Positions 1 through 64,000 of a stretch of DNA of 64,000 bases are shown here, one piece after another. The notes beneath the pieces were generated by a model that was not told the DNA's origin, did no database searches, and was given only the letters and a program-made list of their open reading frames with translations. Position numbers and translations under genes: made by a program. The stretch spans positions 661,438 through 725,437 of the forward strand of contig JBEKRQ010000001.1 of NCBI GenBank assembly GCA_049517655.1, given 5' to 3'. Source of the DNA: Verrucomicrobiota bacterium (GTDB lineage Bacteria; Verrucomicrobiota; Verrucomicrobiia; Limisphaerales; UBA11358). Within the stretch, counting starts at the first letter, position 1. Every line of letters starts with the position of its first letter.

Positions 1-263
1 GTTGGGACGGTCGCAGCCATTACCGAAGGCGATCCGGGTTGTTGAGAGTGAAAAAGCCTCCTACAACACCCTTGGTTAACCGGGACAGCGCTATGAGGTG
101 GGCAAGGCGTTTGGCTGTTCAGTCTGATGTAGGTGAGCTTTGCTTCGATTTCAGAAGCGTTCGTAACCGAGACCACGATTCGCGAAGCGAACAACAACAC
201 TTGGGGCGACCATCTAGTGGCGGGCTTGGGAAGCCTAACCTGTGCCAACGTTCGTTTTCATGG

Positions 264-400
264 CATCACGCGTGCTATGGTTGGCGTGTAAAGTTCAAAT
301 AACCCCGGCTGTCTCGGCGCTAAAGAGGTTTCAGGCACGCCTTTTTAAGAATGGTTTGTCAACCATCACGAGGGCTATGGTTGGCGTGTCGAGTTCAATT
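264..400. repeat. Two ~37-nt direct repeats (264-300 and 364-400), exactly 100 nt apart, bracketing junction element E4
   Basis: catcacg-NNN-gctatggttggcgtgt-NN-agttcaa-Nt occurs twice with about 5 mismatches by eye. A degenerate E-like stretch precedes copy 1. Confidence 0.6.
334..366 (-). repeat. Cassette-junction element copy E4. It is the terminal copy and no Rhs sequence follows it.
   Basis: + strand ggcacgcctttttaagaatggtttgtcaaccat. Nearly identical to E3 (one extra A). It lies just downstream (minus sense) of the stop of ORF 395-655. Confidence 0.7.
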
Positions 401-655
401 ATCACGCAAACTTTGGCTTGTGCCAAGCATGAATCGCGGCACAAACCTGACCACAATAAATCCCAGCGCGATGCTTATGATCGAACCACCAATAAACACC
501 GCACCGATAAGCGTGGTGTTTTCTTTGTGCAAAAATAGTAATATGCAACCTATCGGCAGAAATATAGCACCGCTGACTATGCATGAAATGCCGATGATCT
601 TGCTGAGGATTGGGATCAACTTCTTGACGAGGTATTCTGGTGGTCTTGGTAACAT
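395..655 (-). CDS. Small hydrophobic membrane protein (86 aa, about 2-3 TM). Possibly an immunity gene left behind by a lost orphan module.
   Basis: ORF-track protein is dominated by hydrophobic stretches (ISCIVSGAIFLPIGCILLF, LIGAVFIGGSIISIALGFIVV). It is co-oriented with the Rhs array and is the last ORF before E4. Confidence 0.4.
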   Translation of the reverse strand: MLPRPPEYLVKKLIPILSKIIGISCIVSGAIFLPIGCILLFLHKENTTLIGAVFIGGSIISIALGFIVVRFVPRFMLGTSQSLRDN

Positions 656-747
656 AGCGTGTAATTTTGTCAGACTATATCACTCGACGCATCATTGCGC
701 CGGGTGTCTGACTTCTCGTCTAATCTTGTTAGGCGGCATGGCTCTCA

Positions 748-984
748 TCACCTTGAAGTGAACCAAAAGAAAATGGCACAAGCAATCCATGAAACACCTA
801 AAACCACAACCATCCACGGCTTGTAGTCTCTACTCTTACTCCCATACGCCGGAAATTGCTTGCGCCTCTCTTCATTCCAAATCTTCTTTTCTAGCCACTT
901 AAAACCGACAAGGATCAGCTTGCTAAATACGATAAATATGATGCCAAGCACCAAAAAGACAATTGCTGGAGTTTTTGCGTTCAT
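748..984 (-). CDS. Small 2-TM membrane protein (78 aa). Candidate immunity for the Gly-rich tip of orphan module 6.
   Basis: Starts 25 nt after the stop of ORF 1010-2125. Two hydrophobic helices (AIVFLVLGIIFIVF, WMVVVLGVSWIACAIFFWF) flank a charged loop. Confidence 0.5.
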   Translation of the reverse strand: MNAKTPAIVFLVLGIIFIVFSKLILVGFKWLEKKIWNEERRKQFPAYGSKSRDYKPWMVVVLGVSWIACAIFFWFTSR

Positions 985-1009
985 GCGTCAAAGCTCCTAT
1001 AATTTATAA

Positions 1010-2089
1010 TTACCAACTTAGTCTAGGGGTTTTATGTGGAGTGCCACCTTCCGAAAAGTAATGTGTAAACGTATAGTTAACTGCACCAACATATAAAGTC
1101 CCTTTGGCAGTTACGTCGTAACCAAACGTAATATAGGCGTCTGCGCCGGTGCTATCCGCTTCTATTCCGTATTCGGCGTAATAGTGCCCACCATATGACC
1201 CAGACAAACCAACAATTCCAATCCCGCCTCCTATCTCTCCGCTTAAAAATGCACCTGTTGACTTATCAAAATGCACCGCGCCTTTTTCCTCACCACATTC
1301 CTTCACATAATGCAATTCAGTAGCATCTCCAACTTGTGGGCCTACAATGTCAAGTCCCAATGTGTAACCACCAATCGTCTGTCTCCAGCCAAACCCTATG
1401 CCAACTTGCCAAGAGAAACTTACACCCGCATCTATAGCATCGCCACTGCAACCGCAGCAAGAACATTTTTGCCAAGATGCCTCCAGAGTCAATGTTAGCC
1501 CCAGTAGCGCATAGTCTTGGGTCTGCAATTTTTCTGAAAAATTATGACAATTCAGTTTGGAACACAGTCCCAACCAATCATAATAAGTTAAAGGGGCATT
1601 CCCAACGAATGCGTAAAGGTTGGCCCCACCGAGTTCATCCATTGGGTCTCTATTTGGCCATGTTCCCGTGGACGGCTTGTAATACCTGTAGCCGTAGTAA
1701 AGCAAATCGGATTCATCGTCCTGATATTTGGTCGAGAACCGGAAGGGATTGACTTTAGCCATCAACCCAGTGATGCGAATCGGTTCCCCGAAGGGGCCAT
1801 ACTCGTAATTTGCCACCACGGTTCCGTCGCCGGCGTTGACAAGCGCAGCAATATTCCCGTTGCCATCATACGCAACAAAGCAGTTAGTGGTTTGTGGACC
1901 GTAGTAACTGATCTCCAACAATCCGCCCACTCCGCCCGCGCCTTGTTGCGAGCCGGAAAGGTCTAATCCCCAAACGTAGCTACGGATGAGCGAGCCGCTC
2001 GTCCCTACCTCGGCAATCAAATTCCACCCGTCATACACAAACCGGTTGGTGTATTGCGGCACGCCTTTTAAGAATGGTTTGTCAACCAT
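1010..2089 (-). CDS. Orphan Rhs module 6: Rhs core remnant plus a 184-aa Cys/Gly-rich C-terminal tip
   Basis: VPQYTNRFVYDGWNL...GAGGVGGLL...YDGNGN...YYGYRYYKPSTGTWPNRDP...NLYAFVGNAPLTYYDWLGL, followed by the tip (1010-1564) with GEIGGGIGIVGLSGSYGG. The ATG at 2089 lies inside element E3. Expression is unproven. Confidence 0.7.
   Translation of the reverse strand: MVDKPFLKGVPQYTNRFVYDGWNLIAEVGTSGSLIRSYVWGLDLSGSQQGAGGVGGLLEISYYGPQTTNCFVAYDGNGNIAALVNAGDGTVVANYEYGPFGEPIRITGLMAKVNPFRFSTKYQDDESDLLYYGYRYYKPSTGTWPNRDPMDELGGANLYAFVGNAPLTYYDWLGLCSKLNCHNFSEKLQTQDYALLGLTLTLEASWQKCSCCGCSGDAIDAGVSFSWQVGIGFGWRQTIGGYTLGLDIVGPQVGDATELHYVKECGEEKGAVHFDKSTGAFLSGEIGGGIGIVGLSGSYGGHYYAEYGIEADSTGADAYITFGYDVTAKGTLYVGAVNYTFTHYFSEGGTPHKTPRLSW
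2058..2089 (-). repeat. Cassette-junction element copy E3
   Basis: + strand ggcacgccttttaagaatggtttgtcaaccat. Rhs homology (VPQYTNRF) follows directly on the minus strand. Confidence 0.7.
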
Positions 2090-2477
2090 TCGGAAGTGAC
2101 AGAGCAGGAACCATTTCAAGACCACCCTTTATATCCCACTCACCGTTATCAGTCTGAACTAGATAAATGTAGTTATTACCCACTTCCACCCGGGCCGCTA
2201 ATTGTTTCTCAGCCCAAACAACCCACACTTTTTTTACGAGTAACTTCGGAATGGGAATACGGCCTAGACTTTTTGCAATCTTCTGGCGATTTTCTTTTGA
2301 ACAGTAGCCGATGAATTCAACTCCTGATAAGTCAATCGGCGTAGCATCGGTTAATGGTTTGAGAGTGTATGGTCTACCTCCGATACCAACAGTCATAGGA
2401 GATTTGTCGCGACACCCATACAAAGTAAAAGCAATGAGTATGACAGCTAAATTTAATATATATGTATTTGGTTTCAT
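2082..2477 (-). CDS. Putative lipoprotein (131 aa). Candidate immunity for the HExxH tip of module 5.
   Basis: N-terminal signal peptide with lipobox (LIAFTLYG-C). Starts 17 nt after the stop of ORF 2494-3048. Confidence 0.55.
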   Translation of the reverse strand: MKPNTYILNLAVILIAFTLYGCRDKSPMTVGIGGRPYTLKPLTDATPIDLSGVEFIGYCSKENRQKIAKSLGRIPIPKLLVKKVWVVWAEKQLAARVEVGNNYIYLVQTDNGEWDIKGGLEMVPALSLPNG

Positions 2478-2493
2478 TGTTCGAGCTTAGAGT

Positions 2494-4361
2494 TTATTGA
2501 CACGCCTTTTGATAATCTGCCTTTGCCTTACTTGCCATTGTCGCATAAGTGGAGGCGAGTTTTTGAGCATCTTGAGCGGCATCACACCACTGTCCGTATT
2601 GGCTGCAATCAAACTGATAATTATTTGCTCGCATTTCTTCAAAATAATACCAATTCATTGAATCAAAGTAGTTTTTCTTTGCTAGAAAGCACGACCAACA
2701 CACGCATTTCGTAGCCCGAATAGAAGCCAACAGGTTATCTACACTATCGAGATAATTTTTCAGATATTCTACATGTCTGAACTCATGATTTCTTAAAGTC
2801 GGCGGCGGTGCATGGGGGTTGGGGTCATTAGGATTATGCCCCTCTGCATATCTGACTGTTGTTGTAAAGTGAGTAACGTCTGATGCAAAGTGCGCCAAAA
2901 ATAACCCTATGCAAGGCCCTGAATTGGGACTAACAGGTAAACTTGGCATAGAAGTGTCAGCCAAAGCTGTGCCCATTTCAGATTGAGGCACACCAGTAAC
3001 CTCATTGATCCCATCGAGTTGCAATCCCAAGTTATCTCTCTTGTTCAACGAATCGTTTCTAACAAACGTGTAAAGATTTCCCCCTCCTTTTCCATAAACG
3101 GGTCTCTATTGGGCCATGTTCCCGTGCTCGGTACGTATTCGCGGTGGAGATACTTAATTCTTTGAGTCACATCATCTGCAAATTGTGTGCTGAATCGGAT
3201 TGGGTTCAACTTGCCTACCGTTCCCGTGATACGAATTGCCTGACCAAAAGGATCGTAGTCATAATTCGCGGACACAGTTCCATCAGCAGCATTGACCAAA
3301 GCAGAGACGTTTCCATTTCCATCGAACGCTGCGAAATGTGTGCCGTTAGTCTTGAAACTCACCGCCAATAATCCACCAACGCCACCCGCGCCTTGCATTG
3401 AGCCACTCAAGTCAAGTCCTCGCATGAATGACATCACCAAGCCATTCGTCTGGTCGAGAATCGCCAGCAACACTTTCCCATCCCACACAAACCGATTCGT
3501 GTATTGCGGCACATAAGAACTTCCGTTCCAGCTTGAAACGATTCTTTGATTCCATCTTCCATCCGGCAAATACGTCCACTCTTCTTTCATGCGCCCTGCC
3601 GTTGGCACGTTGGTTCGACACTCAGTTGCAATCAGCCGGTTCTCCGCGTTCCACGTGTTTGTCCACAGTCCATCACTGGTTAAGTTGCCATCCGCGTCAT
3701 AGGTGAAGGTTTGAGGTGATTGTGCCATTAGAACATTTCCAGTCACACTCGTTTGCCCCGTCGCTGCCACAATGATATTTGTCCACAACGCCATTGAACT
3801 GTTATCTGCGCTCAACTCTTTCCTGAAGTATTCGATTTTTCTATAAGCGGTTTGATTATTCACTGTGACGGTGTTTGTTGCAATGCTGACGCCCATAATA
3901 TCAACGTAGCTGGGCACATCACGGCTGGTAATTTGATTCAATGTGTTCACGGAATATGATGCAGGCCGGAGGCCTGCGCCACCTTGGTCGCCACCAGCTT
4001 TTGTCTGCGTCCGATTGCCAATGGTGTCAAACGCATACTCAAATTGTTGTCCTGCCACAGGTGTTCCATCTGACCAGTATTTCTTGCCGGAGGTGACTTG
4101 ACCGAGTGAGTCGTAATTGTAAATCCAGTATGAACCGTCAGCGAGATTGGCGCGAGTTCTCTGGTTGGCGTTGTTGTAATTGTAGGTGTGAGAGTCCAAA
4201 GTCCTCAGTCCACTGTCCAAAGTTGAAATTTGCGTGAGGCGATTCAGATTATCGTATCGTTTCGTTGTCGTCATGCGCTGTGCTCCACTGTTGGTAAAGA
4301 CAATCTGACTCACCATTTCATTCGGGCAGTGGCACATGATACTCGGGATGCTTTGCGGCAA
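2494..4361 (-). pseudogene. Orphan Rhs module 5, frameshifted: Rhs repeats and core (3045-4361) separated from its HExxH-containing tip (2494-3048) by a 1-nt shift in a G5/C5 run near 3080-3084
   Basis: Frame a reads ...STGTWPNRDPFMEKEGEIFTRLLETIR*. The other frame reads GGGNLYTFVRNDSLNKRDNLGLQLDG, the canonical Rhs end motif (GG.NLY.FV.N.....D.LGL), and continues into the tip carrying RNHEFRHVEYL. Confidence 0.7.
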
Positions 4362-4839
4362 AATCTTTGAGCCATCGAGCGCGAAGGTCCCAGAAAATTA
4401 CGCCATTGACGGGCAAAATATTTATTCCAAAACCAGCATGGTTCGACAGATGTCGATCATACATTAATGGATATCCATCTGGAACCGCATTTGTCCCAAA
4501 AAAGGGAGTCCAATTAATGTAAACATAGTCACTTTCGATAGCAGTATTTGTTACTGTTAATGACCGTTTTCTTACACCAGGACAACTTAAAATATTCACC
4601 ATTGAAGTGGTGTTAGGAATCTGAAACCGATAACTAGCTGTTGCGACCGCAATAATGTTAGTAGGATAGAGCCCGTTATGTTCCAAACGATAACTCATTA
4701 CATTAGCCTTAAGCGCTGCCAATGTATATTGGCACGCAAAAACTTCTCGCACTCGTTCCAATATGCTAAACAAAAGCACTAATGCGAGAAGCGCAAAAGC
4801 TGATTGCTTAATGACTCGTCTTAATTTTACCATTTCCAT
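4318..4839 (-). CDS. Signal-anchored or secreted protein (173 aa). Candidate immunity for module 4.
   Basis: N-terminal hydrophobic segment SAFALLALVLLFSIL. Its start overlaps the stop of ORF 4827-6356 by about 13 nt. Confidence 0.5.
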   Translation of the reverse strand: MEMVKLRRVIKQSAFALLALVLLFSILERVREVFACQYTLAALKANVMSYRLEHNGLYPTNIIAVATASYRFQIPNTTSMVNILSCPGVRKRSLTVTNTAIESDYVYINWTPFFGTNAVPDGYPLMYDRHLSNHAGFGINILPVNGVIFWDLRARWLKDFAAKHPEYHVPLPE

Positions 4840-6356
4840 CCCGTAATGCTTCCCCGATAAATTCTTCCAGCTGAATCTAATTTAGTTTTCCACTTGCCTC
4901 CTTCGCAGGATAGATAGCTTATTTGCGCAAAGGTTACGTAAACTTCTGCTAACTGATCGATGTACAACCATACAGGAAGGCCACAAGTAGTACTATTGTT
5001 GCATTGCACCCTTATTCCAACTGTGTCATCGTGAAGATAACACGTATCCCACAAAAGAATCAAATTTTTGTAGGAGCCCCCTGTGAAAGACAAACTCACA
5101 CTCATATTAATGCTTCCACCTAGGAAATAATTACCAACAGAATCAGTCCGAGTCATCTGATGATAAGCCGGTTTTTCACAGCAAGGGTCACCATCCCCAG
5201 GTAGCTTATAAAACCACTTGCCCGGAGTGTGACGTGTTACAGTGTGACCATTCACGGGTTGCGTCTCTGTTGTCGTCAAGAACGGCCCTGGCGTACCCCA
5301 GTTATAAAGACCCAACGGATCGACTTTCGTAATAGGATTGTTGCGTGCAAACGCATAAAGATTAAAACCGCCTTGTTCTCCCAACGGGTCTCTATCTGGC
5401 CATCTACCTGTAATCGGGTCATAATAACGATAACCATAATAATAGAGACCAGTTTCCCAGTCGTAGAATTTCGTGGAGAAGAGAAACGGATTTAGTTTGG
5501 CAAGCGGGCCGGTCGCGCGTATGGGTTCGCCAAAGGGGCCATACTCATACTGCGCTGCAATCGTCCCATTGGCCGCGTTTACAAGTGCCACTACATTTCC
5601 ATTGCCATCAAAACAATAGAAATACGTCCCCGCATTCGTCTCCGAATAGACGGTCATGGAAATGAGTCCACCCACTCCGCCTGCACCCTGTATACTCCCA
5701 CTTAAATCTGTGCCCCACTGGAAAGAAGTCAGGAGTGAGGAGTCAGGATTCAGAATAGCTACAAGATTCCATCCGTCATATACAAACTTGTTGGTGGACT
5801 GTGGAACATAAGTCGAGCCATTCCATGTCGAAACAATCTTTTGAATTCTCCGACCCTGCCAATCGTAGGTAAAATCCACCTTCTGTTTGGCGGCATCCGG
5901 CACAGTGGAAATGGATGCAATCGAAACGAGATAATTCTCTCCATTCCAAATGTTCGTCCATAATCCGCCGCTGGTTTGATTACCGTCTAAATCATAGGTG
6001 AATGAATTCGTTTGTGGCGCAATTAACAGATTCCCATTCGCAGCAGAACTTCCGTTCATATTGACTTGCACATTTTGCCAGACCGGATTGTTTTGATTGG
6101 TCACTGACAATTCCGCCCGGAAGTATTCAATCCTGCGATAAGGATTAATGCCATTAACAGTCAACGTATTGGTTGCAATCGCCACACCAATTACATCCAC
6201 GTAATTGGGAACTGTTCTTTGCGTGTATTGATTTAGGTTGTTGGCTATATAACTGGAGCTTCGTTGGTTGCCACCATTTTGATCTCCACCCGACAACGTT
6301 TGTGTTCGGTTCCCGATATTATCAAAGCTGTAACCGAATTCCTGCCCGGCAATCAT
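4827..6356 (-). CDS. Orphan Rhs module 4 (509 aa) with a 159-aa tip of unknown type
   Basis: Starts MIAGQEFGYSFDNIGNRT (inside the YD-repeat region). Core reads WGTDLSGSIQGAGGVGGLISMT...FDGNGN...YYGYRYYDPITGRWPDRDP...NLYAFARNNPITKVDPLGL, followed by the tip at 4827-5306. Confidence 0.8.
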   Translation of the reverse strand: MIAGQEFGYSFDNIGNRTQTLSGGDQNGGNQRSSSYIANNLNQYTQRTVPNYVDVIGVAIATNTLTVNGINPYRRIEYFRAELSVTNQNNPVWQNVQVNMNGSSAANGNLLIAPQTNSFTYDLDGNQTSGGLWTNIWNGENYLVSIASISTVPDAAKQKVDFTYDWQGRRIQKIVSTWNGSTYVPQSTNKFVYDGWNLVAILNPDSSLLTSFQWGTDLSGSIQGAGGVGGLISMTVYSETNAGTYFYCFDGNGNVVALVNAANGTIAAQYEYGPFGEPIRATGPLAKLNPFLFSTKFYDWETGLYYYGYRYYDPITGRWPDRDPLGEQGGFNLYAFARNNPITKVDPLGLYNWGTPGPFLTTTETQPVNGHTVTRHTPGKWFYKLPGDGDPCCEKPAYHQMTRTDSVGNYFLGGSINMSVSLSFTGGSYKNLILLWDTCYLHDDTVGIRVQCNNSTTCGLPVWLYIDQLAEVYVTFAQISYLSCEGGKWKTKLDSAGRIYRGSITGWKW

Positions 6357-6359
6357 TTC

Positions 6360-6389
6360 GGCACGCTTTCTTAGGAAGGGTTTGGCAAC
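6360..6389 (-). repeat. Cassette-junction element copy E2 (the most diverged copy)
   Basis: + strand ggcacgctttcttaggaagggtttggcaac. It lies between the immunity stop (6405) and the module-4 ATG (6356). Confidence 0.6.
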
Positions 6390-6404
6390 TTATTTTAGCC
6401 ACAT

Positions 6405-6734
6405 TTATTTAATCATTGGAATACAAGGAAATGCAATAACAGAAATAACACAAAAAAATAGAAAAGAGTATATGACAGCCAAAATTCCTAGATACAGCAC
6501 GTTGATTTCACTTGTGGGCCGTTTCCTAAAAGCCACGAATGCCGAGAACAACCAAAACGGGATTGGAATTACTAAAAATAGGAATTTGTTCGCTAGAAAA
6601 AATTGAGTGCAACCCGGGAAGTTACTTGTCAAGTGAAGCGGATAGATACTCTGGAACAAAACAAGCATCAACCACAGTCCAAAGCAACCAACCGTAAAAG
6701 CTAAAGTGAATAGAATATTGGTTATTTTTTGCAT
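6405..6734 (-). CDS. Polytopic membrane protein (109 aa, about 3-4 TM). Candidate immunity for module 3.
   Basis: Almost entirely hydrophobic helices. Starts 17 nt after the stop of ORF 6751-9894. Confidence 0.55.
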   Translation of the reverse strand: MQKITNILFTLAFTVGCFGLWLMLVLFQSIYPLHLTSNFPGCTQFFLANKFLFLVIPIPFWLFSAFVAFRKRPTSEINVLYLGILAVIYSFLFFCVISVIAFPCIPMIK

Positions 6735-6750
6735 ACCATTAAACCATGAG

Positions 6751-9700
6751 TCATGGGTCTTGGGCTTGACTGGGCCCTGACGGATTCAATGTAGGATTCG
6801 AGTTAAAAGAATCATATGCCCATGTAAACGAAACACAGCCAAGAGCCTTGCCGTCACTACAATACGCACAATCCTTAAGTTTAAATGCAGTTCCGAATAG
6901 CCACCCACTCCAAGGGGCATCAGTGATTTCTAAATTCCCACTGCCAGTCTGTTCGTCGAATGTCGGATCACTCCACCATGGAACGTAGTTATGTTTAAAT
7001 GAAATTGTTTGCACTAGGTGAATGTTATTTTTGGCACATGTGCAACAGTTTTTATCAGGCACAAATCGAACACTAAAACCATCAACAGGTGTGCCCGGAG
7101 TTACACCACGCTTATCTGCATCTGACCCATAAATTGGCACCTGCTTTGGAGAAACCACGAAAAACCCGCATGCAAGAGCATATAAATCAATGTTTTTAAT
7201 GGGATCGTTGGCGATAAAACAATAAAGGTTCTTCTCTTGGTTGCGGTCAAAGCTTCGACGACTGCGATTCAGAGTTTGGAAGCCGATCTCATTGATGGGG
7301 TCGTGATTTGACCATGTGCCGGTGCTTGGCGTGTATTCACGATGCAGATACTTAATTCTTTGAGTCACATCATCTGCAAATTGAGTGCTGAAACGGATTG
7401 GATTCAATTTTCCAACTGCTCCAGTGATACGAATGGTTTGACCGAATGGGTCATACTCATAGTTTGCACTCGTGGTGCCATCAGCGGCATTGACCAAAGC
7501 AGAGACGTTTCCATTTCCATCGAACGCTGCGAAATGTGTGCCGTTAGTCTTGAAACTCACCGCCAATAATCCACCAACGCCACCCGCGCCTTGCATTGAG
7601 CCACTCAAGTCAAGTCCTCGCATGAATGACATTACCAAACCGTTCGTCTGGTCGAGAATCGCCAGCAACACTTTCCCATCCCACACAAACCGATTCGTGT
7701 ATTGCGGCACATAAGAACTTCCGTTCCAGCTTGAAACGATTCTTTGATTCCATCTTCCATCAGGCAGATAGCTCCACTCTTCTTTCATGCGCCCAGCCGA
7801 AGGAACATTCGTCAGGTTTTGAGTGGCAATCAAACGATTCTCTGCGTCCCAAGTATTTGTCCACAGTCCATCACTGGTTAAGTTGCCATCCGCGTCATAC
7901 ACGAACGCTTGAGGAGACTTTGCCAAAAGAACATTACCTGTCACACTCGTTTGCCCCGTTGCCGCTACGATGATGTTTGTCCAAAGTGCCAACGAACTAT
8001 TATCTACGCCCAGTTCCTTCCTGAAATATTCCACCTTCCGATATGCCGTCTGGCCATTCACCGTTACCGTGTTCGTGGCAAAGCTCACGCCTTTGATGTC
8101 CACATAACCCGGCACATCCCGGCTGGTGATTTGATTGAGTGTGTTGTTCGTATAGTTCGCCGTGCGCAAATAGCCGCCGTTCTGGTCTCCGCCGGCTTGG
8201 GTCTGTATGCGATTGCCGATATTGTCAAACGTGTAATCAAACTGCTGGCCAGCGACGGGTGTCCCGTCAGACCAATACTTATTGCCGCCGGTCACTTGGC
8301 CCAGCGAGTCGTATTGATAAATCCAGTAGGAACCGTCGGCCAGGGTGTCCTTGGTGCGCTGATTGGCGGGGTTGTAGTTGTAGGTGTGAGAGTCCAAAGT
8401 CCTCAGTCCACTGTCCAAAGTCGAAATTTGCGTGAGGCGATTCAGATTATCGTATGACTTGGTTGTGGTCATGCGAGTTGTGCCGCTCTGCTTAAAGGCA
8501 ATCTGGCCTACCAACGGCGAGTTGGCAAGATAGGAATAAGTCGCCGAGTCCAAAGTCCCAAGTCCAATGTCCAAAGTCGAAACGGTCTGGAGACGGGAGG
8601 CGGTGTCGTAGTCATACGAAGCAGAAGCAAGGAGCACGGATGAAGGACTAAGTAAAGCCAGATTCGTGCGGCGCAAATACGCGTCGTAATTGTTGGTCAC
8701 GGTAAGGCCATTCAAGGTGCCGCCGGAATACGATTCGCTTAAAAGCTGATTCGCTGAATTATATGTCAGGGACTCGGTGGAACTCGCCCCTCCGACTTGG
8801 ATGAGACGGCCCAAACGGTCGTAGGTGTTGGTGACGTTCGATGTTGCGCCGCCGGAATAAACAATTGTGGCCAAACCGCCAGCATTGTCATAAGCATAGG
8901 TGGTTGTGATTCCTCTCGCCCAAGTCCGCGATGCCAGTCGATTTGCCGATGTATTTACATAACCCAATTTACTGCTGTCCGGAAATGTTTTGTTCGTCAG
9001 GAAACCGCGATAACCGTCATAATTCCACGTCGTCACGCGCGCACCGCTGCCGCTGCTGAAATTGCTCCAGTTTGTCATGGTCTTTAATCGTCCGGCGTAA
9101 TCGTATCCGTAACCGACCGGATAGGTGCGCGAACCGTATTGCAAACCAAGCTCACCTGTGGGCAGATAAACGCTGTTGACGGTCATGTTATCGGGCTGCG
9201 TTACGCTGACAGCTTGTAGCATGTTGTTGTAAGTGGTGGTTGTGGTCTGGGACAATGGCGCGGTTACGCTCGTCACCAGATCGGCGTTATTAAAACCGTA
9301 AGTGGTCGTGCCATTACGAGCATCGGTGACGGTGTTTTGTCGGCCTTGCGGGTCGTAACCGTAGGTGGCACCGCCAATCGGGTTGCCGTTGGAGTCATAG
9401 CGTGTGGTGGAAATGGGCCGGCCATAGGAGTAGGCGCTGATGGTGTAGGAGCCGTCCGGGGCGGTGGTGATGGTTGAGCGGCTGTTGCCCGAATAACTGG
9501 TCTGGTTGGTGGTCGTCACCGGCGTGCCGGCGTCGCGATAAACGGTCTGCCAGTTGGTTAAGCCGTCGGTTGAGACACGGATTTCACTGATTAACGCGGA
9601 TTGATCCACGCCGTTTTGGTTCCAGACATAGGTGCGTGTGCGGCGGACATTGGCGTTGTTATTGGTGGTCACGTCGTTGGTGGTGCAGGTGATGCGGTCG

Positions 9701-18200: not shown

Positions 18201-20728
18201 TTGGTGCTGTAGGCATAAAGGGTTGAAACGTTGTCAGGATCAATCGTATTGGTGAGCTGGCCTTTTGAGTTGTAGAAGGACTGGCTGTAGTGATTATCAG
18301 CATAAAGTGTTTTGACGGTGCGGCCCGCCATATCGGTATAGGTCTTTGTCCATTCGGAAGTGAGGTTGCCATTGACATCGAGATTGGTTTCCACGGTGTA
18401 GGTCCAATAAGCGCCGGAATTATATTCCACGCCGTAGCTGTAGGCTTTTCCGTGCACGGCAATGCCAGTAACACTCTTGAGCGAGCCGTCGGCATAATAA
18501 GTGTCAATGCGCGTGCCGCCATTGGGATAAACGCTGGTGCGGATAGTTCCGCCCGTTGGGGCATTCGTCCGGCTGTAAGTGGTGACGCCGTCTAGGGCGT
18601 TGGTCTGTGCAATGAGTTCACCGGCCAGGTCATAGGATGACTGCCCAAGAATTACCGATGAGTCATCGGAGCCCACCCTGACAGATGCGAGGACATGACC
18701 GGCGGCGTCGAGGGCATTGGTGAAGGTGATGGGGTTGTTGCCGGTGCCATTGACATACCTTGCATAACCGATTTGGCGTTTGGCGGGGTCGTAGAGGTAT
18801 TGGGTGAACACGCCGTCGCGGTCAATGGTGTTGTCCAGCCCACAACAGCCGTATTGGGTCGTCTCGGTCGTGCCGTCGTTGTATTGAACCAGTGTGGGCC
18901 GGCCCAAATCATCCGTCTGGAGGGTTACTGCGGAGGACAGCAACAATCCAGAGGCGATGTCGTAGGTCGCGTTGGAGATCGAGTTGCCCCCCAAATCCAC
19001 CACGGTCACGGCCTTGGTGCCATCCACGACGTTGGTGCCCGTGGCATCGGGCACCCCCGACCAAACGGTGGTCGTCAAGCCGGTCGCATTGGTGGCATAC
19101 TGATAAACACTCACCGTGCCGTCGGGGTTTTTCGTCCAAGCGGGATAACTTTCAAAATTGCCATCGGTGAACGAAGTATTGACTGTGACGAGATTGTTCA
19201 ATGCGCCAATCACGGCGCCCGGTGTCTGGCACACGAAGTTGCTTACGCCTCCCGGAAAATCCACACGGTAGGAACGGGCTGTTTCCTGACCCAGCAAAGT
19301 CTCCACCGTTGTTGACTGCGCTGTGACACCGCTAGTGCCGGTAGTGTAACCATTAATTGTCACACGGCATTGGGATTCCGGAGCGCCCACAGGCGCATCC
19401 TTAAATTGTGCCACTGTCTTCACCCGGCGGGACCCGGAATCATACTGATAAAGCTCCCAATAGCCGGACGGCGTTGTGATTTGCTTCAATTGTCCGTAGT
19501 TGCCGCCATCCACGGCAGCGTTGGTGTAATAGCTCCATGTATTGGTCTGCGCTCCAAGCCCGTCCGGATTCACGATCCGTTGGATGAGATTCGTTTCGTC
19601 CCACGGAAATACCTGATACGTTTCGACCTGCTTAAAGGCCACAGTGTCATCTGCATTCAATACGACGTTTGTTTCGGTGAGGATCGTCTGGCTGCCATCC
19701 CAAAACTGCGACCGTGTTTCTTTGCGTAGTCCGTCACCGGTGATCAATTCCCAGTATTGTGCGTTCGCAACCCAAGTGTAATCATATTGATGATCACCCA
19801 GCTGGCCCGTGGTATTGATGCGCAATCGGTTATAGGTGTTGGTGGAAGCATCGGGATTTTGCACGGTGACTGCGTTAAAGGGCTGGCCGGTGGGCGGATA
19901 GAGACCGTTAATTTTATTCAGGCTGAAATTGGATGCCGTGTAGAAGTTAACCGAATAGCAGAAATCGTTGCTGACAATGACATCGGCAAGCAGTTGCGAA
20001 GTGCGTACCTGCCGCAACACGCCTGTGGCACCGTCATTGATCCGCTCGACGGATGCGCCTAAATATGCCTGAATGCCGTCAGGCTTGGCCAAAGACAAGC
20101 CCGGATAGTTGTCTTCGATGACCAGTTGCCCGGCATTTTGCTGATATGCATACTTGCCGAGTCCCATTCTGAAATGAAGGCTATTAAGACCGGCTTCTAC
20201 AGAACCAGCGGCGCAGCTATTACCACTGCAACCGCCGCATTTAGCCCGCCAAGTAATATAAACAGGGGGGCCACTAAACGGCCAGCCAATATGGTTTCCA
20301 CAACCATCGTCATCGGTTGCAGTGATCGTAACTTGCAGGCGTTTGCCATTGGGACAAATGGATATATCACTTGCTGGCAGTTTCTGATTAATAATTTGAT
20401 TCCCCCAGTGTTTACTTGGGCAGGAGAAACTCGGGCCTGTTGAGGAAACGCTTCCAATCGTGCCCTTGTCATCAAAAGAAGCACTGTTCACTATCACTTC
20501 ATAATTACCGGGAATAAGCGTGAATGGAAAATCGTCACTTTCCAAAGTTCGAGTGATGGTGGCACCGGCCCCCAGTCCGAGACTTCCCAACGACACCCAA
20601 TAACTGTATGACTTGGATTGTTCCACCCACTCAGTATTCAATGCAAATACCCGGCAACAGGCAAAGCAAACCAGAAACGCCACAGTTATCCGAACATTGT
20701 AATGTAAGAAATTATAAATTAGTTTCAT
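15254..20728 (-). CDS. Full-length Rhs/YD-repeat protein (1824 aa) with a Sec-type signal peptide and a 117-aa phospholipase A2-like C-terminal toxin tip
   Basis: GGAG lies 8 nt upstream of the ATG at 20728. N-terminus is MKLIYNFLHYNVRITVAFLVCFACCRVFA. There are dozens of YD repeats. Core reads WGLDLSGSMDGAGGVGGLL...YDGNGN...FAKNSPIDQIDPRGL. Tip (15254-15607) has NWCGSDWTGG, DNCCRKHDACF and CDDLLCDC, matching the WCGxG / CCxxHDxC / CDC pattern of bee-venom-type PLA2. No PAAR or VgrG-type N-terminus. Confidence 0.9.
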   Translation of the reverse strand: MKLIYNFLHYNVRITVAFLVCFACCRVFALNTEWVEQSKSYSYWVSLGSLGLGAGATITRTLESDDFPFTLIPGNYEVIVNSASFDDKGTIGSVSSTGPSFSCPSKHWGNQIINQKLPASDISICPNGKRLQVTITATDDDGCGNHIGWPFSGPPVYITWRAKCGGCSGNSCAAGSVEAGLNSLHFRMGLGKYAYQQNAGQLVIEDNYPGLSLAKPDGIQAYLGASVERINDGATGVLRQVRTSQLLADVIVSNDFCYSVNFYTASNFSLNKINGLYPPTGQPFNAVTVQNPDASTNTYNRLRINTTGQLGDHQYDYTWVANAQYWELITGDGLRKETRSQFWDGSQTILTETNVVLNADDTVAFKQVETYQVFPWDETNLIQRIVNPDGLGAQTNTWSYYTNAAVDGGNYGQLKQITTPSGYWELYQYDSGSRRVKTVAQFKDAPVGAPESQCRVTINGYTTGTSGVTAQSTTVETLLGQETARSYRVDFPGGVSNFVCQTPGAVIGALNNLVTVNTSFTDGNFESYPAWTKNPDGTVSVYQYATNATGLTTTVWSGVPDATGTNVVDGTKAVTVVDLGGNSISNATYDIASGLLLSSAVTLQTDDLGRPTLVQYNDGTTETTQYGCCGLDNTIDRDGVFTQYLYDPAKRQIGYARYVNGTGNNPITFTNALDAAGHVLASVRVGSDDSSVILGQSSYDLAGELIAQTNALDGVTTYSRTNAPTGGTIRTSVYPNGGTRIDTYYADGSLKSVTGIAVHGKAYSYGVEYNSGAYWTYTVETNLDVNGNLTSEWTKTYTDMAGRTVKTLYADNHYSQSFYNSKGQLTNTIDPDNVSTLYAYSTKGELAYTAIDMDRNGTIDFGGTDRITWTTNDVTTVNGVNVRRSRTYVWDQNGVDQSVLISEIRVSTDDLTNWQTVYRDAGTPVTATSQTSYSGNSRSTITTAPDGSYTISAYSYGRLTQVQRFDSSSVLLASSSYGYDPQGRQNTVTDARNGTTTYGFNNADLVTSVAAPLSQTTTTLYDNMMRPYSVIQPDGTTVNSVYLLTGELGLQYGSRTYPVGYGYDYAGRLQTMTNWSSYPNTGARLTTWNYNGQRGWLTSKAYDGGAAGPGYTYTSAGRLASRTWARGITTTYGYDNAGGLATIVYSGGTTSNVTNTYDRLGRLIQVGGASSTESLTYNSANQLLSETVNGVTVTNNYDSYLRRTNLSLLNPSSVLLASASYAYDTASRLQTVSTLDIGLGTLDSATYSYLANSPLVGQITFQQSGTTRMTTTKSYDNLNRLTQISTLDVGLRTLDSHTYNYNNANQRTRTTLADGSYWIYNYDSLGQVTSGKKYWSDGTPVAGQQFEYNFDNIGNRTQTKAGGDQGGAGLRPASYSVNTLNQITSRDYPGMNDVIGVAIATNAVTVNGQIAYRKVEYFQSAMGTNNSSAPAWLGVTVASGNNTNTGNIFITKTPETFGYDADGNLTNDGRWMLTWDAENRLTKAESLTNTPTASERKVTWEYDGKGRRIRQTTYDGSSGSYLVTEDLKFVSDGWRHIAELNATNNALVRSYTWGLDLSGSMDGAGGVGGLLMMNSAVNGEHFYAYDGNGNVAALVKASDGTVSANYEYETFGKPIRATGLMAKENPFRFSTKRMNDTTDLILYEMRPYSPSFGRFLGKDPLGDEAFLREQTKGKGWRAQKHLVEHGNLPSYLFAKNSPIDQIDPRGLKQIWGNWCGSDWTGGQNIASTDYDWENDPSPAVKDGLDNCCRKHDACFANWDLDNHKKLAGKVDTDRCDDLLCDCARANANLSNERANAEIQCAMCSRRNAEDGKGRFCCKITIISF
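16843..17034 (-). repeat. Two imperfect heptamer tracts, (AGTCCAA)5-like on the + strand, inside the main Rhs, encoding STLDVGLRTLDS and STLDIGLGTLDS
   Basis: 16843-16878 reads agtccaa agtccga agtccaa cgtccaa agtcgaa. 16999-17034 reads agtccaa agtccca agtccaa tgtccaa agtcgaa. Homologous tracts lie at 4193-4228, 8391-8426, 8547-8583 and 14261-14287. Confidence 0.7.
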
Positions 20729-20768
20729 GGAATTATCTCCAGTTTGGCATAAATTCATTTTTTATTCC

Positions 20769-23700
20769 CTATTTCAACGGCGTGAACACCATCAGCCCAT
20801 TTCCGGCGGTCAATCCGTTGGCCGAGTCGTAGGCCTGCCAATCACTAAGATCGCCAGTGTTGTAAACTCCGTCACCATTACTGTCTTCCAGATAATCGGG
20901 GATGCCATCGCCATCGTAATCAAGAGGATTGCCATAGGCATCCACAGCCACGTAGTGGTAGCCGATGCTCACGGTGTTGGTGCCTTCAATGACCTGATTG
21001 GTCGTGACGGTGTAGTGATACAGGCCAACCTGATCCGCCGTCGTGCTGCCAGCATGGATGAGCGGACTATCGGGCGGTTGATAGAAACCACCCAGCCAAC
21101 TGGTCTGATAGGCCAGGGTTGCATTGGTCACCACGTCATTGGCATTGGTCGGATATAACCGGCCGTTGCAGTTGAGATAGGCGTTGTAACCATTGGTCAA
21201 TGTGGAATTGGTAATGGTGCAAGTGTCGAAGTCGTTGTTAAAGGCATACCAGACGGTGTTCGAGGGTTGAGGCAGGTTGACGGTGGTTCCAAACACCAGA
21301 TTGTTGGACAGGGCGAGCGTGGACTGAAGGTTGGTGGCAAAGTTGGCGATGGCGGAGTAATAAAAGAGATTGTTCATCAGTGTCACTGTCCCTCCAGCAC
21401 TGTTGTCAATCGCCGCCCTGCACTGCACAAATTGGCTGTCCCGGACGCTCACCGTGCCTGAACCGGAAATGCCGGTGCCCGCATATGCCAGCCGCAAAAA
21501 TCTATAATCGTTGGTCTGCCCGCTTTCGTCTGAAAGATACGTCCCGCTATTGGTATTGCTTGGATTGCCAGTGCTTCCCTCGATGGTTACGCCCGCTGAA
21601 TTGTCGTCCTTGGAGGTCAAGACAGCCATGTCGGAGGGGCCGGTCAAACAGACCAATGGCCCGTTCAACGTCATTTGCGCCGCCGGTTGACCGGCGTATT
21701 TAATCACCGCTCCACCTTCGATCGTCGTGACACCGTATAATTGGACGGGTGTTCCTATGTAATACGTCATGTTGAATTCGAACATATAATTTGTCAGGGA
21801 ACCCGAGAGAGCTGTGGGGATCGTAAGGGTCGCATTGGAACTGGTGACACTGCCCACAGCATTGGTAATCACGACGTAATAGTTGCCGGCATCGGTGGTT
21901 TGGATGTTGTTAAGTGTCAGTGTCGCGTTGGTCGCAGATTCCAGCGCAGCAGAGTTGAAATACCACTGATAACTCAAGGACATTGTGCCAATGGCAGTCA
22001 CAGTGAACGTCGCGTTACTTCCTTGAAACACTATTTGATTGGTTGGTTCTGTTATGATCATTGGCGGCATCAGCGTCGTCGCATTGGTCTCGGCCGAATA
22101 ACCCGATTCCCCAACCCAGTTGCTCGCTTTAGCCCGATAGTAATACGTCGTCCCCGCCGCCAGATTCGTGTCCACATACGACGTCACCCCCGACACCTCC
22201 GCCACCACCGTAAAAACTCCTTCGCTGTTTGTCGCCCGCTCAAGGCTGATTGCCACACCCGCGCCGCCATTCCATGTCTCCTGCCAAGTCAACCCAATCT
22301 GCGTGGACGAAATTGCCGTCGCCGTCAGGTTGGTCGGCGGCGTCGGCGCGGTCACCACCGCATACTTGGCATCCAAATACTCATTGACTGCCAGCCGTTC
22401 CCCCGCCGTCAGGGTTCGGTCAAACACCAGCACCTCAGCGATGTCCCCGGCAAAGCAAGGATTTCCAAAGAACCCCTCCCCTAACGTGGGATAAGGGTTA
22501 TAGCCATAGATGTTGGTGGTGGTGCTGTACTGCAACTCCCCATTGATCCATGCCGCCCAGTAGTTGCTCTGCCCGGCTACCTCATACAGATGATACTGAT
22601 ACAACGGCTGCGCCGGAATGCCTACTGTACAGTACGAAGTGCTCCCGAAATCATCCACGATGTTCCCGCTGCCGTTCGGATATCCCAATTCCGAATCCCA
22701 CATCCCGCCTGTACCCAAGGTCCAAAGAGGCCCGTTGCCTTGACCCGGTGCTACATTCGCCTTCAACACCACAAACGCCTCTGCTTGCGTCGTTCCGTTC
22801 AAAAAGTTCGGCAAAGTGAAATACTGATCACTAGGATACGGGTTGTTGTTGGTTGGATTAAATCGCACCACCGGCAAGCCGTTGAGTGCGTTGGTGACAT
22901 AGAGTGGCTGAGAGTATGTATAACTCTGGGTGGCACTGTTATTCCAACCACTGCTGTCAGGCCACGTGCTGACGGGAGCATTGTTGGTAAGTCCGGTAAT
23001 TACATTCGCTTTCAGCCAGAGACGAACATTGTTGCTGGCAAACAGGGAGCTGATGGTAATGTTCACCACTGAAGAAGTGGCGGAAAGACCGTAGTTGTCA
23101 TCCGCCACAGCCGTAAGGCCATAGCTCCCGGCCTGCGCATTGCTCCAAACCAGACTGTAGGGCGGATTGGTTACAATGCCCAGACTATTGGTCGCCCCTT
23201 CAAAAAATTGAACCTGAATAATGGTTCCTGCAAAATCACTGGCGGTAGCCGTCAATGTCACGTTGGTCTGACTGGCAATAATGATTGTGTTGTCGGCTGG
23301 ATTGGTGATCGAAACTGTTGGCGGTATCGGCACCGTCAGCACAGCATTGGAACTGGTTGCCGAACCAAAAGCGTTGGTCACCACCACCGCGTAATTGCCC
23401 GCATTTGTTGTCTGAACGTTGGTCAGTGTCAACGATGTGTTGGTCGCTCCACCCAGTACATTCATTCCGTTGAAATACCACTGGTAACTCAATGGAGTTA
23501 TACCCGCTGCCGTCACGCTGAAGGTCGCGTTGCTCCCCTGAATCACCGCCTGACTTTGCGGTTGCGTCAAAATCGCCAGCGCCCAATTGGTTTCACCATT
23601 GTCAACCAATCCATTTCCATTAGCATCTTCGATGTAATCCGGTATGCCATTGCTATTTGAGTCGAGTGGATTGCCATATTGATCCACGGCTATGTAGTGG

Positions 23701-26573
23701 TAGCCGATGCTGACGGTGTTAGTGCTTTCAATAACCTGATTGGTCATGACGGTGTAGTGATACAGGCCGACCTGGTCTGCCGTCGTGCTGCCGGCATGGA
23801 TGAGCGGGCTGTTCGTCGGCTGATAGAAACCACCCAAAGGCCCGGATTGGTAGGCCAACGAGTTGGTCAGCACGATGTCATTCGCATTGGTCGGATAAAG
23901 CTGCCCGCTGCAATTGAGATAAGCGTTGTAACCGTTGATGGTCATCAGTTTTACACCCCTCCTACCAGGTTCAGAAATAGTGCAGCTGTCGAAATCGTTG
24001 TTAAATAAAAACCATATGTTGGAGTTAGAGTAGGACTGAAGTGTTACCGGCGTGTTCCAAAACAGGCTGTTGGAAAATGACAAACTATAATTTATTTCGT
24101 TAACAGAACCAGCAGAGATACTTGAACGGGCGAACAGGGTGTTCTGGATGTTGGCCGTAGTCGAATCCGCACCATCAAAGATATTCTGCCCGTTCCACAG
24201 TTCGCAATTTTGAACCAGCAGACTGTTAAAAGCCCAACCGCTGGAGTTGTAGAATTGATACTCTCCGCCCGCCGGAGTCACAAATTGGCTGAATTGAAAC
24301 GTGCCGTTTGGCCCCACGCTTCCATAGTGATAGGAATTTATATTCCAGCTATCCCAGAGGCTGTCAGGCCCGATGGATATGGGTTGCTCTTGAACCGCAA
24401 GATACCATACAAACCGGTTGGGAGTGAGCGGCGTGCCCACGGAAACCACTGAACTGCCATCCTGCAACCAAATCCCCGCCAAATCATTGTAGCAGGCAAT
24501 CACCGTGCCGTTGTTGATCGTTAGAGTTGCATTGGTAATGAAATACCTTTCTGTGATATAATCAATCGGGTCGTAGTGATAGCCCAAGTCCGGTGCAGCA
24601 TTCGTGTCTCTTGGGGCTTGCGGTCCCAACGTGACGTTTGAGGTAATCGTCACGTTGGAATAACCACTCACAATGGGCGGATGGGTGGTCTTTTTCTTAA
24701 GGTCAGCCAGCAGGGTCAGGTCAATGTTCGTTGTGCCGGCGTTGGTAAAAGCGCAACCATTGGTAAGATAATAATTGCCAGCACCTACTGCTTGAAACGG
24801 ATAGAAGTTGTTGGTGACTGTTGAGGAACCAAAATTCGGGCTGTTGTAAAACCCGTTATCACTGCCGGAAATTTGATAGGTCAGCCACGGGACTGTGGGG
24901 TTGTTGGTCAGGTTTGACACATTGACAAAAAGGCAATTCGTAAAACACGGATTGAATGACTGATAGCCCTCGTTAACCGCCGTGAGGTAGGAACTGGAAC
25001 TGAACGTTGAATTCTGAACATCGAGGGAACACGAAAACAGGTTGTTGAAATTCGTCTGCACACTGCTAAACAACACGTTTCTCAGGTAAACAGCATTAGC
25101 AAAGGCCGTAAATCCGTTTTGACAATTAACAATCTGGCCGTTGTAAAAGTAACAGGAATTATTACAACTCAGTGAAACCGCTTGCCGGGCATAGGCAATG
25201 CGGAAATAAGAGATCGTCTGTATAGTGCCGGATTCAATAATCTGCAAAACGGGGTTGGCATAATAACCTGAAGGATTGCCCGATCCAAATGATTCACCCA
25301 CTGAATTGTCATCCACAGCGGTAAAAATCACCGGCCGATACGCGCTCGCCTGCCAGTTGATCGTCGGCCTAAATGCGCTAATCGTTATTGCCAACGAAGC
25401 ATTGCTGGCGTATTTGAGCACCGCTCCGCCTTCAAAGGTGTTGGTTCCATACAGATTCACTGCTCCGCTGATGTAATAGGTCGTGTCGCCTTGAAACGTC
25501 CACCCGGTTTGGGTAGTCATGGTTACATAATCCAGCACCAAACCCCGGGAGGGGGAGGAAGCCTTGGTCAAGAACATGGTGTTGGTGGTCGCCTTGGCCA
25601 GCCGTTGCGGCGGTAAAACCAATGTCTTCGATATGGTCTGCGGTATTGTCCTCGAACTCGTCTGGACGGCCGGTTGCGGCAAGGCATTGAGTTCACCGGC
25701 GATGGATGTCACCGGCACTTCCTCCACCAAAAATTGCCGGCCTTCCAACTTCACCCAGGACTTGCTCACCGATGCGCCTCCTTCATGTGTATCCGACCTC
25801 AACAGGAAAGCCCAGCCCGGCATCATTTTCATTGTCCCAAAGTCCAGGTTCTCGTCACTCAAGGTGATTCCCGCCTGCTTCGGCAACACCATTGTTGTCA
25901 CCGCCGGTTGCGGTGGATTGAAAAATTCCGTCAACACCTGCAACCGTGCTGTTGCGGGGTTAAGGCCATAGGATTCCGGCGTCGGCGGTTGTTCCCGCAG
26001 GATGATGTCCTGCTCAAACCCGGCTTTCGTATAGGTGTAACGCAAATCGGCTTCAACCCCCGTGAAGGCGTCGGGATAGATGACTTGATTGGAACCCACC
26101 AACTGCCCGACCGAATCCTTGAGTTCCGCAATCAGCACGGATTTGACACCGTCATCATAACTCAATCCCAGTGGCCGGCTTTGCAGCGTTTTCCCGTCCG
26201 GTGTCACCAGGCGGATTTCACCTTGATAGATGTCCCCGGGGAAATAGGCCTGATGCCGGCCTTGAGTTGCCGCTGCTGTGCCATTGGGCAATATGTCTAT
26301 CTCTTCCTTCGATTCCACCCATTGGCCGTTCTTCCAGTAGTTCAACCCCGTGGCCAGTTCCACATAGGCTTGATTGGTTTGCAGGACGGTACGGCCTTGG
26401 GCGTTCACTGTCCGGACGATCTTTTGCCAGACCCGGGAATCGGCTCCCTGTTCGCCAATCCGGTAGCCGACAACGGAAGATGGCCTGCCCGTTGTGGTGG
26501 TGGCTGTCGTTTGCGCCTGGGTCAGGTCAATCAACAAACAGGATGCCGCGAGAATCGCCAGTGTCTTTTTCAT
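20769..26573 (-). CDS. Giant secreted multidomain protein (about 1934 aa): N-terminal domain, two right-handed beta-helix regions each ending in a Ca-binding TSP3-like motif, two Ig-like domains, LamG and FN3
   Basis: Signal peptide MKKTLAILAASCLLIDLTQAQ (ATG at 26573; the track ORF extends further to 26684). Ig-like: QPQSQAVIQGSNATFSVTAAG...YQWYFNG...AGNYAVVVTNAFGS (occurs twice). LamG-like: ...AEVLVFDRTLTAGERLAVNEYLDAKY. FN3-like: PPTNLTATAISSTQIGLTW...TTYYYRAKASN. DSNSNGIPDYIEDANGNG and DYDGDGIPDYLEDSNGDG. Confidence 0.85.
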   Translation of the reverse strand: MKKTLAILAASCLLIDLTQAQTTATTTTGRPSSVVGYRIGEQGADSRVWQKIVRTVNAQGRTVLQTNQAYVELATGLNYWKNGQWVESKEEIDILPNGTAAATQGRHQAYFPGDIYQGEIRLVTPDGKTLQSRPLGLSYDDGVKSVLIAELKDSVGQLVGSNQVIYPDAFTGVEADLRYTYTKAGFEQDIILREQPPTPESYGLNPATARLQVLTEFFNPPQPAVTTMVLPKQAGITLSDENLDFGTMKMMPGWAFLLRSDTHEGGASVSKSWVKLEGRQFLVEEVPVTSIAGELNALPQPAVQTSSRTIPQTISKTLVLPPQRLAKATTNTMFLTKASSPSRGLVLDYVTMTTQTGWTFQGDTTYYISGAVNLYGTNTFEGGAVLKYASNASLAITISAFRPTINWQASAYRPVIFTAVDDNSVGESFGSGNPSGYYANPVLQIIESGTIQTISYFRIAYARQAVSLSCNNSCYFYNGQIVNCQNGFTAFANAVYLRNVLFSSVQTNFNNLFSCSLDVQNSTFSSSSYLTAVNEGYQSFNPCFTNCLFVNVSNLTNNPTVPWLTYQISGSDNGFYNSPNFGSSTVTNNFYPFQAVGAGNYYLTNGCAFTNAGTTNIDLTLLADLKKKTTHPPIVSGYSNVTITSNVTLGPQAPRDTNAAPDLGYHYDPIDYITERYFITNATLTINNGTVIACYNDLAGIWLQDGSSVVSVGTPLTPNRFVWYLAVQEQPISIGPDSLWDSWNINSYHYGSVGPNGTFQFSQFVTPAGGEYQFYNSSGWAFNSLLVQNCELWNGQNIFDGADSTTANIQNTLFARSSISAGSVNEINYSLSFSNSLFWNTPVTLQSYSNSNIWFLFNNDFDSCTISEPGRRGVKLMTINGYNAYLNCSGQLYPTNANDIVLTNSLAYQSGPLGGFYQPTNSPLIHAGSTTADQVGLYHYTVMTNQVIESTNTVSIGYHYIAVDQYGNPLDSNSNGIPDYIEDANGNGLVDNGETNWALAILTQPQSQAVIQGSNATFSVTAAGITPLSYQWYFNGMNVLGGATNTSLTLTNVQTTNAGNYAVVVTNAFGSATSSNAVLTVPIPPTVSITNPADNTIIIASQTNVTLTATASDFAGTIIQVQFFEGATNSLGIVTNPPYSLVWSNAQAGSYGLTAVADDNYGLSATSSVVNITISSLFASNNVRLWLKANVITGLTNNAPVSTWPDSSGWNNSATQSYTYSQPLYVTNALNGLPVVRFNPTNNNPYPSDQYFTLPNFLNGTTQAEAFVVLKANVAPGQGNGPLWTLGTGGMWDSELGYPNGSGNIVDDFGSTSYCTVGIPAQPLYQYHLYEVAGQSNYWAAWINGELQYSTTTNIYGYNPYPTLGEGFFGNPCFAGDIAEVLVFDRTLTAGERLAVNEYLDAKYAVVTAPTPPTNLTATAISSTQIGLTWQETWNGGAGVAISLERATNSEGVFTVVAEVSGVTSYVDTNLAAGTTYYYRAKASNWVGESGYSAETNATTLMPPMIITEPTNQIVFQGSNATFTVTAIGTMSLSYQWYFNSAALESATNATLTLNNIQTTDAGNYYVVITNAVGSVTSSNATLTIPTALSGSLTNYMFEFNMTYYIGTPVQLYGVTTIEGGAVIKYAGQPAAQMTLNGPLVCLTGPSDMAVLTSKDDNSAGVTIEGSTGNPSNTNSGTYLSDESGQTNDYRFLRLAYAGTGISGSGTVSVRDSQFVQCRAAIDNSAGGTVTLMNNLFYYSAIANFATNLQSTLALSNNLVFGTTVNLPQPSNTVWYAFNNDFDTCTITNSTLTNGYNAYLNCNGRLYPTNANDVVTNATLAYQTSWLGGFYQPPDSPLIHAGSTTADQVGLYHYTVTTNQVIEGTNTVSIGYHYVAVDAYGNPLDYDGDGIPDYLEDSNGDGVYNTGDLSDWQAYDSANGLTAGNGLMVFTPLK

Positions 26574-26891
26574 GGGAAAGAAACGGTTGAAATATCGATT
26601 ACAGAACTTGAGACGTAGTTTTGGAGAATCACCCCTATCCAAGCAGGCCATCCCGGTAGATGCGCTGTGACCCTTCTGATTCATATCGCTTTAACGGCCT
26701 GCATCACAGAGCCAGCACGTCAGCCATATGATGTGACTCGAAACTAACGGCTTTTAACTGACAATCCCCAATCGCCGCAAGAAAAACTTATTCACAACGC
26801 TTCCATCTTAACTTTTTATTGTCTCATGACAACGACGGCAGGGAAACAATCCGGTGACAAATCATGCATCCGCTCCGCACCGCCGTCGAAA

Positions 26892-27965
26892 TTATTCCGC
26901 CGAAAAACGGTAAATAATCGTGTTTTGATAAACCTGCCCTGGTCTCAACACGGCTGATGGGAAATGCGGCTTGTTTGGGGAATCAAGAAAATGTCCCGGC
27001 TCAATGCAAAAAGCGGCACGGGGCCGATGAATCCTGTCACCTTTTCCCCTGTGCCCGTCGAGGTTGTTGCCGCTGTAAAATTGCGCCCCGGGTTTTGTGC
27101 TCAACACTTCCATGACGCGGCCCGTGGTTGGTTCCCAAACGCGCGCCACCAAACCAAGTTCACAGGGCTGTTTGTTAATCACCCAGTTATGATCATAACC
27201 CTTGCCAAACTTGAGCTGCGGATCGTCGTGGTTTATGCGCGCCCCGATTTTCACGGGTTTGCGAAAGTCAAAAGGTGTGCCGTCCACAGGCTTTAATTCC
27301 CCAGTCGCGATTTGCGTTGCATCCGCCGGTGTAAAATGATTTGCGTTGATGTGAAGTTCGTGATTCAACACATCACCTTCGCCCGCAAGATTGAAGTAGG
27401 AATGGTGCGTGAGATTGCAAACAGTGGGCGTGTCGGTCGTGGCTGTAAAATCCAATTTCAATTCATTCTCATTGGTTAATGTGTAAATCGCTTTCACGTA
27501 AAGATTCCCGGGAAACCCCTCCTCGCCATCCCTGCTCAAATAGGTGAGTTCAAGGGCTGGACCTTTGTCGGTCTCCATGGCTTTTGCCTGCCATACAACC
27601 TTGTCGAATCCTTTGAAGCCGCCGTGCAGACAATGTTGTCCGTTGTTCTTCGTCAGTTTATGGGTTTTCCCTTCAAGAACAAACTGCGCGCCTCCAATGC
27701 GGTTTGCGTAACGCCCGATCAGCGCGCCAAAGTAATAATTGTATTTCAGGTAATCAGCCAGATTATCGTAGCCAAGAACCACGTCGGCGTATTTGCCATT
27801 GCGGTCGAGCGCGGTAAGCGAGACGACAATGCCGCCATAGGTCATGATGCGCACCTCCATGCCGTTCTTGTTGCGCAATGTGTAAATTTCCACCGGCTCG
27901 CCTTCGGCCGTTTTGCCAAAAGGAGCTCTAACGATTGATTTGGTCGGGTTTTTCGTTTGAGTCAT
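26892..27965 (-). CDS. galM: Aldose 1-epimerase (galactose mutarotase)
   Basis: MTQTKNP...YTLRN.NGMEVRIMTYGGIVVSL...VVLGYDNLADY...GALIGRYANRI...LTKNNGQHCLHGG is typical of the family. ATG at 27965 chosen within the longer track ORF. Confidence 0.9.
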   Translation of the reverse strand: MTQTKNPTKSIVRAPFGKTAEGEPVEIYTLRNKNGMEVRIMTYGGIVVSLTALDRNGKYADVVLGYDNLADYLKYNYYFGALIGRYANRIGGAQFVLEGKTHKLTKNNGQHCLHGGFKGFDKVVWQAKAMETDKGPALELTYLSRDGEEGFPGNLYVKAIYTLTNENELKLDFTATTDTPTVCNLTHHSYFNLAGEGDVLNHELHINANHFTPADATQIATGELKPVDGTPFDFRKPVKIGARINHDDPQLKFGKGYDHNWVINKQPCELGLVARVWEPTTGRVMEVLSTKPGAQFYSGNNLDGHRGKGDRIHRPRAAFCIEPGHFLDSPNKPHFPSAVLRPGQVYQNTIIYRFSAE

Positions 27966-28032
27966 CCGGGGAAAAATACGATTTCCGCAGCGCACAGTCC
28001 AGTTTTTGTTTCCGGCCACGCCACAATAAAAA

Positions 28033-29160
28033 TCAATCTCCCAGACATGTTCCCAAGCGCCGGGCGGTTTCCACCCACGGATGGTTCGGAGGAACGGTTT
28101 TGCGTTTGCCGGCGACCTTTTCCAACGGCACGGGTTCCGTGCCATCGCCGCGCGCGGCCACCATCACTCCGAAAACGCCTTCATGAATCAAGTCGGCGCA
28201 TGCGCTGCCGAGCCGCGTGGCGAGCAAACGATCCGCCGCCGACGGCGTGCCGCCGCGTTGCACGTAACCCAGGATCGTGACGCGCGATTCAAGATGGGTG
28301 AGCTCCTCGAGTTGCCCGGCCAGCCGCAGCGTGTTACCGGCGTGCTTCGCTTCGAGAGCGGCCAGTTCGAGTTTGGCCTCATTGCGTTCATGCTGGCTCC
28401 GCGCCTTGTCTTTGCGACTTTCGGCGGCAGCGAAGGCACGCGCGTCATCCACGCCCTTCGCGCCCTCAGCCACGGCGACGATGCTGAAATTCGTTCCATG
28501 CTGGCTGCGACGGCGAATGGCTTCGGCAATTTTTTCAACGTGATAGGGAATTTCAGGAATGAGAATCACGTCCGCGCCGCCCGCGATGCCCGCGCCCAAC
28601 GCCAGCCAGCCCGCGCGATGCCCCATGATTTCAGCGACGATGATGCGATGATGACTGTGTGCCGTGCTGTGCAGGCGATCAATGGCATCCGTGGCAATGT
28701 CCAGGGCGGTCGCAAAACCAAAAGACGAATCCGTCATCGCCACGTCGTTGTCAATGGTCTTGGGCAGCGTGATGATGTTGAGTCCGGCTTCCGCAAGGCG
28801 CAGCCCGCTTTTTTGCGTGCCACCACCACCAAGACACACCAGCGCATCAAGGCCGAATTTGGCATAATTTTTTACAATGACGCTGGTCATGTCACGCGCG
28901 TGACCGTCAATCTTCATGCGATGCGGTTTGTCACGGCTCGTCCCAAGAATGGTGCCGCCGACAGTAAGAATTCCCGAAAGCATGCTTTTATCGAGTCGCA
29001 ACCGCCGATTTTCGACAAGGCCCCGAAAGCCATCGCGGAAACCTACAATTTCCATCCCGTAAAAACCGAGTGCGGTTTTGCCGACGCCGCGAATGGCGGC
29101 GTTAAGGCCGGGGCTGTCGCCGCCTGCCGTCAAAATACCGATACGTTTGGCTTGTTCCAT
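28033..29160 (-). CDS. pfkA: 6-phosphofructokinase (PfkA family; ATP or PPi dependence not assignable)
   Basis: [51 protein letters not shown]. Confidence 0.9.
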
Positions 29161-29271
29161 AACCACGGTGAAACTAGCAATGTGTGATTTTCTGTCGAGA
29201 GGAACTTATGATTTTTTTATACGGACTGCGAAGCGCGTCCACTCGAATGTCACTTTTCATCGGCTTTCAAT

Positions 29272-30255
29272 TCATGGCACCAATACGGCGGCACCCCGAA
29301 GTTTGCCGGAGCGCAAACGCGTCAACGCTTCATTGGCCTCGGCAAGGGAAAACAATTGCACCGTCGTCCGCACCGGCACCTGTGGTGCCAGAGTGAAGAA
29401 TTCCGCGCCATCGCGGCGCGTGAGATTGGCCACGGAACAAAGCATTCGTTCCTGCCAGAGCAAATCATACGGAAACGACGGAATGTCGCTCATGTGAATG
29501 CCGGCGCAAACGACCGTGCCACCCCTGGCAACGGCCCTCAACGCCAGCGGCACGAGCGATCCGACAGGCGCGAAAATGATGGCCGCGTCCAATTGTTCCG
29601 GCGGCAAAGTTTCGGAGTCGCCTGCCCAGACTGCGCCCAGCGATTTGGCAAATGCCTGCGCCTCCGAATCGCCACGCCGCGTGAAGGCGAAAATTTCACG
29701 GCCTTGAAATTTTGCGACCTGCGCGACGATGTGCGCCGCCGCGCCAAAACCATAGATGCCGAGGTGTTTTGCTTTCCCGGTTTTGGTGAGTGAACGATAG
29801 CCGATAAGACCAGCGCAAAGCAGAGGAGCGGCCTCGGCGTCTGAATAGGCATCCGGAATCGGAAAGCAAAACCGTTCGTCGGCGACGGCAAATTCCGCGT
29901 AGCCACCATCCAGTGTATAGCCGGTGAAACGCGCGCGGTCGCAAAGATTTTCGCGTTCGCTGCGGCAAAATTCACACTCGCCGCACGTCCAGTCCAGCCA
30001 CGGAATGCCCACGCGATCGCCGGTTCTGAATCGTTGAACGCCCTCGCCTTTTTCGACGATGACGCCGACAATTTCGTGTCCGGGCACGAGCGGCAGCTTG
30101 GGGCTGGGCAATTCGCCATCCAGGATGTGCAAATCCGTGCGGCAGACGGCGCAGGCGGCGACCTTCACCAAAACCTGCGTCGCCCCGGGCTTCGGCACGG
30201 GTATGTCAGCAGCTCGCAGCGGCTGCCGCGGCGTCTTGAGAATCATCGCGCGCAT
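29272..30255 (-). CDS. Zinc-dependent alcohol dehydrogenase family protein
   Basis: VAACAVCRTDLHILDGE...VPGHEIVG...CGECEFCRSERENLC (catalytic and structural Zn ligands). GIYGFGAAAH Rossmann motif. Confidence 0.85.
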   Translation of the reverse strand: MRAMILKTPRQPLRAADIPVPKPGATQVLVKVAACAVCRTDLHILDGELPSPKLPLVPGHEIVGVIVEKGEGVQRFRTGDRVGIPWLDWTCGECEFCRSERENLCDRARFTGYTLDGGYAEFAVADERFCFPIPDAYSDAEAAPLLCAGLIGYRSLTKTGKAKHLGIYGFGAAAHIVAQVAKFQGREIFAFTRRGDSEAQAFAKSLGAVWAGDSETLPPEQLDAAIIFAPVGSLVPLALRAVARGGTVVCAGIHMSDIPSFPYDLLWQERMLCSVANLTRRDGAEFFTLAPQVPVRTTVQLFSLAEANEALTRLRSGKLRGAAVLVP

Positions 30256-30423
30256 GCGCTAATTGAACCTTCAAAACCGTAGCGGTCAAGTGTCGGCTTG
30301 GATTTTGAAAATAGCGCGGGCGTCCCGCCTGCAAACACAACGAAACAGGCCAGAGGCCTGTGCCACTTTAATTCCCATGTGGTTGACGCTGGCGTGCGAA
30401 GGCCATACGTTTGATTCTGTTTT

Positions 30424-31302
30424 ATGAGCGAATTGCAGAATTCACTGCTCGAATTGATCCGGCGCACCTCGGCGGAAATTCCCGATGACGTGCAAAAGGC
30501 GATTCTCAATTCATTGGAACACGAGAAGAAAGGCACGATTGCCGCAAACGCGCTCAAAATCATCGAGCGCAACATTGAACTGGCGAAACAGAAATCGCAG
30601 CCGATTTGTCAGGACACCGGCAGCATTTTGTTTTATGTGGATTGTCCGGTTGACTTCGACCAGATCTCTTTTGAAGAAACTGCCAAGGAAGCCGTGAAGC
30701 TGGCGACAAAGAAAGGTTTTCTCCGTCAGAACTCGGTGGATTCGCTTACTGGCAAGAACGACGGAACTAACGTCGGGCCGGGCGCACCAACATTTAATTT
30801 TCATCAGCATCGTTCGCCCGAAGTGGGCGTGCGACTGGTGTTCAAGGGCGGCGGCTGCGAAAACGTTGGCGCGCAATACTTGCTGCCTGACGAAAAGCTC
30901 CGGGCGAACCGCGACCTCGACGGCTGTCGCAAGGCGATTCTCGATGCGGTGTTGCAGGCGCAGGGAAAGGGTTGCAGCCCGGGCATCCTCGGCGTGTGCA
31001 TCGGCGGCGACCGCGCCACGGGCTACGAGTTGAGCAAGACGCAATTCCTCCGCAAACTCGACGACAGTAATTCGAATCCGGAGTTGGATAAGCTGGAGCA
31101 GGACATTTTGAAAATAGCAAACGAACTCGGCATCGGCCCGATGGGTTTTGGCGGCAAGACGACGCTGCTGGGCGTGAAAATCTGTGCGGCGAACCGTCTG
31201 CCCGCGTCGTTTTTCGTCAGCGTCAGTTACATGTGCTGGGCCTATCGGCGTCAAGGCGTGACGCTGGATGCGGAGGGGAAAATTCAAACGTGGCTTTACT
31301 AA
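30424..31302 (+). CDS. Fe-S hydro-lyase, class I fumarate hydratase / tartrate dehydratase alpha subunit
   Basis: ...SQPICQDTGSILFYVDCP...GGGCENVGAQY...GVCIGGDRATG. Confidence 0.85.
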   Translation: MSELQNSLLELIRRTSAEIPDDVQKAILNSLEHEKKGTIAANALKIIERNIELAKQKSQPICQDTGSILFYVDCPVDFDQISFEETAKEAVKLATKKGFLRQNSVDSLTGKNDGTNVGPGAPTFNFHQHRSPEVGVRLVFKGGGCENVGAQYLLPDEKLRANRDLDGCRKAILDAVLQAQGKGCSPGILGVCIGGDRATGYELSKTQFLRKLDDSNSNPELDKLEQDILKIANELGIGPMGFGGKTTLLGVKICAANRLPASFFVSVSYMCWAYRRQGVTLDAEGKIQTWLY

Positions 31303-31320
31303 GCACGGGAGGAGAATGCC

Positions 31321-31896
31321 ATGATCAAACTTTCCTTTCCCTTCACCGAAGAAAAAATCCGGGCGCTGAAAGTCGGCGACGAGGTTTTGATCTCCGGTGT
31401 GGTGTTTACCGGGCGCGACGCAGTCCACAAGTATTTGCATGAGGGCGGCAAACTGCCGCCGGGCGTGAAGTTGCGCGACGGGATTCTTTACCATTGCGGT
31501 CCGGTCATGATGAAGGACAAGCAGGGCAATTGGAAGGCCACCGCCGCCGGTCCGACGACTTCCATCCGCGAAGAGCCGTATCAGGCGAAAATCATCCGTG
31601 ACTTCGGCATTCGGGGCATCATCGGCAAGGGCGGCATGGGCGACAAGACACTCGCAGCGTGCAAGGAATTCGGTTGTGTGTATCTGCATGCGGTCGGCGG
31701 CGCGGCACAGGTGCTGGCCGAGTGCATCAAGAAGGTGCGCAACGTTTACATGATGGAAAAGTTCGGAGCGCCGGAGGCGATTTGGGAATTTGAAGTGGAG
31801 GATTTTCCGGCGGTGGTGACGATTGATGCGCACGGCAATTCGCTGCACAAGGATATGTTTGCGAAGAGCCAGGTGGAATTGGCGAAGCGGCTCTAA
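31321..31896 (+). CDS. Fe-S hydro-lyase, class I fumarate hydratase / tartrate dehydratase beta subunit
   Basis: VGDEVLISGVVFTGRDAVHK...ILYHCGPV...AGPTTSIREE...IIGKGGMG. Starts 19 nt after the alpha subunit. Confidence 0.85.
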   Translation: MIKLSFPFTEEKIRALKVGDEVLISGVVFTGRDAVHKYLHEGGKLPPGVKLRDGILYHCGPVMMKDKQGNWKATAAGPTTSIREEPYQAKIIRDFGIRGIIGKGGMGDKTLAACKEFGCVYLHAVGGAAQVLAECIKKVRNVYMMEKFGAPEAIWEFEVEDFPAVVTIDAHGNSLHKDMFAKSQVELAKRL

Positions 31897-31904
31897 AAAG
31901 GTAA

Positions 31905-31948
31905 GGCGCTTTCTCCGAAAGCGCCGCGGCTGGCTCGGAGAGCCAGCC
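31905..31948. terminator. Two tandem perfect 9-bp-stem, 3-nt-loop hairpins between convergent fumarase-beta and pnp. Likely a bidirectional terminator or REP-like element.
   Basis: ggcgctttc-tcc-gaaagcgcc (31905-31925) and ggctggctc-gga-gagccagcc (31928-31948), followed by ctacctatttt. Confidence 0.5.
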
Positions 31949-31992
31949 CTACCTATTTTCAGAACGTGAATTTCCGACCGTACTAACTGAAT

Positions 31993-34137
31993 TCAATTTG
32001 CGGCTGCTGGTTTCTCCGCCATTTCCTTGTCGCGTTCCTCCATGGCGGCCCTGCGCGAAAGACGCACGCGGCCTTTGTCGTCCACGCCGAGGCATTTGAC
32101 ATGGATTTCGTCACCGATTTTGACAATGTCCTCGGTTTTCTTGACGCGAAAATTGGCCAGCTCGCTAATGTGAACAAGGCCGTCCTTGCCGGGCAGGAAT
32201 TCAACGAACGCGCCGAATTCCTTGATCGTGACGACCTTGCCCCGGTAAATTTTCCCGACTTCGGCTTCGGCGGTCATGTCCATAATCGCATCACGGGCAA
32301 TCTTCATGCCCTCGGGCGACACGGAGAAGATGTTTACGGTGCCGTCGTCTTCGATGTCAATTTCACAACCGGATTCCTCGACGAGTTTTTTGATGTTCTT
32401 GCCGCCGGGGCCGATGATGGCGCCGATTTTTTCCGGATTGATCTTGAGTGTTTCGATGCGTGGCGCGTATTTGCTGATTTCCTTGCGCGGTTCGGCCAGT
32501 GTTTTGGCCATTTCACCAAGAATGAACAACCGGGCAACATGCGCTTTTTCAACGGCTTCCGCCATTAATTGATGCGGAATGCCGCGCAGTTTGAGGTCAA
32601 GTTGGAAACCGGTAATACCCTTTTCCGTGCCGGCGATTTTGCAATCCATGTCACAGAACGCGTCCTCCCAACCGATGATGTCGGTGAGCAATTTGTATTG
32701 CGTGATTTTGTTGTCGGCGCCGCATTCCGTGCAAATTCCGATACTGACGCCCGCGACGGGGCGAATCAGCGGCACACCCGCGTCCATCAATGCCAGTGAA
32801 CCGCCACAAACCGTGGCCATCGAGGTCGAGCCGTTCGACTCCATGATCTCGCTCGTGACGCGGATGGAATATGGATAATTTTCGAGCGGCATCATCGGTT
32901 CAAGGGAACGTTCCGCGAGCGCGCCGTGGCCGATTTCACGCCGGCCCGGCCCGGCAATGCGGCCGGTTTCGCCGACTGAAAAGTTCGGAAAGTTGTAGTG
33001 CAGAATGAACTTTTTCTCCGTGTCGCCACCGGTGTAAGAATCAAATTCCTGCGTGTCGTCGCCGGTGCCGAGCGTGGCCAGCGTAAGCGTCTGTGTTTCG
33101 CCGCGGCTGAACAACGCCGAGCCGTGCGCGCGCGGCAAAATTCCAACTTCGCTCAAAATCGGACGCACAACGTCAAATGCGCGACCGTCCAGTCGTTTGC
33201 CGTCCTTCAATATTAAACCGCGAACGGCCTCTTTTTGAATGTAATAAAAAGCGTCCTTGACGACGAACCCGGTCACCTTTTCCGCACCGAATTTTTCGAC
33301 AAGTTTCGCGCCGACTTCGTTCTGAATCGCCATGCACGCATCTTCGCGCGCCAGTTTGCCGGGCGTGAGCAGCGCAGGCACAAAACGGGTACCTGCGAGT
33401 TTCTTCGCTTCCTGAAGAATTTCGCCAGGAACGATATTGAGCGTGAATTCGCGTTTCTTTTTACCGGCCTTCGCAACCAGTTCCTTTTGGGCGGTAATGA
33501 GTGGCTGGCAACATTCCTGGCCGAATTTCAGCGCGGCATTGAAATCGGCTTCGCTGATTTCCCTGGCCGAACCTTCATACATCACGATGTCGTTTTCGTT
33601 GCCGACATAAACGAGGTCGAGATCGCTCTCCTTCATTTCTGAATGCTTCGGATTGGCGATGAATTGGCCTTTGACGCGACCAACGCGCACGGCGCCGAGC
33701 GGCCCGGCCCACGGAATGTCGCTGATCATCAGCGCCGCCGATGCACCCACGAGCGCGAGCATGTCCGGGTCGTTTTCGCCGTCCGCGCTCAAAACAATAC
33801 TCTGCACCTGCACTTCGTTATACAAACCTTTTGGAAAGAGTGGACGAATAGGACGATCCGTCAGCCGCGACGTAAGAATTTCCTTCTCCGTCGGACGGCC
33901 TTCGCGTTTGAAGTAGCCGCCGGGAAACTTGCCCGCCGCCGCCGCCTTTTCGCGGTAGTCAACGGTCAATGGAAAATAGTCTTGGCCTTCCTTGGCCTTG
34001 GTCGCGGCAACTGCGGCCACGACAACGATGGTTTCGCCGAGTTGGACGGTTACAGCGCCGTCCGCCTGTTTGGCAATTTTCCCGGTTTCGATGATAATCT
34101 GCCTGTCGCCCACCTGGGCGGTGATTTTCTCTGACAT
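31993..34137 (-). CDS. pnp: Polyribonucleotide nucleotidyltransferase (PNPase)
   Basis: 714 aa. Two RNase PH-like halves, a KH domain ([15 protein letters not shown]) and an S1 domain ([20 protein letters not shown]). Confidence 0.95.
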
Positions 34138-34337
34138 ATTTCAATATTCCCACCGCCACCGGAGGAACTTCATTGAACCCCGCTCCTCCGCGGAAGGGCG
34201 GGACTGAATGAAATTTCCCAGGGGCAATGGAACTTTTCTTCGCGATGTGTTTGGTTTGAGAATTGGGCCGTTCGCGTTCCCGGCTCAAATCCGGATGTGA
34301 AAGGCGATCGTTAAAAAAGCCGCACCTCTGTAAAAAC

Positions 34338-34607
34338 CTAGTGGCGCAGTTTTAATTTTTTTGTGACCGCTTGATAACGATTCAAATCTTTGTTCTGCAA
34401 GTATTCGAGCAGACGTCGGCGCTGGCCGACCATCATCAGCAACCCGCGGCGCGAGCTGTGATCTTTTTTATTGTTCTGCAAATGCCCGGTCAAATGATTG
34501 ATCCGCTCCGTCAACAGCGCAACCTGCACGTCCGCTGAACCCGTGTCCCGCGCGTGCAACTTGAACTGTTCGATCGTCTTCGCCTTCACTTCCATAATAT
34601 TATTCAC
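34338..34607 (-). CDS. rpsO: 30S ribosomal protein S15
   Basis: ...[50 protein letters not shown]. It lies upstream of pnp, the classical arrangement. The true start may be the second or third Met. Confidence 0.9.
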
Positions 34608-34659
34608 GTCAACTTAATCGTTTAAGTCTAGACGGTTGAAATATTCGTGTAAAGGACTT

Positions 34660-36090
34660 TCAGTGTTGTTCATTGGGACAACGATGCCAGCGCCAGATGA
34701 ATCGCCGCCTCGTCCGTGGCGTCAGTTTGAAATTCTCCGCCATCCGCAAACCTTCAACCCAGAAAATTTCACCGCCCGCAGTTTCGGCCACAATCAAATC
34801 GTGCCGCTGCGCGCGCGGAATTTTTGCGTTCGTGAACAAATCCTGAAGTTTTGCCGCCAACTTGAAACCCATCGGCTGGAAACGGTCGCCTGCGCGCCAA
34901 TGACGCAGTGTGATTTCATTTCCAACCTTGTCCGCGTCAAAAAATTCACGCGCCTTTTGCCCGCCCGGTAACGAAAACCTCCTGCCTGTGTTCAAATGCC
35001 AGCGGATGCGCAGTCCATCAAACCCCACCTCCCCCGCCCTGCCCGCCAAATTCACCGCCAGTTTGTTCGATCTGAATTCAGCCGACGGTCGCGACCTCAA
35101 AATCACCCTGCCTGTCGCATCGCGCAAAACCGAAAATTTTGAGCTGACACTGATGGGCAAATCAGCCGAACGCCGTAATCCCTCGACCAAATCAAAATCC
35201 GGCGCAATGCCGAGCGAAGCCAATTGCAACTGCAAAACGCGCCGCTGAACTGCAATCGGCAATTTTTCAAAGGCAGGGACGCCGCGCCGCATTGCGGGAT
35301 CCGCCGGACGGCCCGGCGGGCCGTCCCTGCCAGTTTCTTTCAACCATTGTTGCGCTGTTTCTCCAATTGCCTCTGCTTCTACACCGACGATTTCCATCAG
35401 CCGCAAAACCGCTTTCGCCAATGCCGGTTGATACTTTCGGCGAAGCAATGGCAGCAATTCATTGCGAATGCGATTGCGTGGCGCATTGAGCAACGTGTTC
35501 GTCTTGTCCTCACGGAAATGGATTTTGTTCCGTTGCGCGAAACCGTGCAGTTCATCTTTCGTCAAATCGAGCAGCGGACGAACAAGTGAAATTTTTCTGT
35601 TCACCGGCGATGGCGAACGCCATTTCATTCCAGTCATACCCTCACCGCCTGTGCCGCGCAGGACGCGCAGAAAGAACAGCTCCACTTGATCGTCGGCGTG
35701 ATGCGCCAGCGCGACAACGTGGATGCCGCGCTCTTTTGCCACGCGAACAAAAAATTCATGGCGCAATTTTCGCGCGGCCATCTCGATGGATAACCCTGAT
35801 TTTTGAGCAAACTTCCTGACATTTGCGCGCTCGACGACAATGGGCAGTTTCAACGCCATGGCCGTCTTGCGAACGAGTTGTTCGTCGGCGTTGCTGCTGC
35901 GTCCACGGAGTTGATGATTAAAATGCGCGACGGTCAATTTCCACCTGTGCCGCGCCGAAAGCGCATGAATGACATGCAACAGCGTCTTCGAATCCAGTCC
36001 GCCGGACACAGCAACCAGGATAGCCTGACCGCGTTTGAGCAATTTGCGGTTCTGGATGGATTGTTCAATGCGCTGGAGCAAATCGGCCAC
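34660..36090 (-). CDS. tilS: tRNA(Ile)-lysidine synthetase
   Basis: PP-loop ILVAVSGGLDSKTLL, followed by ...LAHHADDQVE. 476 aa. Confidence 0.9.
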   Translation of the reverse strand: MADLLQRIEQSIQNRKLLKRGQAILVAVSGGLDSKTLLHVIHALSARHRWKLTVAHFNHQLRGRSSNADEQLVRKTAMALKLPIVVERANVRKFAQKSGLSIEMAARKLRHEFFVRVAKERGIHVVALAHHADDQVELFFLRVLRGTGGEGMTGMKWRSPSPVNRKISLVRPLLDLTKDELHGFAQRNKIHFREDKTNTLLNAPRNRIRNELLPLLRRKYQPALAKAVLRLMEIVGVEAEAIGETAQQWLKETGRDGPPGRPADPAMRRGVPAFEKLPIAVQRRVLQLQLASLGIAPDFDLVEGLRRSADLPISVSSKFSVLRDATGRVILRSRPSAEFRSNKLAVNLAGRAGEVGFDGLRIRWHLNTGRRFSLPGGQKAREFFDADKVGNEITLRHWRAGDRFQPMGFKLAAKLQDLFTNAKIPRAQRHDLIVAETAGGEIFWVEGLRMAENFKLTPRTRRRFIWRWHRCPNEQH

Positions 36091-36137
36091 GCGGTCATGC
36101 TACTTCATTGGCGCGACGGGGCAAGAGCGGCGGTATT

Positions 36138-38792
36138 TCAGTACAACAACTGGAGACGATAAAATCGTCGTGGGTCGGGTCCAATGACATTGGTTGCGGT
36201 CGCTGTGGAATTGGTTGCGATGATGACGGCGCCCAGATTAATCCAGTTGGTTTGGAGCAAATTGGTCTTGTATTGCACTTGATACACAAGTCCGGTCAGG
36301 GCATTCCAGGTAAAGTTGAGCGTGCCATTCGTTTTCGTCACCGATTGGAACACTGGTACAGGAACAAGCTGCACGGTGACATCGTCGAGGCCTAAATAAG
36401 TCCGGTCGTCTCGGAATCCGAATTGGAGGATGCTGTTGGGTCCGGTGGCGGTGACAATAAACTGCATATTTGTCCAGCCGATTACAGGCAGATTAACTTC
36501 ATCGAAGTTTGTTTGCCCGTTCCACGTCACAAAGAATTCATTGACAATCAAACCATCAGGGCTGTTCAACCAGAAAGAAAGCAAATAGGGCTGCCCGGTG
36601 ATGGTTGACAGTGTCTGGGAAAGGAAAACAAAATCTTGATACGTGCCCAGTTCCGCACAGTAATTGCCCGAGTGGGCGGGAATATAATCACCGGAGGCAA
36701 CCAGGATGTAGCGGGTGTCTCCGGATAAAGTCCAGCCGGTAAAATCGCCGGTTTCAAAGCCGCCATTCTGAACCAGCGGCCCCACCAGTAACGTGAACTG
36801 GCGGCTTTGGGCGATGCCGCTGGTCATGTTCGTGAAAACCAGATTGGTCGCATAAATTCCCGCAAGCAGGTTGCTGGCGGTGGAATTCAGGCTCACTGTC
36901 ACGTTGGTTGCGCCGTTGGGCGTCAATGTGCCACCGGTCGGAGAAGCATTCAGCCAGGCAGGAATGCCAGCGAGCGACCAGTCCAGTGAAGTTCCGCCGG
37001 AATTGGTGAGGGAAAAATTCTGGCTGGTCACGTTGAACGGGCCGCCAACCGGCCCACTGGACGTAAAACCTGTTCCCGGCAAAATTCCCAGCGCGTCGGG
37101 CGTGGCAAGAGCGGTGATCAAATTCATTCCGTTCGGCGTGCCCCAGCCAGTGCAAAGGTCGTAGCCGGCGACGGCAAGGAAATTGGTGTGGCTGACCAGG
37201 TTTGTATTGTTGCCGGTCGTGATGTCGTGGAAATCGACGGTGAAATTGGCGCTTTTGCCAATGGCATAGACGGCGGGATTAATAAAGCCGACAGTCGGTC
37301 TGCCGGCGGCAACCGCCTGCTGATTGATCAGCGCGGTAAATCCCGCCCAGAGCGGCGCGGCGCAACTGGTGCCACCATAATCTTCTCCTGATTGGCCGTT
37401 GTCGTGTACCACATAGATGTTATCCGCGGTCAGGGCGACGTCGGGAACATTTCGCAGCGTCGTGGAGCCTTTGTTGATCGTCATGTTGATGATGCCCTGT
37501 TGCCAGCTTGGAATTGGGATGTTGTTGAAATTGATTCCCCCGCCGCTGCCGCTCGTGCCTTGCCCGGTGCTATACCAATTCCAAACGGTTTCCGACAACC
37601 ACGAGCCGCCGGGCCCGCTCGTGGACAAAGTGGTTCCGCCGACGAGCGTGATGTTCGTGTCATCCGCCCATTGGGCAATTCCTGAATAATACGCGCCGTC
37701 ATCGCCGGAAGCCTGAAAAAAAGACTGCCCCTGCGTGGCGAATTGTTTGTATACCGTGTCGAAACTGGCGTTGTCGCCGACAAGCCAGGAAGAACTGATT
37801 TGTTTGGCCAGATTATCCGTAGCCATGCGATTCAACATGTCAACAACGTTGCCGCCATTTTGCTCTTCGTAAACGATCACTATGGCAAGTCCCGGCGCCA
37901 TCGCAATGGCCATTTCGATGTCCAGCGCCACCTCATCGTTGTTTGCGCCGGCGTTCCCGCTATAGGAGTCAATATACACGTTCTGTAATGGCACATTCGT
38001 CAGCCCGGCCTGATGCTCATAATTGGTGATGTCACTGGTATAATAACCGTCCAACTCCAGCAACCCGACCACTTGCCCCGAGCCGTTGAGTGAAACCCCC
38101 GGAGCATAGGCGGCCCGGAAATCATTTCCCATGTAAAGGCCGGACGGCCCCGAGCCGGTAGCCGAGGCTGTCCTTATCAGGTGGTCCAATGGAATCGCCC
38201 GAAGATTCATGGGTCGTGGTCGGATAAAGTTATCCAAACCGCTGATATGCAGAATCGGAATGGCCAGGTCGAGCGACGGCTCGACATCCGGAGCATAAAA
38301 CGTGCGGGCTTCTTTCGGGTGCTGATAAACACGCATCGTCACATGAAAAATCCGTTCGATGTCCGCCACCGACCCGCTCACGTCCAACAACGTGCGATTC
38401 GGATGCGTGCCCGTCACCGTCAAGCCGTTCTTCTCAGCAAAAGCGATGAGCGTCTGATAATCTTGTTCCGTCGGGCCAAACCTTTCCCTGAACTGTTCGG
38501 GTGTCAGATACTGGCGAAAATTCGGGCTGGCCGGGTCGTAGATTTGCTGGAGCAGATTGTCCAGCGCTTCCTGGTTCCGCAACGGCAGCCCGATTGCCAG
38601 GTTCAAATGCTTCGTGGCGGAAAGGCGGCTGGTTGATTGCAAATGAAAACTCTCCACGGCTTTAGGCACATGGCCATGTAAAACCTGTCTGCCGGGACTC
38701 TGGGCGCAGGCTGCCAATGGGAGAAATCCCACCGCGCACGAGATGGTAATAAGCCGTCCGCCAAACAATCGCCTGGTAAATTTAACAGGCAT
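36138..38792 (-). CDS. Secreted S53 (sedolisin/kumamolisin-type) peptidase with a long C-terminal non-catalytic extension
   Basis: Pro-kumamolisin activation-domain-like N-terminus (YLTPEQFRERFGPTEQDYQTLIAFAEKNGLTV). Catalytic Ser context GGTSCAAPLWAGFTALINQ. About 350 aa of extra beta-rich domains. Start uncertain (38792 or 38804). Confidence 0.8.
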   Translation of the reverse strand: MPVKFTRRLFGGRLITISCAVGFLPLAACAQSPGRQVLHGHVPKAVESFHLQSTSRLSATKHLNLAIGLPLRNQEALDNLLQQIYDPASPNFRQYLTPEQFRERFGPTEQDYQTLIAFAEKNGLTVTGTHPNRTLLDVSGSVADIERIFHVTMRVYQHPKEARTFYAPDVEPSLDLAIPILHISGLDNFIRPRPMNLRAIPLDHLIRTASATGSGPSGLYMGNDFRAAYAPGVSLNGSGQVVGLLELDGYYTSDITNYEHQAGLTNVPLQNVYIDSYSGNAGANNDEVALDIEMAIAMAPGLAIVIVYEEQNGGNVVDMLNRMATDNLAKQISSSWLVGDNASFDTVYKQFATQGQSFFQASGDDGAYYSGIAQWADDTNITLVGGTTLSTSGPGGSWLSETVWNWYSTGQGTSGSGGGINFNNIPIPSWQQGIINMTINKGSTTLRNVPDVALTADNIYVVHDNGQSGEDYGGTSCAAPLWAGFTALINQQAVAAGRPTVGFINPAVYAIGKSANFTVDFHDITTGNNTNLVSHTNFLAVAGYDLCTGWGTPNGMNLITALATPDALGILPGTGFTSSGPVGGPFNVTSQNFSLTNSGGTSLDWSLAGIPAWLNASPTGGTLTPNGATNVTVSLNSTASNLLAGIYATNLVFTNMTSGIAQSRQFTLLVGPLVQNGGFETGDFTGWTLSGDTRYILVASGDYIPAHSGNYCAELGTYQDFVFLSQTLSTITGQPYLLSFWLNSPDGLIVNEFFVTWNGQTNFDEVNLPVIGWTNMQFIVTATGPNSILQFGFRDDRTYLGLDDVTVQLVPVPVFQSVTKTNGTLNFTWNALTGLVYQVQYKTNLLQTNWINLGAVIIATNSTATATNVIGPDPRRFYRLQLLY

Positions 38793-38962
38793 GCCGTCTT
38801 GCATATAATGACTTATACAGACACAACTTGCAATTTTCGCGTCAAAAAACAATGCGAATTGCAGAATAATCTAGCACAATTTCAGGAAATTTCACGGCAC
38901 CATCAAATGGGGTGTGCCGAAAAACAATTGCCGCTTCGCTTCCCCGCCACTAACGTCCATTT

Positions 38963-39745
38963 GTGGCCGTTAAATTCACCATTCTCGGCAGCGGTTCAGG
39001 CGGCAATTGTGCCTATCTTGAGACCGACGAAACCCGCGTGCTCGTGGATGCCGGGTTCAGCCCGCGTCAAATCCGCCAGCGCCTCGCCGGGATCGGTCGC
39101 GCGCCGGAAAATCTCACTGCCATTCTCGTCACGCATGAACACAACGACCACATTTACGGCCTGACCGGAATCGCGCAAAAGCTGAACATTCCGATTTATT
39201 GCAACCGCGCCACCAAGGAAGCGTTTGAATTTCAGTTGCAAACCAAATTCAATTGCAATTTGTTCGAGACTGGTGCGAGCTTTGAAATCGGCGACCTGCT
39301 GGTGGACACGTTCCCCATCCCACACGACGCCCAGGACCCCGTTGGCTTTCTGCTTCACACTGCCGCGGGTAACATCGGTTTTGTCACCGACCTCGGCCAC
39401 ATGACGAAACTGGTCATCGAGCGCACGCGCGCCGCGAACGTCCTCGTCTTGGAATCCAACCACGACGTGAAGATGTTGCAGGATTGTGTCCGCCGACCGT
39501 GGAGTCTCAAACAGCGCATACTCGGACGCCATGGCCATCTCTCGAACGAGGCCGCCGCCGAAGCCGCCGCGCAAATCATGTCTGCCGAATTAAAACACCT
39601 CTACCTCGCCCACTTGAGCCGCGAATGCAACAAACCTGACCTCGCCCGCCAGGTGATGAGTGAAAGGCTCCAACAAATCAGCGCAACTCACGTTCAACTC
39701 CAACTCACCACGCAGGATGTGCCGTGTGAAACTTTGAAATTGTGA
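38963..39745 (+). CDS. MBL-fold metallo-hydrolase
   Basis: ILGSGSGGN...VLVDAG...ILVTHEHNDHIYG (HxHxDH motif). GTG start. Confidence 0.8.
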   Translation: MAVKFTILGSGSGGNCAYLETDETRVLVDAGFSPRQIRQRLAGIGRAPENLTAILVTHEHNDHIYGLTGIAQKLNIPIYCNRATKEAFEFQLQTKFNCNLFETGASFEIGDLLVDTFPIPHDAQDPVGFLLHTAAGNIGFVTDLGHMTKLVIERTRAANVLVLESNHDVKMLQDCVRRPWSLKQRILGRHGHLSNEAAAEAAAQIMSAELKHLYLAHLSRECNKPDLARQVMSERLQQISATHVQLQLTTQDVPCETLKL

Positions 39746-39751
39746 ATTTTT

Positions 39752-40297
39752 ATGACCGAGTCAGACAATTGGCACTTCGATTGCAAACAAATTTCTGCGG
39801 CCAACTGGCAACAAATTGATGAAGCTCCCAAGGTGTGGTGCATGATGACGGCTGTAGCAAAAACAAATGAAGAATGGATAACATTTTTCTTTTTTCCAAA
39901 ACTCGACTCGAAAGTTCCGTTAGAAATCGCTAAACTTTTAGAAGTTGCTCGCGGTGCGATGATTTACGGTTGGTATTTTTACCCGCTCATAGCTTTGGGA
40001 ATGGAACAATGTTGGCGTATATTGGAAACAGGTGTGCGCGTTCGTTGTCAACAAGCCAACATTCCAACAAAAATAGTGACCCCAAAAGCAAAAGAAATAG
40101 ATGCTACTTTTGACAACAACATCAAAGCACTCATAAAAAACAAAATCATCTCAAAGACAGATAAGGAACGCTGGAAAGCTGTTCGTAAGTTGCGAAATTG
40201 TTCTTCGCATCCAGAACGGCAATCAATTTATGACCCCGGACAAGCCCAAGGAATTTTAAGTTTAGCGGTAGATTTATTGAATGATTTATTCCGTTGA
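39752..40297 (+). CDS. Hypothetical protein with a C-terminal HEPN-like (DUF4145-type) motif
   Basis: ...IKALIKNKIISKTDKERWKAVRKLRNCSSHPE contains R-N-x3-H in an alpha-helical context, as in HEPN/DUF4145 proteins. The gene is visibly AT-richer than its neighbours. Confidence 0.5.
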   Translation: MTESDNWHFDCKQISAANWQQIDEAPKVWCMMTAVAKTNEEWITFFFFPKLDSKVPLEIAKLLEVARGAMIYGWYFYPLIALGMEQCWRILETGVRVRCQQANIPTKIVTPKAKEIDATFDNNIKALIKNKIISKTDKERWKAVRKLRNCSSHPERQSIYDPGQAQGILSLAVDLLNDLFR

Positions 40298-40354
40298 GCA
40301 TTTGATTTTGCAACCTTGCCCCAAAAAATCAAACGGGCATATTCTTGTCCCATC

Positions 40355-40930
40355 ATGGGCTACAAAACGGGGTTGGTTGCGCCACCACAAATCGAACAAG
40401 CCATCCTTTTGATTCGCGGACAACGAGTGATGCTGGATCGCGACTTGGCTGCGATGTATGGCGTCAGTACCGGCAACCTCAACAAGGCGGTACAACGCAA
40501 CCTTGACCGTTTTCCAGCCGACTTCATGTTCCAACTCACGGCGGAAGAGGCAGAGGTTTCAAGATTCCAAATTGGAATCTTGAAGAGGGGGTTGAATATC
40601 AAATACTTACCATACGTTTTCACACAGGAAGGCGTCGCGATGCTTTCCGGCGTCTTGCGCAGCCCACGCGCCGTGCAAATCAATGTCGCCATCATGCGCG
40701 CATTTGTCCGGCTGCGCGAAACCCTGTCGCTGCACAAGGAACTCGCGCACAAATTATCCGAACTGGAACGCAAAATTGAAAATCACGACGAAAATATCCG
40801 GACTTTATTCGAAGCCATTCATCAACTGATGACACCGCCGGAACAACCACGGAAGGAAATCGGCTTTCACGTCAAGGAAGACAGCCCGCCTTACCGCGTA
40901 AAAACCCGGCGTAAAAAACGGCTGAATTGA
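40355..40930 (+). CDS. ORF6N (KilA-N-like) DNA-binding domain protein with a C-terminal coiled coil
   Basis: IRGQRVMLDRDLAAMYGVSTGNLNKAVQRNLDRFPADFMFQLT...LKYLPYVFTQEGVAMLSGVLRS matches the ORF6N family pattern. Confidence 0.7.
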   Translation: MGYKTGLVAPPQIEQAILLIRGQRVMLDRDLAAMYGVSTGNLNKAVQRNLDRFPADFMFQLTAEEAEVSRFQIGILKRGLNIKYLPYVFTQEGVAMLSGVLRSPRAVQINVAIMRAFVRLRETLSLHKELAHKLSELERKIENHDENIRTLFEAIHQLMTPPEQPRKEIGFHVKEDSPPYRVKTRRKKRLN

Positions 40931-41008
40931 ACATTTGGAAAATCTCCTCATTCGATTCGCCGAACTCCAGCTATTGGAATAATGTCCAGGATGGGGGCCA
41001 AGCTCGGC

Positions 41009-41455
41009 CTATTTCGCCCGCGCCAGGTGTTGCTGCATCCAAACCCTGCCTAATTTCGCCAACGTCTCTTGCTGGAGCACTTTCTCAATCAGCGGGAAAA
41101 CGGTCAGTTCTTCGCGGCGGAAGTGTTTGCGCGACGCGAGCAGCGCCGCCGTCAGTAATCGCTGCGCCTCGGGCAACGTGGCCGCCGTCTTCACCTGTCT
41201 CAAATGGTCGTCAATTTCGTCGTGGTCTTCGTGCAACCGGTCGAGCCGCCCTTTCTGATCGAGCGCATGATCCAAGGCGACGAACGCCAAATTTGTTTCG
41301 GCGTCACCATGGTCTTGCAGCAATGCCTCCACCAAACCGGCCAGCATCTTTGCCTCCTCCAGCCTTTTTAGTTTCGGCAAAGCCTGTTCGATCTGATCAA
41401 ATACGGTTAAGAAAACCGCATGTTCAGTGACCAAAACTTCCGTAATGTTCATCAT
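41009..41455 (-). CDS. Hemerythrin-like (HHE cation-binding) domain protein
   Basis: MMNITEVLVTEHAVF...LLQDHGDAE...LHEDHDEIDDHL...RKHFRREE. His/Glu spacing is typical of the family. The internal ATG at 41455 is preferred over the 215-aa track ORF. Confidence 0.7.
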   Translation of the reverse strand: MMNITEVLVTEHAVFLTVFDQIEQALPKLKRLEEAKMLAGLVEALLQDHGDAETNLAFVALDHALDQKGRLDRLHEDHDEIDDHLRQVKTAATLPEAQRLLTAALLASRKHFRREELTVFPLIEKVLQQETLAKLGRVWMQQHLARAK

Positions 41456-41595
41456 CGGTTTCACTGTTGCACGCCTGCGCGAAAAACTCAACCTCAATTT
41501 CGGATTGGCGGTTTGCGCCGGTGCGCAGCGGAACGAACGGGGCCGCAAAAGCGCTTTTGTTTCCGCGCCCAAACAGAAACAATCGGCGCGTGGCC

Positions 41596-42483
41596 ATGTT
41601 GCGCATCCAGAAGATTGATTCGTTCGACGCGCCGGAACTGCGGCCTTACGCGACAATGAAGCGGCCGCTGGAGCATGAGCGGCAGGGCATTTTCGTCGCG
41701 GAAGGTGTCAAGGTTGTGAAACGGCTGCTCGAAAGCCGTTTTGCCGTTCTTTCCGTCGTGCTGCCGGGAAAATGGCTGGACGATTTCCGCCCGTTGCTTG
41801 AAGCGCGACCCGAACCCATCACTGTTTATCTCGCCGAAAAGAAATTTCTGGAGGGGTTGACCGGTTTTTCAATGTTCCAGGGCGTGCTCGCCGTCGGGAA
41901 AATTCCTCCGCCCGTTTCACTCGACGACATTTTGTCCAAAAGACCGACCCAGACTTCGCCGAGGCGGGAACCTCTGCTCCTCGTGGCCATAGATGCGCTC
42001 GCGAACGCGGAAAATCTGGGTGCGCTTGTCCGCAACTGCGTTGCCTTCGGCGTTCATGCGTTGCTCGTTGGTGAAACGTCCAGCAGCCCGTTCCTCCGCC
42101 GTGCTGTCCGCAACTCCATGGGCACGATTTTGCAATTGCCAGTCATTGAACTGGCAAAACTCGGCCAGCGGCATCAATTCACCACGAAACCTCACACCAC
42201 GAAGTCAACACTCACGGAATGTTTGAAGGAGTTGCGCAGTCGCGGTGTCCGCTGCATCGCGGCGCATCCGCACGCGAACGGCAAAACGCTGTCACAGGCC
42301 GATTTTTCAGGCGATTGCTGCATCGTCTTCGGCAGTGAAGGCCACGGTATTTCCGCGCCTGTGCTGGAAGCGTGCGACGAGGCGGTCTCCATTCCTATGC
42401 CGCCCACGGTGGACTCGCTGAACGTGGGAGCGGCTGTGGCGGTGTTTCTTTACGAAGTCAATCGCCAGCGGAAAAAGGTTTGA
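41596..42483 (+). CDS. SpoU/TrmH-family RNA 2'-O-methyltransferase
   Basis: ...LLVAIDALANAENLGALVRNCVAFGV...CIVFGSEGHGIS...VSIPM...VDSLNVGAAVAVFLYE. Confidence 0.8.
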   Translation: MLRIQKIDSFDAPELRPYATMKRPLEHERQGIFVAEGVKVVKRLLESRFAVLSVVLPGKWLDDFRPLLEARPEPITVYLAEKKFLEGLTGFSMFQGVLAVGKIPPPVSLDDILSKRPTQTSPRREPLLLVAIDALANAENLGALVRNCVAFGVHALLVGETSSSPFLRRAVRNSMGTILQLPVIELAKLGQRHQFTTKPHTTKSTLTECLKELRSRGVRCIAAHPHANGKTLSQADFSGDCCIVFGSEGHGISAPVLEACDEAVSIPMPPTVDSLNVGAAVAVFLYEVNRQRKKV

Positions 42484-42496
42484 ACCGCCAAAACAT

Positions 42497-42528
42497 AAAG
42501 GCACAAAGTCATTCTTCCTCGTGCCTTT
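42497..42528. terminator. Hairpin between convergent trmH-like gene and glnE
   Basis: aaaggcac-(16 nt)-gtgccttt. On the minus strand it is followed by atgtttt. Confidence 0.3.
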
Positions 42529-42570
42529 GTGTCCTCGCCTCGGCGTAGCTTGGCGAAGCCGGGTTGATGG

Positions 42571-45552
42571 TTAATCAAAGTGGAAAACTTTTTGATAAAT
42601 CTGGCGAATGGCTTGACGCCATTTCGCCAGTGCGTTTCTGAATTCCTCCGGTTTCAAAAATCCACAACGCACCGAAACGCGGTAAAAGGCCGGCGCGTCG
42701 TCCGGCAAAACGGTTTCGCCCTCGTAACTCCACCGGCGTAAAATACCTTCAACGCGGCGCAATTGCCGGTAAGCCTCGATCAATTTGTCCGCGTCCGGCA
42801 AAGCCCCGGTGTCACGGCCCCGTTCGAGCGCACGCAGCGTGTTCGCCTCCTGCCAGCCGTGTTCGAGGCACAATGCCTGTGCGACGAACTCCGCATCCAT
42901 CAAACCGCCTTTGCCGGTCTTTATGGCCAGGTCATCCTGTCCGTGCGGCGTGCGCTCCGTTTCGATGCGCATCCGCATTTGATGAATTTGCCTCTTCCAA
43001 TCCGGCTTGAACGCGGCCAGCGGACGACTGGGCTTGGAAAAATTGGCGAGTAACGCGGCCAACTCCTGAAATTTTTCACCAAGCGCCAAATCACCGGCGA
43101 CCGGTCGCGTGCGGGTGAGCGCTTGGATTTCCCAAAGCTGCGCGCGCCGACGGTAATAATTCCCGTAAGCGTCGAGCGTGTTGACAAGCAGACCTTTTTC
43201 GCCGTCGGGACGCAACCGCGCGTCGACATGGAATACAATCCCCTGCTCCGTCCGGCGCGAAAGCAATTCCATCACTTCCGCTGCCACCCGCTGGAGTTCG
43301 GACAAATTTTTCACTTTCGAATCCGCAAAAAAAACAACGTCGAGGTCGGAGCCATAATCGATTTCGCAACCGCCGAGCTTGCCGAAACCGATGACGACGA
43401 ACGGCGGCTTTTTGATTTTATTTTTGTGCATCACAACTTCGAGCGCGTATTGCAAACAGGCGTCGGCAAGCGCGGAAAGTTCAGTGAGATTTTGTTCGAG
43501 ATCGGCCAGGCCGAGAATGTCGCGCAAACCGAGTCGCATTAATTCGGCCTCGTGATAACGGCGCAACCAGAAAAATTGATCCGCATCCCTCAATCCGTAA
43601 CGTAAATCCTTCAAAATCTCTGCGGTTGTTTTACACTGGCGCAATCGTCCGGTAGCAACCAAGTCGTCAATCAAATCCGGCGTATGAATTGCCACTTCGG
43701 CCAAAAACTCGGAGCGGTCGAACAACAACAACATCAATTCAAATATCGCCGGATTGCCATTCCACATTTCGAGCAGCGGCGCGCGCGCTCCATACGCACC
43801 GATGAAACTGACCAGTCGTGTGAGCACGCGGTCAGGATCGGAAAGCCAGAAACCAGAGGTCGGTCCGTCCTCCGCAGTAGCTCTGCTACGGAGGGTGGAA
43901 GGCCGGAGGTCGGAATTTGTTCGTCCGACTTCCGACTTCTGCTTGGGGCAAAGGGCAAAAAATTTCGGAATCAATTGGCGCGCCAACTCCGTCGTTCGCG
44001 GCGAGACGTGAACGTCGCCCGGCCCTTCGGCAAATTCCTTGAGCAAATGAAACGCGGTTTCCGGGTCGCGAAACGAGTGTGTGGCAAGCAACTCCACCCA
44101 TTTTTCCATGGAAGCGTCGAATTCCTCTGGAAAAATTGTCTGCGTCCGCAACGATTCGTTCTTGAGCTGTTTTTCGTAAATTCGCCGGATGTTCCCGGTG
44201 TGTCTTTGCAGCGCTGTCTCGAATTGTTCCAGAGACTTGAAATCCATCAACCGCGCCAGCCGCAGTTGCGCCCGCCGGTCATTGGGAATGGTGTGCGTCT
44301 GCAAATTGTTTTCCATTTGCAAACGATGTTCGACATCCCGCAAAAACCGGTAGGCGGCGTCCAGTTGCGACACTTCGTCCTTCGAAAGCAGGTTGTATCG
44401 CTCAAGTTTTTCAAGACATGGGAGCGTTTGCGAAACCTGCAAAAACGGCAGCCGCCCCGCGTGCAAGACCTGCAATGATTGGACGACGAACTCAATTTCA
44501 CGAATACCGCCGCGGCCGAGTTTCACGTTGCGTTCCAATTCGCCCACCCCCACAACTTCATTTTCAATCCGATCCTTGACGGCGGCGACTTCATGCAAAA
44601 CATTTTGGATGACGGAACGCGGAAAGCGAAATGGCTGAATCATTTCCAGAAATTCCGCCGCCAGGGTTTCATCGCCGGCAATGTGCCGCGCTTTGATGAG
44701 CATCATACGCTCCCACGTCTGGCCCCATTGCGAGTAAAAATTTTCGTAACTTTCGAGCGAACGGCACAGCGGTCCGGCATCACCTTCGGGCCGCAAACGC
44801 AAATCAATCCGGAACAAAAAACCTTCCGCCGTTGGGCGTGATATTTCCGCAATGAATGTCTCCGCGAGTTTGTTGAAAAACTGGTGATTCGACATCACGG
44901 CACGCGGCATTTTTTTCCTTGCAGGCGGTTCTTTGAAGACTTCCCCTTCGTCGCTGTAAACGAAGAGCACGTCCACGTCGGAACTGTAATTCAGTTCCTG
45001 CCCGCCGAGTTTGCCCATGCCCAGCACGCAAAAGGCCGTCGGCTGCCAATGACCATTTGCGTCTTGATGAAATGGCCGGCCAAAACGCCGGGTGAACTGT
45101 TGCCAAACGACGCGCAGGACGGCGTCAAGGCAAACATCAGCGACATCAGACAGTTCGCGCGTGATTTCGACAACGTTGCTCAACCGGGCAAGGTCGCGCG
45201 CAGCGATGCGGAGCATTTCGCGCTGCTTGAAGCTGCGCAATTCGGTCAGAGCGCCGGCGTAATCGTCCGTCCGCAATCGCGGCTCAAGCAAACTGTCAAC
45301 CTCACGGCAAAAACTTTGCGCACGGCGCGCAAATTGAAGTCGTTCGCAGTCGAGTTGTGGCAGCCAGTCCGGATGTGCGAGAAGCAAATTGCCGAGCGCT
45401 TGCGAGCCGCTGAATAACGCAATGAGAGCGCGGATTGAATCAGCGGAGAACTTTCCGAGTTGTGCCCGCGCGCTCGTCGCAGCAAGCGAATCAAGAAAGT
45501 GTTTGGAACGCTCGGAATCCGCGGAAGCTTTCAGCGCCTTTGTCCAAAACAT
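42571..45552 (-). CDS. glnE: Bifunctional glutamine synthetase adenylyltransferase / adenylyl-removing enzyme
   Basis: About 993 aa with two nucleotidyltransferase halves (GMGKLGGQELNYSSDVDVLFVY and GFGKLGGCEIDYGSDLDVVFF). The first ATG, at 45552, is used. Confidence 0.9.
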   Translation of the reverse strand: MFWTKALKASADSERSKHFLDSLAATSARAQLGKFSADSIRALIALFSGSQALGNLLLAHPDWLPQLDCERLQFARRAQSFCREVDSLLEPRLRTDDYAGALTELRSFKQREMLRIAARDLARLSNVVEITRELSDVADVCLDAVLRVVWQQFTRRFGRPFHQDANGHWQPTAFCVLGMGKLGGQELNYSSDVDVLFVYSDEGEVFKEPPARKKMPRAVMSNHQFFNKLAETFIAEISRPTAEGFLFRIDLRLRPEGDAGPLCRSLESYENFYSQWGQTWERMMLIKARHIAGDETLAAEFLEMIQPFRFPRSVIQNVLHEVAAVKDRIENEVVGVGELERNVKLGRGGIREIEFVVQSLQVLHAGRLPFLQVSQTLPCLEKLERYNLLSKDEVSQLDAAYRFLRDVEHRLQMENNLQTHTIPNDRRAQLRLARLMDFKSLEQFETALQRHTGNIRRIYEKQLKNESLRTQTIFPEEFDASMEKWVELLATHSFRDPETAFHLLKEFAEGPGDVHVSPRTTELARQLIPKFFALCPKQKSEVGRTNSDLRPSTLRSRATAEDGPTSGFWLSDPDRVLTRLVSFIGAYGARAPLLEMWNGNPAIFELMLLLFDRSEFLAEVAIHTPDLIDDLVATGRLRQCKTTAEILKDLRYGLRDADQFFWLRRYHEAELMRLGLRDILGLADLEQNLTELSALADACLQYALEVVMHKNKIKKPPFVVIGFGKLGGCEIDYGSDLDVVFFADSKVKNLSELQRVAAEVMELLSRRTEQGIVFHVDARLRPDGEKGLLVNTLDAYGNYYRRRAQLWEIQALTRTRPVAGDLALGEKFQELAALLANFSKPSRPLAAFKPDWKRQIHQMRMRIETERTPHGQDDLAIKTGKGGLMDAEFVAQALCLEHGWQEANTLRALERGRDTGALPDADKLIEAYRQLRRVEGILRRWSYEGETVLPDDAPAFYRVSVRCGFLKPEEFRNALAKWRQAIRQIYQKVFHFD
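43869..43944. repeat. Composite of two imperfect hairpins built from GACTTCN-type units, in frame inside glnE
   Basis: cctccgcagtagc-tct-gctacggagg (43869-43894). ggaggtcgga-atttgttcg-tccgacttcc, then gacttct (43905-43944). Encodes KSEVGRTNSDLRPSTLRSRATAEDG, which looks like inter-domain linker by position. Confidence 0.6.
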
Positions 45553-45605
45553 TTTTTTCACAACGAAGCATGTCAATCATCAGCCGGCTGATTGGCGGTC
45601 AGCTT

Positions 45606-46394
45606 TCATTTCCAAATTTTCCACGGAGCTTTGCCGGATTTCCAGAGGTCGTTCAAAATCTCAAATTCGCGCGGCGTGTCCATGTGATGCCAAAAGCCTT
45701 CGTGGGCATACATCATTAATTCCCCATCCCCGGCCATGTGTTGCAACGGTTCGTGTTCCAAAACCAAATCCTCACGGTCATTGAGGTAACGACCAAAAAC
45801 GCTGCTGTTAAAAATAAAAAAACCGCCGTTGACGTAGGCTGCGTTCATCTCGGGTTTTTCATCAAACTTGACAACGGAAGAACCTTTGACGACCAACTCG
45901 CCAAACCGGCTCGGTGGATGAACCCCGGTAAGAGTGGCAATCTTGCCGTGGGACTGATGAAACTTTTTGAGCGCCCCAATGTCAATGTTGCCCACGCCGT
46001 CGCCGTAAGTAAGGGCAAAAACATCCTCGGACTCCAAATAATGTCGGGCACGCCAAAGTCGCGCGCCGGTCATGGCCTTTTCTCCAGTGTCGACCAACGT
46101 GACACGCCATGGTTCGGAAGAATTTTGGCGAATAATCAGGCAGTTGGAATCGTTTCGGCTGGAGTCCGGCGTCACATCGTTGGTGTTAGCGGCGTTCTTC
46201 AGGAAAAACTCACGGATACATTCGCCTTTGTGGCCGAGAAGCAAAATGAATTCATTGCAACCATGGGCGCTGTAAAGTTTCATGATGTGCCAAAGAATCG
46301 GGTGATTGCCGATGGGCGCCATCGGTTTGGGAATGACTTCGCTTACCTCGCGAAAGCGAGTGCCTTGTCCGCCGCAGAGAATGGCTACTTTCAT
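45606..46394 (-). CDS. rfbF: Glucose-1-phosphate cytidylyltransferase-like sugar nucleotidyltransferase
   Basis: MKVAILCGGQGTRFRE...PKPMAPIGNHPILWHIMK...FWHHMDTPRE. Confidence 0.8.
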   Translation of the reverse strand: MKVAILCGGQGTRFREVSEVIPKPMAPIGNHPILWHIMKLYSAHGCNEFILLLGHKGECIREFFLKNAANTNDVTPDSSRNDSNCLIIRQNSSEPWRVTLVDTGEKAMTGARLWRARHYLESEDVFALTYGDGVGNIDIGALKKFHQSHGKIATLTGVHPPSRFGELVVKGSSVVKFDEKPEMNAAYVNGGFFIFNSSVFGRYLNDREDLVLEHEPLQHMAGDGELMMYAHEGFWHHMDTPREFEILNDLWKSGKAPWKIWK

Positions 46395-46431
46395 GCTATA
46401 ATGCCCAGGCTGCCTGATAAAATATGCGCGC

Positions 46432-47421
46432 CTACACCGGCACTGTTTCAAACCGAATGCCTCCCTCCGGCGCCGGCGGGGGCGGTACAATTTTTATAAA
46501 CAAACCGCGCCAGAAACCCAAGCCGTAAAGAATGTTTGTCAATACAATCAAGGGCAGGGCACGCGCAGCCAAAGAAAATTTGCTCCGCGCGGCAACACAA
46601 ATCGTTTGCATCAGCACAGCCGAAATGTAAAGCGCCAGTGGCAGCATAAACAGCATCCGCCATTTTGGCGAAGAGAAAATGCCGGACAAAAATGGCAACG
46701 CCAGCAAGTAGAGACAAAATAGCGGCGGAATGAAATTGGGCAGCGAGGCAAAAGTCGGATGCAGCCGGAATTGTTGGGCACGTCCGCCGCCATAATAAAG
46801 AAGCATTTTGGCGTATGCGCGAAGGTTGGCGCGCGGCCGGCGATGGACAAAGAATTCCGGGTCGTAAAGCAATTTGCCGCCCCGTTTCTGGACTCCATCC
46901 ATCATGGCATTTTCTTCATTGGGACATAATTTGGGGTCAAAGCCGACTTCAAGCACAGCGTCACGGTTTGCGATTAGATTGCAGGAAATCAATTCCTTCT
47001 CGCCGGCAGCGCGGAGTTTGCCTACGGCGCGATAACGGGCACAACTGGGACCGAATGCCAGCCAACTGCCCATGACCAGTCCCAAAACCCGCTCGAATTG
47101 CGGCGCATCCGGCGGACAAATACTCGGGCCTCCAACCATTTTCACGGTCGGGTCGGAAAAATGCTTGATTGCCCGATTCAAATTATCCGAAGGCGCAACC
47201 GAATCGTCGTCTAAAAAATAGACCAGTTCCCCGCGAACCGCCTTCAGCCCTGTGTTGCGTTTAACGCCCGGCCCAATGGACAAATCCGTGGTGCGCACAA
47301 TCACGATTTCCAGTTTCTCGCGCGGATAATCAAATTGGCGCGCGGCAGCAGCAGACTTGACCTCCGTTTTGTGCGGATGAACAGGAATGAGCACACTCAC
47401 CAAAGGCAAGTCGTTATTCAT
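46432..47421 (-). CDS. Family 2 glycosyltransferase with a C-terminal membrane region
   Basis: VSVLIPVHP..., YFLDDDS, then hydrophobic C-terminal helices. Confidence 0.7.
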   Translation of the reverse strand: MNNDLPLVSVLIPVHPHKTEVKSAAAARQFDYPREKLEIVIVRTTDLSIGPGVKRNTGLKAVRGELVYFLDDDSVAPSDNLNRAIKHFSDPTVKMVGGPSICPPDAPQFERVLGLVMGSWLAFGPSCARYRAVGKLRAAGEKELISCNLIANRDAVLEVGFDPKLCPNEENAMMDGVQKRGGKLLYDPEFFVHRRPRANLRAYAKMLLYYGGGRAQQFRLHPTFASLPNFIPPLFCLYLLALPFLSGIFSSPKWRMLFMLPLALYISAVLMQTICVAARSKFSLAARALPLIVLTNILYGLGFWRGLFIKIVPPPPAPEGGIRFETVPV

Positions 47422-47518
47422 GGCGCATAGGTTATAAAGTTTGAGATTGAGAGTTCCAAGCTAAAAACCCTTTTGCAATCCGGTTTACATCCGTGTAACA
47501 GCAGTTTGGCGTTTTTTT

Positions 47519-47546
47519 TTGACAACTCCCGGCAGTCATTTAGAGT
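47519..47546 (+). promoter_or_regulatory. Sigma-70-like promoter TTGACA-N16-TAGAGT upstream of tRNA-Ala
   Basis: ttgaca (47519-47524), a 16-nt spacer, then tagagt (47541-47546). The tRNA starts 16 nt downstream. rpsT is preceded by the identical hexamer pair and spacing. Confidence 0.45.
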
Positions 47547-47561
47547 GCTTTGGCTTTGGAT

Positions 47562-47637
47562 GGGGTCGTAGCTCAGTTGGTAGAGCACCACAATGGCATT
47601 GTGGGGGTCAGGGGTTCGAACCCCCTCGGCTCCACCA
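47562..47637 (+). tRNA. tRNA-Ala (anticodon GGC), CCA encoded
   Basis: I folded the cloverleaf by hand. Acceptor GGGGTCG/CGGCTCC includes the G3:U70 alanine identity pair. D arm GCTC-AGTTGGTA-GAGC. Anticodon arm CCACA-atGGCat-TGTGG. T arm AGGGG-TTCGAAC-CCCCT, then ACCA. Confidence 0.95.
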
Positions 47638-47670
47638 GTCTTCGCTCGGAGCGTAGGGCAGAGCGAAGAC
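47638..47670 (+). terminator. Perfect 10-bp-stem hairpin directly after the tRNA CCA end (terminator or REP-like element)
   Basis: gtcttcgctc-(13 nt: ggagcgtagggca)-gagcgaagac. No T-tract follows. Confidence 0.4.
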
Positions 47671-47866
47671 TGCCGCGCCGGAACGAAGTGAAGGCGGGCT
47701 ATAAGCGCTTAAATAACAAAGACGCTCCGGGCTTCGACTCGGCAAGCCAGAAATCATGCTCGCAGTGTGGTGATGATGAAAGTTCCCACCAATGTGCGAC
47801 TTATCATCATCGCCGTCTCCGTGGATCAACTTGTGGTGGCAAGGCGAAATGGATTTCAACCGGAAA

Positions 47867-49297
47867 TTAATGCCGCGCCAGCAACACGCCAAGCTTCAAT
47901 AATTTCCGCACATTGGCATCCGATTTTGCCTCGGCGTAAATTCGCAGCACCGGCTCCGTGCCCGAACCGCGCAACATCAGCCATGAAGAATCTTCCGCGA
48001 TAAATTTCACACCATCGAATGTCTTCATGCCAGACAACGGTGAACGCAACAGTTTTTTCGGCGGATTCTTTTTCAAGAAATCCATCAGCGCACCGCGTTT
48101 TCCTAAAGGGAAATGCATGTCAGTTCTTCCGTAGCGATGCGGACCGAATTGTTTTTCCAATTTCATCAACAGCTTGTTGACGGATTTGCGTTCGGTCGCG
48201 AGCAATTCAAGCAACATCAACCCGGCCAGGATGCCGTCGCGTTCGGGGATGTGACCGGAAAAACCGATGCCGCCGCTTTCTTCCGCGCCTAACAGCACGT
48301 TGCCCTTGAGCATCTCGGCGCAAATATACTTAAAGCCGACGCCGGTTTCGACGAGCGGCAGCCCATAGGCTGCACACATTTTGTCCACCATCGAAGTCGT
48401 CGTCAGCGCCTTCACCACACGTCCCCTGCCCTTGCGATTTACAATGAAATGATGCAGCAGTAGGCAAATGATCTGGTGTGTTGTGAGCGCTTTGCCATGA
48501 CCGTCCATGCCGCCAATGCGGTCGGCATCGCCGTCGGTCACGAGGCAAAAGTCGTGCGGATGTTTTTCAAGAAATTTTTGGCTGGGGCCGTAATTGTCTT
48601 TTATCGGCTCGGGATTGATGCCGCCGAACAAAACATCGTGCCGGGCATTGAGTGTCGTGACTTTGCAAGTCGTGCCCGCGAGCAATTTTTCAAAGCAGCC
48701 GGCGCCGACGCCGAAAAGCGCGTCGTGCGCGAAACGCAGTTTTGATTTCGTGATGAGCTTGAAGTCCACGAGTTTTTTGAGCGCGGCAAAATGCGCCGGA
48801 CGGACGTCGTGGACGGAAATTTGTCCGGTGCGAATAGCATCATCGAGTTTCACCGTGCGAACCGGATTGCAGTCGAGAAAACTTTCGACTGCTTTGCAGG
48901 TTTCAGGATCGCTTGAGCCGCCATAGTATGACTTGAGTTTGAACCCATTGAAGATTGGCGGGTTATGGCTGGCTGTAATCATCACGCCGCCGACGGCATG
49001 CAGATTTTTAACGGCGAACGAAACCGACGGTGTCGGCGTCGGCTCCGGCGTGAGAATGACTTGAAAATCGTTCCCGGCGAGAACTTCGGCAGTGCAGCGG
49101 GCGAATTGGTCGGAGAAAAACCGGCGATCGTAGCCGACGATAACCTTGAGTTCCCGCCCGAAAACTTCTGACTTCCGACTTCCGACTTCAGACTTCCAGA
49201 AGTCCGCCGTCGCCTGCGCGATGCGCGCGACATTGGCAAACGTGAAATCCTCCGCGATGACCGCCCGCCAGCCGTCCGTGCCGAATTTGATGTTCAT
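47867..49297 (-). CDS. Alpha-D-phosphohexomutase (phosphomannomutase/phosphoglucomutase family)
   Basis: MNIKFGTDGWRA..., TASHNPP (active-site Ser loop), TDGDADR (Mg site), GAEESGG. Confidence 0.85.
   Translation of the reverse strand: MNIKFGTDGWRAVIAEDFTFANVARIAQATADFWKSEVGSRKSEVFGRELKVIVGYDRRFFSDQFARCTAEVLAGNDFQVILTPEPTPTPSVSFAVKNLHAVGGVMITASHNPPIFNGFKLKSYYGGSSDPETCKAVESFLDCNPVRTVKLDDAIRTGQISVHDVRPAHFAALKKLVDFKLITKSKLRFAHDALFGVGAGCFEKLLAGTTCKVTTLNARHDVLFGGINPEPIKDNYGPSQKFLEKHPHDFCLVTDGDADRIGGMDGHGKALTTHQIICLLLHHFIVNRKGRGRVVKALTTTSMVDKMCAAYGLPLVETGVGFKYICAEMLKGNVLLGAEESGGIGFSGHIPERDGILAGLMLLELLATERKSVNKLLMKLEKQFGPHRYGRTDMHFPLGKRGALMDFLKKNPPKKLLRSPLSGMKTFDGVKFIAEDSSWLMLRGSGTEPVLRIYAEAKSDANVRKLLKLGVLLARH
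49165..49204. repeat. Heptamer tract (CTTCYGA)x5 ending in a short palindrome, in frame inside the phosphohexomutase gene
   Basis: cttctga cttccga cttccga cttcaga cttccag aagtc. Encodes ...DFWKSEVGSRKSEVFG... on the minus strand. Confidence 0.7.
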
Positions 49298-49307
49298 ACT
49301 GCGAAAG

Positions 49308-49991
49308 TCAAAGCTTCAAATCCGCCAGCGCTGGGTCATTCGCGTTGATAATTTGACGCATTTTTTTGACGGCGGCGCGGAGATTGTGCGCATGGAATAA
49401 GGTCGTGCCGCTGACAAATGTGTCCGCGCCGGCGCGCGCACATTCGGCGGCGGTCTGGAAATCGACACCACCGTCCACGGCGATGCGATACGGCAGCTTC
49501 TTTTCGCGCCGCCATGCCTCGGCCTGCTGGATTTTCGGCAGCATTTCGTGGATGAATTTCTGTCCGCCGAATCCGGGGTTGACGGTCAATACGAGCAGCA
49601 GGTCAATCCGGTCGAGATATGGCTGAATCTCGGCGATACCCGTGGGCGGATTGACGGCGAGACCGACTTTTTTGCCGAGTGATTTGATTTTCCAAATGAG
49701 CGGCCCGACTTGTTCGCCGAGTTCGACGTGAATGATAATTTCATCCGCGCCGACCCTAGCGAAAGTTTCCAGTAAAATTTCCGGGCGCGAGCACATGAGA
49801 TGAACGTCGAAAAACTTTTTCGTAAGCGGTCGGACTGCGCGAACGACTTCGGGGCCGAAGGAAATGTTGCGTACAAAATGACCGTCCATGATATCGAAGT
49901 GCAGCCAGTCGGCGCCGGAACGATCAATGCGGATAGCTTCACGGGCAAAGTGTCCGTGATTGGCCGCCAGCAGCGAGGGCGCGATTATCAT
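49308..49991 (-). CDS. rpe: Ribulose-phosphate 3-epimerase
   Basis: MIIAPSLLAAN...DWLHFDIMDGHFV.NISFG...HLM...VLTVNPGFGGQKF. The internal ATG at 49991 is preferred. Confidence 0.9.
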   Translation of the reverse strand: MIIAPSLLAANHGHFAREAIRIDRSGADWLHFDIMDGHFVRNISFGPEVVRAVRPLTKKFFDVHLMCSRPEILLETFARVGADEIIIHVELGEQVGPLIWKIKSLGKKVGLAVNPPTGIAEIQPYLDRIDLLLVLTVNPGFGGQKFIHEMLPKIQQAEAWRREKKLPYRIAVDGGVDFQTAAECARAGADTFVSGTTLFHAHNLRAAVKKMRQIINANDPALADLKL

Positions 49992-50046
49992 GCGCAAAAT
50001 GTAAACGAATAGTGCGGCAAAGAAAAGTTGAAAAGATGCGCGTCGC

Positions 50047-53000
50047 TCAAATTTGTTTGCCATCGAGGCAGCGGCGCACGGTCAGCGCGAGCATTTGCGG
50101 ATGGTAGGGCTTCTGCAAAAAGTTCAGTTCCGGATCCAATTTAAAATCCTTGCCAACGATGTCGGCGCTGTAACCGCTGGTGTAAATGACTTTGAGGTCC
50201 GGACGCTCGCTGCACAATTTTTCCGCCAGTTCGCGACCATTCATGTTATCGGGCATCACCAAATCAGTAAGCAGGAGGGCGATTTCGTCCTTGTAATCAC
50301 GCCAGATTTCAATGGCCTCAACTCCGTTGCCCGCCGACAAAACCTTGTAACCGTATTTGCCCAACACTCGTGAGACGAGTTCGCAGAGGGGCAGTTCATC
50401 TTCGACGAGCAAAATGGTTTCGTTGCCGCCGCGAACGCTGATTTGTGTCGTCAGTTTTTCCTTCACGCTCACCTCCGAGCCGGCGTAGGGAATGTAAATG
50501 CGAAATGTCGTGCCCTTGTCAACCTGGCTGTCCACTTCAATCCATCCTTGGTGTTGCTTTATAATGCCATAGACAGTCGCCAATCCGAGACCGGTGCCTT
50601 TGCCAATCTCTTTCGTGGTAAAAAATGGCTCGAAGATTCGGTGTAAATTTTCCGGCGCAATGCCAATCCCAGTGTCCGTAATGCTCAGACAAACGAAACG
50701 TCCGGCGTGTGATTCGGACTGTTCGCTACTGTAAGCTTCATCCACATCCATAACGGCAATGCGGATGGCGAGCTGGCCACCTTTGGGCATGGCATCACGC
50801 GAGTTGACAGCGAGGTTCAACAACACCTGTTCCAGCATGCTGGCGTCGGCTTCGACCGTTGGCGGTGGTTGACAATAATTTAATTGCAACGCCACGTCCT
50901 CGCCCAAAAGCCGGCCGAGCATGTTTGTCATGTTGCTGACGACCCTGTTCATGTCCAACCGTTTGGGTTGGATGAGTTGGCGCCGGCTGAAGGTGAGCAA
51001 TTGCCGTGTTAAACCGGCGGCGCGTTCGGCGGCCTGGACAATTTGCTGTGCGGACTTTCCGGCCGTTTCGGAGAGATCGGCCGCCATGAGCAATGCGGCG
51101 TGCCCCTGAATGACGGTTAAAATGTTGTTGAAATCGTGCGCGACACCGCCGGCGAGCTGGCCAATGGCTTCCATTTTTTGCGATTGCCGCAATTGCTCCT
51201 CCAACTGCCGCTGCGTCGTGACGTCGCGGAACAGGCTCAGCATCAGCAACGGGCGTTCATGGAGCTTGATGAACGAGTCAATAATTTCCAACGTGACTGT
51301 GTTCCCATTGTGCAAAACATACTGGCGCTCACGCCTGTGCCGGGGATTGGGGTTAAGAAAGGATTCACGGTGCTGCTCGAGCATTTTCCCCCGATCCTCG
51401 GACACAGCGTAAATCACCGTAAATGGCTGGCCTTCCAAAGCCTGTGCCTCCATGCCAACCAACCGGCAAAACGCGTCGTTGACGGCAACGATGATGCCGT
51501 CTTCATTGGCCAGCCGCAGACCGGTCACTGAATTTTGCCAGACGGAGCGGAATAACATTTCCGAACTTTGCAAGGCTGCTTCGGCTTCGCGACGCTCGGT
51601 GATATCGTGCACGTGCAGCAACAGGGCCGGTTGTCCGCCGTATTCAATACGACTGGCACGGACCTCCACCGGCGTGGCACGCCCTTCAACGGTCAGGCTT
51701 TCACTCTCAGCCCGCGACCATTTGCCGGTCGCCATTTTTTCAAAATCGCGGCGGGCCTCCTCACGGCGGGCGGGTGGAACGAGATCATCGAAAACGTTTT
51801 TGCCAATCAACTGGTCGCGCATCAACCCGTGCAGAATACAGGCGGCAAGATTCACATCCAACACGGTCCCGTTCAAGTCCTCGACAAAAATGGCGTCAGG
51901 GGAATTTTCAAAGAGGTCGTGGAATCGTCGCTGGCTCTCGCGCAACGCTTCCTCGGCATGAACACGTTCGAGAGCGCCACTGCACTCATCGGCCAGCGTC
52001 TGCAGCGTTTCCAAATCCCGGTCGGTATAGGCCCCTGGTACGCGACTTTGGACAAATAAAACGCCGATAACGCGGTCGCCCTTCTGGATCGGCACGAGCA
52101 TTGCAGCGGCGGACTGGCCATTGGGGCCGGAAGTCTCCACCAGCTCTGCTCCCTTGCTGATGACGCGCCGAATGAGGGCATTTCCGCTCCTTGGCTCTGC
52201 CGACGAAGGAATTTCGACCCGCTTATTGTTCACCGTGGTGATATTGAGCAAAGAGAAAACCTCGTCCTTCTCTGATGAATACGAATCGAGCGTGAAATCA
52301 TCCCACTCGAAAAGTGCGTCGGAGGCTTCGCAAATGATCATCGCCGCTTCGGAAGCTGTGATGGCAGAACTCAGGCGGTGGCTGAGTTTCGAAAAGACTT
52401 CATCGTGATGTTCGCTGCGGAGGCGCTGGGTGATATCAGTGATCATTATCAAGGCGGCAAAACGGTTCTGAAACACCATCGGAGTCCAGGTGACTTCGAC
52501 ATCTATCAAGGTGCCGTCCTTGCGCCGATGCTTCCAGATGCGGCCATGTCCCATATTGCTTAATGCGGTGTCTTCCCAGTGGACATCTTTCTCCGTCTGG
52601 CGAAGATCCGACATTTTCATTGCCAGAAATTCTTCACGCGAATAGCCGTAATGTTGAATGGCGCTTTCGTTGACTTCCAACAACTCGAGGGTTTCGAGAT
52701 CAAAAACCCACATCGGATTCGGGTTATCCTGAAAAAGCAGGCGGTATTGCTTCTCGCTGTTGCGCAGTGCCTCCTCGACGCGCCAACGGTCGGTCACGTC
52801 GCGCCAATTGGTGACCAAACCGGCGATTCCGGGGTCTTGCAAGCGATTCTGGCCGACGATTTCCAAGTGTTTCCAGACACCGTCCTTTTTTTGATAGCGA
52901 AGTTGAATTTTTATCATGCGCTCCGGATGCTCGAGCGCAAATTGGAGCATCTGTCGGGCTAGGGGTAAATCATCAGGATACACATACCTAAGGGAATCTG

Positions 53001-53553
53001 TCCCGCGCAATTCATCCGACGTATAGCCCAGTACATGCTCTATCGAAGGACTGGTGTAGAGGAAACGCCCTTCCCGGCTCAAAATGCAAAGAATGTCGAG
53101 CGAACCTTCTGTGAGTGTGCGAAAATACTTTTCGCGTCGAACCAACTCCGTTTCCGCCTGCCTCCGTTTGGCGTGCTCACTGGCTTCCTGCACGGCACGG
53201 CGGATCGCCGGGGCCAGCCGCTTCGGACTTTGCTTAAGCACGTAATCAATCGCCCCTGCCTTCAGGCTTTCAATCGCAGCGCGTTCACCAATGGTGCCGG
53301 AAACGAGAATGAACGGTATGTCGGGATATTTTTTTTGAACAAACGCCAGCGCCTCCAAACCTGTGAAGCCCGGCAACCGGAAATCCGCCAGAATGGTATC
53401 AAACGTCTCACTGTTCAACGATGCCTCAAATTCCGCGCGATCAGCCACACGCTTGATATCGGCGCTTAATTTGTCCTGCTGAAGAAGCGAATGAACCAGT
53501 TCGACAAAATCCGGGTCATCTTCGAGATAAAGAATGCGCAAGGGCTTATTCAT
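50047..53553 (-). CDS. Hybrid sensor histidine kinase: N-terminal receiver, multiple PAS (and GAF-like) domains, HisKA/HATPase, C-terminal receiver
   Basis: REC: ILYLEDDP...[10 protein letters not shown]-box: [14 protein letters not shown]. ATPase: [23 protein letters not shown]2: ILLVEDE...LLLTDLVMP. Confidence 0.85.
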
Positions 53554-53726
53554 TTTGCCACCGGTCCTGTAGCATTAGTCTGACGTCATTTCAATCAATT
53601 CTTCAATTGTTCGGGCATTATCAGCAATTCCCGCACCACGCTGGTATTGTGGCAAATATGAAATAAACTTTGCAAAGGTTACACGCAGCTGACACACAGA
53701 TCCAGGGGAGCGGGATGGTTTCAACG

Positions 53727-53754
53727 TTGACATTCGTGCGCGTTTGATTAGAGT
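53727..53754 (+). promoter_or_regulatory. Sigma-70-like promoter TTGACA-N16-TAGAGT upstream of rpsT
   Basis: ttgaca (53727-53732), a 16-nt spacer, then tagagt (53749-53754). The ATG lies 38 nt downstream. Confidence 0.45.
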
Positions 53755-53791
53755 CGCGCACCTTTTAAAGAACGAAACGCAGATTCAACCT

Positions 53792-54055
53792 ATGCCGAAC
53801 ACGAAGTCAGCCGAACGCCGGATGCGCGGGAATGAACGCAAACATTTGCACAATCGCAGTGTCAAATCGCACCTGCACCGTCTTGAAAAAGATTATCGTG
53901 CGCTCCTCGCCGCCGGCAAGAAGGAGGAGGCGGTGAATTTTTCCCCGGGCGTCTATTCCGCTTTTGACAAGGCCGTCAAATCCGGTGTGTTGTCCCGCCC
54001 TGCGGTAAACCGCAAGAAATCCCGCCTCGCCACCGCGCTTAATGGCGCGAGGTAA
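53792..54055 (+). CDS. rpsT: 30S ribosomal protein S20
   Basis: MPNTKSAERRMRGNERKHLHNRSVKS...AFDKAVKSGVL. Confidence 0.9.
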   Translation: MPNTKSAERRMRGNERKHLHNRSVKSHLHRLEKDYRALLAAGKKEEAVNFSPGVYSAFDKAVKSGVLSRPAVNRKKSRLATALNGAR

Positions 54056-54791
54056 ACAGTTCCGACCGCAACAATCCCATTTTCGCCAGCCGGAATTTCA
54101 GTCCAACGGCAAGACACTCAAGGCCGTATTTGAGGCTGCGGCGGAAATTGATCGAAGACGCTTCGGCAAAATACTTTGTTGGACAACTCACTTCGGCAAT
54201 CGTGAATCCGTGCCAGAGAATTTGTGCGAGCATCTGGTTGTCGAAAACAAAGTCGTCGGAATTTTTCGCCAAGTCGAGCGTCTCCAAAATTTCCCGCGAA
54301 AACGCGCGGTATCCAGTGTGGTATTCAGAAAGCTTTGCGCCGAGCAACAGATTTTCCACGAAAGTCAGAAAACGGTTTGGAATGTATTTCCAAACCGGCA
54401 TCCCTCCTTTCAGCGCATAACCGCCCAGAATACGGCTGCCCAGCACGCACGGGTGCAGTCCATTGGCGATAATCGAGGCCATCGCCGGAATCAGTTTGGG
54501 GGTGTATTGATAATCCGGGTGAATCATGATGATAATGTCCGCACCCATTTCAAGCGCCAGCCGATAGCAGGTCTTCTGATTGCCTCCGTAACCTTTGTTC
54601 ACCTCGTGTACGTAAACGTGCACGCCTTCGAGTGAGCGCGCAATCGCAACAGTCTCATCACGGCTGCAGTCGTCCACGAGAATGACTTCGTCCACGATGC
54701 TCTGCTCCCGCACTTCATTATAGGTCTGGCGCAATGTTTGCGCCGCGTTGTAGGCGGGCAGTACCACGACAATTTTCTTTCCTGAATACAT
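54039..54791 (-). CDS. Family 2 glycosyltransferase (dolichyl/polyprenyl-phosphate sugar synthase-like)
   Basis: KIVVVLPAYNAAQTL...VILVDDCSRDET...IIMIHPDYQY. The internal ATG at 54791 is preferred. Confidence 0.8.
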   Translation of the reverse strand: MYSGKKIVVVLPAYNAAQTLRQTYNEVREQSIVDEVILVDDCSRDETVAIARSLEGVHVYVHEVNKGYGGNQKTCYRLALEMGADIIIMIHPDYQYTPKLIPAMASIIANGLHPCVLGSRILGGYALKGGMPVWKYIPNRFLTFVENLLLGAKLSEYHTGYRAFSREILETLDLAKNSDDFVFDNQMLAQILWHGFTIAEVSCPTKYFAEASSINFRRSLKYGLECLAVGLKFRLAKMGLLRSELFTSRH

Positions 54792-54938
54792 TGGCTCCGG
54801 ATTTTGCGCATATCGTGCCCCAATTTTTCGAAATCCAGAAGCGAAAACTGTCATGCCAGCATGGATTTTGACATTTACTGCCTTTAGTCGAAATAATTTA
54901 TACAAATTCACCGGTCTTGGTGTCTATGAGATGAAACC

Positions 54939-55490
54939 GTGGACAGCGACGAACAGGTTGATTGGCGCGAACAGCTTTACGATGCGAAAGCCGCAGAGTT
55001 GATTCTCTATGGCCGCGCGCTGGGGCTTAGCCATGTCGAGGCGGAAGACGTCCTGCAGGAAACATTTCTTGCACTGATGCAAAATCCCCAAATTCCCGCC
55101 AACGCCGAACATTACTGCTTGCGCAGTTTCCGGAATTGCGCATTGAATCACCGGCGTTCGCTGTGGCGTCGCCTGACGCGCGAACTGGAATCGCAACGTT
55201 GGTTTGAGAAGTCTCCGTCGGAAAATCCCGCCGAGCGAGCGGTGATGTGTTGTCTCACTGAATTGCCGGCGGAGCAGCGTGAAGTGATCGTGCTGAAAAT
55301 CTGGCACCAATTCACGTTCGAGGAAATTGGCGCACTGATGGAAACATCGCCGAACACGGCTGCGGGCCGTTACCGTTACGGCTTGCAAAAAATCAAACCT
55401 CGATTGGAAGGAACCGTTTATGAAAGAGATGAACTTGCCGGAGACACAATTGCGTTTGTGGCGGCCGCGCCGCCCCTCGGCGGGACTTAA
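54939..55490 (+). CDS. ECF-type sigma-70 family RNA polymerase sigma factor
   Basis: Region 2 (EAEDVLQETFLALM) and region 4 (LPAEQREVIVLKIWHQFTFEEIGALMETSPNTAAGRYRYGLQKI). GTG start. Confidence 0.8.
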   Translation: MDSDEQVDWREQLYDAKAAELILYGRALGLSHVEAEDVLQETFLALMQNPQIPANAEHYCLRSFRNCALNHRRSLWRRLTRELESQRWFEKSPSENPAERAVMCCLTELPAEQREVIVLKIWHQFTFEEIGALMETSPNTAAGRYRYGLQKIKPRLEGTVYERDELAGDTIAFVAAAPPLGGT

Positions 55491-55800
55491 GCAACGCATC
55501 TTTATCGCGCGAATCGCAAGCTTGCCTCAAATTACACGGGCTTTGGGCTGGCTCACGCCGGCAACCGCCTGTGTGCTGCTCGCTTTCCTGGTTCTTAATT
55601 CAGAAAACACCGCTGCCATCAGCGCATCCCGTCAGGAACCGATTCTCGCTACGATAATGAGCAATCAAAGCTACGCCGCGTATCTCGTCAATCATCGGAT
55701 GGGGCAAAATGATTTGTCTGCCGTCACTTTTGAGTGGACAAATCGCAGCGGTTCGACTTCAAGTATGGGCTTTCCCCGGTTCGGAAAGCCGTTGAACTGA
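55420..55800 (+). CDS. Putative single-pass anti-sigma factor
   Basis: Short cytoplasmic N-terminus, then one TM helix (WLTPATACVLLAFLVL). Position is immediately after and overlapping the ECF sigma gene. Confidence 0.45.
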   Translation: MKEMNLPETQLRLWRPRRPSAGLKQRIFIARIASLPQITRALGWLTPATACVLLAFLVLNSENTAAISASRQEPILATIMSNQSYAAYLVNHRMGQNDLSAVTFEWTNRSGSTSSMGFPRFGKPLN

Positions 55801-55808
55801 CGTCGAAA

Positions 55809-58800
55809 ATGAAAAACCGAAAGACGACAAGCATAAAAAAACAGCCTGTAAAACCGGCTCCGGTTCCTGTTGTTCCTGCGCATGTGCCGCCGTTGTTCCG
55901 CCCGGTGGACTGGCTGGCACTGGGTATCACCGCTGTCGTGGTTTTTATTGTGTTTTTCCTGACCTTGGCGCCGGACGTGACGCTTGAAGATTCCGGCGAG
56001 ATGGCCACCGCTTCATTTTATGGGGGCATTCCGCACGCGCCGGGTTATCCCATCTGGACAATTTATACGTGGCTGTGGACTCTCATTCCCTTCGGAAGTG
56101 TGGCGTGGCGTGTTGAACTGGGTAACGCCTTTGCCGGCGCCATCGCCGCAGGGTTGCTGGCATTTGTGGTCTCGCGCAGCAGCAGCATGCTCATCGAAAG
56201 CATTGATGCATTCAAAAACATCAGCCATCGCTGGGAAAATGTGATTTGTTTCGTCTCCGGTTTTGTCGCTGGTGGTTTGAGCGACTTCAACGGCTACCTG
56301 TGGAGTCAGGCGGTGATCGTCGACAAACATACCCTGAGCATAACTTCACTTTTGGCGGTGGTGACTTTCTTGTTGCGCTGGGTCTATGCGCCCCACCAAC
56401 ACCGGTATCTTTATGGCGCCTTTTTTATGTATGGAATTTGTTTCAACAACCATCAATCGCTTCTGCCCATCGTTATGGGCATGCAGGTGCTGGCTTGGAT
56501 GGCTGAACCCAAACTGGGGCGTGAATTCTTTTTCGGAAACACGGTGATTTGCATCGTCGTTGAGTTTTTGATTAAACCCTCTGTTCTCATCAACAACACG
56601 ACTGTTTTAGTTATTTACAATACAATCGGAATCGCCTCGGCTGCGCTTTGGATCTGGCTGTTAATCAAGACGAAAAAGACCGCCATTGAATTCGGGCGTG
56701 ACGCGGCTATGCTCGTTTTTTTTGGCTGTCTTGCTCTCTTTTTGGGCTGTATTACGCACTACATTCCCGCTGCCAGCGACATATCCAATCCCTTTTTACT
56801 TTTTATCGCGACAGTTATAACTGGTGTCATTTTTGTTCATCTCATCAAAAAAACCAAAGCTCTTTCGAAAGAGTGGCTTGTCGTTCTAGTGTGCGGTGTA
56901 GTCTGGCTGTTGGGCGCAGCATTCTATTTTTACGAACCAATCGCCTGCATGACCGATCCGCCGATGCAATGGGCCTATCCCCGCACCCTTGATGGTTTCT
57001 GGCATGCGCTGACCCGCGGCCAATATGAGCCAATCCATCCCACCGCTGGCTCCGGAACAACTATTCTACAAATTGCCGGCAGCTTTCTTGCAATCTACGG
57101 GATGCAACTCTGGCGTTATCTCGAGGGAATGGCCATTCAATTCAACCTTTTCTTTTTGTTGCTCGCACTCGTGATTTTCCTGGTCTATCAAAAGCTAAAA
57201 CGGCGCGAACGGGTGTGGATGATTGGAATGACTGCCATCTATATTTGCATCGGGCCATTTCTGGTTTTGCTGCTCAACTTTGCTCCCGACCGCCAATCCA
57301 TTGGAATCTCTGCGCCTCTTTTTGCCGCCGGGCACGTGTTTATTTCAATGTTCGTCGCCTATGGCTTGACGATTATTGCCGCGTTCATGGCCACGCAATA
57401 CGAAGCGATGCGCAAATGGCTTTGGGTTGGTGGAATTTGCGCCCTCGACTTCGCATTATTCACAGTGGCGGTGAATTGCCAAACACTCTTGGGGAATTGG
57501 GATGATGAATCCGCCGCACGGTATGGATTTTGCAAAATAGTGTGCTGGCTGCTGGCGGCAGCCGTGATATTGATTATCCAAAAAAATGGATTGCAGAACG
57601 ACCGGTTGCTATCCGTCGGTCTTCCGGGATTATTCGTCCTGTTCTCATTTGGATTGACAATCGCCGCCATTTTGGAAGACCGACTTGATTTCAAAGGTTT
57701 TTCTGATTTCTTCCACAACCTCGCTCAATCTTTTAATCCGGACCAGTACGGTTTGCCGATTTATGCCGGTTTGATTTTATTGGGAATGGCATTGATCTTT
57801 TTCTGTTCGGTTTGGGCGTTTCGCAGAAAAGTCCCACTCGGAATCGCCCTGGCCGTTTTCGCCGCGATACCCAGCTATTCCGCATTAATGCACTGGTCCC
57901 ACAGTGAACAACGTAATCACTGGTTCGGTTACTGGTTTGGGCATGACATGTTCACACCACCGTTTGGCATTTACCCGGAAATGACCCGCAACACGATTTT
58001 GTTTGGCGGCACTGATCCGGGGCGCTTTGCCCCAACCTACATGATTTTTTGCGAAAGTTTTGTGCCCCCGAGTTGCAAGCCCATGGACCCGGATTTTGAT
58101 CGCCGCGACGTTTATCTCATCACACAAAACGCGCTCGCCGATAACACCTATTTGCAATATCTCCGCGCTCAATACTTCCGCAGCGCTCAAAAAGACCCAT
58201 TGTTTTTTCAGGAACTCCTTCGTGGACCCGAGGAACGCACAGATAATTATTCCACAAACATCCTTGCACGTCTCGCCGGCATGATCTTGGACGGACCGCT
58301 GGAAAGGCGCGGTGCGAGAATCGAAGCCCGCTGGCGCAAAGAAGGTGTTTATCCACCAAAGGAAATTTACATACCGTCACCGGAAGATTCAGCGCGTTGC
58401 TTTGAAGAATATACACAAGATGCCGCTCGCCGGTCGCAGCTCGACCTGCTTCAGCCGGGTGAAATCGTGACCCTGGTTACCAATGCAAATGGCCAGGTGA
58501 GTGTCCAGGTTTCCGGTCAAAGCGCTGTGATGAAGATTAATGGTTTGTTGTGCAAAGTCATTTTCGACCATAACCCCGATAATGATTTCTATGTGGAAGA
58601 AAGTTTTCCACTGGATTGGATGTTTCCCTATGAAACGCCGTCCGGCGTCATCATGAAAATCAACCGGCATCCGTTGCCGTCGTTACCGGAAGACGTCTTC
58701 AAAAAAGACCATGAGTTTTGGAGCCAATACTCCGAGCGGCTGATTGGCAATTGGATTACCTATGACACCAGCGTCAAGCAAATCGCCGACTTCACAGAAA

Positions 58801-59687
58801 AAGTCTATTTGCACCGTAATCTCAGCGGTTTCAAAGGCGACCGCAAATTTATTCGTGACGATCAAGCGCAAAAGTCGTTCTCCAAACTCCGCAGTTCTAT
58901 AGGGGGTATTTATGCCTGGCGTCTGGGTGTGCTGAGCGGGACTCCCACACCGCCACAGTATCTGCCCAAAAATGAAAGCGAGCGACAAGAGTTGATTAAA
59001 GAAGCTGATTTCGCCTTCAAACAAGCGCTTGCATTCTGCCCCTACAGCCCTGAAGCTGCTTTCCGTTACATCAACTTCTTGACCCTGTTCAACCACCTTG
59101 ACGATGCCCTGCTTGTGGCACAAACCTGTCTTAACTTCGACCCCAACAATAGCCCGGTTGCAAGCCTTGTTAAACAATTGAAGGATTTCAAAAAACAGTC
59201 CGGTGAACGAAACCAAATCGAAACCGAACTACAGCGGATGGAAAATGAGGTGCGCGTGAACCCAACTAATTTCCAAAACATTTTCGCCCTCGCCGCCGCT
59301 CATCTTCAATTACAGCAGACCAACCGCGTTATTGAATTATTTGACCAAACATTGGCCATGCCAAACATCCCCTCGGAAGTAATTGGAGTCATCGCCCAGT
59401 TTTACGCCCAAATAGGCAATTTACCCAAACTCGAAAGTGTGCTTGAAAAACTTGCGGCCATCATCCCCAACCAGCCCGAACCGTGGTATGACCTTGCAGC
59501 GCTCAATGCCGTGCTTGGTAAACCCAATGAATCTCTCCAAGATTTGCGCACCTGTCTTGACCTCAATGCCAAACGTCTTCAACGTGATCCCAAAGCGCGC
59601 GATCTCCTTGCCGAAGCGCGCAAAGATCAGCGCTTCGCCCCCCTGCACAATCTGCCGGAGTTTCAAAAGCTCGTTCCGCCCCATTAA
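55809..59687 (+). CDS. DUF2723-family polytopic membrane protein (putative glycosyltransferase) with a C-terminal TPR region
   Basis: LAPDVTLEDSGEMATASFYGGIPHAPGYPIWTIYTWLW..., many TM helices, and TPR-like repeats in the last 300 aa. Confidence 0.75.
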   Translation: MKNRKTTSIKKQPVKPAPVPVVPAHVPPLFRPVDWLALGITAVVVFIVFFLTLAPDVTLEDSGEMATASFYGGIPHAPGYPIWTIYTWLWTLIPFGSVAWRVELGNAFAGAIAAGLLAFVVSRSSSMLIESIDAFKNISHRWENVICFVSGFVAGGLSDFNGYLWSQAVIVDKHTLSITSLLAVVTFLLRWVYAPHQHRYLYGAFFMYGICFNNHQSLLPIVMGMQVLAWMAEPKLGREFFFGNTVICIVVEFLIKPSVLINNTTVLVIYNTIGIASAALWIWLLIKTKKTAIEFGRDAAMLVFFGCLALFLGCITHYIPAASDISNPFLLFIATVITGVIFVHLIKKTKALSKEWLVVLVCGVVWLLGAAFYFYEPIACMTDPPMQWAYPRTLDGFWHALTRGQYEPIHPTAGSGTTILQIAGSFLAIYGMQLWRYLEGMAIQFNLFFLLLALVIFLVYQKLKRRERVWMIGMTAIYICIGPFLVLLLNFAPDRQSIGISAPLFAAGHVFISMFVAYGLTIIAAFMATQYEAMRKWLWVGGICALDFALFTVAVNCQTLLGNWDDESAARYGFCKIVCWLLAAAVILIIQKNGLQNDRLLSVGLPGLFVLFSFGLTIAAILEDRLDFKGFSDFFHNLAQSFNPDQYGLPIYAGLILLGMALIFFCSVWAFRRKVPLGIALAVFAAIPSYSALMHWSHSEQRNHWFGYWFGHDMFTPPFGIYPEMTRNTILFGGTDPGRFAPTYMIFCESFVPPSCKPMDPDFDRRDVYLITQNALADNTYLQYLRAQYFRSAQKDPLFFQELLRGPEERTDNYSTNILARLAGMILDGPLERRGARIEARWRKEGVYPPKEIYIPSPEDSARCFEEYTQDAARRSQLDLLQPGEIVTLVTNANGQVSVQVSGQSAVMKINGLLCKVIFDHNPDNDFYVEESFPLDWMFPYETPSGVIMKINRHPLPSLPEDVFKKDHEFWSQYSERLIGNWITYDTSVKQIADFTEKVYLHRNLSGFKGDRKFIRDDQAQKSFSKLRSSIGGIYAWRLGVLSGTPTPPQYLPKNESERQELIKEADFAFKQALAFCPYSPEAAFRYINFLTLFNHLDDALLVAQTCLNFDPNNSPVASLVKQLKDFKKQSGERNQIETELQRMENEVRVNPTNFQNIFALAAAHLQLQQTNRVIELFDQTLAMPNIPSEVIGVIAQFYAQIGNLPKLESVLEKLAAIIPNQPEPWYDLAALNAVLGKPNESLQDLRTCLDLNAKRLQRDPKARDLLAEARKDQRFAPLHNLPEFQKLVPPH

Positions 59688-59783
59688 GATGCAGTTGCAG
59701 TTGGCAACACATCCCAGTTGCTGGTTTCCGGTCAATGGTTTAGTTTGACGACCTCGAAATGACTTTTGCGCCGACATGACAGC

Positions 59784-60377
59784 ATGAAGAAGGCAGATTC
59801 ACACACGCAAAAAATTGAAACAGCGGCAAACGCCCCGAATACCGCTGCAGGCACCGCCACGCCTCCTGTTTCCGAAATCACACCGGAGCAATTGACTGAA
59901 CTCCAGGCGCGCGCAGCCAAGGCTGACGAGCACTGGGATCGCCTGCTGCGTACCGCCGCCGATCTTGAAAATTTCAAGAAACGCGCGGCCCGCGAACGTC
60001 ACGAAGTTGCGCAATCGTCCGCCGCCGCGCTGATTCAAAAACTGCTGCCCGTTCTCGATCACTTCGAAATGGCACAAGCCGCCGTGCAAACCGCGGAAGT
60101 CCCGCAAGGCGGGATCGCATCGTTGCAGGACGGCATCGCCATGATCCAGCAGCAGCTCAAAAGCATTCTCACCGAGGCCGGCCTCGAAGAAGTGAACGCG
60201 AACGGCCAGCCATTCGACCCGACTATGCATGAAGCCGTCATGCAAATGGAAACTCCTGACGCGCCTGAAGGTCAGGTCGTCCAACAAATCCGCAAAGGCT
60301 ATAAGCTGCACGACCAATTGTTGAGGCCCGCGGCAGTCGTTGTCGCCAAAAAACCCTCCGCGCCGCCCGCCGCCTGA
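59784..60377 (+). CDS. grpE: Nucleotide exchange factor GrpE
   Basis: ...DRLLRTAADLENFKKRAARE...LLPVLDHFE...FDPTMHEAV...KGYKLHDQLLRPAAVVV. Confidence 0.9.
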   Translation: MKKADSHTQKIETAANAPNTAAGTATPPVSEITPEQLTELQARAAKADEHWDRLLRTAADLENFKKRAARERHEVAQSSAAALIQKLLPVLDHFEMAQAAVQTAEVPQGGIASLQDGIAMIQQQLKSILTEAGLEEVNANGQPFDPTMHEAVMQMETPDAPEGQVVQQIRKGYKLHDQLLRPAAVVVAKKPSAPPAA

Positions 60378-60380
60378 GTC

Positions 60381-61523
60381 ATGGCCAAACGCGATTACTA
60401 TGAAGTGCTCGGCGTCGGCCGCAACGTCGGCGATGAAGAAATTAAAAAGGCTTACCGCAGGTTGGCCCTCAAATTTCATCCGGACAAAAATTCAGGGGAC
60501 AAAACCGCCGAGGAAAGATTCAAGGAAATCGGCGAGGCCTACGAGGCGTTGAGTGATCCGCAAAGACGCGCGGCTTACGATCAATACGGCCACGCAGCTT
60601 TCGATCCCCGCGCGCGTGCCGGCCGCGCTGGGGGCTTCGGTGGCGGTTTCCACGATCCTTTTGAAATTTTCCGCGAAGTTTTCGGCGGCGCGGCGGGTGG
60701 AAGCATTTTTGAAAGTTTCTTCGGCGGCGGACAAGACCCGTCGCAACCGCAGCGCGGCGACGATTTGCGTTATGATCTGGGGATCTCGCTCGAAGAAGCG
60801 GCTCTCGGCTGCGAAAAGGAAATTTCCGTCACGAAGCTCGACCGTTGTGACGAGTGCAGCGGCTCCGGCATGGAACACGGCTCGAAAGTCCAGACGTGCT
60901 CAACCTGTGGCGGACGCGGGCAGGTGCTCACGTCGCGCGGCATCTTTAGCATTGCGCAAACGTGTCCGCACTGCAAAGGCGCCGGGCGGATTTTGGAAAA
61001 GCCATGCAAATCCTGCCATGGCGGCGGGCGGTGCGAACATCATTCAAAAATTAAATTGCGCATCCCGCCCGGTGTGAATACCGGTTCGCGTCTGCGTTCG
61101 TCGGGCAACGGCGAAGCAGGCTTCCGTGGCGGCCACCCCGGCGACCTTTATGTGATTTTGCACGTCAAGCCGCACGAAATTTTTCAGCGCGACGGCGACG
61201 ATTTGCTGTGCGACGTGCCGATAAGTTTTATTCAAGCCGCGCTCGGGGCAGAAATCGATGTGCCGACGCTCGACGGCAGGACAACCATTAAAATCCCCGC
61301 CGGCACCCAACCGGGCACGATATTTCGCGTCAAAGGCAAAGGGGTGAAAAATCTGCAAGGTTATGGCCACGGCGACTTGCATGTGCGCGTTCAGGTCGAA
61401 GTGCCGACGCGATTGAACCACGAACAAAAGACCAAGTTGCAGGAATTCGCCGGGCTGTGCGACGGCAACGAAACACCCATGGCACAAAGTTTTTTTGAAA
61501 AGGCCAAAAAGTTCTTTAAATAA
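60381..61523 (+). CDS. dnaJ: Molecular chaperone DnaJ
   Basis: J domain (DYYEVLGV...[16 protein letters not shown]), G/F region, and four CxxCxGxG zinc-finger motifs. Confidence 0.95.
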
Positions 61524-61525
61524 AA

Positions 61526-61590
61526 GGTAGGGACGGCCCGCCGGGCCGTCCGTGAGTGTGAAGCGGAAGCCCCGGCGGTGCGTCCCTACC
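61526..61590. repeat. 65-nt REP/MITE-like palindromic element after dnaJ (10-bp terminal inverted repeats plus an inner perfect hairpin)
   Basis: ggtagggacg...cgtccctacc (61526-61535 and 61581-61590). Inner hairpin gacggccc-gcc-gggccgtc (61532-61550) could also terminate dnaJ. Confidence 0.5.
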
Positions 61591-61600
61591 CTGAAAAAAT

Positions 61601-62350
61601 ATGCACCGTTTTTACTTGCCGCCCGAACGCTGTGCCGATGCCATGCTCCAGCTCGATGGACGCGAGGCGCATCACGCGCTGCACGTTCTGCGTTTGAAGC
61701 GCGGCGAACTCATCACCGTTTTGGACGGCGTCGGAAATGAATTCCTTTGCGCGGTTAAAAATAGTTCGCGCGATGCCGTCACGCTTTCCGTGTCGCTGAA
61801 AAATTTCACGCCGCCCCTACCCTACTCTATCACGTTGCTGCAAGCCGTGCCCAAGGGAAAAATCATCGAGTCCATCATTCAAAAGGCCGTTGAACTCGGC
61901 GCGCGGCGAATCGTGCCGCTGCTGACCGAGCATGTTGTGACACATCTTGGCGAGAAGGACAGGGCGAACAAACGTGACAAGTGGCAGCAGGTGGCCGTTG
62001 AAACCATCAAGCAATGTGGCGCAGCCTGGCTGCCGAAAATTGAAATACCTGTGACACCCGCGCAATTCCTCACACGCAAAGAAAAATTTGATTTGTCACT
62101 CGTCGGTTCGCTGCAAAGTGACCGATGCCATCCGCGCGAATGTTTGGGCGAGTTTCAGGCAAAGCATGGGTGCCTGCCGCAAAGCGTTGGCGTTTGGATT
62201 GGGCCGGAAGGTGATTTCACACTCGATGAATTGAAGGCGATTCAAGCCAGCGGCGCACTGCCAATTTCGCTGGGACGTCTCGTGTTGCGCGTCGAGACAG
62301 CGGCGATTTATTGTCTTTCGATTCTCAACTACGAATTGCAAGCGGCCTGA
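61601..62350 (+). CDS. rsmE: 16S rRNA (uracil1498-N3)-methyltransferase
   Basis: MHRFYLPPE...LDGREAHHALHVLRLKRGE...LLQAVPKG...GPEGDFT..E. Confidence 0.85.
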   Translation: MHRFYLPPERCADAMLQLDGREAHHALHVLRLKRGELITVLDGVGNEFLCAVKNSSRDAVTLSVSLKNFTPPLPYSITLLQAVPKGKIIESIIQKAVELGARRIVPLLTEHVVTHLGEKDRANKRDKWQQVAVETIKQCGAAWLPKIEIPVTPAQFLTRKEKFDLSLVGSLQSDRCHPRECLGEFQAKHGCLPQSVGVWIGPEGDFTLDELKAIQASGALPISLGRLVLRVETAAIYCLSILNYELQAA

Positions 62351-63530
62351 GCTGAACCAAAACACGGAAGGCGCGGCCCAGATGTTCCGGATGCGTGAGG
62401 GTTTGAAATTGGCGGGCTTGGGCTGACGTCCATCCGTCTTCGCTTCCGCCTCCGTCAGACTTCGGCGAGACAAGGCGCTTCGACGCGACAAGTTCGCCAA
62501 AGGATTTGTCCTTGAGTGTTTTTTCCAAAATACGCGTCAGGAATTGCGGTTGCGTTGGAAAACTTTCAGTCGTCAGTCCGGCGGATTCACCGGCAGTTTG
62601 AATCGCCGAAAAATTGACGTGTGCGGTGAGGTCTTGTTCGCCGACGTTGGCCAGAATGTCGTCGCTGGCGCGATGGCGAAAATAGGCGCGGAGCGTGCCG
62701 CGCGTGCGGCTGGGCGAAAACAATTCGTCGGCGGTCAAACCGTAATCAATTGTCATCAAGCGTCCGCGTTCCAAAAGGCTCGCGGCTTCGCGCCACCAGT
62801 TTTCGGCGGCGGGACAGGTTTCGATGGTGTAACCGTCAGGAAGCACAGCCAGCAAGGCAGCTGGCAGATGGCGGAGGACAGACGGCAGATTCAGTTCTGA
62901 CTTCTGACTTCTGACTTCTGGATTCTGGATTCTCGCCCAGACGAATTTTCCGCCTTCGATGGCAACGCCCCACTCAAACCAAAGTTTTTTTGCGGCGTCC
63001 CAGCCAAAGCGGCGAACGGGCATGGCATCAAGAAGTTCGTTTGAGAAAATAATTCCAGACAGTTTTGAATTTCGAGTTTTGAGTTTCAAGTCTTCAATGC
63101 CGGTGAACCAGCAAACACGCGGAGCAAACTCCGCCAGTTTTTCTTTTTGCCATTTCTGCCGGCGCGCCGAAGGTTCGATGATGGCATATTGGATTTGCTC
63201 GAAAAGTTTTGGGCGACGAGATTGCAGCCCGTTTAAAATGTCTTTGGCCAATTGGCCGTCATGCGCGCCAGCCTCGACAATTCTGATTTCTGATTTCTGA
63301 CTTCTGACTTCTGTCCCCAGCCATTCGGCGAATTGAAAGGCGAGCAGTTGTCCGAAAAGTTCGCCGACGCTGACGTTTGTGTAGAAATCGCCGCGCCGTC
63401 CAGGGGTGTCTTTTTTTGTTTCGTAGTATCCATAAACAGGACAATAAAGGGCGAGTTCCATGAAACGCGCGAAGGACAAAATGCCACGCGCGGCCATTTC
63501 GCAGCGAATAATTTCAACAAGCGTTTTCAT
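62325..63530 (-). CDS. SAM-dependent methyltransferase, DUF185 (MidA/NDUFAF7-like) family, carrying three heptamer-tract insertions
   Basis: FARFMELALYCPVYGYYE...RGDFYTNVSVGELFG...VEAGAHDGQLA...FSNELLDAMPV. Confidence 0.75.
   Translation of the reverse strand: MKTLVEIIRCEMAARGILSFARFMELALYCPVYGYYETKKDTPGRRGDFYTNVSVGELFGQLLAFQFAEWLGTEVRSQKSEIRIVEAGAHDGQLAKDILNGLQSRRPKLFEQIQYAIIEPSARRQKWQKEKLAEFAPRVCWFTGIEDLKLKTRNSKLSGIIFSNELLDAMPVRRFGWDAAKKLWFEWGVAIEGGKFVWARIQNPEVRSQKSELNLPSVLRHLPAALLAVLPDGYTIETCPAAENWWREAASLLERGRLMTIDYGLTADELFSPSRTRGTLRAYFRHRASDDILANVGEQDLTAHVNFSAIQTAGESAGLTTESFPTQPQFLTRILEKTLKDKSFGELVASKRLVSPKSDGGGSEDGWTSAQARQFQTLTHPEHLGRAFRVLVQLRPLAIRS
62895..62934. repeat. Heptamer tract (TTCTGAC)3(TTCTGGA)2 in frame in the DUF185 gene
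   Basis: ttctgac ttctgac ttctgac ttctgga ttctgga ttctc. Encodes IQNPEVRSQKSEL on the minus strand. Confidence 0.75.
63062..63098. repeat. Degenerate heptamer tract (TTYGAGT-like x5) in frame in the DUF185 gene
   Basis: tttgaat ttcgagt tttgagt ttcaagt cttcaat. Encodes EDLKLKTRNSKLS. Confidence 0.5.
63281..63315. repeat. Heptamer tract (TTCTGAY)5 in frame in the DUF185 gene
   Basis: ttctgat ttctgat ttctgac ttctgac ttctgtc. Encodes GTEVRSQKSEIRI immediately before the VEAGAHDG SAM-binding motif. Confidence 0.75.
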
Positions 63531-63586
63531 TGACTTGCGCTTGGCGCGACTTTAGCTACGATGCACGCCAGAACGGGGATTGATTT

Positions 63587-64000
63587 ATGGCCAAAATTGA
63601 TGCGTTTTTCAACCTGATGTTTGAGCAAAAGGCATCGGATTTGCACATGAACTCCGGCAATCCGCCCATGTTGCGCATCGACGGCGAGCTTCAACGCGTG
63701 GATTATCCGAAGCTGGAAAATGATGCGCTCAAGACGATGCTCTACGAAATCGCGCCAGACTACAAAATCAAGCTCTTCGAGGAAACCGGCGACGTGGACT
63801 TCGGCTACGAGATTCCGAAAGTTTCGCGCTTTCGTGTAAACTTTTACAATCAGAAAAACGGCATTGGCGCGGTGTTCCGGCAAATCCCCACCCAGGTGCT
63901 CTCATTTGACGATTTTGAAAAGCTCGAAGCGCCGATGCCCGCCGTGCTCAAAAAATTTTGCATGCTGAACCGCGGCTTGATCCTTGTCACCGGCCCGACT
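63587..64000 (+). CDS. pilT: Type IV pilus twitching-motility ATPase PilT, 5' part (runs off the window)
   Basis: My own translation: MAKIDAFFNLMFEQKASDLHMNSGNPPMLRIDGELQRV...SRFRVNFYNQKNGIGAVFRQIP...GLILVTGPT. The frame stays open to the window end, and the sequence stops just at the Walker A region. Confidence 0.85.
   Translation, partial: MAKIDAFFNLMFEQKASDLHMNSGNPPMLRIDGELQRVDYPKLENDALKTMLYEIAPDYKIKLFEETGDVDFGYEIPKVSRFRVNFYNQKNGIGAVFRQIPTQVLSFDDFEKLEAPMPAVLKKFCMLNRGLILVTGPT

Follow-up and report, generated by a model that had tools for sequence, protein, structure and literature searches.

The window (the whole 64,000-nucleotide stretch that was analysed) carries on its minus strand a gene for a MidA/DUF185 SAM-dependent methyltransferase, whose product matches the Pfam family PF02636 (Methyltransf_28/MidA) with an E-value of 2.2e-57 (a score of 194.8 bits, the curated cut-off being 23.3). 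More than 5000 homologues were found, the top ones coming from MAGs of Verrucomicrobiota/Limisphaerales, and homologues in the PDB are 4f3n, 1zkd and NDUFAF7 (5ztz). The glycine-rich loop of motif I, VEAGAHDG, showed no variation across 39 MidA orthologues, and the identical 401-aa product (P0121) is encoded on 66 contigs across NCBI, JGI, ENA and Logan.

We analysed the repeats in this gene with Tandem Repeats Finder and a periodicity scan. These confirmed the three in-frame heptamer tracts that a first-pass annotation had reported in the DUF185 methyltransferase ORF, and a degenerate fourth period-7 array, missed by that annotation, was detected next to the third (Table 1). The same gene contains a non-heptamer repeat segment (site 4), and further heptamer arrays lie in a phosphoglucomutase/phosphomannomutase (PGM) gene and in RHS-type ORFs.

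Table 1. Repeat features of the window, with the gene that houses every MidA tract. Tandem Repeats Finder (TRF) calls give unit, copies and matches.
Feature	Coordinates	Strand	Unit	Peptide	TRF call
Heptamer array, RHS/YD-like ORF	5724..5756	-	AGGAGTC-type on + strand	ILNPDSSLLTS (opposite-orientation reading)	
Heptamer array, RHS-repeat ORF	8546..8582	-	TTGGACT-type (sense)	VSTLDIGLGTLDS	
Heptamer array, second RHS-repeat ORF	16841..16878	-	TTGGACT-type		
Heptamer array, duplicated RHS segment	16998..17034	-	identical to array at 8546-8582		
Heptamer array, PGM gene	49161..49199	-	(GAAGTCN)5	WKSEVGSRKSEVF	
MidA/DUF185 (PF02636) SAM-dependent methyltransferase ORF	62325..63530	-		401 aa	
Site 4 of MidA, non-heptamer in-frame repeat segment, LVASKRLVSPKSDGGGSEDG	62430..62495	-			
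Array 3b of MidA, decayed, adjoins 3a	62856..62890	-	ATCTGCC-type	LPSVLRHLPAA	62856-62890, GGCAGAT x5.0, 71%
Array 3a of MidA (site 3)	62895..62934	-	sense (AATCCAG)2(AAGTCAG)3	QNPEVRSQKSE	62895-62920, TTCTGAC x3.7, 100%; 62916-62933, TTCTGGA x2.6, 100%
Array 2 of MidA (site 2), degenerate	63061..63098	-	sense AAACTCA AAACTCG AAATTCA AAACTG	KLKTRNSKL	63061-63086, period 7 x3.7, 78%
Array 1 of MidA (site 1)	63281..63315	-	sense GAAGTCA GAAGTCA GAAATCA GAAATCA GAA	EVRSQKSEIRI	63281-63313, TTCTGAC x4.7, 96%

The peptides first ascribed to the tracts, and the position of one of them before the SAM-binding motif, match the translation of the ORF: TEVRSQKSEIRIV abuts EAGAHDG on its N-terminal side, and DLKLKTRNSKLS and NPEVRSQKSELN are the other tract peptides. 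All tracts lie inside the 401-aa ORF, and the view that they would be translated between conserved family motifs was supported. Array 1 spans a loop into strand beta-1, immediately ahead of motif I, while array 2, the weakest tract in the window (16/21 positions equal at lag 7), precedes the FSNELLDAMP block. An AlphaFold2 model built from the 39-sequence alignment was poor (mean pLDDT 59) and was therefore used solely for placing the arrays, which it puts at probable junctions of secondary-structure elements; array 1 would run from a helix end through a loop into the first part of a strand (low confidence). The PGM array sits in the loop ahead of the conserved VVGYDRR strand. Variants of this array occupy the site in 116 of 120 PGM homologues, the 4 without it being 8 aa shorter, and Val and Ile covary between its units (VV 52, II 22, VI 18, IV 5).

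With the threshold set at 17 or more matches among 21 positions at lag 7, the periodicity scan detected 7 period-7 arrays in the window, while each of 20 dinucleotide-type shuffles gave none; among the other periods from 3 to 15 the window showed only the harmonic at 14. Related Limisphaerales loci (1.48 Mb) contained 107 period-7 arrays, and none of the other periods from 4 to 12 had more than 8. Outside MidA, array density was 8.2 per 100 kb in relatives with 70-90% MidA identity, and no array was found in 257 kb of relatives with 40-50% MidA identity, in keeping with the earlier proposal that the tracts are lineage-specific. Per base, arrays are about 22 times as frequent in MidA itself as in its flanks. 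The 107 arrays reduce to 59 canonical units, which recur across MidA, PGM, RsmE and RHS genes and intergenic DNA. Both the 7-nt period and the intergenic copies of the arrays uphold the claim that these are heptamer repeats at the DNA level rather than codon-level low complexity. The arrays are a genome-wide feature of one Limisphaerales clade (Verrucomicrobiota subdivision 3) from soil.

A comparison of orthologues at 55-88% identity showed near-perfect arrays of near-equal length at MidA sites 1-3, built from other units (GAAGTCA, CAGTCCA, TTGCGGA and CTTCAAC among others). At least one MidA array was present in 32 of 88 genomes, and all three in 10. The array at site 1, 30-33 nt in most orthologues, reads (GAAGTCA)4 in L002, (ACAGTCC)4 in L009, (TTGCGGA)4 in L016 and (CTTCAAC)4 in L006. 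Site 2 holds perfect arrays in relatives, namely (AAATCGG)4 in L006 and (AAACTCG)3 in L008, and also in L018 and L042; the position of the decayed array 3b is occupied by a perfect (CCATCTT)4 in L014, L015, L019 and L086. Variant units cluster side by side, in the order AABB both in the window and in L038 and ABBA in L010, and the site peptides are unrelated even in close relatives (EVRSQKSEVR, QVHSPQSTVH, LRIADCGLR, LNLQPSTFNL). The identity of an array is decoupled from the divergence of its gene: 41 of 42 array positions were identical between orthologues sharing 68.6% nucleotide identity, and 12 of 39 between orthologues sharing 85.4%. The refuting condition named in the first-pass annotation, homologous peptides at these positions in orthologues from distant taxa, gave a mixed picture: related orthologues do have repeats at the sites, but with unrelated peptides, and distant orthologues have non-repetitive loops at the array positions of MidA.

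The first-pass annotation had likened the tracts to in-frame insertions. Site 1 is 15 residues long in the window and 11-13 in array-free orthologues, and site 2 is 20 residues long against 14-18, a net gain summarised as 2-4 aa over orthologues whose loops are non-repetitive. The PDB homologue 4f3n has 5 aa fewer at site 1. Orthologues without an array are no shorter at site 3, where several of those with an array have fewer residues than those without. These lengths do not fit simple insertion; for the most part the arrays replace loop sequence, with a near-absence of net insertion.

Single-linkage clustering of units (at most 1 mismatch, over rotations and strands) percolated even with random 7-mers, and we therefore substituted exact-unit counts and permutation tests. 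One unit occurred at different MidA sites in 4 of 41 within-genome pairs, two of these being inverted, compared with 1% for pairs from different genomes (p = 0.0004). Shared units (at most 1 mismatch) amounted to 15.8% within a genome and 6.0% between genomes (permutation p < 0.001). Local slippage alone does not predict this sharing across sites and within genomes; an extra process is needed, which could be array-to-array exchange or a genome-specific preference for certain units.

Repeat-number polymorphism that shifts the frame was found in natural populations at array 3. Two metagenome contigs (L092 and L093) have one CAGAAGT unit (7 nt) deleted and are otherwise identical over 1319 nt; this loss truncates the protein, whose 210-aa product (P0122) ends in ...EVRSQN and a stop, and switches the gene off. 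The expectation that gain or loss of a unit shifts the frame was thereby met by a natural allele. A contig with the -7 allele also carries a 1-nt frameshift in one of the neighbouring genes, and may represent a decaying lineage or a lower-quality assembly. The orthologue in L002, a close relative, has exactly 3 units (21 nt) fewer at site 3 with the frame kept, which shows that the claim of a 5-unit arrangement as the only one to keep the ORF open was too strict, steps of 21 nt also being in frame. A difference of 7 aa between the homologues P0008 and P0010 at site 1 likewise speaks for slippage. Array 3a is the locus of both variants. A second, unrelated OFF allele (L094) arises from A5 to A4. 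The ON allele was counted on 66 contigs and the OFF allele on 2, and one MidA homologue (P0124) terminates exactly at array 3. No frameshift alleles of the PGM array were found, the short members of its cluster being contig-end fragments or unrelated. A programmed frameshift site was also considered and dropped, as the units do not match the X XXY YYZ pattern and all orthologues continue downstream in the zero frame.

Relatives carry, in addition, small dispersed elements of 21-36 nt inside their heptamer arrays. A 21-nt core, CTCCGATAAATCGCGAGCA(GG), is placed exactly between two complete units in many arrays, and metagenomes gave at least 120 exact matches to it, in 74 unique contexts; it was not found in the window even at 3 mismatches, nor were nested elements found in the window's arrays. 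A 30-nt mini-element occurs within arrays of relatives and at site 4 of the window, where the segment consists of this dispersed element with a nested second, diverged copy. Among MidA orthologues of at least 90% identity the segment is whole, half or missing, and copies related to the element occur at other loci (L004, L143, L138 and L163). BLAST of site-specific inserts among the first loci returned orthologous copies only, and in the later, larger locus set a few copies of the 30-nt element proved non-orthologous. Rfam searches of the nested-element loci at the gathering threshold (for L148 also at a relaxed E-value) gave only tRNAs and one chance match. GC-rich, REP-like in-frame inserts were seen at site 3 of MidA orthologues (LAPRSGERAGARG, GEGVKPRGATPLYGAG) and in orthologues of PGM. 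Elhai et al. in 2008 reportedly described small dispersed repeats (SDR) of Nostoc that are embedded in tandem heptamers. The elements of our relatives are likewise nested precisely in heptamer arrays, and the 30-nt element at site 4 can be set beside them, but the sequences and the phylum are different and the elements here often lie in frame within genes. Precise insertion of SDR5 into HIP1 is cited in one report (PMC4390886).

Taken together, we consider it probable that the tracts are heptanucleotide microsatellites driven by slippage, of the STRR or long-simple-sequence-repeat type, which evolve in concert in tolerant loops and form frameshift hot spots. In MidA the arrays fill four positions that code for loops and are flanked by conserved blocks. 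Within 21 nt a heptamer unit is read in all three frames, so that any stop-free unit encodes a mostly polar peptide of 7-residue period, which surface linkers could tolerate. Arrays would change by whole-unit slippage, a change of one unit giving a frameshift and a null allele, and a change of three units staying in frame. Recurrent loss and gain of units, under selection for an open frame and a near-constant loop length, would homogenise the units, so that, by concerted evolution, the repeat stays at its site in the long term although the sequence of its unit changes. Slippage as the mechanism, and the off/on route to homogenisation, are what we infer; passage through frameshifted intermediates is plausible for MidA, in which null alleles were seen, and less so for PGM, in which none were found. 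The slippage model does not account for the choice of 7 nt over other periods. Most likely the arrays arise as a by-product of mutation, without a required function and presumably neutral, and their practical effect is that the host gene becomes a frameshift hot spot.

The arrays could instead be selected contingency switches that turn MidA and other genes on and off reversibly and at high frequency, which we regard as unlikely. A unit length that is no multiple of 3, a natural OFF allele that lacks one unit in an otherwise identical sequence in two assemblies, the array enrichment of MidA over its flanks and the perfection of arrays over long divergence all suit such adaptive phase variation. 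However, at 3-5 units the tracts are short, classical contingency loci being usually longer, and they reside in genes for cytoplasmic enzymes of the housekeeping type (MidA, PGM) instead of surface or restriction-modification genes; the ON allele dominates, and the unrelated OFF allele of L094 suggests relaxed constraint and not a dedicated switch. There is a slim chance that pre-formed arrays or units spread by copying from locus to locus, in either orientation, through ectopic gene conversion or a small system of mobile elements that operates in a 7-nt register and is possibly tied to the 21-nt (3 x 7) element nested between units. Such templating would explain the sharing of units beyond chance, inversions included, the decoupling of array identity from gene divergence, the restricted vocabulary of units recurring across genes and intergenic DNA, and the occurrence of the 21-nt core between units and of the 30-nt element in arrays and at site 4. 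Against it, no transposase or other enzyme is linked to the arrays, nested elements are not in the window's arrays, and the conserved length at each site and the blending of arrays into flanking codons fit evolution in situ; the sharing could also reflect selection for stop-free, polar-coding heptamers or recombination between strains. We hold equally doubtful the bolder form of this reading, by which an active process in the 7-nt register copies preferred units between loci in both orientations and is mechanistically tied to the 21-nt and 30-nt elements lying precisely between units, the arrays then not being passive microsatellites. If true, this micro-mobile system would overwrite, in frame, stretches of ordinary genes that encode loops, and would give rise to alleles that can be switched.

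The comparison first drawn with Rickettsia palindromic elements (RPEs), mobile palindromes some 100-150 nt long, would make the tracts in-frame insertions of such an element, and this is very improbable. The segments are indeed in frame, lineage-specific and placed between conserved motifs, as RPEs are extra segments tolerated in conserved proteins, and orthologues do carry the REP-like in-frame inserts at site 3 and in PGM. However, the hairpin potential of the three tracts was not above that of shuffled sequences (fold z-scores of -0.44, -1.07 and -0.07) and no local inverted repeats were found in them; they are short tandem repeats of 30-45 nt that mostly replace existing loop sequence, with a net gain of just 2-4 aa, their units differ wholly between orthologues, and they are not copies of one inserted element. 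Selection at the protein level for a repeated linker peptide, as in ordinary low-complexity coding sequence, has similarly little to recommend it: the peptides are polar and lie in loops, and (GAAGTCA)n, encoding EVRSQKSEVR, is conserved in several distant orthologues, but the period of 7 nt is neither 3 nor a codon multiple, synonymous variation between units is absent, one site bears unrelated peptides in close relatives, and the arrays also occur in intergenic DNA. Repeats can break assemblers, and the end of P0124 exactly at array 3 might be read in this way, but an assembly or sequencing artefact is barely credible; it is excluded for the tracts by the identical ON allele, seen on 66 contigs across four sources, a read is longer than any of the arrays, and arrays occupy orthologous sites in dozens of independent MAGs.

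The three reported tracts are head-to-tail heptanucleotide repeats of at least three copies (3.7-5 copies at 78-100%), and the likeness to the STRR heptamers of cyanobacteria noted in the first-pass annotation was borne out, both consisting of tandem 7-nt units with few copies per array, in several dispersed unit families and restricted to a lineage. STRR, or short tandemly repeated repetitive sequences, were reportedly described by Mazel et al. in 1990 from Calothrix, Anabaena and Nostoc. The STRR1-3 units of heterocystous cyanobacteria are CCCCAGT, TTGGTCA and CAACAGT. None of our canonical units equals these, the nearest being CAGTCCA, one mismatch from an STRR1 rotation; here the host belongs to Verrucomicrobiota and the units are GAAGTCA, AAGTCCA, AATCCGC and others. 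STRR are described mainly as intergenic, whereas many of the present arrays lie in conserved genes, in frame, at orthologous positions and with turnover of units. Calothrix heptanucleotides are also mentioned in PMC4692102.

Over-representation of heptanucleotides in bacteria, and the proposal of polymerase slippage, are established according to two reports (PMC4679880, PMC4692102). The long simple sequence repeats of prokaryotes resemble our arrays in the dominance of period 7 and in the proposed slippage (PMC4679880). The survey by Mrazek et al. (2007, cited through PMC4679880) reportedly showed that the repeats most likely to occur in coding regions have unit lengths divisible by three, whereas the heptamers here persist in coding DNA because their lengths keep the frame. 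The TAACTGA direct repeats found in marine Beggiatoaceae, cyanobacteria and Bacteroidetes likewise form heptamer arrays of 2-6 copies, often just upstream of start codons, with one orientation translatable and stops in the other (PMC4679880), but they have a single favoured unit and are mostly intergenic, unlike the many units and the four arrays in one enzyme gene described here. The G-quadruplex-forming repeats GGGAATC and GGGGAYT of Xanthomonas and Nostoc are simple heptameric repeats too, with about 4 copies preferred and a position near ORF ends (PMC4692102); the present units, which are translated, do not belong to the G-tract repeats. The phase-variable simple sequence repeats in coding regions that form contingency loci, for example in Haemophilus and Neisseria (PMC3315296, PMC2651432), share with our arrays a unit not divisible by 3 and an inactivating frameshift on loss of one unit, as in L092 and L093; our tracts differ in being short and in lying in genes for housekeeping enzymes. 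Our literature search found no paper joining heptanucleotide repeats and Verrucomicrobia, and heptamers go unmentioned in a 2025 survey of short tandem repeats across the tree of life.

The excess of 7-nt repeats, and the origin and persistence of STRR-type arrays, have been a question standing since the 1990s. The Limisphaerales clade is an unusually informative natural experiment in this respect, with array-bearing loop sites in conserved single-copy genes across dozens of genomes. Since unit turnover, length conservation and null or in-frame variants can be read directly from alignments, models of slippage, ectopic conversion and mobile elements are testable with existing metagenome reads. 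In the annotation of MAGs, the arrays yield frameshifted 'pseudogenes' and split gene calls, and in the proteins themselves they add lineage-specific linkers beside catalytic motifs.

Tandem Repeats Finder recovered all three of the in-frame heptamer tracts that the first-pass annotation had placed in a DUF185 methyltransferase gene. They lie within a minus-strand ORF of 401 aa (62325..63530), which matched Pfam PF02636 (Methyltransf_28, MidA/DUF185 family) with E = 2e-57 and has solved MidA/NDUFAF7-type structures among its homologues. Translation reproduced the encoded peptides as that annotation had described them, with tract 1 immediately ahead of VEAGAHDG. The 3' end of the MidA gene overlaps that of a convergent RsmE-like 16S rRNA methyltransferase ORF (61601-62350) by 26 nt (62325-62350), and a C-terminal tail, PLAIRS / PPAVRS, is present in some orthologues only.

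Period-7 arrays and associated elements in the window and in loci from relatives or metagenomes (L numbers); the last column gives the Tandem Repeats Finder percentage
Feature	Locus	Position	Strand	Context	%
TTCTGAC x3.7	window	62895-62920	-	MidA gene	100
TTCTGGA x2.6	window	62916-62933	-	MidA gene	100
Period-7 array x3.7	window	63061-63086	-	MidA gene	78
TTCTGAC x4.7	window	63281-63313	-	MidA gene	96
Fourth period-7 array x5.0, decayed	window	62856-62890		beside 62895-62920 tract	71
(GAAGTCN)5, WKSEVGSRKSEVF	window	49161-49199	-	inside PGM gene	
Heptamer array	window	5724-5756	-	RHS/YD-repeat ORF	
Heptamer array	window	8546-8582	-	RHS/YD-repeat ORF	
Heptamer array	window	16841-16878	-	RHS/YD-repeat ORF	
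Heptamer array	window	16998-17034	-	RHS/YD-repeat ORF	
(GAAGTCA)4	L002			MidA site 1	
(ACAGTCC)4	L009, L007			MidA site 1	
(TTGCGGA)4	L016			MidA site 1	
(CTTCAAC)4	L006			MidA site 1	
Mixed GAAGCCG / GAAATCC	L008, L010			MidA site 1	
AAACTCR, AAATCGG, AAATCCG, AATCCGC	orthologues			MidA site 2	
AAGTCAG, AATTCGC, CCTTCAG, AATCCGC, CCATCTT	orthologues			MidA site 3	
Inverted same-unit pair	L016	10215-10256 / 10620-10664		MidA gene	
Inverted same-unit pair	L031	10210-10251 / 10443-10480		MidA gene	
Start-adjacent array	L002	3691-3728		intergenic, 0-2 nt from annotated start codon	
Start-adjacent array	L007	994-1031		as L002	
Start-adjacent array	L010	960-996		as L002	
Start-adjacent array	L008	5478-5520		as L002	
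Array	L006	755-792		within called PHP gene; start possibly mis-called	
Inverted pair	L006	18933-18973 / 19001-19041		intergenic	
Inverted pair	L008	5478-5520 / 5537-5572		intergenic	
30-nt element, related copy	L004	10236-10279			
30-nt element, related copy	L143	392-433			
30-nt element, related copy	L138	10393-10422			
30-nt element, related copy	L163	1288-1308			
30-nt element, related copy	L009	11024-11052			

Alignment of 39 orthologous proteins (68-89% identity) showed that the three tract sites (sites 1 to 3) and a fourth are hypervariable indels separating invariant blocks. At the DNA level, near-perfect heptamer arrays occupied the same sites with differing units; site 1, bordered by ...TGGCTGGAA on one side and ATTGTCGAGGC... 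on the other, held 30-33 nt in every relative tabulated. At least one MidA array was found in 32 of 88 genomes, and all three in 10. Orthologues below about 50% identity are array-free, with ordinary, non-repetitive loops of 11-13 residues at site 1 (15 in the window), 14-18 at site 2 (20 in the window) and 20-28 at site 3 (18-31 in array-bearing genes); the Burkholderia structure 4f3n has five residues fewer at site 1. Comparison with orthologues, proposed in the first-pass annotation as a check, thus marks the arrays as lineage-specific, yet mostly replacing pre-existing loop-coding sequence and not inserted into it. An AlphaFold2 model places them, at low confidence, at junctions of helix end, loop and strand start, or in a disordered loop. 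The array in the phosphoglucomutase/phosphomannomutase (PGM) gene encodes KSE[V/I]xxxKSE[V/I]F variants in 116 of 120 homologues, back-translating to AAGTCNG, AAGTCCA, AAATCCG or AAATCGG; the segment is missing from the other four, which are 8 residues shorter.

With a threshold of at least 17/21 matches, a lag-identity scan of the 64-kb window detected seven arrays of period 7; among the other periods from 3 to 15 only the harmonic 14 appeared, and 20 shuffled windows yielded no array. All those outside MidA lay within long ORFs. The four RHS/YD arrays are spread over three ORFs; those at 8546 and 16998 are identical, flanking peptide included, indicating that this RHS segment was recently duplicated or converted. 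At 5724 the reading orientation is reversed, and the TGA expected in a perfect array has been abolished by a point change.

The host belongs to the Verrucomicrobiota, and the named matches nearest to it are peat and soil MAGs of Limisphaerales and Pedosphaera. In nine syntenic loci of relatives, 7 was the sole enriched period, and arrays outside MidA were mostly intergenic, often adjoining a start codon; one in L009 reached 12 copies. A GTTGAGN x5 array 5' of a PHP-domain gene was kept, imperfections included, in four genomes with differing MidA arrays; it is a possible regulatory or 5'-UTR element. Inverted intergenic pairs in L006 and L008 could form long, terminator-like hairpins. Across 80 loci from species-representative genomes (1.27 Mb) we counted 69 period-7 arrays as against at most 8 for any other period, and 107 in 1.48 Mb when the window and the first loci were added. 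Array density follows relatedness to the window genome: outside MidA it was 8.2 per 100 kb where MidA was 70-90% identical to that of the window, 5.5 at 60-70% and about 2-3 at 50-60%, with none in 257 kb at 40-50%. Arrays per MidA gene fell from 2.07 in the closest group to 0 in the most distant, and these densities identify MidA as a hot spot, with about 22 times the array density of its flanks.

How such repeats sit in frame follows from their period: 21 nt of a heptamer array covers all three reading frames, so any stop-free unit gives one peptide of 7-residue period, whatever the phase. The reverse complement of GAAGTCA contains TGA, leaving such units a single usable orientation. A change of one or two units, as the first-pass annotation had argued, shifts the frame, and a natural instance bears this out. 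Clustering at 90% identity grouped the window protein with truncated members from long contigs, and in two MEGAHIT contigs, each from a different ENA analysis (L092 and L093), array 3 is without exactly one CAGAAGT unit, the gene being otherwise identical to that of the window across 1319 nt; the frame then meets a TGA, and the product, of 210 aa, ends in ...EVRSQN*. The intact allele was present in 66 contigs. In a third contig (L094:2495-3699) another kind of null mutation, A5 to A4, splits MidA, and in L092 a neighbouring T2SSE-family ATPase gene (655-1844) is split by a 1-nt frameshift, T3 to T2. L092 may come from a lineage in decay or from a poorer assembly. Two explanations fit the inactivating changes in L094 and L092: relaxed selection with gene decay, or problems of assembly quality. 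Despite this caveat for L092, the exact loss of one unit, seen twice, is the signature that slippage would leave. In-frame steps also occur: L002 (88% identical) has exactly 21 nt, or three units, missing from array 3, and 7 residues separate two homologous proteins (P0008 and P0010) at site 1. Among PGM homologues, a search for frameshift alleles found none.

Variant units adjoin one another within arrays (AABB in the window and L038, ABBA in L010, CDDA in L008), and the two repeats of the PGM peptide covary at their Val/Ile position (VV 52, II 22, VI 18, IV 5). These patterns, along with an array length that stays constant, agree with a process in which units would be repeatedly lost and gained, the outcome being filtered for an open frame and a loop of tolerable length. 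For MidA, frameshifted intermediates can evidently survive in nature.

Simple local slippage does not account for all the observations. An identical canonical unit was found at two MidA sites in 4 of 41 within-genome site pairs as against 13 of 1263 between genomes (random 7-mer expectation 0.00085; permutation p = 0.0004), and in two of the four within-gene cases the arrays were mutually inverted. Over all arrays, units were shared at one mismatch or fewer in 15.8% of same-genome pairs and 6.0% of pairs between genomes (p < 0.001). Array identity is also decoupled from gene divergence: in L002 and L019, whose nucleotide sequences are 68.6% identical (58.6% at third positions of conserved codons), the site-1 arrays match at 41/42, whereas L006 and L009 are 85.4% identical with site-1 arrays matching at only 12/39. 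In clusters at 90% identity or above, the entire site 3 was sometimes exchanged for another array type. Taken together, unit sharing, decoupling and swaps require an additional process that couples arrays across sites and genomes; candidates would be exchange from one array to another, recombination across lineages, or a preference of each genome for certain units. The inverted same-unit arrays within MidA of L016 and L031, for example (TTGCGGA)4 versus (AATCCGC)4, are spaced about 250-400 nt apart and form perfect inverted repeats of ~30 nt within a single mRNA.

Some arrays harbored smaller elements. The sequence AACTCCGATAAATCGCGAGCA[G/C]GCG was found within the MidA site-3 array of L007 (10633-10683) and the PGM array of L095 (codons ~42-49). 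Its exact 19-nt core had at least 120 metagenome matches in 74 unique contexts, and a 21-nt form, CTCCGATAAATCGCGAGCA(GG/CG), followed through L007, L095 and L096-L175, lies precisely between two complete units in many arrays (e.g. ...CGCCCAA, core, CGTCCAA...). Outside arrays this core is flanked by variable complementary arms, with a helix of at least 6 bp in 20% of contexts versus 4.6% with mismatched flanks; a longer subfamily extends by ...CGCGACGAAAGTCGGTGTCC with a GAAA-loop hairpin. The 21-nt core had no Rfam family match and was absent from the window. The window MidA gene carries a non-heptamer in-frame 60-nt segment, LVASKRLVSPKSDGGGSEDG (62430-62495, minus strand), comprising two nested copies, the second diverged, of an element of about 30 nt of the form CTTG[G/T]CGCGNCGAAGCGAAGCGRAGACGG (CTTGTCGCGTCGAAGCG...AAGACGGA), for which no hairpin was found. 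In orthologues at least 90% identical the segment is full, half or missing, with short direct repeats at the deletion edges, and two of the related copies elsewhere lie inside heptamer arrays. These nested elements recall the small dispersed repeats that reportedly occur inside tandem heptamers in Nostoc. Precise insertion of SDR5 in Nostoc is reported by Elhai et al. (2008), as cited in PMC4390886. GC-rich REP-like in-frame inserts were also observed at MidA site 3 of L086 (10631-10714; LAPRSGERAGARG, with nested GEGVKPRGATPLYGAG) and in the PGM homologue P0363 (GSAGVSPASFARAGGTPALP).

The first-pass annotation had likened the tracts both to cyanobacterial heptamer repeats (STRRs) and to in-frame Rickettsia palindromic elements (RPEs). 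The former likeness holds: the window tracts share the defining features of the heptamer class, to which STRRs, Beggiatoaceae TAACTGA and Xanthomonas GGGAATC belong. The latter does not, as the tracts have no palindrome, do not contain a conserved inserted element and add little net length; the REP-like inserts of L086 and P0363 are the closer counterpart of RPEs. Heptanucleotide repeats are described as over-represented in bacteria, with polymerase slippage proposed (Mrazek et al., 2007, as cited in PMC4679880; PMC4692102). The TAACTGA repeats lie mostly just upstream of start codons, with one orientation translatable (PMC4679880), and the Xanthomonas repeats are G-rich (PMC4692102). With contingency loci the MidA tracts have in common the first defining feature, frame-shifting copy-number polymorphism in nature. 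Our literature search yielded no account of heptamer repeats in Verrucomicrobia, and in the literature found, four in-frame arrays in one conserved enzyme gene, arrays persisting at orthologous loop sites despite complete unit turnover, and units shared at genome level are apparently undescribed. The tracts are probably slippage-driven heptamer microsatellites that evolve in concert in tolerant loops and act as frameshift hot spots. As a clean system for comparative work, they bear on a long-standing question: why bacteria make heptamer repeats, and by what route.
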